Source of the DNA: Epiperipatus broadwayi
Lineage: Eukaryota > Animalia > Onychophora
Reading direction: 5' to 3'
Assembly (NCBI GenBank): GCA_028023455.1
Contig: JAQFVV010000005.1
Coordinates: 18,290,001 to 18,354,000 of the forward strand
Length of the DNA stretch: 64,000 nt
Positions 1 through 64,000 of this stretch are shown in pieces. The position numbers were made by a program, and so were the translations under genes. The notes beneath the pieces are model-generated. The model had not been told where the DNA came from and searched no databases. It saw only the letters and a program-made list of their open reading frames with translations. How positions within the stretch are numbered: the first letter of the stretch is position 1; each line of letters opens with the position of its first letter.

Positions 1-1769
1 CAGTCTTATAAGGTCTCTGTCATAACTAAAATAAATAAAGATCAGATAGATCAAGTTGAGGTGTGTATGCAACATTGATTAGGTCTCTTTTTAGTCAACG
101 TATTTGTTTGTTCCAAGCCTTTCTGTTAACTTTTGAAATGAAGAGTAATAAAAAATATAAGTACAACAGATTGAACATATATTCATATAAAACTACAAAT
201 TGTTCACATTAGAATATCAACAAAAATAACAAAAAAATGTACTTAAAAATAAAGAAAGAGCAACATTATGATTGTCTGAATGTATGCCGACAATGGAAAA
301 TGATAAAAAATGGCTGACTGAAAGATGATTCACAATCACAATTATAAGAGTGGCTAAATATGTGAAAACATATGTATTAAAATTTATGGATTTCTATTTT
401 TTCCTTCTTATTTAATACTTTTTAAAAACTTTAAATTGCTGAAAACATGTTCAGTGAATAGACAGACCCAAAACTATTATACAGTCATGAAATGTATTTA
501 ATCTTATAAATAATTTACGAACAATATTAATCTTGAAAGTATGTTTAATACCTTTAAATAGATTCCTGGAAATAGCTTACAATTTAGTTATCATAATATA
601 TTAAAAAGTGTCTGAGTAATTTGGGAGTTGAAGAGTAACAGATTAAGGAGTTCAAATTTCTGTTATCATGGTCCAACTAGGTAACTTTCAGTAATCAGCT
701 TTATGAAATTATAAAGCAATAAAGCATTTGATTATACTTTAATTATAAAAAGTGTGACTTTAAGTAAATAAAGTAATGAAATTATTGTTAAAGGTATTAA
801 AGTGTAGGGAAAAAATTATATCTTGTTATGTGAATGAATTGGGTCCCGACAGTTTATAAAAATAAAGCACTTTGTCACTCTATGCTTATAATATTTATTA
901 TTATTCAAAATAAATATTATTATTCAATATGTAAAAGTTCTATAATAATCAGTGATACGGTACTGACTTATTAGAACAATAAAAAAAAGTTTCTTAATAA
1001 AATCAATCAATTCTATAGAAGTGAATATAGTTTTAATCCTTTCAGCTAGAAGCATGTGATGAGTGCTTGCATACATGTATTTAACAAATGTATGCTTAGT
1101 TTTCTACATGCCTATCTGTTTTGGATATATTTTCCATGATTTCTATGCATAATACCATGTCATAGTTTTAATCAGATTCTAACTAGTAAAAAAAAAACTG
1201 ACAAATGCAATCGAAAAAAAAAACCATTTTCAGGCAGGATTAGAATAACAATAATGAAATAATTTTCAAATGAACCTCACATTTTTTCAGATGAAATTTG
1301 ATATAATCAATATATATATATATTTACTTTTATGTCTCTACTATTTAATTTTTTCATCAAATAATACTTTTATTATATTTTAGACATTTTTTAATTATTA
1401 AAACATGATTCAAAATGAAAGGCTCACCAACATGTGTTAATAAGTATTACATTTTATTTTGCTTTGAAAGATGTACATAATATAAAAAAAAAATACATCT
1501 TTTAAATAAATAATACTAAAAAAACAAAACACAGGAGACACACAATTTTTGTTATGCAGAGCCGGAAGGATTAAAAATATTGTTTTGTTGGTTACATTTT
1601 AATGCTGGGCTAAATTTGTTTCTTAAACTAGAAGTTGCAATTAACCCTTCATATTATATTAAAAAATTAACTGGTATATATAATAAGCAACTCATTATAA
1701 AAAAAAAAGATCTAAACTTGTATAATTACTTGACTTTTCTGAAAAAAATAAAATCATCGTATTGAAAGA

Positions 1770-1884
1770 TTTTTTTTTTTTTTTTTAAGTGTCATAGCAT
1801 CGGTCGGGACGCGAACCCGCAACCCGGGCAACTGCCTGCTAGTGCAATGCAGTCGCGCTGACCTCTCGACCACCAACGCAAGAC
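1770..1884 (-). mobile_element. tRNA-Gly(TCC)-derived short SINE, copy 1 (GTCTT-leader subfamily)
   Basis: Minus strand reads GTCTT-GCGTTGGTGGTCGAGAGG...GGGTTCGCGTCCCGACCGATGC-TATGACACTT-poly(A). A-box and B-box are present, and the 5' end GCGTTGGTGG matches eukaryotic tRNA-Gly(TCC). It is flanked by a TSD, AAGAT plus a T-run, at 1766 and 1885. Confidence 0.85.
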
Positions 1885-1979
1885 AAGATTTTTTTTTTTC
1901 TAATTTATTATTGCAAAATAAAATTTCTTAATATACCCATTTTTAAATCAGTTTTAATTTTGACATTACCAAAAGAGAT

Positions 1980-4200
1980 AATAATTTGGAGACAAATCTT
2001 GTAGACAAGTTTCATGAATTACTCCAAAATAACTCACAATTTTTACTTTAAATTTATTCACTGACATAATTACATTATTATAATTAATGATAGTTAAAAA
2101 CTGATTCAGAGAGAACAAACTAAAAACTTGCAAGGTAAACTACAAGAGTTATATGAGAAGATGCTAATAAAGATTGAAAATAGAATCAAAAACCTGAATG
2201 TTCAACCAAGCTCAAGCATAAACTGTAGTGATGCAGAATAAACTAAAGTGAATGAAATGACTGTTTTTTTAAAAAATTTTACAGATCACAAACTTTTGAT
2301 ATGAGTACTTACTACCAGTAGTGAACCAAGTGAGAAAATGTATTAAAAAGTGTATGAAGGTGTGAAGATGAGAGAGACCCAATAGTCAGTCAGTGGTCAA
2401 ATTTACTCAAGTATGAGGATTCAAAAATCACATATGGGAAAAGTCCATTAGATCATCTGAAAAGTGTTAAAGAGCTATTGTTCTTTCACCAAATTTATGG
2501 AAAAGGAAAGGATTATGGTATTATGAAACCATTTATATGATGCTGACAAGAACTGGTGCATTGCTTAAGCTTCAATGCTGAATTATGGGGACTATCTCAT
2601 AGTTCTGTTGCATAGCTTTTAGAGAGAGGAATAACAGAACAGGTTATTACTACACCATGTATCTCAGGAAAGATATACTACAGTATCTGAAGAGATCCAT
2701 AACTAATTATTTTATTAGAAAATGGCTAAACTTAGTCAGCATTCCCATTATCAGAAGAGCAAAGCATCAAGACCATCAGATAATATGCCAGCTGTAATAC
2801 AACAAATAATGGTGGGACAAAACAAATGTAACATTGAAGAAATGACCAAATTACTACCCATCATTGACTTTGATAACCTTTCAAAGGAACCTCAAGATAA
2901 TATGAGAACAGATTAACTTAAGCTTCACACTGCAACTATACAGACATCATAGTTTACTGTATGAAACAAGATATGTATTCTAGGTAGACAACCTGACTTA
3001 AGAAGAAGTAAGAGCAGAAAAAATGACAATCATATTCAGAGCAAACAGTGATTCTCATGCCTAAGAATGAATTAGGAAACTAACAGAATTTCATTGGTGT
3101 GGTAAGGTTCTCATGTCCAGTATAGGAACATCATTATTTTAAAAGACTTATCATCATTATTTTAAAAGACTTATCATATTTATGACCTAACATTATATTT
3201 GATGACATTGAATGTTCACCAAATTGTCACCATCAATTTTGCTCCACAGTGAGCATGAAACTGAAAGAACTGCTAAAAATCACACTGCTGGACTCAGATA
3301 GCCAAATATCCTTAATCTCAAAGGATATATCTGTGTGTTAAAGCTCAGAGTCAAGCTTTTAACCCTGCCAACAAAGCAAACCCAAGTAATTTTAGCCAAT
3401 GAGAAAAAAGCCAAAATAGAAACAGCAGAGGCCTGGGTGATTTATCAGATAGGATCCCATGGTTTTGATTGTGTTCTTAATGATGCCTGTGTTGATTCAA
3501 AGTATAATTCTTGGATCTAACTTTCTATACCATCATAAGTGTACCTTTGATTACAATAAGACTCACCAAAATTAACTCTGAACAAATTATTTTTTCTGAT
3601 GTAGGTGAGTATAACTCTATACAAATCAACTGTATACAACTTATCACGAATACAAATAAAATTCAATCTAAAGTGGAAGAATATGCCTTTATTACCATCA
3701 CTGAGTGGGAAAATTTGGCAAGGATGTTTATGGAACATTCTTTAGTATCCTCTAATAAATAAAATATAATGCAAGGATATGGATACCATATTCATGTCAA
3801 GGAAGAGAGACCCACTTTCAGAGTCTGAACAAGCCTATCTCATTCCAGTAGCAAGATGAAGTGGACAACAACTGCAACAAATGAATAAATGGCATAATTA
3901 AAAAGTTATCTTCATACAGCAACCCCTTAGTAATAGTAAAGAAAAAATGGGTCAGTTAGTCTATATTCTAGGTGTTTGAATTCCATCACTATATCTGAAA
4001 GAGATTAGGGGCAAATCAATTTTTATAACTGTTGACCTCATATCCAGCAACTGGAAGATTCCCCTATATTCACAAGACCAAATATATACTCTATTTAGAT
4101 ATAGAGGACATACTTATATATTTAAATATATCCCCTTTGAACTGATCAACAGTGGGGCTGACCTTCTGGGATATTTTGGTTTAATCTTATTTAAGCAGCT
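1980..4200 (+). pseudogene. Decayed Ty3/Gypsy gag-protease-RT remnant
   Basis: Frameshifted, stop-ridden translation gives a protease-like LLDSDSQISLISK (about 3285-3320). RT N-terminal motifs follow: SSYSNPLVIVKKK-NGSVSLY..SRCLNSIT (about 3910-3990) and FITVDLISSNWKIPLYSQDQIYTLFRYRGHTYIFKYIPFEL (about 4020-4145). No LTRs recognised; boundaries approximate. Confidence 0.7.
3129..3174. repeat. 23-bp perfect tandem duplication
   Basis: CATCATTATTTTAAAAGACTTAT x2. Confidence 0.9.
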
Positions 4201-4269
4201 CATGTTTTTTTTAAAGAATGTCAGTTAAAAAATGTCACAGTAAACCTATAAAAAACTAATTTGTTAAAA

Positions 4270-4650
4270 TAGAAATTTCATTTTGGGAACATTTGATTAG
4301 TGGTCAGAGAATCAGTACTTATCCTGACAAGATTTTGGGTATTTAATACTTCTTCAAATTCATAAACATGAACAATTGAGATCTTTTTTGAGGTTATGCA
4401 ATTTCTACCAGTGCTTCTATCTAGACTTTACAAAGTGTATCATTGCTCCTTTTACTTCAGAAGGACCATTGTTAGAGCTGGGTATCCATATAGGATAGAA
4501 ACTTCAATCTTATTAAAAAAAGTTTTTGAAAATTATTTTTAACATATCCCATACCTCCAGACAGACATCAGGAGCCATAAATTTTATATTTCTGCAGCAG
4601 ATCCCTGGGGGATGCAGAGTTAAATTATACAGTAATTGAAAAGGAAGTTT
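4270..4650 (-). pseudogene. Possible decayed non-LTR RT N-terminal fragment
   Basis: Minus-strand translation PPGI..EI.KFMAPDVCLEVWDMLKIIF...PSEVKGAMIHF only weakly resembles the LINE RT KxPGxDGI / PxxWK region. Confidence 0.3.
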
Positions 4651-5850
4651 GTGAAATTGTGTAGGGTTTGATCCAAAATTTTTGTTTTCTTTCCTTTCAT
4701 CTTTTGTTGTCATCTATTTTTTGTTTGTTCTATTTTCATGTGTAATAATAATAAATATTGGCATTTTCTTTAGCTGGTTTCTTTTTGAGGGAATAATGAG
4801 AATATAAAGGTAAATATATGCATTTGCATATATTGGCTTAATTTTTGATTAATATTTTTAGCTAGAACCATTTGTGTTTGTGAAAATTAAGTTATATAAA
4901 GTATATTTAAATGTTCATACAAATTAACATTATTTTAAGTGATACATGTGGTGTACAGAAAGTAAGAATATAAATAAGATCAGATTTGTTAAAAAGTATT
5001 TTAATTAAAATAATTATATTTTATTACATTAATACGTAGCTATTTATCCATTTTCTGTTATTATAATTATTAAAACTTAAAAGAATGACAGGAATTTGAT
5101 TCAGCTCAATTTTAATGAGAGGCTAAGAACAATTTGCTTTTGTTTATACTTTCATATTAAAAGCTTTTAATCTTTATTTGTAGCAGGTCTTATTTGTTTC
5201 TTTCATCATTATGTTGGATTAAGATTAAAATGTGTACAAAACTATTTGGTTAAACATAAATAAGGTGAACAGAAGAATAAATTCTTTGGAGAGATAAGGA
5301 ATTGAATTTAGATAGAGAATCTTAGAAATTTCCCATAGAAACATTTCCTTATATGGACAAAAATTCCATTAATCGTTGTCAATTAGAAAATCTTCTGGAA
5401 ATCTTTTATTCAGAGTTTGTAAAATAGGTTTTAAAGATTCTTAAAGTCAATGGCCACTGGAAATTCTGCAAAAGGAACCACAAAAATTGTAATGCAAAGA
5501 ATCATCAGCTAGAATAACAGATCCTCTCTGATTGGCTGTTCTTCTGATTAACGTAGCAGTTCCAGCACAAACTATGCGTACATCTATTATTGAAAAGCAT
5601 ATGCCATATGCTAGTTTCAAAATTATCAAGTGTCAACCATTAACAAAATTATATATGGAAGAAATAAAATGCTCTGTCAATGAAGAAGCTCATTATGTTA
5701 AAAACAAATTCACCTAAAAAGTATCCTGTTATGAATTCAAGTGAAACTGTGCCATGTGTACACCTAAACATAGTTATGTTTCAATTCTGGACCTCATCTG
5801 CATATATAAGCAATTGATCAGCTTTGAACTATAACCTTAAACTTTTGCTT

Positions 5851-6036
5851 TGGTAAAATTATCAATTTAACTTATATTTTCACTCCCCCTTTTAATAATT
5901 TTTAGTATGCTATTTATTAGTAGTGATTCTTAATAAGACCCTAATGGTAAAATTATCAATTTAACATATTTTTTCTTTCCTTTTTAGTAACTTTTAATGT
6001 AATATTTAATGATCTTAAGATCATTAAGACCCTAAT
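5851..6036. repeat. Diverged tandem duplication, unit about 94 bp, 2 copies
   Basis: TGGTAAAATTATCAATTTAAC starts at 5851 and 5945; both units end TAAGACCCTAAT. Confidence 0.8.
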
Positions 6037-6704
6037 TCTATGTCTTTTCTTGTGTTTTATAATGTTATCATAACTATAATATTATCACTATTATGCATTT
6101 GAATTTCTTTATTAATAACATTAGAATATATCAATCATTACTATGTATATGAGTTTCTTTATTAATAGCATTAGGATATACCTCCTACTTATTTAATACA
6201 ATATAATTTACAAGTGCAGTTTTCATTAATAATTTTAATCAATCTTTAACATGTGCTGTTCAATTCTGTTACTAACAACAATGTTATAGAGACTTTTAAA
6301 ATTTAAGAATGGCCATCTTATCTTTGAACCTAAATGCAATTTGTGTTTGGGTTTGGGAGTGCCCTGTATACTCACTATAACATCGGTGAGTTAGTAACAT
6401 GATTGGACAGTAAATGTCAAAGGTTGATTACTTTCCAATTAAAGAACTACTACCTAGTTGTTATATTATATCATATAAATATATATTTTTATATGAATAT
6501 TATTTAACAGAGAGTGTGACATTTATTATTATTTTATAATTAAATCATAATGCATAATTTATAAATAATTAGAATATCGCATCCTACTTCACCAATTCTG
6601 TTTATAAGGTGATTTTTTTTTAAATAGTTTTAAGTGGGTGATCATAAATTTGACTCATTTTCAAAGTTATAAATTGTGAAAAATAAGCTTAACTATTGAT
6701 AAAA

Positions 6705-6817
6705 GTCTTGCATTGGTGGTCGAGAGGTCAGCGCGACTGCCTTGCACTTGCAGGCAGTTGCCCGGGTTGCGGGTTCGCGTCCCAGCCGATGCTATGACAC
6801 TTAAAAAAAAAAAAAAA
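6705..6817 (+). mobile_element. tRNA-Gly-derived SINE, copy 2
   Basis: The acceptor stem GCATTGG (6710) / CCGATGC (6786-6792) pairs. A/B boxes and a poly(A) tail are present. TSD AACTATTGATAAAA (6691-6704) vs AACTATCGATAGAA (6816-6829). Confidence 0.85.
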
Positions 6818-6928
6818 CTATCGATAGAAACCAAAATTGAAAGTTATATTATAAAAATTTAATCTAAAAATAAAATCTTACGTGGAAATAATTTAGTCAA
6901 AATAAAATATATGATTATAATAATTTCA

Positions 6929-7031
6929 GTTACAGCCGAGAGGTCATTGCAGCTGCCTTGCAAGCAAGTAGTTGGTTGCAGACGGTTGTGGGTTCGCCTC
7001 CCGGCCGATGCTATGCCATATTAAAAAAAAA
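6929..7031 (+). mobile_element. tRNA-Gly-derived SINE, copy 3 (longer variable-region subfamily)
   Basis: AGCCGAGAGGTCA...GCTGCCTTGCAAGCAAGTAGTTGGTTGCAGACGGTTGTGGGTTCGCCTCCCGGCCGATGC plus A tail; homologous to the other copies. Confidence 0.8.
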
Positions 7032-7089
7032 GTACCTGAATGTGTATCAATTTTCATAAAATTACACAGAGTAATTGCATGAGCCAAAT

Positions 7090-7560
7090 TCTAGATCACA
7101 ATCAAAGAGCAATTGATTTTTCTGTTAATGATTGCCGGATAGACAAATACCTGCCAGATGTTTGATTTCATCAAGTTCTTAGTCGATGCAGAGATTCTTT
7201 TTAATTCTTCAACAATTTACACTTGTATAATAATCGTTAATATGACATGTGATGAAAGTGTTGCCATATCTAGTCTTCATAAAATAATTAATTTCCACTT
7301 AAATTAATGCCACATTAATGATACTGGATTTCAATAAATGTTTTCTAGTCAGGCTTTTATTATAAGTTCCTTATTAATGATTTGAGCAGATGATTATTTC
7401 CTGCTGAATGTCTGTAATTATATATACCTGATGCAGCCTTTAACCCATGTGACTATATGAATACAAGCATACCACACACATATTTATTTATTATGTTAAG
7501 AGTCATAAGTGATCCTCAGATATTTTGTTAATAGGGTATTCCTTTTTACAGCCTAGAGTA
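7090..7560 (-). pseudogene. Possible decayed piggyBac-like transposase fragment
   Basis: Minus-strand fragments NDYYTSV-KLLKN (compare piggyBac DNYYTSxxL) and ASGIYNY..SAG (compare GYxxNFxIYxG) occur in the expected order, but are heavily frameshifted. Confidence 0.3.
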
Positions 7561-8092
7561 AATGAGCTGATTATATTGTTTTATTAAAGTATATTTTGAA
7601 GTTCCAATCAATACTAAGAAATATTTGAATCTGTAGATTATTATACGATTGTGTTTATTTGTAGGTGTAGCTGATTTTTATTATGCCAAGTCTTAAATTG
7701 ATTATACTTGATAGTTAAGTATTTTGCTTATAAGAGTATCATTAAGTAGAGCTACGATTTCATCCAGATATAATTAGAATGCATTAGATGTTATAAATAG
7801 CATTGTGTCCATGTCTTGCACACATGTTGTCTCACCAGAAGTAGAATTTGTACCACAGAGAATTTAAGTTAAATGTAGCTATTATGAATAGAGTGCTGAG
7901 TTCATGATTTAATGAGGAAGAAGAATTAAGATAGTAAACAAATAATTAGCATCTAATGATGGATCAACACATTCATTAAGGTAAAAAGAGATGGTAATTT
8001 TAGTTCATGCACCAATATATTTTGTTTTTAATTTGTTTCAAATTCATATATTTTATTACCTGCTAAAGCTTAAATCCATAGATTATATACAA

Positions 8093-8560
8093 TAGGGGTG
8101 GCCAACTTTTGTGTTCATAAGATCTACTTTTTATTTTAAAAATGTGTGGCGATCGACTTGGTGTCATAGGCGTAGTCTAAGTGGAGGGAGGTGTTAAATA
8201 CATACTATTTTTATATATCTACATAGTAAAAAATAATTATTTAACGGGCCAAAAAACTTATGTCCGGAGGAATTAAAGCAACATGAGTAATTATTAACAA
8301 TATTTATTAATTCAAATTAGCTACATTAAATCAAGATTAAAAATATTATTTTCAATAATGATACGGCTTAGTGGACTTCATCTATCTAGAACTGAAAAAA
8401 AATTTAGAACAAAAACAAAAATATAAAAAAAAACTTGAAAATTTTGACTTAATTTGTTTCACTCATTACCTGACAGCTCTTACCAGATTGGCTTCGCGAT
8501 CGACCAAAAATGGCTCTGCGATCGACCAGTGGATCAAGATCGACTTCTTGGACACCCCTG
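8093..8560. mobile_element. hAT (Charlie-like) MITE, 468 bp
   Basis: Terminal inverted repeats TAGGGGTGGCCAA (8093) and TTGGACACCCCTG (8548-8560). 8-bp TSD ATATACAA (8085-8092) / ATATATAA (8561-8568). Subterminal GCGATCGAC motifs at both ends; no coding capacity. Confidence 0.8.
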
Positions 8561-10789
8561 ATATATAACAACACTTTGTGTTTAAACCCTTATTGAGCTA
8601 ATAAGTCCATATCTATTATTACTGAATCAATTAAATCAATCTTGAATCCAATTTAAATAATTTAGTGCTGTTATAATGATGTAGATCATGTAAATAAATT
8701 ATTATTGTTACCTGTATTCGAATCCCAATTGATTTATTGTAACATTTGTTTTTTAAAAGTTCATAGATATTATAAATTACCCATAACCATGCTATATGTA
8801 ATTGCTTAAACAATAAAATATTATTATACACATTATCGAAGAGTATTTATCTGATTTTTCAGTAGTTCAGTATTTTTCATATTTCCATGTAAAGATTCAA
8901 ACACTCTCGTATCTCCCTGACCTAGAAAAATATTAATAAGAATGGGCTGGTAACATTAAGTGCTGTAACTTAGTAAAGATATCCAGAGAGCTAGAGGTAA
9001 TGATGTTGTACTGTGTTTATATTGTTTGTGGCAATATCTATTCTTTTATGTGTTACACACATATGCATATAAGTTAGATAGTGATTTCCTGGTTCTTAGG
9101 ATTATCAACTTTACCAGGCTGAAAATCTTGACTGTTACAAAATATATATAAATAAAACCATAGGTGCCAACAGCATATGTAAATCACATTATCACAGCCT
9201 CATGCTTGAATAAGCTAATAGAATATTAGCAATATGTTGTCAAGACAACATTACAATTAGATATGTAAATTGTAAACGGATATATATATATATGTTGAGA
9301 ACAATCTAAAATCAAAAATAAAATTATAGATTTTAAAAAGAGAGCTGCATACTAGAGCAGTGATATGTAAAAGATAAAGTATGTTTGATAATATAAATAT
9401 TACTAAAAACAGAATTTTTCTGTTTATTAATAAGTCATTCTACATATTTTTTTCTTTCATCAATTTCAATTTCTTAAAGATAATGTACAGCAATCTCTCT
9501 TGGGATCTTAATGAGCTTCAGTATCTGTTTCTATTTTAGAATTCATTAAATGAAATATTATTATGAAAATAACAACAAACAGATTATTATACATTTTGAA
9601 TTCATAACACGGCATTAAGCTGAAGATAAATGCACTGAAATGACATTTGCTTGGATATTTCATTTCAATTACTATATATTTTAATATCATGTGATTTTCA
9701 AACTTACATAAGAATCATATGCAATAACTAATGTATCCTACTATTGCAAAGAGCTAATTAAAGATTTGTTGTAGTATTAAATATTAAGATGCTACAATAA
9801 ATTGGGTTAGTAGTTAGATACCAATTTAATGCCAGTAACTGAATGGCTTGCTGGATTTTCTAAATATCTATTATCTAAAAAAAAGCTAGATTAAAAATTC
9901 AGTTTCCTAAAACAAAAAATAACTTTCATCAGTATTCAAACCCAGGGCATGTGCACAGCATCACATAGTAATTTGACCATTTATTTCAGGACCACCTGAT
10001 GAAGTCAGAGCCTGAAACATGGATCACATTGAAATCAGCAATGGTAATATGTAAAAGAGTAGAAATATCTCTAGAGATACATGAAGATATTAACATCACT
10101 TCAAATAATTACATATTGAAGCCATTAATAAATTATTTATTTATATAATATGAAATCTTATAGTATTGTCTTGTGCATTAATATTAAACCATTAGAAATA
10201 ATACTGTATTAAAATTAGCACTAATTTACAAACATTCAGACTGTAGCATCAAATTGAGCATAGTGAGTGATATTTAAATAAAAACAATGTTATTGTTCTG
10301 ATAGAGGATTGGTTGATTTTTAATTAATATGGTAATGTGTAAAAGGTTAGAAAATTCTTTAGATGCTGCGTGAAGAGTCAATATTGGCTTCAAATAATTA
10401 CATAGTTATGGTATCATTAAATCATTTATTTGCACACACATATATATATATATTGAAATGGAATATATTTATATACACAGCAAAATCCAATTTTTATTAT
10501 TTTTGTTTATTTATATTTACATTTTTAAAGAAAAATTAATAATAAAAAATATTAATAAAACATCATAATATTTTCATTAAATTTTTCATTGATTAGAATA
10601 TTTTAATCTAATTAATTCAAATTTATTTAATAATGTTTCATCACATATAAAAGAGAAAAAAATAAAAATTCTTAATAATTACGATGGCTAATATATTAGT
10701 ATTTTTACTGGCTACTTCATTTTCTTAAATAAAATATTAATTTTATCATTTTATGTTTAGAGTTTTAAAATGGAACAAATATTTTCTTC

Positions 10790-11457
10790 CCCAACTAAAT
10801 TGAGGTAAAATATTTATTTAAAAAGTATTACCGAAAGATTCATTATAATGAATTAGAAGAAGTTAATAGTTACAAATACCTTGGTCGGATTATTAATACA
10901 GATGGAAACATAATGGAGGAAATTAATCATAGAATTAAACTTGGTTGGAGTGCTTTTGGTAGAAATAACTTGATACTAAAAAGAAATATGCCTATGGGTT
11001 TGAAAAGGAAGTTTTTAACAAATGTGTTTTACCAGTTCTTACTTATGTATCTGAGACTTGGACACTTAATAGAAGAGCAATATAAAGATTTCAGACCACT
11101 CAAAGAAGTATGGAGAGATGTATGTTGGGAGTAACAAGAAGAGATTGAAAATGCAATGTATGGGTAAGAGAACAAACAGGTGTAACTGACCTCATTGAAA
11201 AAATTAAAAGATTGAAGTGGAGTTGGGTTGGACATATTGCTAGAAGAGATGATAATAGATGGACAATTGAAATTTTAAACTGGATTCCAAGAGATTGTAA
11301 AAGACCCAGAAAGATACCACATGTGAGATGGAGGATGAAATAAGAAAGTGTGCAGGGGTGATGTGGAGAAGAGAAGATAAAGATAAAAGAAGATGGAATA
11401 AACTTGGAGAGACCTTCATCCTGCAGTGGAGTGATAATGGTTGATGATGATGATGAT
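10790..11457 (+). mobile_element. RTE-clade LINE, 5'-truncated 3' fragment
   Basis: Translates (with frameshifts) to ELEEVNSYKYLG...EEINHRIKLGWSAFG...KWSWVGHIARRDDNRWT..ILNWIPRDCKRPR, the typical RTE C-terminus. Ends in a (GAT)n tail. Confidence 0.9.
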
Positions 11458-11803
11458 CACTCTGTTCAAATAAATTGAGAGAAGGAATATATGAGGAAAG
11501 ACTTTATAAAATGAATTATCCATAAAAGCATATTATTTGGTTTAAAATGTATTCAACAATGTTTCAGCCTTGATAATATAAACATTTTATAACTATTAGA
11601 TGAAATAATAGAACATGAAAAAAGTAGGGTGTATTTAATTGCCAGTTTATATAATAAGTAAAGAAAAATTTACCTGAAATTTTGTCTAGCATTATTTACT
11701 TATCCAGATAAGAATAAAATAAAAAATAACCTTAATTTACATATCAGATCGTTTAGGTTTAATGCCCAAATTGCTACTTTTGCCAAGAAAAGGGGATCTT
11801 CTA

Positions 11804-11899
11804 GTCAAGTGTTGTTAGCCACTGCCTTGCAAGCAAGCAATTGGTTGCTGGGCAGTTGTTGCGGGTTCATCTCCCAGGCTGATGCTATGACATGGAAAA
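11804..11899 (+). mobile_element. tRNA-Gly-derived SINE, copy 4 (D-arm partly deleted)
   Basis: GTCAA leader. Perfect 16-bp TSD AAAAGGGGATCTTCTA at 11788 and 11900. Confidence 0.85.
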
Positions 11900-12054
11900 A
11901 AAAGGGGATCTTCTAAATCACTAGCTTTTATATATAATAAGACATTTAAATACCAACAACTTGCAAAAATGAAATTAATTACATTTTAAATATTGACAAT
12001 AATAATGTAATTGTAGCATTATTTCTATAAAAAAAAATCACTAATTACTCTTTT

Positions 12055-12247
12055 AATTATAAATTTATTTAACTCACATTACATACGTAATATTTACTAA
12101 GGCAATAAACCTCAAGAGTGTATGCTTGAAAATGCGAAGGTATGGACCTCTGCAGGTCTTAACCACGCTTGTGGTTAAGACCTGTAGAGGTCCCTACCTT
12201 CGCATTTTCAAGCGCACACTCTTGAAGTTTATTGCCTTAGTAAATAT
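12055..12247. mobile_element. Fold-back insertion, family P1 (putative non-autonomous PLE derivative)
   Basis: 79-bp arms 12088-12166 / 12171-12249 around a GCTT loop. 13-bp TSD TAATTACTCTTTT at 12042 and 12248. Unpaired extension 12055-12087. Same family at 16160-16875 and 52960-53078. Confidence 0.75.
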
Positions 12248-12634
12248 TAATTACTCTTTTTTAAAAAGCCTATTCATACAATTGAAAACATTACTAAGAT
12301 AATTCACAGCCAGATCACCAAAGAATCATTTAAATGAACTTGCAAATAACATTCACCTTTTCTTATATCAATACCAATCTATTTGGCAGATAAAAACTTC
12401 ACTTTATCTGGATGCAGTTTGTTACAATCAATCTTTGATACTTAAAAAGACTGAAACGTTTCATTAGTGGTATATTTTAATCAAGTCAGCTTACAGTTTT
12501 AAATATGGATTCATATGAATTTTCAATTAATTTTAAAAAGCATATAAATAACTTTGCAGCTTACCAAATATGTAACACTGATAATATAAATCTATTCATG
12601 AACTTATAATCCATAAAGTTATTTAAAGGTTTAA

Positions 12635-13066
12635 AATTGTAATACATTAAAGATCAGCCATTCAAGCTATTGTGCATGTGCTTTTTATGAGTGTTAATAA
12701 TAAATGAATACTTTCATTCCTAACATGAGATATAGCATTTATGAAAGAATAAAATGAATCCACTTATTCTTTCCAACCCAGATAATTTCGTCGATGTCAT
12801 TCATTCAGATATCATAAACAGTAATTTAAAGTGAGTGGTTTATCCTCACGCTTTCATTTCCAGTACTTAAGATTTGCCCATATATAAGCATTTGGGTCCG
12901 AAAGAATAAGTGGATTCATTTTATTCTTTCATAAATACTATATCTTGTGTTGCGAATGAAAGTAACCAGTTATTATTAACACTCGTAAAAAGCGCATGCA
13001 CAATAGCTTGAAAGGCTGATCTTTAATGTATTACAATTATAAACATAGGCTATATAAAATAAATGC
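12635..13066. mobile_element. Fold-back insertion, family P2
   Basis: Inverted arms about 12635-12780 / 12893-13042 with a spacer of about 110 bp. 16-bp TSD TTATTTAAAGGTTTAA at 12619 and 13067. Unpaired 3' extension 13043-13066. Confidence 0.8.
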
Positions 13067-14244
13067 TTATTTAAAGGTTTAAGAGAATTTTATTTTTAAT
13101 AATCTTGAAAAAAATTCAAAGAACTAATTTTTGCAGAGACTATATTCTATCCTCTGGTATATATTTAAATTATATTTTATTCTAATTTATTATTGCTTTA
13201 CATTTAGTTAGGGACTTGGCCTTTCCCAAGATTATTAAAAATGAATAATTACTGACTCTGGTATGGGAAATAAATTAAGACCAAAATTGCATTATTATTA
13301 TAAACATTTAAGATACCATTAATTTCAGCCTCATAAGTTATTGATGTCTGAACATATTATATATAAGATTTAATAGTTACTACAATAATATTCTTTGGGA
13401 GGGAGGGGGGAAATTAACAATTGCAAGACTTTACCATGCTTGTTCTTGTGGAAATTGTAATATATGATGTGAAATTGATTTCAATTAAATTTAACTATAA
13501 GTAATCATTTTTTATATATGCACATACATAGTATAGTGATAAAATAAATAATGTTTTTTGGCATAATGACTGAGTTTACATCAACTTAATTTATTTACAG
13601 ATTTTTGTGTGTTATTTATTAAAATACATATATGTGTATATCAAAGCATGAACAAAACTGAAACATGTTTGGAAATAAAGAAATCATTGTAAAAATTTAG
13701 AGATATTCCAGAATGGAAGATTATGTATAAACATTAAATTAGCATAGCTTAATGTACATGTAATAAGGAGACATATATAAGTTCACTGTGAATTTTCAAA
13801 CTTTTAAACATCAAAAGCTTAAAGAATAGATGAGTCCTTTCTATTCTTGATCTTTTCTAAACATAATATTAGTTGTTCATAATGTGGAGGAGAATGGATT
13901 GCTCTTCTTAATCAAAATAAGACAATTTCAACCAGGTCTCTTGTACTTCCAGAAGAAGTGGTCAAGTATCTACTTTTTCTTTTCTTCAGGTTTCCAATTA
14001 TTAATTCCTGCTTGATTTTAAAAATGATGTTATTAAAAGTGATATCTCAATCTTTGAGTAATTGATTTTTAGTTTAATAATTATTAATGACACATTTCAT
14101 TTGGATAATATATTCAATTCAGTCTGAATTTTCATAAATGTAAGTAAGGATAAGCTTATAAACATTAAAATCTTAAAGAATAGGATATTTAAAAAGAGAA
14201 TTATTAAAGTTTGTAAATAGTTCTTGTTAAAGACATATCTAAGA

Positions 14245-14309
14245 ATAAACAATGAGGATTGCCAATTCCTCAACAAGCTTTGTGATAAATGGCAATCCTC
14301 ATTGTTTAT
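14245..14309. repeat. 20-bp perfect inverted repeat with 25-bp spacer
   Basis: ATAAACAATGAGGATTGCCA (14245-14264) and its reverse complement (14290-14309). Confidence 0.85.
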
Positions 14310-14451
14310 AACTTACAAGCTTAAGAGAATAGGGTCATGTGATCTATGACTCTTATTTTGACTACATCTAAAAATGTAGGATTTTTCATATAGCACTAAT
14401 TGCATCTTTTTATATTTATTATTGCAAAGAAATTATACATGTGTAATAAAA

Positions 14452-14595
14452 TTATATAACTAATACACATGACCACATACATGTGAAAAGGATAAATGAT
14501 CTTTTTTCCCCACATGCATGTGGTCATGTGTATTGATTATATAAGCTGGAGTGGATAGCAGAAGGGAGCTTGAAAGTCTGTGTTCAAATCCCTTC
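14452..14595. mobile_element. Short fold-back fragment, family P3
   Basis: Arms about 14452-14485 / 14511-14544 (TAATACACATGACCACATACATGTG), continuing into the P3 terminal motif GAAAGTCTGTGTTCAAATCCC. Confidence 0.65.
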
Positions 14596-14994
14596 TAATT
14601 AAACCTAAAGTTTAGTATATATATTATTCAAATATTACATGTAGTAAAAAAAAAAAGAAAGAAAAATATAATTTAATTTTTTAATTATTATTATATTCTT
14701 TTACGCTTTATTTCTAGTTTATATTATTTTTAATTAGGTATTATTTGTATATTCATAGATACATTTACACTGTAATTCCGGAGCAGTAAATCCCTTTTAG
14801 GAACCCCTGACATTAAACTATCCTAACATCCTGTATTAACTATTGTTCTTAGAATATTATTAATAAGTATTATTTATTTAAAATTGGGTCTTGAGTGAAG
14901 TTTTTTTTAGCGATTTTAAACCATCTCATCATTGATTTGATTACAATAGAAAATTATTTGATTAAACTTATCAAGGCTAGATTAATAGATAGAA

Positions 14995-15564
14995 TTGAGG
15001 GTTGGGTGAAAGTCTGAGTTCGAATTCTTTATATTACATTATATATGTGCAAGTGTGTGTAAGTCTGTACAGTGTATTAATGTACATATTTAAAAACCTA
15101 GTGCGTTAAAGGTCTGCCCATCCCTTGCATATGTATGTAAATAGATTATTCTCCAGTACAACATGAGGGGTCTGAATGACTAAATGGTCAGCATGGGTAG
15201 GATGACAACCTTGGCACTAATGTGGGCTTTGAACATTCCATCATCAGATTTTCAATGAAATGGATGGCTGCAGAGTTGTGGGTTGGAGTAGTTTGAAGCC
15301 TTCCATTAAAGTATGAAGATTGGCTATCTTAATATAAAGCTGAGCACCGATTGTATATATGTGTGAAGATAATAATCTGGACCAACTGATGATTGCTGGT
15401 TTAGCATGAAGTACGTATATTGGTGATTATTTATCTTTTTAACATATGTATGATCAGATGGGTCAGCAATATGAGATGGCATGGAGAGGTGAGGGTTGTA
15501 TGAAAGTCTGAGTTAAAATCCCTTATATTACATTATATATGTGCAGGTTGTGTAAGCCTGTACA
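14995..15564. mobile_element. Family P3 element in partial direct-tandem arrangement
   Basis: About 75-bp direct repeats at 14995-15071 and 15490-15564 flank a body that is the reverse complement of 22390-22790 and homologous to the arms of 19112-19741. Confidence 0.7.
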
Positions 15565-16159
15565 TGTGTTTATTAATAGATACTGCAAAGAAGACAGAAA
15601 AGACTAGCATTTCTTCTCCTTCCCAGTATTGTTGTTTTACTACTGTTTCTTTCATTCAAATATGCAAAAGTGCATGGCTAAAGCAAACATTTAGACTGTT
15701 TCATAGAAACACATAGCCAAAATAAGATTTCAACCTGATCTTTCAGCAGAAATAGTCAAGTTCATTTTTCTTTTCCTTATTCTCTAGGAATTCTCAAAAG
15801 ATATTATCAGAATCACAAATTAAAAGTATTAGCCCCTTTTTTTATCCTTAACTTCCCATTATCTAACTTTCACAACCACAGAAATTCATATAATAGTTTA
15901 ATTTAAATGTGTGAATTTAAAAAGATAAAGCACCTACAATTATAGAGCAAAGGTTTCTCCAGAAATCTCTCATTTCTTGGGCATTACTACCTAATTCCTT
16001 CAATAATTTCCTCATGTGGTTTAGTGAAATGATAAAGTGGCAAATTTGTGAACTAAAATTCCATAGATTTCAGCTCAATTCTGTCATGCACAGTGCTTGA
16101 ATGGCTTTTGACCCCTCAAATAATTAATAATTCAGTTATTTATTTAATAGTGTTTAATT

Positions 16160-16875
16160 ATATATTTATTTAAATGCACATTGATTATGTAAGTAATATT
16201 TACTAAGGCTGTAACCTCAAACATGTGCATGTAAAATGTGATAGTAGGGACCTCTACAGGTTTTAACCACAGCTTAAGTTTTGGATGAAAAGAGGGGAAT
16301 CCTTCTTTACTTCAACCTACTTTCTATTTAAATAGGTGAAGCTGAAGCGGTTTGATCTGCGAGCATGAAGCTATTCAATACTTCATTGATTAAGTCCACA
16401 TTTCTTATTACACATTAATATTCACAAAATCTTTCGATTTACGAGTCAATGGAAAGATCTTATTTTACACGCACATGTTTGAGGTTACAGCCTTAGTAAA
16501 TATTACTTATGTAATCAATGTGCGTTTAAATAAATATATAATTACAACTTTAAATTATCGTAATAGATTTTTAACTATAAAATCTTTCCATTGACTCGTT
16601 GTAAATCGAAAGATTTCACAAATATTAATGTGTAATAAGAAATGTGAACTTAATCAGTGAACTATTGAATAGCTTCACGCTCTCAGATCTAACCGCTTCA
16701 GCTTCACCTATTTATATAGAAAGTAGGTTGAAGTAAAGAAGGGTTTCTCTCTTTTCTTCCAAAACGTAAGCCCTCTTTTCTTCCAAAACGTAAGCTTGTG
16801 GTTAAGATCTGTAGAGGTCCCTACTATCGCATTTTACACACACATGTTTGAGGTTACAGCCTTAGTAAATATTAC
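16160..16875. mobile_element. Complex fold-back insertion, family P1
   Basis: Arms about 16192-16460 / 16583-16875. The centre holds an extra inverted copy of the terminal about 85 bp (16461-16545). There is a 23-bp internal tandem (CTCTTTTCTTCCAAAACGTAAGC x2). 16-bp TSD TTAATAGTGTTTAATT at 16144 and 16876. Confidence 0.8.
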
Positions 16876-17744
16876 TTAATAGTGTTTAATTGATTTTTTT
16901 CTGAACTATCTACCATTAAAAATCCAAAGTTTAAATCCAGGTCATGAGATTGCATAAATATGTCTTAATTATTATCCACAATACCTTTCATATGGCACAC
17001 ATATATACTATCCATTCTGAAATAGATACATTTTAAAGAGCAGTTTTAAATTGATTTAAAAAATAATTCTTGTTATTTTTACTTCAAGAATAACAAATAA
17101 TCCTCTAAGGGTTAATTTAAACCAAAGTGTTGAATGCTGGAATTTTCAAGTGGTCAATTTCTTTCTACTTCAGAGATTAGTTTAATAAAATTAATTTAGC
17201 TACCAGATTCATTCACGATATTTTTGTTAAACATGAGAATAAATTAATTCAATTCCCCGTATGGGCAAACCAAAGAGTACACTTCGTTAGGATACAAAAT
17301 AAATGACTTCAAGATTTTTTTTTAAAAAAAAGTAAAGAAAACAAATAAAGAAATACACGTGTGCATTCAAGATGTCTGGATAAATGAAAGTGAATAAGCA
17401 TATTTAAAAATAAGTGTAGTGATTAAAAAAACGTAAAAGCTAATAAATAACATATATTTTATATATGTACACTACTCTACATATTCAAAGGCAAAATTTA
17501 ATGCAGTTAGTAATTTATGCGGAATCATCAATGATGTAACCCACGAGAAGGTCAATAATTATGTTCATGTCAAACACCACTGCGTTGTTATTATACCATT
17601 CACAAAAGCAGAAAATCTCAGAAAACCATACTATAGGTTGAAGTTCCAAATTATCTAGTTCAGGCACAGATCATGCGCATTCAGTTATTATTGACGTTGA
17701 GTAAACAATCATTGTAAATCTTTACAAAAGACATTTTACAAAAC

Positions 17745-18143
17745 AACACATGTGGCTCGCGCAACCGTTTAATGTGGCTCCCATTGCACTCTTCAAGAAA
17801 AATTGATAAAATATTTTACGTTCCTTGACGCCACATGCACACACTAAAAAATAAACATTTTTACAATACAAACGATAACGTTTTGCAGCGTCAGGTTTCA
17901 CATTAAATAAAATAATTAAAATATACTTTTCCTGTAATTGTAATTTATATGTATGTTACCTAATTTTTAATAAATGAAATGTATTTACATTTTTTTTTCT
18001 TTTTAACATATTACACCAGTTTTTTTTTAGTTTGTGAATTATGTTTATAATGTAATATGAAAAATGCAATATATAATTGTGGCTCCCCAAATTTTTTTAA
18101 ATTCTTAACTGGCTCACGTCAAATTAAAGGTTGGGCATCCCTG
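17745..18143. mobile_element. Partial hAT (Charlie-like) element, right end only
   Basis: Terminus GGTTGGGCATCCCTG followed by TTCTAG, with repeated TGTGGCTC/CTGGCTC subterminal motifs. Left TIR not found. Confidence 0.45.
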
Positions 18144-19111
18144 TTCTAGGCAGTGAGTTCCTTGTAAAACATTAAAATTATTATGTACTGATATATAATT
18201 ACTCTACAAAAGTAATGATATATACTTGTACTTTATAGCTCTGTTGAAGATTTCTGAATTGCTAAAACTAACAACATCAACAAAAACGCACACACACACC
18301 TTATTAAAAAGTATTATTAAAAACACGCAAGAAAAAATATATTAAATTAGGAATCAAAATTGTCATCAAGAATACTTATGGTTTAACTTAAAATAGTGAG
18401 ATATTAAATTGTTTACAAATCAATATTTATTTAATATAAAAATAAAAACGTAATGTTTTCAGCTTGGATAGCTTGAAAAACTTGCCACCAGGTAGTGATC
18501 AAACTACAAACTAGCACAATGAACAATCAATGAATAATTAATGGTTATTCTCACCATGAATTCGATCAAAGCCTAAGTGATTCTCATCAGCCTTGCCTAT
18601 CCTGCTAGCACGGCAAACACTGTAACACAAATGGTGTCAATCATACTATATTAACCTATAATTTGTAACTTTGTTTAATTAATCAAAGATAATTATCAAG
18701 TCCATATCTGGAAATGATGCAACCCCCAGGGCTAACTTGGCTGCAATGTGCAAGTAGTCATTTATTAGATAATAGAATTCTGAAAGTTATAATATTGAAT
18801 TCATGAACTCCAAATTATGCAGATATACAGAATATGTCAAAACTCAAGTTTAGAGACAAATTTAAATTAAATAAAATTAAATATTTGAATGATTTTATTT
18901 TTTGCTAAACACTTTTATTTACTAACGGCTAACATTGAACATGACGTAGTATTTTTTTTGGATATGAAAATTCTAAGTGAGGACTTTTAATGATATTTAT
19001 TAAAATACTTTTAACAAATTTTGACAGTACAACATTCTTTTTGTTACTTATTTTACATAATTTAAATATATATTTGTGGGTGCATATCTTCTAAATCTAT
19101 TTAATATGAAT

Positions 19112-19741
19112 GTAAATATTTGAAATACAGGCAATCTTCACATATCTGGAACTTAAGTGTAAATATAGGGGATTTGAACTCAAACTTTCAAGCACCCTTC
19201 AACTATCCATATTATCTCATACCAACTGATACACACGACCACATACATGTAGAAAAGATAAATAATCATCAATATAATTATTTCATACTGAACCAGCACT
19301 CATCAGTTGGTCCAGATTATCACTCCCACACACATATATATAATCAGTGCTCAGTTTATATTTAAGATAGCAAATCAGGCTTCAATCCACTCCAACTCTT
19401 AAGCCATTCATACCATCGAAAATAATATTGGCATCAGCATGGGATTTAGGCTTTTCATCATCAGATTTTCAATGGTATGGATGGTTGAAGAATTGGAGGC
19501 TGGAGTGGATTGAAGCCTGTCCATTAAAGTATGAAGATTTGCTATCTTAAATATAAAATGAGCACATTATATATGTGTGAATGAGTGCTGGTTTAGCATG
19601 AAATATGTATATTGAGGATTATTTATCTTTTCTATATGTATATGGTCATACATGTATTTATCTTTTCTAGATGTGTATCAGTGGTATGAGAGTATGAATA
19701 GTTGAAGGGTGTTTAAAAGTCTGAGTTCAAATCCCCTATAT
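19112..19741. mobile_element. Fold-back insertion, family P3
   Basis: Diverged inverted arms about 19160-19425 / 19463-19741. 12-bp TSD TTTAATATGAAT at 19100 and 19742. Unpaired extension 19112-19157. Confidence 0.8.
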
Positions 19742-20449
19742 TTTAATATGAATATATAGAATACATGTATAACTTCACCTTTTTTTTTAAACTCTAAATA
19801 TTTTTTACATATTTACTTATAATTTTTCTTATCTACTTTTATGTATTGGTTTTATAGTAAAAATTATAAATAAACTAACAGCCCCGATACAATGTGGAAT
19901 TCATAAAAAAATAAAAATAATGATGTTGTCAGTGACAGTTTCCTTGTTATTATGTTTTCTCTATAAAATGAAAATCTTCAATTCAATGATCCCAAATTAG
20001 TTTCTAGCTTATTGCTTTCATCAGTCAGGAGCTTAAATTTGGACATAGTGTATCTGGACCCTTTGAATTAATGCTCCATTATGTAAGCTGGGATCATATA
20101 ATGTCTTACAGTTCATAATTTTAAGTAAATGTAAAAAAAAAACAATAAAAATAATGTAATACAATTGAATTTTAAAACTTTGAAGAAGGCTGCTAGACAA
20201 TTAAAACTGTTGACAAAATATATATTAATAAAATTTTTTGTTAAAAAGTCCTAAAAAGAAATATCTTGAATTATCATTTTATTTAAGATATAAATAATGC
20301 AAAAAAGCAGAACATTGTGACATAAATAATGGATTTAAAATGACTCTATAAACATCCACTCAAGTTAGATCTAAAGAACTTAATGACCCTAGAATGAGCC
20401 CACAGTCATTCAATCTTCTTGCCTAAATAATAAACATAAAATTTTTTAG

Positions 20450-21950
20450 TCATCCACTACCTATTGATTAGGAATGCTTTTTGCCTTTTTTTTTTTTTTT
20501 TAGAACCAGGAAGCAGAATAGCAACAATTCTATGATCAACTGAAAACAATCAAAATGTTTAATGCTAGACTATTTAGCAAGTAATTATTGTAGGACAAGC
20601 ATTTTTCCATATAAGATAATACTTTTTAAATCAATTTATAAACATAGCATATCAATATTTCCAAGAACGGTTCTCTCCACCTTACTTCAGCTTGAACAAT
20701 AAATGAGCTTTAGATGATATTGCTATCATTATATTGCCGTGATATTCACTACCTTTTGCCTTTATCAATGAGGATTCAAAATTCCACACTGGAACTAATG
20801 CACTCATGTATCTAGCAAACATTTTTAACTTCTTTATTCTGTCAACTTATTAGATTGAAATTTAATATATATATATATATTAGATTTGTAATCAAACTAA
20901 TCCATTTGCATATTTATATACATTTGACATTAGGACAGCAATTACATAAGCTTTCACTGACATAATTAAAAGGAGAAACTGGTATGGAGTTGTGGATATA
21001 ATAACACTATCATCTAGCATTCATTAATTACTTGAGTAGATTGCTCTGGGGTAAGGTCCAAGAGAGCTGCTTTTAAAAAAATATATTAAGAATTATTTGA
21101 GACAGTCATATGATATTTTGTTGGTTTAATAAAAAAAATGTAGGCCTAACAGTGGACCGACTTCTAGTATCATATACTTGTAACCTATATGTGTATCATT
21201 TTAATAAGATTTAATTTAAATTTATAAAAGTTAAAAATAAAAGGCTTTGGAAAAATAATATTTAATGGATAAACATTTTTTCACAGCCAAATCTCATGGT
21301 CAGTTTCTCGAAAGATGAGATGACTTTGAGTATTCAAATAATGAGTCAATTAATCAATTGATTGCATTGACTTTTTTTTTTTACTTTCTTGGCTAATAAT
21401 TGAGCTTAAAATCTTTAGCTTTTGAGAATGGTCTTCTATTTCTGAGCTAATCTGTTCAAAATACTGATAACAATTTATCACTGGTTATCACAAAGTAACC
21501 TATTATTAAGAATGAGGGTGCTTAAATATCTTCTATTAGCTTATTATTTAACCGAGATATAAGATATTAATATAATAACCAAGTTTTGAATTGTGAACTA
21601 TGAATTTATAAGACGACTACAACCCAATTTCAGAAAAGCCCTATTTAATCAGCTGTATCAAGCGTCAATATGACTAATATCATCCTATTTTGATTTGTGA
21701 TAAATGATGCTGGATATTATTATAGATGATTGTGTAGCATTCATTAAAATCTGTCTTGGAAGCCTTACTGAGCATTATCACAGATGAATAAGTAGGATTC
21801 CCTAAAATCCTTCCTGGAAATCTTGCATTGGTATAGTTCACATTGCAAAATTTGATTATTATATCTTAGTTAAATGATGAGCTAGTAGAGGGCGTTTAAA
21901 TGCTCTCGCTTACGCTAATACAAGGTATAACTTGTACTAATTACTTAATT
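20450..21950 (-). pseudogene. Possible decayed hAT transposase
   Basis: Minus-strand remnants appear in hAT order: YTNARFPGR (compare PxYxxPSR), AALLDL (compare AxxLDPR), LARYMSA..VW.FES.L.KAK (compare dimerisation-domain LAxxYLxxPAxSxxSERxFSxAG). Very degraded. Confidence 0.35.
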
Positions 21951-22389
21951 GATTGTTTAATAAATTATATATATGTGTATGTATAATTCAACCTGCATAA
22001 AATCTAATTTCATTTGAGAAGTATAACTAAGTCAGCAACATAAACAACTTTCTTGCTGGTGAAGCAACTTTTTTGTAATTTATATTCTGGAGGATTCTCA
22101 GCTCTTCTTAAAACTAAAGCTGTTGAGAATAATAAAATATCTTTTATTACTTATGTCAACATATTAGTGTATTTAACAAATGGAAGTGTTTTTATGATTT
22201 TATGAACAAATTTTTGGAATCAAAAAATTTATTTTTCGATACATCACTTAATAGATATATACAATTAAATTCACATTAAAACAAACAAAAGAATTTGATT
22301 TTTGATGTAATGATTTTGTGTGTATGTGTAGAAGTGGGTGTCTGTATATATATTATTTTTCTTAGAAGAAATATTTAAGGTGTTTCTTT

Positions 22390-22790
22390 TTTTCCATTGT
22401 TATCTATTATATAGAATATATGAGCACAGACTTTCACACGACCCACCACTTTCCACTCTATCTCACAACGCTGATACACTTGAACACATATATGTCATAA
22501 AGATAAATAATCACCAATATACATATTTCATGCTAAACCAGCAATCATCAGTTGTTACACACATATGCAATAAGTGCTCAGATATATATTAAGGTAGCCA
22601 ATCTTCATACTTTAATGGACAGGCTTCAATTCACTCCACACTCCAACTTTTCAACCATTCATCCAATTGAAAGTTTGATGATGGAATGCTCAAAGACCAC
22701 CCTGAGGCTGAGATTCTCGTCACACTCATGTTGACCTAAATCCAGTCTGACCCCTCATGTACAAAACATAATCCATTTAATACAGGATGT
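22390..22790. mobile_element. Family P3 single (non-folded) copy
   Basis: Co-linear with the left arm of 19112-19741 and the reverse complement of 15110-15530. Confidence 0.7.
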
Positions 22791-23679
22791 GCAGACATCT
22801 CTACTATGTAATAAAAGCTGGAGTAATCCTTAGACTAGTAATGGCTTTTATCAGAGAGTTTTGATTAAATGCCTAAAAACTAGTTTGGTAGTGTAAATTA
22901 TAATATTAATATCTAATATCTATTGATTACATAAGTTTATAATAGATGGCTCTGGAATAGTATTGTTCTCTTGATGGGACAAACAATGTTGTAACTATGG
23001 GTTTAGAACAAACAATAAAGTATTTTGAGGACATGACTAAGAATTTGAAATATAAAAAAGGCAGCTAAGGCTGATAAATTTATTACCAAAGTTCAGTAAT
23101 CAGATAAATTTAAAGTAGATTTGTGTTAATTTGATTTAAAATGTTTGAGTGGGAACAATGGTGCTAATTTTTGGAAAAATTGCATTCATTAGAAATAAGA
23201 TTTATGTAAAAGGAATGGGTTTCATATTTGGGCAACATAAAATAATAGATGAGTTAATGTGTTATAAATTTTTATTCAATAAATTGAAGAAGTAGATGGA
23301 ATACTTAAAGATAAGAGTAAAGATGCAATGTTGGAAATAGAAAAAAAAAACTATAATTATATGTAGCGTTAAAAATAAGGTATAGAATAATGTGGGTAAA
23401 GATAGAAAGATTGAGAATTAAAAAATAATTTTTCTTATGAAGAATATCTAAAAATAGTTGTAAAAATATTTAAAATAACAATGAAAAGTAGTAGAGACAT
23501 ATTTAATGATTGAAAAAGAACTTTATGTTCAGGTATGTGGATGGAAGGAGCTAAATATATGCCATGAGAATAAAGAAAAAATAGAGTACAAAGAAATTGT
23601 AAAAAAAACATATGAAGACTAAATTGAAATTTGGAAAAGAGAAATGGATGTGTAGAACCATATATATGGATATTATAAA

Positions 23680-23944
23680 CCAATAAACATCACATGATCA
23701 CCATTTCTTATGCTTGCTCTTGCAAGCCAGAGTAATTAATGGATGCCAGAAGACTTGTGCATAAAATCCCCATCTAGTGCCTACTCATCCTCAGACTAGT
23801 TTTTGATTTGTGGCCTTTGTCAGTGAGGAGCCTTGGAAAAATAGGCACTAGATGGGGATTTTATGCACAAGCCTTCTGGCATCCATTAATTACTTTGGCT
23901 TGCTTTGAGTGGCAATACATAATGAGAGTTTTGCCTGTTTTTGA
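23680..23944. mobile_element. Fold-back insertion, hammerhead-bearing family P4 (degenerate ribozyme)
   Basis: Arms 23721-23781 / 23844-23904. 10-bp TSD ATATTATAAA at 23670 and 23945. Same termini as 32218-32676. Confidence 0.8.
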
Positions 23945-25658
23945 ATATTATAAAGGTTGAGGATGTGAAATAAATGAATGAAGAGAAATTTAAGTGTTTA
24001 AAAATGGTTATATAATAATAAACTTGAGAAAGGTGGATTGAAAACTAGGAATTTTTGTAAAGAATCTGAAATATATTGTTGCTGATGTGTTTGTAGATAA
24101 AAAAAGAATTAGAAGAGATAAAAAGAATTAATAGGTTTCATGAAAGGGAAAAAGAATATCGTAGTAATTATTATGTTATGTTGATAGATAGTATAGTTGA
24201 CAGAGATGAATAATCAATGAGGTAAATTGAGTAGATTGAATAGGATCTTAAAAAAACAATTATGAAAGATAGTAATCATAAAAGTTATAAAGAATGGATG
24301 AATATGATGAAGAAAATTGCAATTGAGTTGTTATTTAGAATGAACAGAATATATAAAAAAAGAGAAAAACTTTAGAAAGTGTACAAAGAAAGAAAGAAAA
24401 AAGACATAGTAAATATAAATAGGTTGCTAAAAGCAAATGGAGAAATGATAAAGGTTAGATAGGCTACTATTTTTAAAAAAGAAATAATTAAAATAGAATT
24501 AAGACAGAAATGAGTGACCTTAATAAGAAATTAACAAAAGAAATTAATACAGTGAGAAGAGGTGATTGTTAAATTTTTTAGAGATATATGTAAAAAAGAA
24601 TATTGTATTATTAAATGTAAAGGGAAGTGGGTGTGAGATTAGGGAAGAACTTGAATAAATTTTATAATAAAAACCTTGGGAAAGTAGGGATAGTAAGCGA
24701 ATAGTATTCATTAGAGTGTTCAATTTATAAGAAAATGAATTTAGTGATGGATGCAGAATTGAATAGAGCGATAGATAGATTAAAAAAGAGAAATCAAAAG
24801 AACTAGATGGGATGGCAACTGAAGAAGTAATAGGTAGAGGAAAGCTTAATTTAAAAGGTTTTAATATAATTATAGTTGATAATAAGATTCCAAATGAATG
24901 GAAGAATATAGAATTAAGAAAGAAGAAGATTTTAAATCGTTAACTAGCTATGAATCAAAAGCAATAACTTCCATGATTTATAAATTATTTATCTATATCT
25001 TAATGGGTAAAGTTAGAAAATGGATCTAAAAGAATGAAATTTTGAGGGGCATTAAGAATGAATCTCTTTCAGGAAGGAAAAGGGGGATATATTATACTTG
25101 TACTTCAGTTGAATAAAATCATTATTTACTGCATTTTTAGATGTAGAAAAGGCTTATGGTAGGGTTGATAGAAGTACAGACAGTGTAGAAATCTTAAAAA
25201 TATAGGAATATATTATGCAGGATTATTAATATTGATTGAAAGTCTTTACAAAAGTAATTTTTTTATTGGAGAATATAGAAGCAGTAGAAGTTAAATCTGA
25301 AATTGGATTGCAACAAAAATGTCTATTATCAACTTTATTATTTATTTTTTTCTAAGGAATTTGGGATTAATATAAAGATTAGGAATGAGTATTCCTATAA
25401 ATAAAGCCAAGATAATACTTGTGATGTGTTTGGTGTGTGTGTGGTAGTGAATTTATTGACAACAATATAGATATGAAGTTGTATTACAGACAGGTGAAGA
25501 ACTAGAAGAAATATAAAAATTAAATTCAATGAAGAAAAATCTAGATTCCTAGTACTTAATGAGAAGGATAAAACTGAAAGTGAAAAAATAAGATATTTAT
25601 TTCAAAAATTTGGAGTATGGCTATATTTCATATCTTTTTTATATAATAAGTTATAAAG

Positions 25659-25852
25659 AGAGCTCGCAAATAAGTTTTTAACAAGCTTTGCAGAATATCC
25701 CCAACCCCAGACCAGTTTCTGATACTGGCTTCCTCAGTGAGGTGCTAGGATATTCAAGCATTAGATTCAAAATATCAGGACAAGCCCAGCAAAAACTGGT
25801 CTGGGATTGGGGATATTCTGCAAAGCTTGTTAAGAGCTTATTTGCTAGCTCT
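25659..25852. mobile_element. Fold-back insertion, family P5, with hammerhead-like motif
   Basis: 60-bp arms 25659-25718 / 25793-25852. Minus strand 25705-25742 reads CCTCA-CTGAGGA-AGCCAGTATCA-GAAA-CTGG-TC-TGGGG. Confidence 0.7.
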
Positions 25853-27203
25853 ATATATTTGCAATACAAGTTTATTAAATTAGGTCATATGACATATGAC
25901 TTGATTTTTTTTAAAATAAACATAAGATATACAGAATTATTTAAAAAGAAGTGATGTTGCCTAGTTTAATGTTTAGAAATGGTAAGCTTTGCATTGACCA
26001 AGAACTCAGAAAGTTTTAGATAGGATTCAAAGAGAAGTCATTAACTATGCAGTCAGTGATGAATTCACACAGCGAAAAAGCCTAGTCGAGGTGAAATGGG
26101 GTGAACTTCTTTTTTTAATGAGAAAAATTTTTAAATAAATTAAAAGTGTTTGGAAGGCTTCAATAAATGAATGAAAAGAAATTAGTAAATATAGTGTTTA
26201 ATCAGATTATGCAGAGAGAAAAATAAATGTGTGGGCAAAAAAATAATAATAATTTTCAACATACAAAGTTATAAAAAAGTTATGTCTGTGCATTTATATA
26301 AGAAATGTGATAAATATATAGAGAAGGTATTATAGGTATATAATTATGAGGGGTTGGGAAAAAAATAAACACAATGGTGAAAGAAAAAAAGGAGAATTAT
26401 AGAAAATGAATATGAATAAGCAAATAATAATTTGAAGTTGTAATAAAATATAAACAGATATATAATAATAGTAGAGGCAATTTATTGTTAGTTAGTGTAA
26501 GGGTGAAGTTTTAGGTGCCAGAAGGTATCAAAAATAAAACGAGAATTTGGATTATATATATAGTTTATATTCAGATGGAAAAGAAAATAGTGAACACTAA
26601 TTTTTAGAGTTTAGGATATTGAAAGAAGATTAGAATAAATTGTAGAAAAAGTAGGAGAAATTTAAAGGCAAAAAAATGAAAGAAGGATAGATCTCAGGAA
26701 CTTTTATAATCTTTAAAATGAAATTGGGGAATATGAGGAAAAGATAGTTTAATTAACAAAATAAGTTTTATTAAAATGAAATCAAAGAGAAAAATAAGGA
26801 AATAAAAAGATTCAGAGAATGGAAAAAAAATTCTGTAATAAGAAGTAAGAAATATCTGAGTGTAAGTAGTGAATAAAGATTTTTGAGGAAAGGAATGTTT
26901 ATAGCTTATACACAGAAACTTCTGACTTTGTTTAAAGAAAAGCCATTTTTTCTCACAACAAGAATATCTATACCTAACAGCATACAATAAATGTGATGTA
27001 AATTTTTTTTGTAAGTATCAATTTCACAAATTCTAGTCTCTCTCCATGTTTCCTTCTTCAAAATCTTTTTTTGGAATTCATAATACTAAGTATTTAAATT
27101 TTACAGGCCATTAGTTTAAAAATACAAGTATAAAATGAATAGTGAAAGGATTCAAATAAATTAGCTTAAAACCACAAAAAAATATGCAAAAATGTATTTA
27201 ATT

Positions 27204-27810
27204 GATATCTAGTAACTATTCATTACTCAAACTTTACTTAGAATTGGTTGATGTGATGTGATACACTGTGACTTCTCCTTAAACGAAGTCAGAAATCTCT
27301 CAACAACTATGCCCAGAGAAACCTGTTAATCACTTTACGTTCTCTTTCCATTCCCCACCCTAAGTTTTCCCATAATCTGCTCCATCCCATTTCCACAACA
27401 TAATCTTTGTCAACTCTATAGCCTTTATATCTAAATCCCCCTTATCTTTTCCCAAACCCAGCATAAAAACCAATAACCCACTTTCTGTATATTCACTTTG
27501 TTCTTATTTATTCTTCCATAACTTTATTATTTGTACCCTTTCTGCTTTCAAGCATTTACATTCAATTAATAAATGCCTAATATTTTCTTTGCCTGCCTTA
27601 CACAATTTGCAGACTAAATCACCCATATTTTTCCATTTATATGTATATTCTCTTGTTGCTAGAGACAACCAGTGACATCTATCTAGTAATCAACATTGGC
27701 ATCGACGATATCTAGTAACTATTCATTACTCAAACTTTACATAGAATTGGTTATGGAATAAAAGACAATCAGTGACATCTATTAGTAATCAACACTGGCA
27801 TCGACGATAT
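27204..27810. repeat. Interleaved direct repeats flanking the LINE fragment
   Basis: Unit A (GATATCTAGTAACTATTCATTACTCAAACTTTAC..AGAATTGGTT) at 27204 and 27707. Unit B (GACAA.CAGTGACATCTAT...GGCATCGACGATAT) at 27664 and 27764. Confidence 0.75.
27250..27655 (-). mobile_element. Family L-A LINE 3' fragment with C-terminal zinc knuckle
   Basis: Minus strand KWKNMGDLVCKLCKAGKENIRHLLIEC (C-x2-C-x8-H-x4-C). 3' end CTTCGTTTAAGGAGAAGTCAC followed by a (CATCA)n tail. Confidence 0.75.
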
Positions 27811-28043
27811 TCTTTTTAATTATAGTATGAATTCTTAAGTTTAAAATTTGGCTTTTCTGGTTTGGAAACAATTTTAATGTGCAAAGTTAGAGAGAGTCAG
27901 CCCTAGGAATTTTGCCAACTCTTTCTCTAAAAAAAACCTCTTTAAATGGATTTTAAAAGCCATAATATTAATCTGGACTTCAAAATGTCTGAACATAAAT
28001 TCTAAACAGTAGCAATAGCTAATAAAAATTTGTTAATGAATTT

Positions 28044-28168
28044 GAGAGAGTGAAAGAGAAAGTGAGTGTGAGAGAGAGAGAGAGATTGAGTGAGTGAGTG
28101 AGAGTGAGTGAGAGAGTGAGTGAGAATGAGTGAGAGAGAGTGAGTGAGAGAGAAAGAGTGAGAGAGAG
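28044..28168. repeat. (GA)n/(GAGT)n compound microsatellite
   Basis: Direct reading. Confidence 0.9.
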
Positions 28169-29817
28169 AATAATGTATTATTATTAAATTAAATGTAAAC
28201 AATTTGTTTTTAAAAATCTATGTAAAGCTCCACTTTGTTTCTGAACATCATGGGGTTTTTTTCCAATTTTTATTTGTGGTATTCTGCACCTGATAGTTTT
28301 TTTTTTTGTCACACCAATTGGGATATCAAAATTATCGAAAACTTACATTCTAATAAGTCTCTTAATACAGTGTTACTAACAACTGCTGCACAACTGTGTT
28401 TATGTATTTTGATTCTATTTTTGTAATTAGTTTATTCCTAACCTACTATTCCGTTATGTTTGTTTGGTCTAACTTCGATCTTTAAATCAAATTTATATAT
28501 AATAAATTTTTGTAATTATATAAATCAATTAATATTCTGCAATAATAGTTTTTAAAAAAATATCATAATTTATATAATAAATATTTGGAAAAGACAGTGT
28601 CAGCCTCATTCTCCGTCAGAGTACAGGGACTTGTGTAGCACATTGTAGGGGTGGCACAAAAGATAATCAAAAGAATAATTTTAAAAAATCTGGATGCTTT
28701 AATACTTGACTTTGCTGATGTTAACTAATTATTTTATTATATTATTGGTGTTACTTATATATTGGTTTTGTTTTATCAGTTAGACTAGGTCTATGATTAT
28801 ATGTCTATGCTGTTTTAGAGACAGACAACTTTATTGTGTTTGGAGTATTTCATCAGCATTTTTATTATACATACACATACTGCCAATATTATAGTCTAAT
28901 TAACAAATATCAGAAATGTATACTACAAAATTGCAATGAAAGCCATCTAGTGACTAATTCATTACTTAACCTTACCCTAAAGTTAAATTAAATCAAATAA
29001 AAACAATATAATTTTGCACCCCAGCAATACAAACCCACAGAACAGGCTTGGATTTGTGCAGATTAAAAATATTATTGAAGTTTATTTCAGATCAGCTTTT
29101 AACTTCAGATGAATCAACTGATAACCAAGAATAGAATTGTAAATAAAATACAAGCTAGAATATATTTCTGCTATTGCCACATCATCTTATATTAACACTA
29201 ATAATGTGATATTAAATACACTATAATATGGCATTATTTTAAATAAGTGTGATTTTTATTCTGTAAAGATTTAATAATATCCTATGCCATCATGTGACTA
29301 TTTTATTATTTATTTTTCGCATAGCTCTGAAGTTATATATTGTCTACGTATAGACTTTGGCAGATAACAGTGAACTTAGAACTTTGCTACATAACACAGA
29401 AAATTCTGTTAAGATTAATTTAATGTTGCAAAGAATATTTGGATAAGATATTTGATCAATGACATAAAACACAGGGATTTTGATACATGACAAAGCTTAA
29501 TCAGGACATATGGTAAAACAGGTCACATGTTAATTACTAATCATATTTATTAGTCATAAATAAATTGATAATTGAATAATTGTTGCTCCGGAGGTCATAA
29601 AACATTTGACCATCAGAATCGACACAATTGAGATCCATGAACCTTTAACTCTAAAATCTCCAAATTTACTACTGTACGAAATCATGAGTGGCACACTTAT
29701 TATCTAGAAAAATATTAATTAACATATTTATTTTATTTTTAACGTTATTTTCTAATTAATAACGGTGGTAAATCAATAATGAGGAAATTTACGTAATTTT
29801 AATAATAATCATAAATG

Positions 29818-30120
29818 TTAATGAAGACAATAACAAGCCTTTCTATCACGTGAAGATTTGTAAAAAGCTTCAGGTGAGTTTTTGACATTCACGAACTCTA
29901 ATTGTACACCTGAAATAATCTCACCTCCTCTCCAACTATTATTATCAATTCTACCTGTTGATAACTCTATTTTCAGACATTCAATTTCTTTGAGAATTAC
30001 ATGAAGTGAAAAACATTTTTCCTTGCAACAAATATTAATTTGAAGGCAAGTGGAAATGTTTTGATTTAATTCTTTGTTCAAAGTTATCCCCTTTCCCTTG
30101 GGGGTCAAAGTTTCGGCCAC
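29818..30120 (-). CDS. Unassigned 100-aa open frame (possible exon)
   Basis: Stop-free frame inside a non-repetitive, CpG-retaining segment, with an acceptor-like TCTCAGCAG just upstream. No family recognised; the start codon is GTG. Confidence 0.3.
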   Translation of the reverse strand: MAETLTPKGKGITLNKELNQNISTCLQINICCKEKCFSLHVILKEIECLKIELSTGRIDNNSWRGGEIISGVQLEFVNVKNSPEAFYKSSRDRKACYCLH

Positions 30121-30458
30121 GTTAATTATGTACTGCTGAGATTATTAAAAGGTTGATTACTCCTTAGTAACGCTCACATAACAGAGATTTAAATTTATTT
30201 ATTTAAAAAAAGGGCCAATATAGTGTACAATAAGCAGTAGCAAATCAAGTCATTGTGATCAAATTGCGGAAGAAAAATTTCTCTGAAACGTAACCAATGA
30301 TTTGGCTACCCTTTCCTTTGTATTTCAATCAACTAAAATTTTATTTAGGACTTTTACTTCTTAAAATTTCATCAAAAGCTGCTCTGGAATCTATCTTTTC
30401 ATAAAACGTCCACTCCTTTTCATGTCATTTGTTTATTTTTACAACAGCATTATAAATA

Positions 30459-30572
30459 GTCAAGCGCTGTTAGCCGAGAGGTCAACGTAGTTGCCTTGCA
30501 AGCAAGTAGTTGGTTGCAGACGGTTGTGGGTTCGCCTCCCGGTCGATGCTGTGACATATGAAGAAAAAAAAT
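30459..30572 (+). mobile_element. tRNA-Gly-derived SINE, copy 5
   Basis: GTCAA leader, A/B boxes and A-rich tail. Perfect 13-bp TSD AGCATTATAAATA at 30446 and 30573. Confidence 0.85.
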
Positions 30573-32217
30573 AGCATTATAAATATCAGATTGAGCACTC
30601 AGTAGTACTACATATTTCCTCCCATATTCTTTTGCTCTATCTAATCCCTGAGCACTTAAATTCAGTTATAAGAATGGCTGTCTAAAAAGGTACAGATCGA
30701 TACCAAGTAAAGAAGTAAAAAAAAAATTAAGACAACTGTCCGGAACTGAAACATTCCACCTGTTAATTTGGTGTTAACCCCTCTACTTCACCAAGCAATT
30801 GGTTATGTTATAAATAGATGCATTAAACTTTGACTATAAGCTCTTGTTTTAAAGAATAAGAGTGTATTGTTGAATTGTAGTAGGTTCAGGCTGTTAGTCT
30901 TATTCAGTTACAAGCAACATTTGCTTACAATCTAACTACTACTTGTAGCTCCTTACTATACTCAGGGAACTAAAAACATCCTAAAGTATGGTATCCAATG
31001 ATTATTTAATAGAAAGCTTTAAGGCAAATAGAGTAAACTGTTGCTCTTAAAACCATATATTATATGTAAACAATGACAATTAAGAGATTTTTTTGATTAT
31101 TATTAATATTATTATTATTAGTTGCCATCAAGTTAACTTCTGATGACTTTACACATATTTTTCCTCCTAAATAATCTATTATTTGGTTAGTTTTATAGAA
31201 TGCTAAAATATACATTTATTATTGTGAAGGTGTAGTCTGTCCACCCCATGGCTAGGTAATCTTTTTCTTTTGCCAGTCTTTATAAACATTAAATATTTTA
31301 GTTACTTTAATTATAGTACTAAAGTATTTAATAACCTCCGTAGTTTTTTAAATTATTTCATAATTTCCACTATCTATTTACTTGAGTTAATGCCAGTGGT
31401 TCTAAATGAACTCAATGTTTTGCTTCATGGTCAAAACTCAACACTCCAAATTAACTCTATTATACTAGGAACTTCCAGGCAGAAACAGCTCTACTTACAA
31501 AAGACATTGCTGCAAACACATCATTCCCAAATTAAAAACAAAAAAGTATCCCTTGACTACAAAGTTTACAGAATTCTTTAGAGAAGCAAACTAGTTTTTC
31601 TATTTTACTGCTGCCATCTTGTATCATTCTGAGCAATTAACATATATACTCGATGGTAATGCTTATTGAATTGACATACTATGTTATTTATCTTTTTCCC
31701 AGGAGTAGTTTTTGACTCATGGACCTCATGGATTTGTTGGACTGAATCAAAATGCAAAATACCAACTGAAAAAAAGCCACAAGCTAAAAACTAGTCTGGA
31801 AAAATGGACAAGATATCAAAGAATATGAGTTTACTAAATACAATCAAGACTACAATATCCAATTAATATCTCAACTAGTGTAAGCTAATGATAAAGCATA
31901 CTTTATTGCCAAAAAATGTTGCTAAAACAGAAAATTTATTAGAGCAATAAATTACCAGTCAATAGTACTTCCTAGCAGTATAAGCTTAAAATTCAGGGAG
32001 ACTAAGTGATGAACTAATTAGTGACTGTATTTATTTTAATTTGCAATGTGATCAATTATTTTCAGGCAACACTATCTTTTTTATTATAAATATTTAATCC
32101 ATTTAAATGAATGGCTAGAAGTGATTTTCACAATAATATTGCCATAACATTTAAATGACAAAAGAAAAAAATCAAATAATACTTATTTATTTATTAATAT
32201 AATGTTTTTCTAGACAA

Positions 32218-32676
32218 TAAACATCACATGACCACCACCTCTTACGCTTGTGTATAACTTGTTAAAACAGGCAAAACTCACTGTATATTGCCACACACAG
32301 CAAACTAGAGTAATCAATGGATGTCAGAAGGCTTGTGCATAAAATCCCTATCTAGTGCCTACTCATCCAATATCCCCAGACTACTTTCTGGCTTATGGCC
32401 TTCGTCAGTGAGGAGCCTTGGATCTGAGAGCACTGCACCTAGATCTTAGGATCTAGGTGCAGTGCTCTCAGATCCAAGGCTTCTCACTGATGAAAGCCAT
32501 ATCTAGGTGCAGTACTCTCAGATCCAAGGCTCCTCACTACTGATGAAGGCCATAAGCCAGAAACTAGTCTGGGGCTATTGGATGAGTAGGCGGCACTAGA
32601 TGGGGATTCAAGCCTTCTGGCATCCATTGATTACTCTAGTTTGCTGTGTGTGGCAATATATATAGTGAGTTTTGCC
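32218..32676. mobile_element. Fold-back insertion, hammerhead-bearing family P4
   Basis: Hairpin centred on a TTAG loop (32446-32449). About 51-bp internal duplication at 32450-32553. 15-bp TSD TGTTTTTCTAGACAA at 32203 and 32677. Confidence 0.85.
32531..32575 (+). ncRNA. Minimal type I hammerhead ribozyme motif (P4), with a 3-nt insertion before the core
   Basis: TCCTCA(CTA)-CTGATGA-A-GGC CATAA GCC-A-GAAA-CTAG-T-C-TGGGG. A mirror copy at 32372-32414 (-) has CTGACGA. Confidence 0.65.
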
Positions 32677-33280
32677 TGTTTTTCTAGACAAATGACTATT
32701 AGCAAACGCTATAGAGGAATCTAAAGCAATACACTCAGGAAACAGATATGCTAATGCCATTGTTAAGTCAATTAATTCTGTAACTATGTAATTCATATTT
32801 TATAATTGATCATAACTACCATTTCTAACACAGACAAGTACACTAATCATGGATGTTTTTGAATCTGTTGTCAAACTCCAGAAATTATTTTAAAAATCCA
32901 AGTCCAATGTTTTTACTGCTTGATCTGTAAAAAGAAAATTTGTTTAGGTTTCAACTTTTTGCAGTATGTTTTTCACTGTTTGAAAGGATTTTGAGTTGTG
33001 CATCCAGAAAAGAGGTTTTGATTTGGGAATGAAGTACAGCAATCTTACTGCAGCCTACTCTAAAAATAGCATATATTAGGATGCAAAATTGATGTCTTAA
33101 ATTTGATGAACCAGAAAAAGACAGAAGCTTATGAAACTACACAAAAAGATAGTAAAAAAAGTGCAAAATAAAATCTAAATAAATAAATAATACTTCTGTA
33201 TATAATATAAAAATAATACAAAATAACAATTCGTCAATTGTTAATACAGAGTTTAATATAAATAAATAAAAACAAATAAT

Positions 33281-33324
33281 ATTTCCAAGCGCTTTCAACT
33301 CTTACGAGTCCTTATCAAGGCAAT
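33281..33324 (-). ncRNA. Minimal type I hammerhead ribozyme motif, U3-A8 core variant
   Basis: ATTGCC-TTGATAA-G-GACTC GTAA GAGTT-GAA-AGCGCT-T-GGAAAT. Stems I and II pair and stem III is palindromic. Confidence 0.7.
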
Positions 33325-33365
33325 GTAAACAATTCTATTTTCTCCTAGGTGATGAATCTAACATT

Positions 33366-33995
33366 TCATTGTATTGGCCAGGAACAACTAATCGGAAAGC
33401 TGGTTAATTTTGAATTCATAGCACAAGATGAATTTTGTATAATATATGATTCTTTAATCTTGTGTTTTTTATCATGTGTTTCATTCATTAATATTGTAAA
33501 ATCCTTTGGACTACATATATGGCCTGAATTATTTTGGTGAACATAAAAAGCTGAATAAACTGTATCATCTTCTCTTGCTCTATTATAAGTATATTTATGT
33601 TGTTGAAGGCGATATTTAATATTTGTTTTGGTTTCTCCAACATATATTGCACTACAGTTTATTTGTGGGCAACTAATAGAGTATACAACACTGCTTTTAT
33701 CCTCCTTATTTATTATTTCCTTAGAATTATTTATTAACCTATTAAGGTTAGGTGGAGTTCTCCATGCTAATCGAAAATCTTGACTTAAAACTTTTATTAT
33801 ATTTTTATTAATATTGGGAATAAAAGCTAATGACATCCATGGTTTATTATTCATATTTATATGGTCACTATTATGATGTTGTTTATAATGCTTCAATACA
33901 GTAGATAATAGCATTTGTTTATTATAACCCACTTGTATTAAATCTTGCATATAACATTTTATATTATCTTTCATAAACATTTCATTTGAACACAA
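33366..33995 (-). CDS. PLE ORF C-terminus: RT linker plus GIY-YIG endonuclease (truncated, stop-free 209 aa)
   Basis: SSVVYSISCPQINCSAIYVGETKTNIKYRLQQH...H...KESYII matches the PLE GIY-YIG pattern VVYxIxCxxC...YVGET...R..xH...E. Confidence 0.85.
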   Translation of the reverse strand: MCSNEMFMKDNIKCYMQDLIQVGYNKQMLLSTVLKHYKQHHNSDHINMNNKPWMSLAFIPNINKNIIKVLSQDFRLAWRTPPNLNRLINNSKEIINKEDKSSVVYSISCPQINCSAIYVGETKTNIKYRLQQHKYTYNRAREDDTVYSAFYVHQNNSGHICSPKDFTILMNETHDKKHKIKESYIIQNSSCAMNSKLTSFPISCSWPIQ

Positions 33996-36900
33996 TCGTT
34001 GTTTTTATTTATTTATATTAAAATCTGTATTAACAATTGACGAATTGTTATTTTGTATTATTTTTAAAATAAAATCTAATAATTTCAATAAAGAAAAATT
34101 GAAATGTGTACTTAATAAAGAATCACACTAATAATTACTATGATGAAACTTTAATTATTAGTTTTATTATGCATTATATAATAATATAATTAATCTGAAG
34201 GCTTGAAATGATAACATTTTATTTGTAGTTTTATTTTAGACTGTTTTAATCATTTAATTGCAATGTTAAACATTTTGAGATTTATATCTTTCTACATAAC
34301 ATTGAACTATTAGTAATAAGACACATGTTATTATAAAATACAATATTTTGAATAGTATTTATTCTCCTCTCTTTTTCAATTGTTGTTGGTTTGACCAGTG
34401 ACAGCACTAATTTAGAGATTGAGTTGGCAATCAACCAGGCTATTCTGGTCAAGACAATAGCAAATAGAAATTTAATACATTTATCTATGAACGTTTTTCT
34501 GATTTCTTCATTTCCCCTCCTCTTAAAAGCAAGGTTAATACGTGTTTTTCAAATATTATAGATTATAACACTAGGTTGACTTATAAGTCTGTCGGCCATT
34601 GTCAAAAAAGAAGCTTCTTTTAAAAATTTTTTTTTAATTTGTTGTTGGTCATGTAATATTTGAGTACTAAGTGACAGCTTGAGCTATTCAATTGCTCAAT
34701 ATGATACTATTTTCACTCTTCTCAGAATTTTTTCTCATGTTACTCAGTAGAAAATCAAACTTTTAACTTACAATTCTAATTCCTACAGTACTAAATGACA
34801 CAGGGCAATTATTTTTGGTCCATACACTTTTCATAAAATGCCTTAAAGTCAACTCAATCTTAATTATTCAAGATCATCCAATCATAATACTTCTCTAACT
34901 TGAGTTGTAAGCTAGATCATGCACAGGTTTTGCTGTAGAATTACACTAAACAACTAAACCAATCATTGCACCCATACTTTTAATTCATCTTGCCTCTCAT
35001 TGTGATATAGTGTCTAGTGTTTCATGTTATGTATAAACTGAACAAAAAGTTTATCATGTAATTAAACTCTTTCTAGGTAATCTAGTAATTTGTTTAAGTG
35101 GCCAAGCTGTAGCCAATCTAATTGGATACCTTATATTGTTGGTAAATGGATGTCTAGGTATTTATAGTTAAAAGTATAGTCCTGTTGACTCAAAATATAT
35201 AAACACTGTTTTTTTCTGAAGAAGGTCAAAAAAGAAAGACACTCTGCTGTAGCCAATATATTAATTAAATGTCCATAATTCAGTTAATAAGTTTCAGTCA
35301 ACTGATCTTAAACTGTTTATAAAGATATCAAAAACAAAATAGAACAATCTGCTTATATAGACACAGATTAAAATGCATACAGAAACTCATTAAGTGGGTA
35401 ATTCCTACAGATATGATGTTGATTTTGAAATGGATATTCATTCACTGTCACATTTACACAACTAGCCATTCGTGGATTTTACTGCCATATCTAAACATTT
35501 GTAATCATAAGAAAATGATACGGTCATGGTGGACAGAATGGTTTGTATAGTCATTATAAATAACTAATTTCTAATGCATTGTTATTATTACTATTATTAT
35601 TTTGCCTTTTTTTTGAGACTTAGAAGTGCTGATATTGATAAGAAATATTAAATGCCTTTTGTGATAATTCGGGTTATTTTATCTTTTCATATAAACACAC
35701 AAACTAACATTCAGTGTTATCAATACATTTGTAGTATATAAAAAAATCAAGTATAAGGTTAAATAAAGCTGTACACTTTTCACTTTCTTCTTCAAAATCT
35801 TTCTTGCTCACCTATTTTGCAAAATGCACTTAAAAACATCTTAATGAAGTCTGGTTTTATTTCAGAATCTGACATAAAGAAAGTTAAAACAAAAACATCA
35901 AAAATTTAAATTAGAAAATTTATCTTTAATGATGATGATAACTTTTGTTTCCTTTTTTTTTTCTTTTCTAGCTAATTATGAAACTGATTTACTTGAAAAA
36001 ATACTAAGCACAAATTAACTCACACTGGATACTAATTTAACAATTTATTAACAAGTATTAGAATTCAAAAATTTATAAGATACATATACCCCACCTTTAC
36101 ACTAATTAGTGAGGACAATTGGTCTCCCAAAATACATTGTAAAGTAAAATATCACATAAAAAACAAGCAATTATATTGAGTTCCTACGAGGAAAAAAAAT
36201 TCATTACTTTATATACAAAATATATTTAAAAATTATTAAAAAAATAAAGCATAAATTGGAAAAAAAAATTAATGAGTAAACATTTTACTTAACATATTAT
36301 TTAAAAAAATACTAATATGTGGGTAAATATACTATTTGAAAACATTCTATAATTTAAAAAAAAAAAAGATAATTTTTTTATTGCTGATTTCCTGAATCAC
36401 AATTTATTGAATTAAAATAAAGTAGGAAGAAAAAAAAAACTAATCATAATGCACATTTTAAAATTTACAAAAAAAATACACTGTATACTTTAAAATGTAT
36501 TTTTCATGCACTTTATGTTCAATTATTAATTTTTTTTATTTTGTACTTTCTAACCAATAAGGCTTTGATTTTTTTTGCAGAGCTGTTAATTTTTTTTAAA
36601 ATCATGATTTATTTTTCTTTTACATAAATGTAATGAAAGAAATAAAATATAGGTAAAGAAATGTAATGTAAAATTGGTTATTGTAGTTTTAATAATGTAT
36701 AAAAATAATTAAATCTTTTTTTCCTTTTGCCAATCTAAATAAATCCAGCTATTATCTTGAATAATAACAAATTATAAGATTACTGATTTAAAATTGAAAA
36801 AATAAATGGTATTTTAAACTTATGTTTAGTAACCTTTGATCAAATAAAATTGATTATTAGCTGCATAATGCATGAAACCATGTTTTCTCAAAATAACTTA

Positions 36901-37599
36901 CAATTATAATAACTAGTACAAATAACATATTTTTGCTGCAAGAAAAATAATATTCATAAGAATTTTGATCAATAAAACGGGTTGAATGAATAGAGATTCA
37001 TGAATAACTGATTGAATGAATATAGATTAACTAATATATACATTTTACAACTAAATATCACATACTTTTAGTTGTTATACATGGCCAAAATATGTCACTT
37101 ATTGTGGTGAATGAAACTGGCAGTTCTTTTTTGATTTTATAATTATTAAAGATTAAAATCTTATTTACTTTGGATATGTTTTAAATAAAAGCACTGACTG
37201 TTTTTGTAAAGTCACTGGATGAAAATTAAATAAAGTACATTAATCATATTTTAATTCTATAATCAAAACCTAATATTGTATACTATGAAATGAATAAACT
37301 CTTCTACACATTTATAGCATTAATGTTGCATTTTATTTTCAGAATACATAACTTTAATGAAGTCACTATCTAAAATGTCATCAATCTTACAGAACAGTCA
37401 CTATTTTTTGACTACCATCTTGAAAAAATTGTGGTTGATTTTTTTTTTTACAAAAGTTTTAATTTTTTTTTAAAGATCACAATAATGAATAATCAAATGC
37501 AGATCAAAATAGTGGGTAGAAATCGATGATAATTATTATGATAAATCCTCACATAAAGGTCCATCACCGGTAAAGATATATACATCACACATTTAACGT

Positions 37600-38050
37600 A
37601 AATAAAATATTTACAGAAAATATAGCTTTGTATAACAAAATCAGGGGTTTTGAAGATAAAATAATGGAACTATTAAAGAAATTTAAGGATATAGAAAGTT
37701 ATATAAAATAGAGAGCTTATTTGTCATAAAAGAAAAAATTCTATATATTAGACAAAGAAGAAAAATTAAATAATGATTTGGATTAAAGATATAGTTTATA
37801 ATGAGATGGGAGATTGTTGTTCTTATTTTTAAAATGCAAGATACTGAATGAGAATTAGGTTAAATTGTATAAAAAGTGGGAAAATTTTTAAAGTATCAAA
37901 AATGAAAGAGGTAGAGATTTTACAATTTTTTGTTTAGGTCCTTCCAATAAAATTAAGGAATATGAGGATTGGAGGAAAGGAATATTTAACTTAGCTAATA
38001 TAGATTATGCACAAAATCTGATTTTGTTTAGCCATTTAACATCACATTAC
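37600..38050 (+). mobile_element. Decayed family L-A LINE 3' fragment
   Basis: GAGGAAAGGAAT...TCTGATTTTGTTTAGCC...ACATCACATTAC resembles the 3' ends at 26880-26945 and 43830-43868. Confidence 0.5.
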
Positions 38051-39007
38051 ATGCCCTAAATGGTTTGGTCAGTGGTATAATGTCAGACTCAAGTACAAGA
38101 TCCTCAAATCAATATCATGTTCTCTGGGCAATGGTCTATGCTTACGAACTAATAACTTTAAATAAATAATCAATCAAACAAGATTGAAATAAACAACTAT
38201 TAATAATTATATTTAAATATTTATCAAACCGGCTTTCATCTCCACTGAGATCTTCTCAAGATATTATATTATACAATTCATATAAACAAATAAGAATATT
38301 CACTCCATCTACTGGACATTATTTACATTATATTTCATTTTCTTTTTAAACATGTCCATATATTATACATAAATAAATTTAACATATTATACATCTAAAA
38401 ATTTTAACAAAATCCCCCCCCCCCAAAATAATAATAATAATAATAATAATAATAATTAAATATATATTTTACATCTTTTAAAAAAAATAAAATAAATAAA
38501 TAAATTGGTATTTACATATGTACAACCATTTCCTACACTTTCCAATTGTTTAATAAAGCCCATTTCCCACCTAATTTAGCTGGACCTTTTACTATATTTA
38601 CACATTTGTCTAAGTTTTCTTGAATATATAATGTTTCATAATATATTCTCTTATGGTAATTCTTTACATACTTAATAGCACTTATATTTTCCTCACACTT
38701 CATTTTATGCCCTGTATCCAAATAATGCAAATATAGCCCTGATCTCATGTCTTTTCTATTAATTGCTCGATCATGTTCCTTACCTCTCTCTCCCTGTCTG
38801 TCCTATATACATTTTATTGCATTTTACACAGCTAATTTTATATACCAGCCCCATCATACTACTAACATCATTTAACTCTTGCATTATGTAACCATTTACC
38901 CAGGGACTTATTATTGTTCCAAGCTATTTTTACATTACTTGGCAATTTATCTTTCATTAATCTTTTATATACTTTTTCTGAATATGGAATAGACATCCAT
39001 TTACTAC

Positions 39008-39115
39008 CTCTATACCTATTCCTGTTATCCTCATTTACTTTATCTCTATACCTATTCCTGTTATCCTCATTTACTTTATCTCTATAACTATTCCTGTTAT
39101 CCTCATTTACTTTAT
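39008..39115. repeat. 36-bp tandem x3, present only once in the other palindrome arm
   Basis: CTCTATACCTATTCCTGTTATCCTCATTTACTTTAT at 39008, 39044 and 39080. Confidence 0.9.
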
Positions 39116-39319
39116 CTACTTGGCAAAGTAGATAAAGTAAATGAGGATAACAGGAATAGATATAGAGATAGTAAATGGATGTCTATTCCATATTCAGAAA
39201 AAGTATATAAAAGATTAATGAAAGATAAATTGCCAAGTAATGTAAAAATAGCTTGGAACAATAATAAGTTCCTGAGTAAATGGTTACATAATGCAAGAGT
39301 TAAATGATGTTAGTAGTAT

Positions 39320-39642
39320 GATGGGGCTGGTATATAAAATTAGCTGTGTAAAATGTAATAAAATATATATAGGACAGACAGGGAGAGAGAGGTAAGGAAC
39401 ATGATCGAGCAATTAATAGAAAAGACATGAGATCAGGGCCATATTTGCATTATTTGGATACAGGGCATAAAATGAAGTGTGAGGAAAATATAAGTGTTAT
39501 TAAGTATGTAAAGAATTACCATAAGAGAATATATTATGAAACATTATATATTCAAGAAAACTTAGACAAATGTATAAATATAGTAAAAGGTCCAGCTAAA
39601 TTAGGTGGGAAATGGGCTTTATTAAACAATTGGAAAGTGTAG
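39320..39642 (+). pseudogene. PLE GIY-YIG endonuclease fragment (frameshifted); mirror copy on - at 38533-38860
   Basis: GLVYKISCVKCNKIYIGQTGR..., then YLHYLDTGH...YYETLYI...N (ORFs 39427-39642 and 38533-38748). Confidence 0.85.
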
Positions 39643-39899
39643 GAAATGGTTGTACATATGTAAATACCAATTTATTTATTTATTTTTATTTTTTTTAAAA
39701 GATGTAAAATATATATTTAATTATTATTATTATTATTTTGGGGGGGGGAATTTTGTTAAAATTTTTAGATGTATAATATGTTAAATTTATTTATTTATAA
39801 TATATGGACATGTTTAAAAAGAAAATGAAATATAATGTAAATAATGTCCAGTAGATGGAGTGAATATTATTATTTGTTTATGTGAATTCTATAATATAA

Positions 39900-39941
39900 T
39901 ATCTTGAGAAGGTCTCAATGGAGATGAAAGCCGGTTTGATA
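39900..39941 (+). ncRNA. Minimal hammerhead motif, U3-A8 variant; mirror copy 38222-38263 (-)
   Basis: TATC-TTGAGAA-G-(A/G)TCTC A(G/A)TG GAGAT-GAA-AGCCGGTT-T-GATA. Confidence 0.65.
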
Positions 39942-40210
39942 AATATTTAAATATAATTATTAATAGTTGTTTATTTCAATCTTGTTTGATTGATTATTTA
40001 TTTATTTCTGTTTGTGACAACATTATGGACAAATAAATCATATTGGATATTTGACCATCATAGTGACTAATAACTTTGTTTAAAAAGAAAACAATTAACA
40101 TCATACCACATTACATCATGATATTTTAATGTAAATAAAATAATGAATCATTATTTTGAATCCATATATTTTTCATAGAAAAAGCAAAAAAAAAACTTTC
40201 TATGTAAGTA

Positions 40211-40300
40211 GTCAAGTGTTGGTGGCCGAGTGGTTAGCACAGTTGCCTTATAAGCAGTTGTCCCGGTGTTCGCTCCCGGCCAATGCTTTGACACATTAAA
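40211..40300 (+). mobile_element. tRNA-Gly-derived SINE, copy 6 (minimal, no internal duplication)
   Basis: 71-nt tRNA-like body 40216-40286, then TTTGACACATT and poly(A). TSD of about 20 bp AAAAACTTTCTATG(T/G)AAGTA at 40191 and 40302. Confidence 0.85.
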
Positions 40301-40779
40301 AAAAAACTTTCTATGGAAGTAAATAATATGTTTAAAAATGAATTAGTTTTAAATACTAATTAATTAGTAATTAATTATTAATTAGTTTTTATAAATGAAG
40401 TGAAAACATACTGAAAAGTGAAACTTCTTTCAGCTCCTTGAATAAACAAAAAGTTATTACTTAACTTTATTAATCAAAACCAGTGCCAAATTTGTCAACT
40501 GCTAACACTGAGAATAATCGAATAATTTAATTAATGCATAATTATTCTACTAGAGGACACTTTTGCAGACTTCAGATATGAACTATACCGCTCCCTTACT
40601 TGAGGCATAATTAATGACAGAACCAAAATTTATGTTAACAAATTTATGAAATAAAACAGAGAGAGACATTAGAAAAGTTATACAAATGTTTTATTAAATA
40701 TATATGTGAATTTAAGCTATCTATGGTTCATCTCCAGTCATTTTATTCTAAAATTAACATTTCTAATTAATTATTGTGC

Positions 40780-41102
40780 AACTATCTGATGACTGACGGT
40801 TACATACATACCATTCCTATATTTAAGTAAATGAATGGGTCTAATTAGAATGAATATTAGAGTTAGATGTTAGAATTAGTTGAGGCTCATGCTCCACTGT
40901 TTATGCTAGTGGGCCGGAGTGTAGAAAAGATTTATTGCTTACCTCGAAAATGTTGTTAATTAGTTGGCAGATTTAGAGAGTGGGTGAACAGGGCAGAATC
41001 CATAAGTATTCCTTATCTTTGATCTCGCGTACGGTTGGATTCAAGGTACTTTTACCCAGGCTGTGAATCGTGTTGAGTTAACATACAATTTCGACCGGTA
41101 CA
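40780..41102 (+). mobile_element. Possible LTR remnant related to the 58430 LTR
   Basis: CpG-retaining segment ending ATTTCGACCGGTACA, the same ACCGGTACA terminus as the 58430/63633 LTR read on the minus strand. Left end not defined. Confidence 0.4.
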
Positions 41103-41354
41103 ATAGTAATAGCAACAATTCATAAAAACATTAAAATTGTAAATATATTATCTAAATAAAAAATTTTCTTTATTGTCATACTGAATTGTTTGGTATTTTC
41201 CTTTCTTTTTCTAGTTACAAATGCCGTTCATATGTGTCACTTTTATGGTTTAATGATTGTACAAAATTCAAATAATAAGTTAATGATTTATTTTAAAAGA
41301 TAGAATAACAAGTTAATGAAAAGGCTAAACTCTTCATATAGTCGCACCTCTGAG

Positions 41355-41620
41355 TGAAAGCCAGAGTAATCAATAAATGCAAGGTTTATACATAATTCTT
41401 GTCTAGTGCCTAATCATTCATTACCTTCCTAGCTTTGGTTTTTATCAGTTAAAAGCGTTATATCTGAGAGCATTGCCCCTAGAACCAATCCAATGCAACC
41501 CACCTGCAGCACTTTTTACATTATTAGCTAACTGTAAAGCTTTTAATCCAAAATGAAAACACAATAATGTTTTCAATTCAAGCTCATTAGATTTTCATGG
41601 TCATAGAGATCTGAACTCTG
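41355..41620. mobile_element. Older, diverged family P4 copy
   Basis: GCCAGAGTAATCAAT...CTAGTGCCTA...TCTGAGAGCA...ATGCAACCC...GAAAACACA...AAGCTCA is co-linear with 49500-49775. Confidence 0.6.
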
Positions 41621-42840
41621 TTCAGCAGCAATAAATTTTACTGCCTTTGGTAATTTAATAACCAATGTAACCATAATCCTGATTGAAACAGATTAGTGTT
41701 AAAATACTAAACAACACATGGTCTCCTTTTATATGATTACACAAGTTTTCCTATACTGTAAACTCTTCATACAGTAGCACAATTCATTGCAAGCTAAAAT
41801 AATGTATGGTTGCAAGAAGTTTTATACATGAAATCTCTATTTATACCTACTCATTTAATATTCCCAGACTAGTTTCTATACTAATTCAGATCTATACAAC
41901 TATGCATGCTTTTTTTTTTATTTTATAAAAAAAAACAGTATTTAGGCTTTTATAACACATCATTTTATATTGTAAGTCACAAAAGACAAATGTCGGCTGC
42001 CCACTTTTTATTTGCTATTCATAATCAATCTTCATACCTCAAAGACATCACACTCTTTGACACGTTTCGACAATATTCTGAGCCTTCTAGACATACATAT
42101 ACATAGTAGTAAAACGATTTATAAAAAAACATAGAAATCGTAAATAAAATATCTAAATGAAATGTTTTTCTTATTGTCATATTCTATTGTTTGGCATTCT
42201 TTTTTGTTTTCTAGTTAAAAAACCTATTTCTAAATTTCTTTTAACGTAATATCTCAAACTATGGAACATGTGTAAGTTCCTAACTGTGATTGCTTTTGTT
42301 GTATTCTTGATATTGTATCAAGTTCTGTGAATAAAAGTTCTTAAAATGAAAACACCATCCTATGTGTCATTTTTAGGTTTTAATGATTGTAAAAGTTAAG
42401 AATAGCAATTTGATGACTTTTGTTAAAAGTTCTAATAAAAAATTAATGATTTGAAATAATAAATTTTTAAAATAAACTTATTCAGAAAGTTAAGCTGAAC
42501 AGAATGCTCTATGAATACTATAAACAGATTTTAAGAGATAATTTAATAATTAAAGTATATAATAAGACAAAGTAAATTTAAATTACGTTATATAGAAATG
42601 TTCTTTTTCGTTCGCAAAAGTTATTTTTACTTGCGTTTATATTGTTAATAATAATAAGCAAGAATAAAAAAATAACCTGTCAACATCTAGTTACTAAAAC
42701 GTTTTTTTCGATTATATACTAAATCTTTCCGATTTTTTTTTTATATGTATTAATAATATATTGGCTACTGCTGCTTCTTTCGTTTATATTTTATTTTTCA
42801 TAATAATAATGATTATAATAATGACAAAAAAAAAAAAAAA

Positions 42841-43115
42841 AGAGTCGTGAGTACCCGTGACTAACCAAGTAATTTCAACTCAGGTCTATTCGCAGATCAT
42901 TCTTACACGATCTTCTCGACACACCATGCATTTTTCTTGTGCTACTTGCTTTCCGTCTATCACTGCAAGTTCAACCCGTTAAAACACGAGTAATATGGTG
43001 AGGCGGCAAGATTGTAAGTTGTCTGGTCAATACAGACTAGTCCTCTAACTCTGCCCAAATAACAACTCATAGCTTCCGCGTAGCTGGATTTCAGGTGCAA
43101 GCCACTACACCTAGC
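42841..43115 (-). ncRNA. SRP (7SL)-like RNA gene, about 275 nt, divergent S domain
   Basis: The 5' sequence GCTAGGTGTAGTGGCTTGCACCTGAAATCCAGCTACGCGGAAGCTATGAG aligns with the 7SL Alu domain; helices 3 and 4 pair and the GTGGC/GCTAC loop-loop complementarity is kept. Long helix-5 pairings: GAGTTGT/ACGACTC, GTCTGT/ATAGAC, CTTACA/TGTAAG, ATCTT/AAGAT, CACCAT/ATGGTG. It ends in a 16-T Pol III terminator (A-run 42826-42841 on +). Confidence 0.8.
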
Positions 43116-43720
43116 TCTTTGAAGAAGTTGAAATAATATATTTATCTTTATTTTTATAATAATAATTTTAATTGCTGAATTATAAAGATGAATTTTAATT
43201 ATGCAGAAACTTAAATAGTGACAAATGTGGTTATTAATATTTTTATAAACACTTTTTTTGTCTTCGTTTGATTTTGAATGGTTTCTAGCGCTAAATGATT
43301 AACGTGTGTTCAATACTTTTCCAAGAAATTTGTACTTTTAAGTCTATTTAAAAATTGCTTTAGAATTTGTGTAACTTTTTAATACAAAAATATATAAAAA
43401 ACACTTAAATTACAAATGAGATTTGCGGGTACTGGTAGAGGTACACATGTAGCAATAAAAGTAAATATGATATTCAATCAAAATCGCAAAAATAATGAAT
43501 GAATTTTGGTTTCATTTTTAAAAAACAATGAATTTTATTCAAGTTCCGATTTCACCGATACCGATTTTTTTATTCTTGAAATAGATTTTAATGTTATATT
43601 TTAATTCGGTAAGTCTGCTCTAAACTATTTTATCGGAAAAGAGTATCTAGGCACTGATGAATCATCATCACAGTTTACAAAAACAAAAGACGAATGGCCG
43701 CAGCACACTATTTAAAGGGT

Positions 43721-43868
43721 ATTGTGGAAATGGGATGGAGCAGAATAAGGGAAAACTTAGAGCGGGGAATGGAAAATTAAGTGGCTAACAGGCTTATCTG
43801 GGCACAATTGCTTAGATATTCTTGACTTCGTTTAAGGAGAAGCCACAATACATCACATCACATCACAT
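43721..43868 (+). mobile_element. Family L-A LINE 3' end fragment
   Basis: Matches the reverse complement of 27250-27400; ends CTTCGTTTAAGGAGAAGCCAC-(CATCA)n. Confidence 0.75.
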
Positions 43869-44617
43869 GCATCTTGAAACTTATTCAGAGATCAAACAGT
43901 TATGGATGATATAAATTATTCATTCCTGTCTGAAGTATTTGCATCTAATTAGATCTAATATTAGTTAAATAAACGTTAATGAAAATTATAGCCAGAAGCT
44001 ACTTTTTCTCCTTATTAAAAATTTATAAATAACAAAACCAACTTGTATATATAATCAAAACATCTTATAATTATTCTTCTTCTTAAAAGTGTGTGAGGTA
44101 ATAGCGCTTTATTTGTTTTTTTAAAAATAAATCTTTGCAGGCAACTGCTTGCATTACAAGTTTTGTGAACAGGTGTTTATTTTTATACTGTACTTCTTCA
44201 AAGACCTTTTCTGTAAAAATATACATTTTCGAAGAGAAAACGTTATTTTAAAAAAAAAAAACTCCTACAGAGTCACTGTGTTATAATTTATTAATATAAT
44301 ATTCATTAGGATGCATGTCAAATACATTTTTTATTTCAAACAGTAAGATTTTATTATATTTATTTAAAAAGCATACTTGATGTGTCTGTGTGAACATATA
44401 TTCGTAAAAACTACAAAACGCTTTTTAAATAAATAACCCATGGCAGGGTGAAGGTTTTTTTGAAACAGCCCTTCATAGATGAACAGTAAGGCGAAGACAG
44501 TACTCACTGGCTTGCCAATTTGCCAGGTAGGAATGATTCGAACACCTTTCCATCCTTGTTTTTCCATCTGGTTAAAGATAGCTAGATATTTATTTACTGG
44601 CTAATATTTAATGGTTA

Positions 44618-45050
44618 GTTGAAAAGGAAGGTTTTTAACAAATGTGTTTTACTAATTCTTACTTATGGATCTGAGCAATACAGAGACTTCAGACCACTCA
44701 AAGAAGTATGGAGAGATGTATATTGGGAGTAACAAGAAGAGATCGAAAACGCAATGTATGGGTATGAGAACAAACAGGTGTTACTGATCTCATTGAAAAA
44801 ATTAAAAGTTTGAAATGGAGTTGGGTTGGACATATTGCTAGAAGAGATGATAATAGATGGACAATTGAAATTTTAAACTGGATTCCAAGAGATTGTAAAA
44901 GACCAACAAAGAGACCACATGTGATATGGATGGATGAAATAAGAAAGTGTGCAGGGGGTGATGTGGAGAAGAGAAGCTAAAGATCGGAGATGGATTAAAC
45001 TTGGAGACCTTCATCCTGCAGTGGATTGATAATGGTTGATGATGATGATG
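44618..45050 (+). mobile_element. RTE-clade LINE 3' fragment, copy 2
   Basis: Co-linear with 11000-11457, with a 22-bp internal deletion; (GAT)n tail. Confidence 0.9.
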
Positions 45051-45439
45051 GTGCTCACTAACAGTAAATTACTAAGCATCTTGAACAAAATTTCACTTGG
45101 TTTGAAGTTTAACCTCAAAGTCATATCTATCTATCTACATGTAGGCAAATGGTAAAATAATCTTTGAAAATTTCACTGCAGAAACAGTGATGAGGAAAAT
45201 AATACTCACTAAAAGAAGAGTTTGAAAAATTTCTGAACAATGAGGGTTTTAGTATCTTCCTCTTTTCTTCTCAAAATAATATTATCTAGATAAATTGGCT
45301 GGTTAGCAGGGTTAAATATGGGCTAGTAGATATCTGTATAATAAAGATTATGCTTATTCAGAACCTATTTGAAAGTTTATCCAGTCCAAGTTCAATTTTC
45401 AGAGTTGTTGACAAGACAATTGAATGTGTTAACCACTAC

Positions 45440-45541
45440 ATCAGGAGGTTCTTCCAGTATATATATATATATATATATTGCAATCCAAATATCAGGAGGT
45501 TCTTCCAGTATATATATATATATATATATTGCAATCCAAAT
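45440..45541. repeat. 51-bp perfect tandem duplication containing (TA)n
   Basis: ATCAGGAGGTTCTTCCAG(TA)nTTGCAATCCAAAT x2. Confidence 0.9.
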
Positions 45542-46064
45542 AAGGTGTGTAGGCATGATCTTAATTAGATTGTAAGTGATAGCAATGACTGACAATAGAC
45601 TGAAATTTAATGTGCTTAGAAGATTAAACAAACTTCATTATAATACGATAAACTAAGTAGGATTTCACTTACTATCTAAAATGGAGTGTTGGCTTGATAA
45701 AAGACTGCTGATATTCTTTTGATTTAATTAAACATTGTGACTGTGGTATAATTATTTACATATGATAATCAATTAGCTATTAACACTTGTAGTTTAATAT
45801 ATATTTAAATTTCACAAATGTGTATTTTCTCATGTTTACAAACACATAGTTTAAGATACTTGCTATCCCAAGATATTTTGGACAATAATAGTATTTGATA
45901 TATGTATATTGTACTGCTAGAATATATATATATATATGTTGTCAGGCACACATATATAGCTCATATTGCATATGTTATTTAAAAATAAATGATCAGATTT
46001 AGTAAAAAAGAAATAAAATCAAATAAATGAGAATAGTCCAAAAGTAATAATCAATTAAATGCAG

Positions 46065-46163
46065 TTTTCTTTCATATGTCATACATTGGCCAGGACGCGA
46101 ACCCACACATGTCTGCAACCAACTACTTGCTTGGAAGGTGAGTGTGATGACCTCTCGGCTAAT
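46065..46163 (-). mobile_element. tRNA-Gly-derived SINE, copy 7 (retains the TCC anticodon)
   Basis: Minus strand TAGCCGAGAGGTCA...CCTTCCAAGCAAGTAGTTGG...GGGTTCGCGTCCTGGCCAATG; anticodon loop CTTCCAA at 46131-46137. Confidence 0.8.
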
Positions 46164-48383
46164 AAACCAAAAAAAATAAGGAAAAGACTGCTTTATATAT
46201 ATATTTTTTAAGAGAATGGGGTGGGGGAGAATCTCAAATAGAATTAGAAAAAGATTAAAAAAACTCTCCCCCTCTCTCTCTCTCTTTGTAAAGAAAAATC
46301 CTTTTATAAAGAATAAAGTCAATACGAAATCAGACTAAAAATTAGTCTGTAAAAATAAATGTTAGTAAAACTTTCAAAATGTAATTACTTTAATGATTAC
46401 TTGGCTGATAAAAGAAAATTATAACTCACAATTGAAAGATTAGATTAAAATGAAATATAATAATTAATTAAGAAAATGTAAAAATTAATTAGAAAATAGA
46501 TTTAAGTGTGATAAACATTAAAAACTGTGGAAAACAAAAAAAAAAGTATATAAAGAGCAATGTTGCTATTGTTTTCAGTCAGGTTGTGATATACAGTCAT
46601 ATCTGCAATCAGTAAATCAGTCTAGTCTGCATTTTGTGATTGAATTTGTGCTCTTACATTATTTGGTGCTCCAGAGATCCAGATATAAACTGAAAATGCA
46701 GTAGTAAACTGATCAATTACTGCTGCAGTCGACATCAATCCAAAAGCTGCAGATCGAGCAACATGTGTTTCTGGACAGCCAAATGATGTTCAACTAAGCT
46801 TCAGGGCTCAAAATCCATCAGCAAAAAGAAAATCAACTGAAACCTCATGTGAACCAATGTCTGGATTATAAATAGATGCAGCCACAAACTCTCTCCCCCA
46901 TTGTCAACACAAAGAATGAAAAAACAAGCCCCGGAACAACGATGGAGAAACAAAAGGTCAACTGGTTGGAAAATAAAACAAATGAAACCCTAGGTAAAGA
47001 TACTTTTAAATATATTCTGACCACAGTCTAGACTCTTTATTTTAAATGAATGAACTTTAATTAACAGACTATTATAACTATAGCCTAAAGTAAACATTTT
47101 AATTTTTTTTATATAAAATTTATTATTTTATATTATATTAAATATATGTGTGCATAAATAAATATTAATGTTTGCTTAAATATTGTTTTGATTATTTTCT
47201 CTCTTTCTCGTGTCACTGCATCACCAGTAAATTAGTGTAATTGTATGTGTTAAGTAAATGTGCTGGACCCTGAGACAGAGTGGAAGCTAGTCATGGGATA
47301 TGTCAAGTGCTAGATTGTGTGCCTGTTGTCTGAACATGCTGAATATAACCTATGATTGGATGGCACCTGCAGTTGATCCTCAAAACAAATAAAATGCTTT
47401 GGATGACAAGGGTTTAAATACAGCAGATGAGATGGGTCACAGTCTGTAAATGTGATTGTGTTATGCTTTGCATAGCTTTATCTGATCATGGGTATCATAG
47501 ATGGCTCTGCTATCAAGGGCATTCTCCCCTCTGCTTGAAGGGCTGGTTCATTCCCATGTTTTTTTTAAATTATTATAGAAGGGATTTAAACCCAATTAAA
47601 TAATTATCTTCATGAACCCAGTTCAATATATATATAAATTGGAGTGATTATATTAGCCATGCCAACATTATATTATAGTATTTTCAAAAATATAATGTGA
47701 GATATTCATTTGTTCACTTTTCCCTTTCATTAAAAATAAAATACATTTAATTTATTGCCAATATAATCCCAAAAGATTAAAAAACACAGTTAAAGTGTTG
47801 ATATGTAAATCAACTGAAAAATATTGTAATAAGATAGATTTTTTTTTATTTTTCTCTTCCCCATTCTTCTCCAAAGCAGGAAAAGGAAATCAAACTGAAT
47901 TACCTATTGAATAATCCTTTTGATTCATAAGAAGTGAAAACTATTGTTTTTCATTATTCACTTAAAGTAATGCAAAGATTCATTGTATTAAGATTTATAT
48001 GGAAAATGAAGTATTAAGTTAAAGAAAATACCTCATTTCCAACCTTAATGCAATTGTCTAATCTACATTCCTTCTCAACTAGTCTTAAAACTACTATTAG
48101 TAAATGGAACTCCATAAAAGAATAGTTAAAAAAGAAATAAGGATATGAACACTTTATATAATTATTTTTAATATTTTACTTAATGATTGTGAAGAAATAA
48201 AAAAAATATTGAAGAGTAAAAAAGTTTTCCAGATAGTGGTAAGACATTTTTAAAGCCAAAATTCTTCATGCTTTGATATTGTTTTATTATTTATGAATAT
48301 TCAAGATAAGTGAAGGAAAAAGATATTTATGAACTTTTAACTTTTTTGTATTTTGCTTTTTCTGGAAGATTTCTTTGTCTCAC

Positions 48384-48782
48384 ATGTCAACATAAAATAT
48401 ATGATAAAATGATTAATACTTATCAGAAAGTAACAAATTTAACATCATTTGATATTCTTGTTTACTACTGAAATAAATTTTAACTGTCCACATTTTGTTT
48501 CTGTAAATATTAAAAAAATGAGAATGTAATCAAAACAAAGACTTTATATGTCATCGTTTCTAGAAAAATTATTTTCAGTTTATGTCAACATAAAATATAT
48601 GATAAAATGATTATTACTCATCAGAAAATAACAAATTTAACTTGCTTTGATAGATATTCTTGTTTACTAGTGAAATAAAATTTAAATGTTCACATTTTGT
48701 TTCTGTTAATATTTAAAAAATGAGACTGTAATCAAAACAAAAATGTTAGACGTCATCGTTTCTAGAAAGATTTTCAGTTTAT
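48384..48782. repeat. 198-bp tandem duplication, 2 diverged copies
   Basis: ATGTCAACATAAAATATATGATAAAATGATTA starts at 48384 and 48582. Confidence 0.85.
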
Positions 48783-49466
48783 AAAATCAATGAAATATTT
48801 CGTGTTTCTCATTATTTTAAGAATGTGAATGAATATTTATTTATTTCTCTTATATCTAACGAATTATGCTTTAAAAATTAAAAATTTTTGAATATTTCTT
48901 GCAAAATTACAATATTTTCTTGATATTTTCTTACTTGTAAATAAAGTAGCTTGCTGACATCAAAGTAGTTTTATAATTTGCTTCAGGTCATATTTACATT
49001 AACTGCTAATATAACATTATATTTTTGAAAATTAAAGTATTTCAAGTCAAAATAAGTTATTAATATTTTTTATTTCTTGAAATCTAATAAATATAGTGCA
49101 AATTATTTTTAAAAAATATCTAAAACCATAATAAATTCACAAATAAACATGTTTTTGCATCATTGAAAACTTCAATGTCATAAAACACCAAATTTTTTAC
49201 AGCCTTGGCAACAGACAATGGCTGAATATGTCAGGAAGGGGCTTATGTCTATTGTTAGAGTGGGAATTTTGAATTTTGTGCTTTTTTTGCACAATTTTCA
49301 GCAAAAAAATTATTTTAATAAAATATACTGTTTTACATGCATTTTAACGTATATTACTTATGAACAAATTCACCAGGAGGAGAATTGGCCAAAAGACATT
49401 TCTAAGCTGTCCCAAAATTTGAAAAGGTTAAAGAAAGATTAAAGAATGAAAACTATTTTCAAACTT

Positions 49467-49926
49467 AAACAGAGCAAAACTCTCCATACAGTATTGTCAC
49501 CTGTTCTAAACAGAGTAATCAATGTATGCCAGAAGGCTTGTGCATAAAATCCCTATCTAATGCCTACTCATCCAATATCCCCAGACTAGTTTCTGGCTTG
49601 TGGCCTTCTTCAGTGAGGAGCTTTGGATCTGAGAGCACTGCATCTAGATCTTAGGATCTAATGCAACCCTCTAGCAACAACCTTTTATCTCTACTTAACT
49701 ACAAAACCATGAGAATGAAATTGAAAACACAAAAAATATTTTCAATCTAAGCTCAATAGCTTATATAGTCATATAGGCATTAGATAGGGATTTTATGCAC
49801 AAGCCTTCTGGCATACATTGATTACTCTGTTTAGCACAGGTGGCAATACTGTATGGAGAGTTTTGCTCTGTTTATCAACAATTAATGTGCTAGTATAGGA
49901 AATGTGATCATGTGATGCTTAATGGT
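49467..49926. mobile_element. Fold-back insertion, hammerhead-bearing family P4
   Basis: Inverted arms about 49467-49567 / 49772-49873 and an unpaired 3' extension 49874-49926. 13-bp TSD TATTTTCAAACTT at 49454 and 49927. Confidence 0.85.
49577..49619 (-). ncRNA. Minimal type I hammerhead ribozyme motif (best-preserved P4 copy)
   Basis: TCCTCA-CTGAAGA-A-GGC CACAA GCC-A-GAA-ACTAGT-C-TGGGGA: canonical core, GUC cleavage triplet, palindromic stem III and a 6-bp stem I. Confidence 0.75.
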
Positions 49927-50591
49927 TATTTTCAAACTTGTTAAAAATGATATTTTCTTATGCATAAAAGAATAGAAATATAATATTGGAACTTGAATTC
50001 TTTGGTGTATAAACTGTATCATATTCTATAACATAAAATATTTAAAATTATTTCTGCAAAAGCTATCTAGAAATAAATAAAGATAATTTTTGTGTATGCA
50101 AAACGTTATAATGTAAAATTGAAAAGAAAGCATTCAAATTTTTATTACAATCTTTGAAGTGAAAACTACTCAAGAAAGGAAATTCTCAAAGATTCTAATA
50201 ACATTATTTTACTTGTTAATTGATTTTTTATTTTATTTTTCTCATTAATAAAGTTTTTATTTACAAATGTATTGATTATTTCACACATTCACTACAATAA
50301 TAATGGAATAAAAATATTTTATTTCATGAAAAATATACAAACTGTGTACAGCTTATATATAATACTTGCTAATACAATAAAAAAAAATACTACACACACA
50401 ACCTGCAAAATACCCCCTCACAGCTCTGAAAAATGCTCTCCTATATATTATAACTGAAGTGTAGGATAACCAAGTAAATGAATATTTATAGAAAGTATGA
50501 GCTCTAGAAAATAATTACTAGTTTTATGTTATTTATGTTGTACTTTACTTCTGCTGCCAAAAACAGTTACTGTTGCAATATATATATATAT

Positions 50592-51180
50592 ATAATTGAA
50601 TATTTATAAATACAGTAATCAGATATATTTTAAAATTTTTATCCACTTAGTAGTGCTTTTGACTATCCTTGTAGTCTTTGTCAACTAATACTTTGAAAGG
50701 CTAACCTTCCCACAATTCCATGATCTTAATGTTTACTTCCTGCCTGTTAATTAAGTCATGTTTATATTTGTATATTAACATAGTTTCTTTTATTTTTCTT
50801 TTGTTATTTTTTTCAATTTGCAATATTTTGACATTGTTGTAATTGAAGTTAAAACCATAAATACATGAATAATAAGGTCATGAACAACAATGTTAAAATA
50901 TTGCAAATTGAAAAAATAACAACAACAAAAATAAAAGGTATGCTAATATACAAATACAAACATGACTTATTTAACAGGCAGGCAGCAAACATTAAGATTA
51001 TGGAATTGTGGGATGATTAGCCTTTCAAAGTGTTAATTGACAAAGACCACAAAGATAGTTGAAAGCGCTACTAAGTGGATAAAAATTTTAAAATATATCT
51101 AATTACTATATTTATAAATATTCAATTATTTAATTACATGTATTGCTTTGAAGAAATATAGACACTGAATTATAATTTTA

Positions 51181-51185
<5 letters not shown>
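50592..51185. mobile_element. Fold-back insertion, family P6, between (TA)n tracts
   Basis: Arms about 50592-50840 / 50882-51129, each with a hammerhead-like motif. Flanked by (TA)n at 50578-50592 and 51186-51262. Confidence 0.8.
51033..51074 (+). ncRNA. Minimal hammerhead motif, U3-A8 variant; mirror copy 50647-50688 (-)
   Basis: Two-arm consensus TTAG-TTGACAA-A-GACTA CAAGGA TAGTC-GAA-AGCGCT-A-CTAA. Each arm alone carries different disruptive changes. Confidence 0.6.

Positions 51186-51262
<77 letters not shown>
51186..51262. repeat. (TA)n microsatellite
   Basis: Direct reading. Confidence 0.95.
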
Positions 51263-51267
<5 letters not shown>

Positions 51268-52959
51268 AACCTTTAGCTTTGTCAGTAAAGTTAAAGTTCC
51301 AGTCATCTAATTGTTTAAGTATATATAAAAATTGTTTTTAATAAGGTAATTTGTACTGCAAACCAATTTATCAGGGCTTGATAGTTAATTCTTACTTTAT
51401 CCTTTGTCATTTTTGAGAACTTTTAAAGTCTTAATTACTTTTAAGTCATTTTAATATTCTACTGTAGTGATTTAAACATATCTGTGGCTATAAATGATTT
51501 CCAATTGCTTACATTAGATGTATTTTACTCTTTACAATAATAAGTTAATGTTAAAAGCTATTAAAAGCTAATATTGCTTTAATATATCTCCTAGTATATT
51601 AAAATTCAATGTTCAAATTAAACTTTAAGAATAACTGAATTTAAATATTTAACGTTGAGTATTAGTATTAATTTACTTGCTTATAAAAGTCATTTTTATT
51701 TCAATCATTTGTTAATAAAAGTAAATTTTTGTTAATGCTAATTGTAATAAGACTCAATCATTGGAAATAAAGTTAAGGCATATTAATTAACAAAAGATAA
51801 TGAGTTAATTTATTATTATTAAAATTTATTAGTTTGCCAATAACGAAAAACAAGATGTGTATGAATATGTTTGCAATTTAATTTCACTTCCTTATCTGTA
51901 ATATTTAATTGTTGTTAATTTTCTTTAATTACAAAACAATGAAAGTATTCTGGATAACTTCATATTTGATAAACATATATTGTTTAAAAGAATTTATTAT
52001 ACAATATTTATTTTATTGTAATAATTTTAGTTTCATAAGTAATTGTCTTATAATTTAATATTTTAATTAAACAGTCTAGATGATATGTAAATGAGTTTAT
52101 TTTCAGCCATTTCCCAGGATACCAAATCAATATTTAAACTCTAATGAAGTAAGTTAAGTAGGAGGTGATCTAAAATGTCAATTTTAATCATCAATCACAT
52201 GATTAGAAGTATAAAAGAGAAAGACATTGCACACACTTCTTTACCATTACTTTTATTCTTTCCTTTAATTAATTATCTAGCTGCAGAATTAATTATTTTT
52301 TAAAAATCTTTATTTTTAATCAATTTTATTTTGTTAAAGTAATATGTATCTTTAAATAAGTTTTAATCCAGGTGCTAGAGCTTTAAACTAGGAAATCTGA
52401 AATCTACATCACTATTAAACATTATGGAAGGTTTGAATAATTATTCTTCAACGGTTATTATTTTTATGCAGAATGTATTTCAAGGAATTTTTCATTGATC
52501 TCCACACTTATGTAAATATTTTTACTGATTATCAACTTTTTATTTACAATAAACTTTATTATTGATTCAATATTCTTTATGCCATAATATTGATATTGTT
52601 AAAAACTTTATATTTATGCAGTATTTTATGGCAGTTCTTAGTATTTTAAAATGCTTTTGCTTAATTATTGGAAGATGCTGAAAAAAGTAAGAAAATTATT
52701 AAGAAACTTTAAAATGTTTATTCTTCAGCGACATCTATTTAAAAATATATTTATTTCACTATTGTGTTACCTTTTAAACAAGTTTTCCTTGGAATAATTC
52801 ATTATTTTAATGAATAGACTATTAAAATTCTGAATGGCAGAATCTATTTATTAGTTTTGAGATGACATTTTAATTACTTATTTGTTATCTTAGCAACTGA
52901 ATAAAAGCATTCTCCTACAAGATCTTTAACTCATATCTAATATAGGTTAAAAGTAGGAA

Positions 52960-53078
52960 TTATTAACTTACTCTTTTCTTCCAAAACATAAGCTTGTGGT
53001 TAAGACCTGTAGAGGTCCCTACTATTGCATTTTTACATGTATATTTTTGAGGTTACAGCCTTAGTAGATATTACGTAC
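52960..53078. mobile_element. Family P1 terminal fragment (unfolded)
   Basis: CTCTTTTCTTCCAAAAC.TAAGCTTGTGGTTAAGACCTGTAGAGGTCCCTAC...GCCTTAGTA.ATATTAC matches 16775-16875. Confidence 0.8.
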
Positions 53079-55116
53079 TCTTTCATTTAAAATTTATAGC
53101 TGGACTATTTATGTTTAAAAATAAATATTCTACTATTGTAATGAAACATGCTCATAAAATTTACTATTATCATCATCTAACTGCAGACTGTAATGAATAA
53201 GTGGAACAGTTGTAGGTGTTATAAAAGAAATAAAGAACGTTTTTAAGTGAACTATTTTTCAAGATTATTATGCAATTAACTTTTTTTATTATAAATCTGC
53301 TCTAAATGCTTCATTATGATTATGAATTTTAAAAAAATATCTGTTCTATAATGAAACCTGCATTATCCATCAAGTTATATATTTTTCATGAATTAATGAA
53401 AAGCTAATATTATATTATACTAGAGATTGCCAATGTCATATTTAAATATTCTTCTGCAAAAAATTGAATGGTTATTGATATATTTGTGTGCTTGTGCTTA
53501 CCAAAAATCTCTTGCTTATACAAAACATTTTGAATGCTATACATATAATTTTAAATTTGTGTTTTCAATATTAGGGGAAAAAATTATGTTTGCAGGATGA
53601 TAATTACAGAACTGTATCTTGTTGACTGGTAGAACTTCCATAATAAAGGATTTCTAATTATTTATTTTTAGTAAACTGGATATAATTTTAAATTATACTT
53701 TGATGCCGTTGTGATTTACCATGTATTTTATTTATATTATGCACTTTTGTCTGATATATTTTATGCATTATTTGTAAACTGTAATATCCAGAAGTTCATA
53801 GAATATTTACTATGTTATAATATATATAATTTTAAAGTGTTATTTGCCCCCTGTCATGAGTAATTTATTTATTTGAATGTCTGTGTTTATGCAGAAGCAG
53901 TGAAGATGTATATTCTTATTGCTTATTTCAGACCATGTTTTTATTAGGCTAAATTTGTCAAATTATTTTAGTGTGTTTTACATCAATTAATTATTATATT
54001 TGTTTAAATTATAGTATTAATCTCTCTCTCTCACTCCCTGGTTTTATTGTTCATGCTTATCTTGTCTTTATATTATCCAAGAGATCATAGCTGTGACTCT
54101 TATTTTGCTAGCACATATATTTTATAAAGAGATTGTACCTGTGTCTCTCTTATTATAATATATTCCATGATTTATATTTTCATGTTTAGCATAAATGTTT
54201 TATTTAAGGCATCTCTTATTGTTCCTAATATTTTTGGTGGTTCATTCTCACTTTTCTTATGTTCAAAGACAAAGTCCTAGCATAATTTTACCCTCAAAAT
54301 GTTAGTTCTTCTTTTAAGCTCATGTCACCATTTAGGTTCATTGCCTCATTCATTTTTTCCTCTCATATATATATATATTATAACGTTTTCCATCTTGCTA
54401 GTCCTCTATATGCATTATAAATGCGTGAGTTGATCAAGTTATGTCAAAAAGAAGAAAGTTGTATTTCTATTTCTAAAAACATAACTATATTTCCTAATCA
54501 ACTTGGCCTAGAATTGTTATGATTTGCACTATTGACAAAATCAGCTTTTAATTTATTTGATCAGCGTGCCAGGATTCCTGTAAGAATCCACTGAAATCTG
54601 TCAAATAATGTATCGCAAATTAAAAAGAAAAAAGGTTTTTAAACGAATCGGTATTACATCATACTGTGAACTAGAATTGTTTTTTAAATATTATTATTCC
54701 TGGAACTTATTCAAAACATATTGGCAAAGGTAAATTACATTTTTAAATCTTACTAAACTAATAATAAATTTAATAATAAACACTAATAAATATTATTAAT
54801 AACATACAAATGAAAATTGCTATTAGAAATATTTTTATTCTAACAGATTAAAAATCTGTTTAAGTTAAATTGCAAATTAAATAAACTGAAGAGAACACAT
54901 ACTAATCCAAACATGAATACATTAATAAAAGAAATAAATAACAGTTAAACAAAATAAATTAAGGAACTTGATTAAATAAGAGTCTCTTGATCACTAAAAT
55001 TAAAGTCCATATCGGGGTCCTATTAAACATATATTTTTAAGATGGTTTGTCGACAATTTAGTCACAATCAGGAATAATAATGAGTCATAGCTTACAGGTA
55101 AGTTTAGTGAAAAAGT

Positions 55117-55468
55117 TGTAGCTTACTATGCACAGTCTTTTGGGTTAGAATGAGCTCGGCCATTGTTTATTATTTGATCTTGTAGTCTATTCCGAAGGCT
55201 AGTCACAGAAGCTTTTCTAGTGTCCAACTTCTTAACGATGTCTGCTAAAGCCCCGGTCTACTCCCACATGAAGGATTATTTCATCATGAAGTGGTCTTGG
55301 ATTTAATAATCCAAAACCAGCCAAAGGGGAAAAAAGACAAAACAAGACGTTCGTCAAACTGATCTCTGCCTTTTATACTAGAGGCCCAGTTTTCAGACTT
55401 CTGTGCATGTTATTATCATGGCATTTAGGTTCATAATCTTGTACATTCTTTATCATTTTTCAATTACA
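55117..55468 (-). mobile_element. Probable solo LTR (Gypsy-type), 352 bp
   Basis: TGTA...TACA termini and a 4-bp TSD AAGT (55113-55116 / 55469-55472). TATAAAAGG (about 55372-55380) and AATAAA (about 55166-55171) lie in the correct order on the minus strand. CpG retained. Confidence 0.6.
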
Positions 55469-56752
55469 AAGTCTTTATTTTTTCCAGCATAATTCTGCCA
55501 TCTTTAATTAGCTAAAATATTTTTCTTTTAGCTTATCTTTTTACTTTTTGAATTCTTTTACTTTATCAGGATTAGTAATCTGCGTGTCTTTTGTTCTCTC
55601 CAATTTCTACTTTTATTTTTAATTACGTAAAAATATAAAAGACAATTTTAACTTTCACTGTATGTTTTTTTAAAAAAATAAATTATACTAATAAAAAAAA
55701 TTAAGTTTACTCTTTTTTTTTTTTTTTTTAGCTTTTACCAATTTATAAATAAACGGTACAATATAGACATGTGTATATTACCATGACTTTATTATTTTTT
55801 GCAATTGATATTGTTATTTGTTTTGAGGAATATCATCTGCTCTTCTATTGCACTCTTGAATATTCTGAGTAGGGGTTAAAGATGGTTTTAATGTATAGGT
55901 CTGTTTTCATTGTGCTTTGCCAGTATTGCGGGGCCTACAACTAATAAATATTTTTTTGAAATTAAAATTGTATTTATAGGCCTTAGTAAGTAATATTTAT
56001 CACTTCTAGCATTAATTTCATCACTGGAATGGTAACTCATACTTATTATTTAGAAGTACTCATTATTGGAACAATATAATAGTATAACTTGTATGTAAAT
56101 GTAGAATTTCTTGTGATAATGCTCATGTTAAGAAAATTGTTATCAAGCAGCCATTAACAATAGAGAATTATCATTTAATTTGTAGAATTATTTGTTATTA
56201 TTATTATAAACTGTAAACTTTAAGAAAAGTATTTCTCTATGCAGTGAATTGTATAGCATAGTGTTAGTACAGCTTGCTTGAAAGATTGTAGATTTCCAAA
56301 GTTGTTATTTAGTTAATAGTCCTTCTTGCTAAAATAAATGTTTTTATTGTTAAATATGTTGTCTAGTTTCAATACATCACTATCACATTTTATCTAGCCA
56401 GAAACCTTGACTTTATTAACTATTATACAATTATATTTTAAGTTGGTGACTAAGAATACATGACATAAAAAATGAATATAATAATCACTTTGTTAAATTG
56501 GCTTGCAGAAGTTAAGAAAGCATCTAATAAATAGATTATTCATTCATTTTTTTAATTTTAAATGATCATTTTAATCCAATTGCATTTATTAGAATATAGC
56601 TTTTGAGGCTAAATTATTATTTACTTTATTCAAAAGATTATCGTTGATTAAATGCTTTAATTATTCCTCTTAAATTTATAAAAAAGATTGGTAGAGTTGT
56701 TAGAATATCTAGAGTGATCATAAAATTCCTCATCCACTCATGATATTCAAAT

Positions 56753-56869
56753 GCAAGCATTGTTAGCCAAGAAGAAGTCAGCGCAGCTACCTTGCAAGCA
56801 AGCAGTTGGTTGCAGACGGTTGTTGCGGGTTCGCCTCCCATCCGATGCTATAACATATGGAAAAAAAAA
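56753..56869 (+). mobile_element. tRNA-Gly-derived SINE, copy 8
   Basis: GCATTG.TAGCC..GAAGTCAGCGCAGCTACCTTGCAAGCAAGCAGTTGG...GGGTTCGCCTCCC.TCCGATGC plus A tail. Confidence 0.8.
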
Positions 56870-56955
56870 GTTTTTAGGTCTATATTATTGTAGACAATAT
56901 TTTATTAAAAAAAGTATTAATAATAATAATAATAAATAATAATAATAAATCTTAA

Positions 56956-57186
56956 ATTAAACATAGTTCAATGTGTATGTAAACAAAGAGAATAAATCAC
57001 TCTCCTCCAGGATATGACTTAAAAGCACTCTAAACGTTGAATAAAAAATCAATAATTGAATGAACTCACCTATTCTTGATCCTTTATTAAACATTTAGAG
57101 TGCTTTTAAGTAATAGCCTGGGGAGAGTGATTTATTCCCTTCTCTTACATATATATTAAGCTATGTTTACTTTAAAGCTTCCATAT
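56956..57186. mobile_element. Fold-back insertion, family P7; a further direct copy at 57372-57460
   Basis: Arms about 56959-57045 / 57083-57169. 10-bp TSD TAAATCTTAA at 56946 and 57187. Confidence 0.75.
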
Positions 57187-57469
57187 TAAATCTTAATACT
57201 TAATTATTACAATTATGCTGTTAAAAGTGAAGTGCTATCTCTAGCCTTATAGAATTAATTATGAGTTTAATATCCCATAAGTGCCATATTCCATCTAGTT
57301 GATAAATTAATTTCACTCTGAATTACCAACAATATTGACAAAGCTATGCTTATAAAACATCAAAGCTGTCAAGAATATGTGGATTCATTCTATTCTTGAT
57401 CCTTTAGTCAACATTTAGAGTGCTTATAAGTCATACCCTGGGAGAGAATGATTTACTCCCTTTATTTTT

Positions 57470-57488
57470 TTGATGATGATGATGATGA

Positions 57489-57538
<50 letters not shown>
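57470..57538. repeat. (GAT)n-(ATT)n compound microsatellite
   Basis: Direct reading. Confidence 0.9.
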
Positions 57539-57898
57539 GTAAATTAGGTAGACATTATCTTATGGTGTAAGAGTATGTGTCCTCATATTTTTACTAGGAT
57601 TTCATTCATTGCCTAAGTTCAAATAAAAGAGTGAAATTTTAATATAAATATTTAATTAAAGAATCCTGAGATCTTAATATTATAATCAATAATGAAAACG
57701 AAATTATTTTACAAAAGAAATCCTTTGAAGAAACAAGGTGGCACAAAATATAAAACATAATTCTTTATCAGATAATTGTGAAATGTGGATCTAATCATTG
57801 CAATGAAATATTGAGAATAGTGTTTGTTGAATGTGTTATTATTTGGAGGGGGATTATTATACGTGCTATGAGAAAAAATCTAATATAACCTAATTTAT

Positions 57899-58173
57899 TA
57901 TCATCATCAACCATTATCAATCCACTGCATGATGAAGGTCTCTCCAAGTTCACTCCATCTTCTCCGATCTTTAGCTTCTCTTCTCCACATCACTTCTGCC
58001 CACTTTCTTATTTCATCCATCCATCTCATATGTGGTATCTTTCTGGGTCTTTTACAATCTCTTGGAGTTCAGTTTAAGATTTCAATTGTCCATCTATTAT
58101 CATCTCTTCTAGCAATATGTCCAGCCCAACTCCACTTCAGTCTTTTAATTTTTTCGATGAGGTCAGTAACACC
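57899..58173 (-). mobile_element. RTE-clade LINE 3' fragment, copy 3
   Basis: Reverse complement of 11185-11450, with a (GAT)n tail. Confidence 0.9.
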
Positions 58174-58429
58174 GGCAGTATATGCTTTCTATATTAAGAG
58201 TATTTCTGTAATTCGTAATAGTTGAGAGTTCTACTCTGAAATTTTTATTAAATGTTAATTAGTATATTTACAATGCTTATTTATTGTTATTCTTAGCAAT
58301 ATGGCTCTTTTTATTATAGCATATATTATTTAAAGCTCTGAGCCAAGTCTAATATATTATTATTATACATCATTAATTTACAATTGTAGCCAACATATTT
58401 GACTTATTATATACTATATATATGTATAT

Positions 58430-59568
58430 TGTACCGGTATAAATCCACCACGCTTACTCATACACAGTACCCGAGTTCAAACCCAGTCCACGTTTAAGAA
58501 TAATTTCCAAAACGCCAACTGAATTCAAACCCAAACCCCGGTATGACTAACCGATGATGACTTTATAACAGCACGGGGTTATCCCTTTTCTAGCTCAGCT
58601 TAGAACATGGACTAAATTCTTACAGTTAATGATATATAGGTTTATTAGACTATAGATATTGGAACGGTCATTCATGTAACATATATATTTAAGTTGCCAA
58701 TACAGACAGAAAGTGGCTAAATAGACTTAGAGAGTAATAAGGTGGAGGACACAAAGATTAAGATTAAATAAAGTGTTTAATAAGCAAAATATAAAGCATA
58801 TAAATATAGTGTTAAATAAGACAAATAGAAAGCACATGAATATAATGTTATATAATAGAAATATACAGCATATAAATATAGTGTTATACAGTACGGTAAG
58901 ACTTCATAAATCCTCTTGTATTTGGCTACTAGTCTTTAGTGAACGTTTATTTAATGAACAAACTCATGCCAATAGCTGGGGAGTTAAATGATTGACGGGT
59001 GGTTAAGAGAATCAGAGTATTTGAGCACTGGAAAAATATTCATCTAAAGATTTTTATTAACTTATTTTATTAGAATAGGCTCGAGCCGTTACGTAGACGA
59101 ACAGTTGGAGGATGGTTTTATATAAAGACGACATAAAGGATAGATGTGCTGGTAGTTTTATATAAATACGACATGGAAGATAGATGAACTGGTGGTTGCC
59201 TGGATTCAAATGCCCTACAGTAATCACTTGCGGTGCATTAACGGAATACCGGGCGGCTTGTACTTTGACAAGGCTTAATGCCCCCAAGTAGCTCCGGGAC
59301 ACGACAACCAGCCGGGATCATTTCGAACCCCGGTGATCCAAGAGATTACCGGGAAAGAAAAACTGCTTTCATTCCCCAATGGTAGAATGGCGAGACACTA
59401 ACTTCAGCGAAGGGAAGGCATTGCCACAGACGTGAAGGACGAATACTTGCAGCGGATTTTTTTAAAAGAAATTATATAAAACCTGGAAACTATTTGTCTG
59501 TTTCTACGCCACAGGCTGAGATCCTTACCCCAATAAAACGTAGCGGACTTAAACTGACGGTGGCAACA
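58430..59568. repeat. Left LTR, putative 1139 bp
   Basis: The left end is fixed by homology with 63633. The right end is only inferred from ...GGTGGCAACA (TG...CA rule). Internal tandem units of about 36 bp x3 (58795-58890) and 40 bp x2 (59114-59193). Confidence 0.6.
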
Positions 59569-61207
59569 ATAATTAGTTAAATTTACTCTGAAACTCTAAC
59601 CCTTCGGGTTAACAGGCGGTAGCGATAGTATCAAATTATTCAGATAATTATTTCTCATATTATACATAACATTAATGTAACACTTTGAAACCATTATATA
59701 TATATATTTTAAGATCGAACCTTAGATTGCAATTATAGGACAAATTAACATAGACTAATAAAGTGACTTAACATTTATCAACTCGGAATGTGAAAGAATA
59801 TTTAATTCAGAAAATGAAATTACTTTTAAGATAACTTGATCATTATTGTACACTAGTTTTACTATTGACATCGTTTGTTTATGGAATAAGCAACACACAA
59901 AAAAAATATAAATGCATTCATTTAAATTATTATTACTATTAATTACAAATGTTATAAATTATTTCTAAAGACTAGAGCGGAGGATTTAAAAGAAAAGAAA
60001 ATTTACTGACAGGTTAAACAAAAGCATTATAAATGATATAAAAACTTACATATGATTTACTTGATTGATAACATTAAGCACGGAAGAAAGTTAAAGTTCG
60101 TGTAACACAGTTACTCTTCTTTCTTCATCCTGCTTGACTTGTGACGAACGTAGGCGCGCATTTTTGAAAGTTATTTGCAAGGCATAGTTAATTTTGAGAT
60201 TGGAAGTTGGAAATTCTGAGGTATATGAAACATGATCAAACAGCGGCACGAGGATCCATATTGGCGGGCAGAGACCAGCTCCTGGCAATTAGCCCATGAA
60301 CATGGCGATTCACTGATAAACTTCTTAATAATAAGGTTTGAATTATACTCAACTGCTGTGTTGTCTCGAGACTACTTCTCTCACACACGACCAAAGTTAG
60401 AATGTAAGTTTTTTTCTAAAATAGCCACTGCTGACCTTTCCGACTTGTTTTTGTTTTAGGCTCCGCCTACTTTCTCTAGCCTCTAGCGATGCAGCTTGAC
60501 CAATAATCAATTATCTGTTTTTAGCAATCTTTTAATTTAATATTCCACTTTTAAATCGGTACAGTAATTACATATAAAAATTCCTTACTAATTTTGAATA
60601 CAACTTAATTGCTCTGAACATTTGTGCAATTAGATTTTAATTAAAAACACTGATCAAAGGAATGTGATTTTTGATCAGTATTTTTATACGACTTTATACA
60701 ATTTAAAAAAAACTAAAATTCAAATAAATACGCCCGCACTGACACTTTAAATTAATTGATACAAATTCGCAAACCACGCACACACAAATATTATTTCATG
60801 GTTTGCGACATTTATATACGGCATCTTTACACATTGACTGATAAACTATAAAATATATAACTAATTTTTATATTATAACTTAAAATAGACAAAATCTCAC
60901 TGCGGGCGAACAGTAGTTTGAATTACCGTACATGAAAACACCTGAAACGAAGATCGGTTCTCCGATCTGTCTGTTTCATTTCTTGTCACTTTATAAAAAA
61001 AAACAACAAAAAAAAAAATGATTATACATAATTTCTGATTAACAGTTTTTCTTTCTCTTTTCACATAATTGATTGACCTTGGAGAACAGTCTGGGTGAGG
61101 GTTTGAACTTAACATTTATAAAGGTGGGTATATTACCGTAATTCCTTTTCTCATCATCATGTGCATGTCACAGTGGTCATTTTCCGGGTCATCATTTATT
61201 GCGATTT

Positions 61208-62485
61208 CTACCTTTTCCCTGGGTCGGGAGGTATATAAGGGTTATAGGTATGTCTTTTTAGATCTCTTACTAAAATAGCAAAAGCGGTCACCATATTGTG
61301 CTTTGGTATATTATTATATTGTTCATTATTAAAAGTATCTTGCTTTAAAAGAATTTCTCTAACTTTCTGTGATCTAATGGCATCCATTATAACATATTCA
61401 CTTTGGGAGTTAAGAAGTTTTTCTCCATTTTTCATGAAACTATTTTTTTCAACATATGTCCATGCTTTAAAACAAAGTTTATTATTTCTATTTAATGAGT
61501 TCAGCTCCTCATCAATTTTGTTCTGATCACATTTCATAAACAAATAATTATGGGTTTTATTAAAATGTGCAGCATTGTACACAACTAAAGATCTGTCCAC
61601 TTTCTTCATTTTCATATCAGGAGGCCATTCAGCATCATTTTTAAACTTTAACTTTGATGTCTTCATTAATCCACTTTTCCACAGAACATCTTTATAATTA
61701 TTATGAAAATATAACTTCTCATTAATTATGATTTCAGAAGATTCATCCGTAACAGTATGTATTGTTCTATTGATATTTTTCATCATCGATACAGCCACTC
61801 CATTAGAGGGTGGTAAACTGATATAATCACTTTGAAATGGGCTGGCTTGCAGTAAATTTGAAACCACCATTTCCTCAGTACTTTCTTCATTCTTGGCTAA
61901 ATCTGCTAGAGTAAAACTTTGACTATGAGTAATCTCTGTCAAATCTAATTCTTTACATTTTTGTTGAGTAGAGTTGGCATTTGTATTCACTAATCTAATC
62001 TCATGAGGTTCCAACCTTATTTTAGTTGGTTGAGGTTCTGTGTCCTCTGCTCCACTCCTCGCACTATTGCTTTCCTTGCTGTCCCCAACTTCTTTTGGGG
62101 TGGCCTGGTCATCTTCATTTTCTATTTTTGGGTCTTCAGAGGGATTTATTTCCCGCTGACGCCCTGCATTTTCTAGACTTGAGTCGGCTCGGATGCCCCG
62201 TGCCTCGTCGATCCTTACCAGCCTCTCCAACATCATCATTATAACCTTCCTGTCCTCTCTCATCTCTCTGAGGATCGCGTTAAACTTCGTATCGCGATCG
62301 TGCTCCCTCTGTTTGACGTTCCTCTCCGGTCGTCTAAAACTTTGTTTTTTATCCTGAAAATTTTTTAACACGACTTCATGGTCGCTGGATGTGTCCGACG
62401 TCTCTGCACCAGTCGCGGACACATGCTCGCTTTCTTCTATTGCTGTCATTTCTTTTTCGTTTTTACTTAGAAATGTTTTTAGCAT
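61208..62485 (-). CDS. Intact 425-aa orphan protein in the gag position of the LTR element
   Basis: ATG to TAG without interruption. Acidic, disordered N-half with a short coiled-coil-like stretch (about aa 55-95) and an apparently globular C-terminal region of about 180 aa. No CCHC knuckle or other motif recognised. TATATAAAAA upstream (62833-62842) and AATAAA just downstream (61195-61200) on the same strand. Confidence 0.8.
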   Translation of the reverse strand: MLKTFLSKNEKEMTAIEESEHVSATGAETSDTSSDHEVVLKNFQDKKQSFRRPERNVKQREHDRDTKFNAILREMREDRKVIMMMLERLVRIDEARGIRADSSLENAGRQREINPSEDPKIENEDDQATPKEVGDSKESNSARSGAEDTEPQPTKIRLEPHEIRLVNTNANSTQQKCKELDLTEITHSQSFTLADLAKNEESTEEMVVSNLLQASPFQSDYISLPPSNGVAVSMMKNINRTIHTVTDESSEIIINEKLYFHNNYKDVLWKSGLMKTSKLKFKNDAEWPPDMKMKKVDRSLVVYNAAHFNKTHNYLFMKCDQNKIDEELNSLNRNNKLCFKAWTYVEKNSFMKNGEKLLNSQSEYVIMDAIRSQKVREILLKQDTFNNEQYNNIPKHNMVTAFAILVRDLKRHTYNPYIPPDPGKR

Positions 62486-63597
62486 AAGACTTTGATTCGT
62501 ACAACGCTTTGATTTGTATATATCATAAAAGGTTACTGATCCCTGCTCCTTGTGCCAAATCCCCCTCCGCTGCTGATACTGTTTGTGTGGCTTACTTCCT
62601 TTCTCTCTTTCTTCCTTCGCCTACGTTCAGTCTGGTTTTTGTTACCTATGCTTTTTTTCCTTTATTTAGGAATATAATATGACATGTCTAAAATCATTAC
62701 TAAAAATATACAGGGGAAAAAAAAACTTTATTTCACCCAGTTCGCACTGTTCTCCTCAGTCCTATAATACATACATATTCATAATGGGTACATAACATAG
62801 TATTTTTTTGTATTTCTGTCAGTAATTCTCTCTTTTTATATATGCCACCCTACTCTCTTTTAAAACAACACTCGCCACTGCTGTATGGACAAACATGTTT
62901 GCTGACAAATTTATTTGATAGGCGCCAGCCAGCAACATGTGACCAATAGATAATTTAATCTACTGATCCCCAAATATATACTTTTATATGACCTAATAAT
63001 TTTTTGATTTAAGATTTATATAGGCAGAAAAAAATTTAATACTGACTCCGGTAAGGTTTTTTTTTTTTATATTACAACATATATATGCACACACGTGTTT
63101 ATTTCTAAAACACAAAAATAATCCTACTTCTTTATTCTTTTTTTCAAAAAAAAATATTTTTCACAACAAACGAAAATATATATATATATACGTACACAAA
63201 TATATATACGCGTACACGTTTTTATTTTTCAGAACTGGACTTAATTCTACTTCTTTATTTTTTCATTTGATTTAAACAACAAGAATGAACTCGCAAAAAC
63301 ATTATGGAATACTCATTTATTTTAATTAATTACACGCACGAATTGCTTCCGCTCTCTTTTCAAAAAAAATCTTCACTCTGTTTCTTAACAATATTTGAGA
63401 GTACTATATACTGATTCTTTATGTGAGGGAGAAAAAAAAATTTATATTACTTGTTTTACTACTATAATTTAACTTGCGCATTTTAATACGCCAAATACGT
63501 ATCGATATTATGACAAACGACACAAAAAAAATTGAATATTTTTATCATTTAACTGTTTACTTCCGTTCACTCTGCAGGGTGTGGGAGATTTCTTCAT

Positions 63598-63620
63598 CGA
63601 AGCACCACGGAGGGCGTCCA
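63598..63620 (-). promoter_or_regulatory. Putative primer-binding site related to tRNA-Lys(CTT)
   Basis: Minus strand TGGACGCCCTCCGTGGTGCTTCG compared with the Lys(CTT) complement TGGCGCCCAACGTGGGGCTCG (recalled from memory). It lies 12 nt from the LTR end. Confidence 0.55.
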
Positions 63621-63632
63621 AAATATAATAAC

Positions 63633-64000
63633 TGTACCGGTATAAATCCACCACGCTTACTCATACACAGTACCCGAGTTCAAACCCAGTCCACGTTTAA
63701 GAATAATTTCCAAAACGCCAACTGAATTCAAACCCAAACCCCGGTATGACTAACCGATGATGACTTTATAACAGCACGGGGTTATCCCTTTTCTAGCTCA
63801 GCTTAGAACATGGACTAAATTCTTACAGTTAATGATATATAGGTTTGTTAGACTATAGATATTGGAACGGTCATTCATGTAACATATATATTTAAGTTGC
63901 CAATACAGACAGAAAGTGGCTAAATAGACTTAGAGAGTAATAAGGTGGAGGACACAAAGATTAAGATTAAATAAAGTGTTTAATAAGCAAAATATAAAGC
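63633..64000. repeat. Right LTR (partial, truncated by the window end)
   Basis: 367/368 identical to 58430-58797. Confidence 0.9.

Follow-up and report, generated by a model that had tools for sequence, protein, structure and literature searches.

The element at positions 42842–43115 of the window (minus strand, 274 nt), the window being the whole 64-kb stretch of DNA that was analysed, is a paralogue derived from SRP RNA (7SL) and is not the SRP RNA of the organism. It is probably a relic of duplication, whose RNA is under little or no constraint and which is possibly still transcribed; both its transcription by Pol III and its lack of function are what we infer from the features described below. 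Its 5′ end on the minus strand reads GCUAGGUGUAGUGGC, and the putative Pol III transcript body has its +1 at G 43115. The element is of the A type, that is to say, it belongs to one of the two sequence types (A and B) of a small family of 7SL-headed copies in this genome.

The canonical SRP RNA gene of the genome lies elsewhere. When the 5.6-Gb assembly was searched with the Rfam model Metazoa_SRP (RF00017), the best match was C6306:1475413–1475710 (minus strand; L001:1501–1798), where a gene of 298 nt is matched end-to-end with 270.2 bits; this gene is also the positive control for the model, whose gathering score is 70 bits. The element reaches 34.8 bits (E = 3.8e-07), and with its head only, so that the locus is neither the only nor the best match of the genome-wide search that the earlier note had called for. 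In the canonical gene the loop of helix 6 is GGAG and that of helix 8 is GAAA, with the CAGG/AGCA loops beside it; TAAATATATTA stands at −29 and a T6 terminator follows. The DNA search found it to be the single intact copy in the assembly, and its sequence presumably differs from that of human 7SL. About ten truncated and CpG-decayed fragments of it are scattered over the contigs of the genome (including C4, C39, C45 and C233), and the AT content of its flanks is as high as elsewhere in the genome; therefore, the canonical gene is a resident of this genome and not a contaminant. As far as the SRP itself is concerned, there is nothing unusual: the SRP RNA of the animal is normal, the locus in the window being a spare, altered copy. 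As for the SRP proteins, a six-frame Pfam search of the 5.6-Gb genome for SRP19, SRP_SPB (the M domain of SRP54) and SRP14 remained blank; since the universal SRP54 was missed too, such a search is blind to short domains split by introns, and its blank result has no bearing on whether the SRP proteins are present.

Some of the decayed copies of the canonical gene deserve mention in their own right. The copies L003, L046, L002, L047, L006 and L048 all have heavy CpG-to-TpG/CpA decay. The copy on C6250 lacks the first 17 nt, breaks off at about nt 220 and has an A-rich run behind it, by which features it looks like a retropseudogene, and in the copy on C12812 the 5′ end is interrupted by (TA)n.

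In the element, judged by sequence comparison, the head of about 50–75 nt is clearly the sole part with demonstrable 7SL homology. It spans 43041–43115 (minus strand) and comprises the Alu 5′ domain (helices 2, 3 and 4; loops L2 and L1.2) and the start of the 5′ strand of helix 5, as delimited by the Rfam alignment, the identity with the canonical gene and the comparison with the C-type family described below. Over nt 1–48, 42/48 positions (88%) are identical to the canonical SRP RNA of the genome. The Rfam match extends over 43012–43115 (minus strand), that is, over the head and a local closing strand; model positions 1–61 and 283–299 are aligned, 221 positions between them are skipped, and no S-domain position of the model is aligned in the element. 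At gathering level, no Rfam family matches anywhere in the whole 64-kb window, and at a relaxed E-value level nothing credible beyond the Metazoa_SRP head match appears in 40400–44400. Thus the derivation from 7SL proposed in the earlier note is borne out for the head only, by its identity over nt 1–48 and its E-value, significant similarity being absent from the body.

The earlier note had also called the Alu domain intact, and this holds in part. In the window copy all 14 pairs (14/14) of helices 2, 3 and 4 are standard, and the residues of the loop–loop interaction are present: G13 and G14 in GUGGC (43101–43105), C33 and C36 in AGCUACGC (43078–43085). The U-turn, however, reads UGAAA at 43089–43093 (minus strand), where the conserved motif is UGUNR, the binding motif of SRP9/14 (PMC11581171). 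The other A-type copies have UGAAA, UGAAG or UGCAA at this position and the canonical gene has UGUAA; the third position of the U-turn (U25A in the window copy) is non-U in nearly all A-type copies. Altogether, four of the five defining features of Metazoa_SRP are wanting in the element, and only the Alu 5′ helices with their tertiary residues are found.

Inside the body, two hairpins occupy the place of the S domain. The helix-6-like hairpin ACUCGU/ACGGGU (42974–42991, minus strand) has the loop GUUUUA in place of a GNAR loop, and the helix-8-like hairpin ACUUGC/GCAAGU (42944–42970, minus strand) has a loop of 15 nt, without the GNRA sequence and the conserved internal loops. Both hairpins had been seen before and both recur in the minimum-free-energy fold; the absence of a GNAR loop from helix 6 and of a GNRA loop from helix 8 is likewise correct, these two being the candidate loops. 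As for helix 5, standard pairs suffice for drawing its five segments, as the earlier note had done, but a rival local pairing, in which nt 47–55 close with nt 93–101, is favoured both by the Rfam model and in the fold of minimum energy; covariation is significant neither for the long-range helix 5 nor for this local closure. The Rfam model pairs the head with nt 89–103 as the 3′ end, and no 3′ segment of the element is significantly similar to the 3′ end of the canonical RNA. When nt 76–274 were compared with the canonical SRP RNA by global, local and gap-tolerant alignments, the scores stayed within the range of dinucleotide shuffles; hence the S-domain remnants are not demonstrably homologous, and this applies also to the CAG...AGCA remnants formerly pointed out, whose similarity is no better than that of such shuffles. 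It may be that the body had diverged past recognition before the family expanded, or else that the founder was chimeric, a 7SL head joined to foreign sequence.

Several further candidates for similarity or structure were tried and set aside. Colinear body motifs picked out by eye (AUAU, GGAAAGCA, UCUGCGAAUAG and AGUUG..UACUU) were dropped, their homology being unproven and the alignments non-significant, and an inverted piece of S domain, suggested by a reverse-strand match of AAUAUGGU, is within chance. The folding-energy z-score is −0.88 for the element; since the genuine SRP RNA has only −1.46, the score does not discriminate and was not used as evidence.

On its 5′ side the element has a TATA-like box and an upstream element, and on its 3′ side a T-run terminator, each of them being a sequence match in DNA with 72% A+T. 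The TATA-like box TAAATATATTA (43134–43144, minus strand) lies at −29 to −19, and the canonical SRP RNA gene has the identical 11-mer at the equal distance (−29 to −19). Farther upstream, two ATTAAAATT motifs (within 43164–43199, minus strand) lie at −49 to −57 and −76 to −84. This 9-mer occurs 16 times across the 64-kb window on both strands, two of the occurrences being those upstream of the element, and in the upstream alignment a ATTAAAATT block precedes the canonical gene, the A-type and B-type copies and the C-type copies on C40, among which a G.TAAATA block near −30 can also be aligned. Given the rarity of the motif (16 in 64 kb), chance is an unlikely reason for finding it upstream of each gene type, with the caveat of the 72% A+T DNA. 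Such promoter-like features fit the view that the element descends, at the DNA level, from an SRP RNA gene that was copied with its promoter attached, and the upstream blocks common to the canonical and C-type genes suggest that promoters are being kept.

Directly 3′ of the element there is a T16 run (42826–42841, minus strand) resembling a Pol III terminator, so the long oligo-T terminator described earlier is confirmed; in other copies of the family the terminators are T4–T7, with ATAT or ACAT just before them. An internal T4, of a kind that Pol III genes normally avoid, is found at nt 132–135 (42981–42984) within the helix-6-like hairpin. The retention of CpG is real as well, the element having 11 CpG with an observed/expected ratio of 0.82 versus 0.38 for the whole window. 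However, it is not specific to the RNA: in the flanks inside the duplicated unit the ratios are 0.60 and 0.96, and therefore the retained CpG marks the duplicated unit rather than the RNA. In the window copy 9/9 consensus CpG sites are kept, the head is intact and the terminator is longer than in any other copy of the family.

A DNA search with the element led to 20 places in the genome at 71–100% identity, namely the element itself (100%) and 19 paralogues (71–96%). Compared with the window copy, A-type copies are 79–96% identical and B-type copies about 72%. With RF00017, the A-type copies elsewhere score 25–39 bits, in the head only, and the B-type copies give no match at E = 0.1. The two types alternate in arrays on C6198 (20.927–20.951 Mb) and C6681 (245–267 kb), pairs of copies stand on C6221 and C8479, and C5331 has a single copy; the window contains one solitary A unit, beside which a B-type partner was sought and none was found. 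According to the BLAST extents against C6198, C6681, C6221, C8479 and C5331, the duplicated DNA unit around the element covers 41104–43868 of the window, and the B-type monomer corresponds approximately to window positions 42371–43652. Within the unit there is no ORF of at least 70 aa, no tRNA and no further Rfam match. Every full-length A or B copy has upstream and downstream DNA in common with others over 1.3–2.7 kb. From these co-duplicated flanks it follows that the family was spread by DNA duplication of units of 1.3–2.7 kb and not by retroposition; no target-site duplication and no A-rich or LINE-like tail was found for the A and B copies.

Lesions are frequent in the family. Among them are a 7-nt deletion in helix 3 (copy C6198d) and a scrambled head (C5331); in all B copies G13 is changed to A and helices 2 and 4 are broken, features of the Alu 5′ domain are also broken in several A-type copies, and CpG-to-TpG decay runs across the copies of the family. 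Off the arrays, isolated A-type fragments were observed at L023:1501–1628 (C24:4451086–4451213), corresponding to nt 39–170, and at L030:1501–1551 (C12676), corresponding to nt 110–160. The fragment on C24 has the same 9-mer GAAGCAATG at both ends. Such isolated fragments may stem either from a retroposed piece or from a microhomology rearrangement. A high-copy 7SL SINE, the thought of which was prompted by 16,307 rough RF00017 candidates, was rejected: the head-pattern search found a near-intact 7SL head at 14 sites genome-wide.

The origin of the family may be pictured in the following way. A founder gene would have consisted of a 7SL Alu-domain head (about 50–75 nt) joined to a body that is no longer S-domain-like, and this founder, with its own upstream region, would have been copied as DNA units of 1.3–2.7 kb into the alternating A/B arrays. 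In the window copy, Pol III would start at G 43115, guided by the internal head as well as by the TATA-like box at −29 and the ATTAAAATT block upstream of it; a part of the transcripts might end at the internal T4 (about 135 nt) and the rest at T16 (about 275 nt). The head of such an RNA would fold like the Alu 5′ domain. Having neither the SRP19 site (GNAR loop) nor the SRP54 site (helix-8 motifs), it would be unable to assemble into a working SRP, and its SRP9/14 site is probably weakened, to judge from UGAAA in the place of UGUNR.

A second 7SL-headed family, the C type, exists in the same genome, with about 16 copies of about 195 nt dispersed over at least 10 contigs; its loci include L009:1483–1711 (C226:1648868–1649096) as well as L008 and L010 (C40:7.98–8.09 Mb), and it was these three that were inspected in detail. 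The A and C families have the head in common up to about nt 72 (0/300 shuffles reach the score), and their bodies are unrelated. In both, the head of about 72 nt has a G4-to-A change relative to the canonical gene, and the gene-like copies have similar upstream blocks. Unlike the A type, the C type keeps UGUAA or UGUAG in the U-turn, has a different body and is dispersed, and its copy on C226 stands between the two halves of a target-site duplication, a perfect direct repeat of 17 bp (AACATTAACTTATAAAT). Upstream DNA with a TATA-like box near −30 is common to its copies on C40. It is possible that the C type represents a low-copy 7SL-derived retroposon in an invertebrate. Since the same head is here combined with an unrelated body, the option of a chimeric founder for the A/B family gains weight.

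Structural selection on the RNA, put forward in the earlier note, finds little in its favour in the family as a whole. The mean pairwise identity of the RNA is within that of the flanks in all comparisons, being 0.88 versus 0.80–0.91 for A–A pairs, 0.68 versus 0.64–0.72 for A–B pairs and 0.83 versus 0.79–0.86 for B–B pairs, which means that there is no family-wide excess of conservation in the RNA. RNAalifold gives no consensus fold for the family (−5.3 kcal/mol, with a positive covariation term of +0.44). For the SRP-like structure drawn in the earlier note, 82.6% of the cells are paired versus 80.0% in shuffles. The two covariation measures that are robust to relatedness, namely the pair changes on both sides and the further pair types, are not significant: the former number 10 versus 7.3 ± 1.7 in shuffles (reached by 42/500), and the latter 35 versus 33 (reached by 120/500). 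Columns 7/20, 53/290, 101/256 and 136/145 are pairs changed on both sides and yet still paired. A compact competing fold has no better covariation than the SRP-like structure. To these results the many lesions of the copies must be added, and what remains on the other side is one weak trough of substitutions in a single subgroup.

In that subgroup, which consists of the window copy, C6681a, C6681b and C6221, 0.090 substitution events per site are counted in the RNA versus 0.173 in the flanks (p = 0.001), and the two-fold trough spans 42942–43241, taking in the proximal promoter and two thirds of the RNA from its 5′ end. No such trough was found in the C6198 subgroup, and a bin at 42142–42241, far from the RNA, is equally low in substitutions. 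The pattern is the one that a live Pol III gene would give; as a hint only, it keeps a functional reading alive. The signs of a live gene, namely the TATA-like box, the upstream motif and the trough in one subgroup, are all weak.

Three other explanations of the element have to be compared with a relic of duplication. A lineage-specific SRP RNA streamlined by reduction of its S domain, the first of the two options in the earlier note, is by now scarcely believable. An SRP-like rod with two apical hairpins can indeed be drawn, and 274 nt is near the length of SRP RNA; nevertheless, at C6306 there is a canonical gene of 298 nt, the sole intact one, whose helices 6 and 8 are normal, and a gene of this kind is what the earlier note had named as refuting such an explanation. 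In addition, the GNAR loop and the helix-8 motifs are absent from the element, the homology between its body and the S domain is not significant, and its 34.8 bits stand against a cut-off of 70. Far more would speak for a functional Alu-domain ncRNA, although this too is rather unlikely. The A-type genes, at least those of the window/C6681/C6221 subgroup, would then be expressed by Pol III and the body would have a lineage-specific function, and by an analogy of the same rather slender probability the head might be used, for example, for binding SRP9/14 or the ribosome in the manner of scAlu, BC200 and B1-derived RNAs. Such an RNA would account for the trough of substitutions that one subgroup has in the promoter and the 5′ part of the RNA, for the helices 2–4 and loop–loop residues kept in the head, and for the TATA-like box, upstream motif and terminator; the window copy with all its consensus CpG sites and some compensatory pairs point the same way. 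It would have to coexist, however, with a UGUNR U-turn altered in nearly all A-type copies, an internal T4, many visibly broken copies and non-significant robust covariation measures, and the RNA is over-conserved neither family-wide nor in the C6198 subgroup, with an equally deep trough lying in non-RNA DNA of the duplicated unit.

Alternatively, the element could be the source gene, or the fossil of the source gene, of a 7SL-headed SINE-like retroposon, in which the head would serve as an internal promoter for Pol III and the body would be a foreign module. This explanation is improbable, and clearly more so than a functional ncRNA. It draws on the A and C families having a head of about 72 nt in common with unrelated bodies, on a layout that is the same as that of the C-type family, one copy of which has the perfect 17-bp direct repeat, on the promoter-like upstream blocks common to the C40 C-type and the A/B copies, and on the two isolated A-type fragments on other contigs (L023 and L030). 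Against it, the full-length A/B copies all have common flanks, which indicates DNA duplication; an A-rich or LINE-like tail is absent, near-intact heads are found at only 14 sites in the genome, and a target-site duplication was found for no A or B copy. The relic of duplication is the preferred explanation; what counts against it, besides the trough in one subgroup, the well-kept window copy, the few pairs changed on both sides and the common upstream blocks, is that concerted evolution in arrays is able to mask selection.

The relation of the element to known systems can be summarized as follows. It resembles metazoan SRP RNA (RF00017) in its head, with 88% identity over 48 nt, helices 2–4, G13/G14 and C33/C36, as well as in the TATA-like box at equal upstream distance and the T-run terminator; it differs in its 34.8 bits versus 70, in UGAAA, in being without the GNAR loop and helix-8 motifs, in its dissimilar body, in its internal T4 and in belonging to a multi-copy and partly broken family. 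Reports of repeated 7SL-derived families are confined to supraprimates, hagfish and one shrew mole, and the 7SL-derived SINE monomers comprise FLAM/Alu, pB1/B1, Tu, hagfish Ebu1-1 and shrew-mole Urop; all known 7SL SINEs arose from a central deletion of about 183 nt, with both 7SL ends retained (PMC13023118, a 2026 paper). Like these SINEs, the element has kept the 7SL 5′ head with the internal Pol III promoter region and has lost the S domain, and the Rfam model closes its head after about 104 nt, as in a centre-deleted 7SL. The SINEs have features of their own, namely A-rich or LINE-derived tails, target-site duplications, dispersal and thousands to a million copies, while the A/B family, unlike them, has about 20 copies in tandem DNA units of 1.3–2.7 kb and 170 nt of extra, unrelated body.

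The layout of the A/B family comes closest to that of tandem small-RNA gene arrays with variant members, such as 5S rDNA and the U1/U2 snRNA clusters. As in those arrays, each unit contains one gene of small-RNA type together with its upstream region, and two diverged monomers alternate in a repeat of about 4–5 kb (estimated from coordinates). The difference is that the A/B copies differ from each other by 10–30%, so that there is little homogenisation, and that the gene is no better conserved than the spacer.

In this invertebrate genome, two small families thus combine the 7SL head of about 72 nt with bodies that differ between them, and both would be new occurrences of such derivatives outside vertebrates. 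One family was multiplied, promoter included, by tandem duplication of DNA, and the other has at least one copy with a target-site duplication. If they are transcribed, the families would represent an early, low-copy stage of the recruitment of a 7SL head, and if not, they would be 7SL pseudogene arrays; in either case they are of moderate interest for the evolution of Pol III genes and SINEs. It can be speculated, though it seems doubtful, that the 7SL head was recruited independently of the vertebrates into new Pol III families, namely the tandem A/B family, whose window copy would be active as an Alu-head RNA, and the retroposing C-type family. Should this be true, it would be the first 7SL-derived mobile or ncRNA lineage outside vertebrates, and one built from a head and a foreign body, unlike the central-deletion type.

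Some repeats in the neighbourhood of the element may also be recorded. The window contains, at 38159–40004, a near-perfect palindrome of 1.85 kb with a 94% match to its own reverse complement; about 1.1 kb separate it from position 41104, where the duplicated unit has its low-coordinate edge. In the 3′ part of the unit, 41362–41608 is a repeat copy that is 68% identical to 49511–49776, and the same repeat is found at 32215–32682 and 49467–49924, with an inverted pair at 32264–32682.

Follow-up and report, generated by a model that had tools for sequence, protein, structure and literature searches.

The mouse ETn elements are non-autonomous, their interior having been replaced by unrelated sequence, and they are copied by the autonomous MusD. 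Maize Bs1 is an LTR retroelement without pol, and its chimeric ORF was put together from transduced fragments of host genes (PMC13317346). Two further categories of non-autonomous elements have been described, the LARDs, which are non-coding and longer than 4 kb, and the TR-GAG elements, which combine terminal repeats with a gag-only ORF (PMC13570524). LTR elements and Penelope-like elements (PLEs) can also carry foreign ORFs between their terminal repeats, and a passage of the same paper cites LTR retrotransposons of bdelloid rotifers as capturing additional ORFs (PMC6431247). Here we describe a repeat-flanked unit at the right end of a 64-kb window (the whole stretch of DNA that was analysed), in a host genome that appears to be AT-rich, CpG-depleted and animal-type. 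We read it as a recently inserted non-autonomous LTR element of the LARD/Bs1-like kind, whose ORF would fuse an element-type N-terminus to a captured segment that had long been resident in the host, and we consider the case for this reading to be evenly poised.

Terminal repeats and age of the insertion

A self-comparison of the window gave the following features at the ends of the unit:

58430 to 58797, no strand: left terminal direct repeat, matching the right copy at 367 of 368 positions, with a sharp left boundary at which the CpG density jumps
63633 to 64000, no strand: right terminal direct repeat, visible up to the window end, recognised by its match to the left copy
58765 to 58886, no strand: array of a 36-nt tandem repeat (3.4 copies, 81% matches), within the left repeat or at its inner end

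The two repeats start 5203 bp apart and differ by a single A/G transition at 58644. Their similarity begins sharply at 58430 and 63633, both copies starting with TGT, and the 30 bases upstream of the left copy are unrelated to those upstream of the right copy. As the right repeat is seen only up to the last base of the window, the repeat length is at least 368 nt, and over these visible positions the near-identical flanking repeats reported in the first-pass annotation were recovered. The left repeat probably extends to about 58891 (...ACA) or about 58906 (...CA), candidate ends that were placed by eye and that both finish in CA. The TG start and the near-identical repeats at a distance typical for the size of an LTR element fit the reading given above.

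The composition of the unit provides a second and independent mark of its arrival. The CpG o/e of the element is 1.00 (138 observed, 138 expected, with the 3′ part of the ORF left out), compared to 0.31 in the 58 kb of strongly CpG-depleted host flank, where the 5–95% range of 800-nt windows is 0 to 0.81. The switch occurs at the left edge of the repeat: the 1400 nt that precede this edge contain 7 CpG, and the 200 nt that follow it contain 8. Because a CpG-replete unit thus meets a CpG-depleted flank exactly at the repeat edge, the CpG content argues for a recent mobile insertion and not for duplicated resident DNA, in agreement with the recent mobility proposed earlier. A segmental duplication of resident host DNA, which the first-pass annotation had named as one alternative, was rejected on the same values.

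The identity of the repeats runs to the last base of the window, and no LTR end is marked within it. The same picture would arise if the repeats were not LTRs and a 5203-bp unit were followed head to tail by another copy, of which the window showed the beginning, produced by tandem duplication, by concatemeric insertion of another mobile or episomal element, or as an LTR-internal-LTR-internal array. The PBS and PPT candidates, described below, are unconvincing, which also favours such an arrangement. However, the repeat begins with TG at the very position where the composition turns from host-like to foreign, and the size and layout are those of an LTR element. The CpG values contradict a duplication of resident DNA, although not a tandem of a foreign unit. 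Taken together, we regard a head-to-tail arrangement as quite improbable.

No further copy of the element or solo repeat was found elsewhere in the 64-kb window, nor an empty-site paralogue of the insertion within it, and none of the searched collections yielded a matching locus, a second copy, a solo LTR or an autonomous partner. Could the repeats belong to another class of retroelement with foreign inserts, as Penelope-like pseudo-LTRs or as DIRS/Ngaro split direct repeats? The terminal repeats of PLEs contain a hammerhead ribozyme motif, whereas an Rfam search of positions 58000–64000 (E ≤ 1) returned neither a hammerhead nor any other RNA family in or near the repeats. Moreover, no remnant of an RT or of a tyrosine recombinase was detected between the repeats (Pfam, six-frame pieces), and the element shares no DNA similarity with the rest of the window, PLE-like pieces included. 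We therefore give this origin very little weight, even though Penelope-like fragments do seem to be present in the window (a GIY-YIG-like ORF at 33366–33995, judged by eye only) and a foreign module of 4 kb has been mobilised by the terminal repeats of PLEs (PMC6431247).

An enzyme-less interior with one long ORF

Between the repeats, the following features were distinguished:

61208 to 62485, minus strand: intact 425-aa ORF with an ATG start, without detectable relatives
58892 to 61207, minus strand: non-coding interior that follows the ORF when read in the minus sense; no Pfam family, CpG o/e 1.02
62486 to 63632, minus strand: long leader that separates the ATG from the right repeat by 1147 nt
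63605 to 63620, minus strand: candidate PBS-like motif, a TGG-led, GC-rich 16-mer lying 12 nt inward from the right repeat

According to Pfam, no frame between the repeats contains a pol, gag or env domain, and the PR, RT, RNase H and IN families are absent from the ORF and from all six-frame pieces of at least 40 aa. The other 36 stop-to-stop pieces of this size gave just two chance-level hits (E 0.05–0.07) to unrelated families. The interior is thus as free of enzymes as had been annotated. About 3.5 kb of it is non-coding. The part downstream of the ORF includes a 40-nt tandem duplication (59115–59197) and a GC-richer patch (about 59200–59640), while the leader contains a pair of 65-nt direct repeats (63076–63140 and 63199–63263) and a 32-nt purine-rich tract (62622–62591).

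The cues to the orientation are all weak, and they point to the minus strand: the strand of the ORF, the TGG-led 16-mer near the right repeat, a purine run near the left repeat and the 36-nt array, which would sit on the U3 side if the element reads in this direction. The purine run (58923–58911, minus strand, 11 purines in 13 nt) is a weak PPT candidate that lies near a candidate LTR end and does not abut it. The 13 plus-strand nt that precede 63633 are rich in A/T and not purine-only. For the 16-mer, a tRNA partner was found neither as a tRNA gene in the window nor as an Rfam hit nor in the literature, and the site shows no special fold (z = 0.64). The most likely reading direction of the element is that of the minus strand, which would place the 5′ LTR from 63633 onward and the 3′ LTR from 58430 to about 58900. 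With no enzymes of its own, the element would have to be copied in trans, presumably by the RT and integrase of an unseen autonomous relative that recognise the LTR ends.

The ORF is the longest in the 64 kb, the runner-up having 209 aa. Its frame is open for 470 codons from stop to stop, whereas in 200 shuffled versions of the element no frame exceeded 146; it is real and far longer than chance allows. The predicted layout comprises a long N-terminal helix (about aa 55–95), then acidic sequence of low complexity in the middle, and a C-terminal part rich in N and K, of which the last 100 aa are helical in a low-confidence prediction. In both of two AlphaFold models the pLDDT is below 40, and the folded C-terminal domain suggested in the first-pass annotation is at most a candidate. 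The protein has three cysteines in total and no CCHC motif. With the whole ORF as query, Pfam reported no family at E ≤ 10; with the halves, the one match was a chance hit to a bacterial pilotin. A PDB sequence search gave noise only, with no capsid match. No credible relative emerged from an HMMER scan of 1.84 billion protein representatives or from viral and metagenome contigs, and these searches, the 1.84 billion representatives included, did not find a host paralogue or donor of the C-terminal part. The intact, knuckle-less orphan ORF of the first-pass annotation is therefore upheld, although “orphan” is a weak statement here because the databases seem to be poor in this lineage: a second ORF from the window is likewise without a match.

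The same annotation had also argued from a TATA box and a poly(A) signal that the ORF is a self-contained transcription unit. Both motifs are present on the minus strand, as a TATA-like run at about 62834–62844 and an AATAAA at 61200–61195, 8 nt past the ORF stop. In the AT-rich window, however, TATAWAW and AATAAA occur 4.7 and 3.3 times per kb per strand, respectively, and their presence here is no more than chance would give. At such frequencies the motifs are not evidence for a unit of this kind, and the argument falls. The plausible placement of the TATA-like, CCAAT and AATAAA motifs could otherwise suggest that an ordinary host gene with a single exon, or the gene of another inserted element, lies with its own promoter between two repeat copies, and the 3′ part of the ORF is indeed host-like in composition. 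Against this, the TATA-like and AATAAA motifs occur at chance density, neither the 5′ third of the ORF nor any of the non-coding DNA between the repeats has the composition of the host, and no searched proteome contains an orthologue. We consider it highly unlikely.

Two compositional regimes within the ORF

The ORF divides into two parts:

62060 to 62485, minus strand: ORF 5′ part, codons 1 to about 143; element-like, GC about 0.46, GC3 up to 0.76, CpG o/e about 1
61208 to 62059, minus strand: ORF 3′ part, codons about 144 to 425, candidate captured segment; host-like, GC about 0.31, CpG o/e 0.22

The 3′ part contains 4 CpG where 18.4 are expected (Poisson P = 6e-5 against the rest of the element), its TpG/CpA value is 1.21, and its dinucleotide distance to the host is the smallest (0.059). 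CGN codons encode 6 of the 15 arginines in the 5′ part and none of the 10 in the 3′ part. In a test conditional on the amino-acid sequence, CpG-creating synonymous choices were made at 25 of 92 opportunities in codons 1–143 and at 4 of 130 in codons 144–425 (Fisher P = 2e-7). The ORF is a compositional chimera, and its halves have different mutational histories. Judged by this composition, it resembles a fusion product, part of which had been host sequence for a long time.

A CpG contrast of this type could in principle also be mimicked by differing selection on two halves of a gene.

The first-pass annotation had left a choice between a derived gag and a captured cargo gene. The host-like CpG depletion, which is confined to the 3′ two-thirds of the ORF, favours cargo, while a recognisable gag was not found by Pfam. 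A gag could nevertheless be hidden by divergence: the element may be of the TR-GAG type, without any capture, and the whole ORF its own highly diverged gag without a zinc knuckle, kept as a supply of particle protein. Non-autonomous elements that retain nothing but gag have been described (PMC13570524), the ORF is the first gene to follow the putative 5′ LTR and has no other gene beside it, and the low-confidence prediction of a long helix at aa 55–95 and a helical C-terminal 100 aa would suit such a protein. The CpG-rich 5′ third would then reflect an overlapping cis-acting RNA signal or a local constraint. However, the ORF has no Pfam gag match at E ≤ 10, no CCHC, no PDB capsid match and no relative among the 1.84 billion proteins, its ATG lies 1147 nt from the LTR, and the sharp synonymous-CpG contrast is unexpected for a single long-resident gene of an active lineage. 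We therefore regard a diverged gag as unlikely.

Under the favoured fusion reading, the approximately 140 N-terminal codons, which share the CpG-replete composition of the element, could be what is left of a structural (gag-side) gene that belonged to the element itself. The approximately 280 C-terminal codons would have been germline-methylated resident DNA for a long time before they entered the element, because they carry the CpG-depleted and TpG/CpA-enriched signature of the surrounding host genome. Their uptake could have occurred by read-through or by template-switch capture. This capture is inferred, as are the LTR identity of the repeats, the orientation, the mobilisation in trans and any function of the protein.

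Could an active enzyme-less LTR element have taken these codons recently, from a lineage-restricted host gene, joined them in frame to the remnant of its own structural gene, and now be spreading the fusion as cargo? We put this forward as a tentative possibility. The age of the element would then lie roughly within the time in which 368 nt of LTR acquire a single substitution, and the locus would parallel, in an invertebrate, maize Bs1 or the transduction of genes by retroviruses. If the capture is true, it is a fresh case in which a retroelement shuffles coding sequence of its host into a new gene that is mobile and multi-copy, a process well documented in plants and retroviruses and rarely caught young in animal-type genomes. 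The CpG contrast within the ORF would also provide an easy means of recognising captured segments without an alignment where genomes are heavily methylated. If the element is merely a gag-only or LARD-like derivative, it is a matter of routine repeat annotation.

Comparison with known non-autonomous elements

Non-autonomous elements as such are an already known kind, to which we tentatively assign the present unit. It resembles the LARDs in its size class (about 5.2 kb between the repeat starts), its lack of enzyme domains and its approximately 3.5 kb of non-coding interior. LARDs are non-coding by definition, whereas the element here keeps an intact ORF of 425 codons. With the TR-GAG elements it shares the terminal repeats, the single ORF and the lack of pol, but the GAG domain that defines them is absent, as there is neither a Pfam gag family nor a zinc knuckle.

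The likeness to ETn consists of an interior unrelated to retroviral genes, young near-identical LTRs and a presumed mobilisation in trans. The ETn interior, however, is non-coding and its partner MusD is known, while the element here has an ORF and no partner was found. The rotifer elements, as far as they are described in the citing passage, likewise carry a foreign ORF between their LTRs, a capture that is inferred in our case; they are autonomous and have kept gag-pol, whereas the element here has lost all else.

The donors of Bs1 were identified by homology in a plant host, while here the host origin is deduced from the CpG and dinucleotide signature in an apparently animal-type, AT-rich and CpG-depleted genome. 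On the other hand, both Bs1 and the element described here are non-autonomous, have LTR-like repeats, lack RT and IN, and carry a single ORF that is a hybrid of element and, in our case by inference, host sequence.

Terminal repeats and the left edge of the element

The element lies between direct repeats that start at 58430 and 63633 of the window, with a spacing of 5203 bp. Both copies begin with the bases TGT, and the bases upstream of them are unrelated. The window leaves 368 nt for a comparison of the left and right repeats, and in these they differ only once, by an A/G transition, which bears out the near-identical terminal repeats (LTRs) reported by the first-pass annotation. The identity of the right repeat persists to the last base of the window, and its visible length is thus a minimum. 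The same continuity would be expected if a foreign unit of 5.2 kb were repeated head to tail in tandem, a reading we consider quite unlikely. No further copy or solo repeat of the element was found elsewhere in the window, and an exact LTR 24-mer had no match in the JGI metagenome contigs.

A separate interspersed repeat is present in three copies of 90-95% identity (11075-11456, 44673-45049 and, inverted, 57897-58173). Because the copy upstream of the element stops 256 nt short of it, the window offers no empty-site paralogue. An adjoining frame at 10799-11131 (plus strand) resembles by eye a C-terminal tail from the reverse transcriptase of non-LTR (LINE) elements, without Pfam support.

The GC content of the window is ~28%, and 27.7% in the 58 kb outside the element. 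In the flank (58 kb, window 1-58429) the observed/expected ratio of CpG (CpG o/e) is 0.31 and that of TpG/CpA 1.18, while in windows of 800 nt the CpG o/e has its median at 0.24 and its 95th percentile at 0.81. This composition points to heavy germline cytosine methylation that would include intergenic and repeat DNA. At the edge of the left repeat the CpG density switches, from 7 CpG in the preceding 1400 nt to 8 in the initial 200 nt of the repeat, and the element minus the 3′ part of its open reading frame (codons 144-425) contains 138 CpG where 138 are expected (o/e 1.00). The switch at 58430 lends independent support to a mobile insertion of recent date that terminates there, and the CpG content speaks against duplicated DNA of long residence.

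The candidate features associated with the repeats are as follows:

58765-58886, 36-nt tandem repeats, on the would-be U3 side if the element is of minus sense
58923-58911, minus strand, purine-rich run close to where the left repeat may end on its inner side
63620-63605, minus strand, candidate primer-binding site (PBS), a GC-rich 16-mer beginning with TGG, 12 nt inside the right repeat

The strand of the ORF, the TGG-led 16-mer, the purine run and the position of the tandem repeats on the U3 side tentatively hint that the minus strand is the sense strand. The window contains no tRNA genes and therefore no tRNA match to the candidate PBS, and a full-text search of papers with the PBS-like and LTR-end strings returned unrelated primers only. 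A second purine tract (62591-62622, minus strand; 30 purines in 32 nt) lies ~105 nt upstream of the ATG of the ORF, in the middle of the element and away from its terminal repeats. The RNA fold of the leader (62486-63632, between the right repeat and the ATG) is nothing unusual. Rfam gave no family at the gathering score in the whole window and nothing credible at E<=1 in the element, neither a hammerhead nor any other RNA family, which speaks against terminal repeats of the Penelope-like or DIRS/Ngaro type. This explanation is further opposed by the lack of a reverse transcriptase or recombinase remnant and by the dissimilarity of the element to the Penelope-like pieces of the window, and we regard it as highly improbable.

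Coding content and CpG regimes of the ORF

The 425-aa ORF (61208-62485, minus strand) is the longest frame of the 64 kb, the runner-up having 209 aa. Its frame is open over 470 codons, compared to at most 146 in 200 shuffles of the element; it is therefore real coding sequence, or was until very recently, and the intact ORF described at first pass stands. A frame of 425 codons in this lineage is one that was either kept open or put together in the very recent past. Since the two repeat copies are nearly identical, as in a very young insertion, the intactness of this single copy says little about selection since insertion.

Recognisably broken genes are absent from the element. Pfam returned no family for the whole ORF at E<=10 and no credible match for its halves. 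Six-frame translation of the sequence between the repeats yielded 36 further pieces of 40 aa or longer, for which Pfam gave only two chance-level matches to unrelated families. Across the ORF and these pieces reverse transcriptase, RNase H, integrase, protease, gag and env were undetected by Pfam, in agreement with the earlier statement that the first four are missing. The TATA-like and AATAAA motifs that had been read as the ORF's own TATA and poly(A) signal are both present, but only at chance density: TATAWAW occurs 4.7 times and AATAAA 3.3 times per kb per strand in the window. Motifs that are so frequent prove nothing beside the ORF, and the argument for a promoter of its own was dropped.

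Inside the element there is one exception to the undepleted CpG content, namely 61286-62059, with 2 CpG in 774 nt. The ORF segment 61208-62000 has a CpG o/e of 0.22 (4 CpG where 18.4 are expected; Poisson P=6e-5 in comparison with the remainder of the element) and a TpG/CpA ratio of 1.21, and its dinucleotide distance to the host, i.e. the window outside the element, is the lowest of all segments (0.059). The 5′ third of the ORF has a GC content of 0.46, a GC3 of at most 0.76 and a CpG o/e of ~1. Conditioned on the protein sequence, synonymous choices that create a CpG (CGN for Arg, NCG codons, and codon junctions of C followed by G) were taken in 25 of 92 cases in codons 1-143 vs. 4 of 130 in codons 144-425 (Fisher P=2e-7). 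The leader and the 3′ part of the ORF are equal in GC (0.305 vs. 0.306), yet the CpG o/e of the leader is 1.05, and base composition alone is thus an insufficient explanation.

The ORF is a compositional chimera of two CpG regimes. Its 3′ two-thirds, unlike the remainder of the element, look like DNA that has long decayed under host methylation. A plain host gene sitting between two repeats conflicts with the foreign composition of both the surroundings and the ORF's own 5′ third. We also considered a TR-GAG-like non-autonomous LTR element in which a diverged gag takes up the whole ORF. A gag of this kind may be unrecognisable; however, the defining GAG domain was looked for and not found, and the CpG contrast within the gene disagrees with a single history, so that this explanation appears unlikely. 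New here are the composition of the element, which is foreign to a CpG-depleted host, and the two regimes that make its only gene a chimera.

Searches for relatives and other features of the window

A word-indexed search of 5.8 billion proteins found no relative of the ORF, and neither IMG/VR viral contigs nor JGI metagenome contigs contained one at the protein level. The exact product, with two alternative starts, is not on record. The whole ORF and its C-terminal part, searched against PDB sequences, matched nothing above noise. The HMMER scan of 1.84 billion representatives, which was free of length limits and also covered the separate ORF domains, yielded a single match to the ORF (E=4e-4). 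We judged it spurious: the protein is prokaryote-style with four near-identical repeats, and its weak alignments, confined to a single stretch of 75 query residues, are summed over these repeats to a score that inflates the E-value. A proviral segment of the polydnavirus type, with direct repeats at its borders, was dropped as well, there being no viral relatives and an undepleted CpG content that gives no hint of long residence. AlphaFold2 models computed without alignment had a mean pLDDT of 39 (whole ORF) and 33 (residues 245-425), too poor for structural matches to be meaningful; a long helix at about residues 55-95 is the sole moderately confident feature.

The second-longest ORF of the window (33366-33995, minus strand; 209 aa, TTG start) has by eye a GIY-YIG-like C-terminal half, as at the end of Penelope-like retroelements. 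It had no Pfam match at E<=10 and no relatives within a length band of 115-366 aa. Because this ORF is also without relatives, the source lineage seems poorly covered in the searched databases, and “orphan” accordingly means merely that no relative is present in the searched collections.

At 38159-40004 there is a large near-perfect palindrome, in which 570-nt arms of 98% identity (38476-39045 and 39130-39699) are nested in 269-nt arms of 97% (38159-38427 and 39736-40004) around a central 36-nt tandem array (39008-39117). Its arms carry mirrored open frames of 89 aa with a motif like that in the 33.4-34.0 kb ORF, and it may consist of two Penelope-like copies head to head. Strong strand asymmetry marks 24001-26000 (GC skew 0.44 and AT skew 0.15 over 2 kb), for which no tandem repeat scoring >=150 accounts. 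Short inverted-repeat pairs at 12629-13044, 16272-16771, 49466-49874 and 50575-51146 resemble MITE-type foldback elements, with arms of 100-236 nt that are 86-98% complementary and loops of ~100-210 nt.

Proposed origin and comparison with known elements

The near-identical repeats, which begin with TG, the span of ~5.2 kb, the lack of enzymes and the foreign composition together most likely fit a non-autonomous LTR-type retroelement. Such an element would be copied in trans by the enzymes of an autonomous relative. The ORF could then be a fusion of an element-type N-terminus, maybe the remnant of a structural gene, with a captured segment that had long been resident in the host. Read-through transduction or template switching during reverse transcription, both reviewed for plant elements (PMC13317346), could provide the route. 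The earlier interpretation thus survives as a young, enzyme-less unit flanked by repeats, though not in its appeal to transcription signals of the ORF's own; of the two contents it had proposed, the two-regime chimera favours “captured cargo” over “derived gag”. Given a right repeat that reaches the window end, a single copy and no donor locus, these key claims are ones that we infer.

Foreign ORFs between the repeats are documented in LTR elements and Penelope-like elements (PMC6431247). Our element, a putative LTR retrotransposon, probably belongs with the LTR elements that bear foreign or hybrid ORFs. It is similar to LARD elements in size and in its missing enzymes but, unlike these, it is coding, and it falls outside the definition of TR-GAG elements (PMC13570524). 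The closest functional analogue is Bs1 of maize, an LTR element without pol whose hybrid ORF was assembled from transduced pieces of host genes (PMC13317346).
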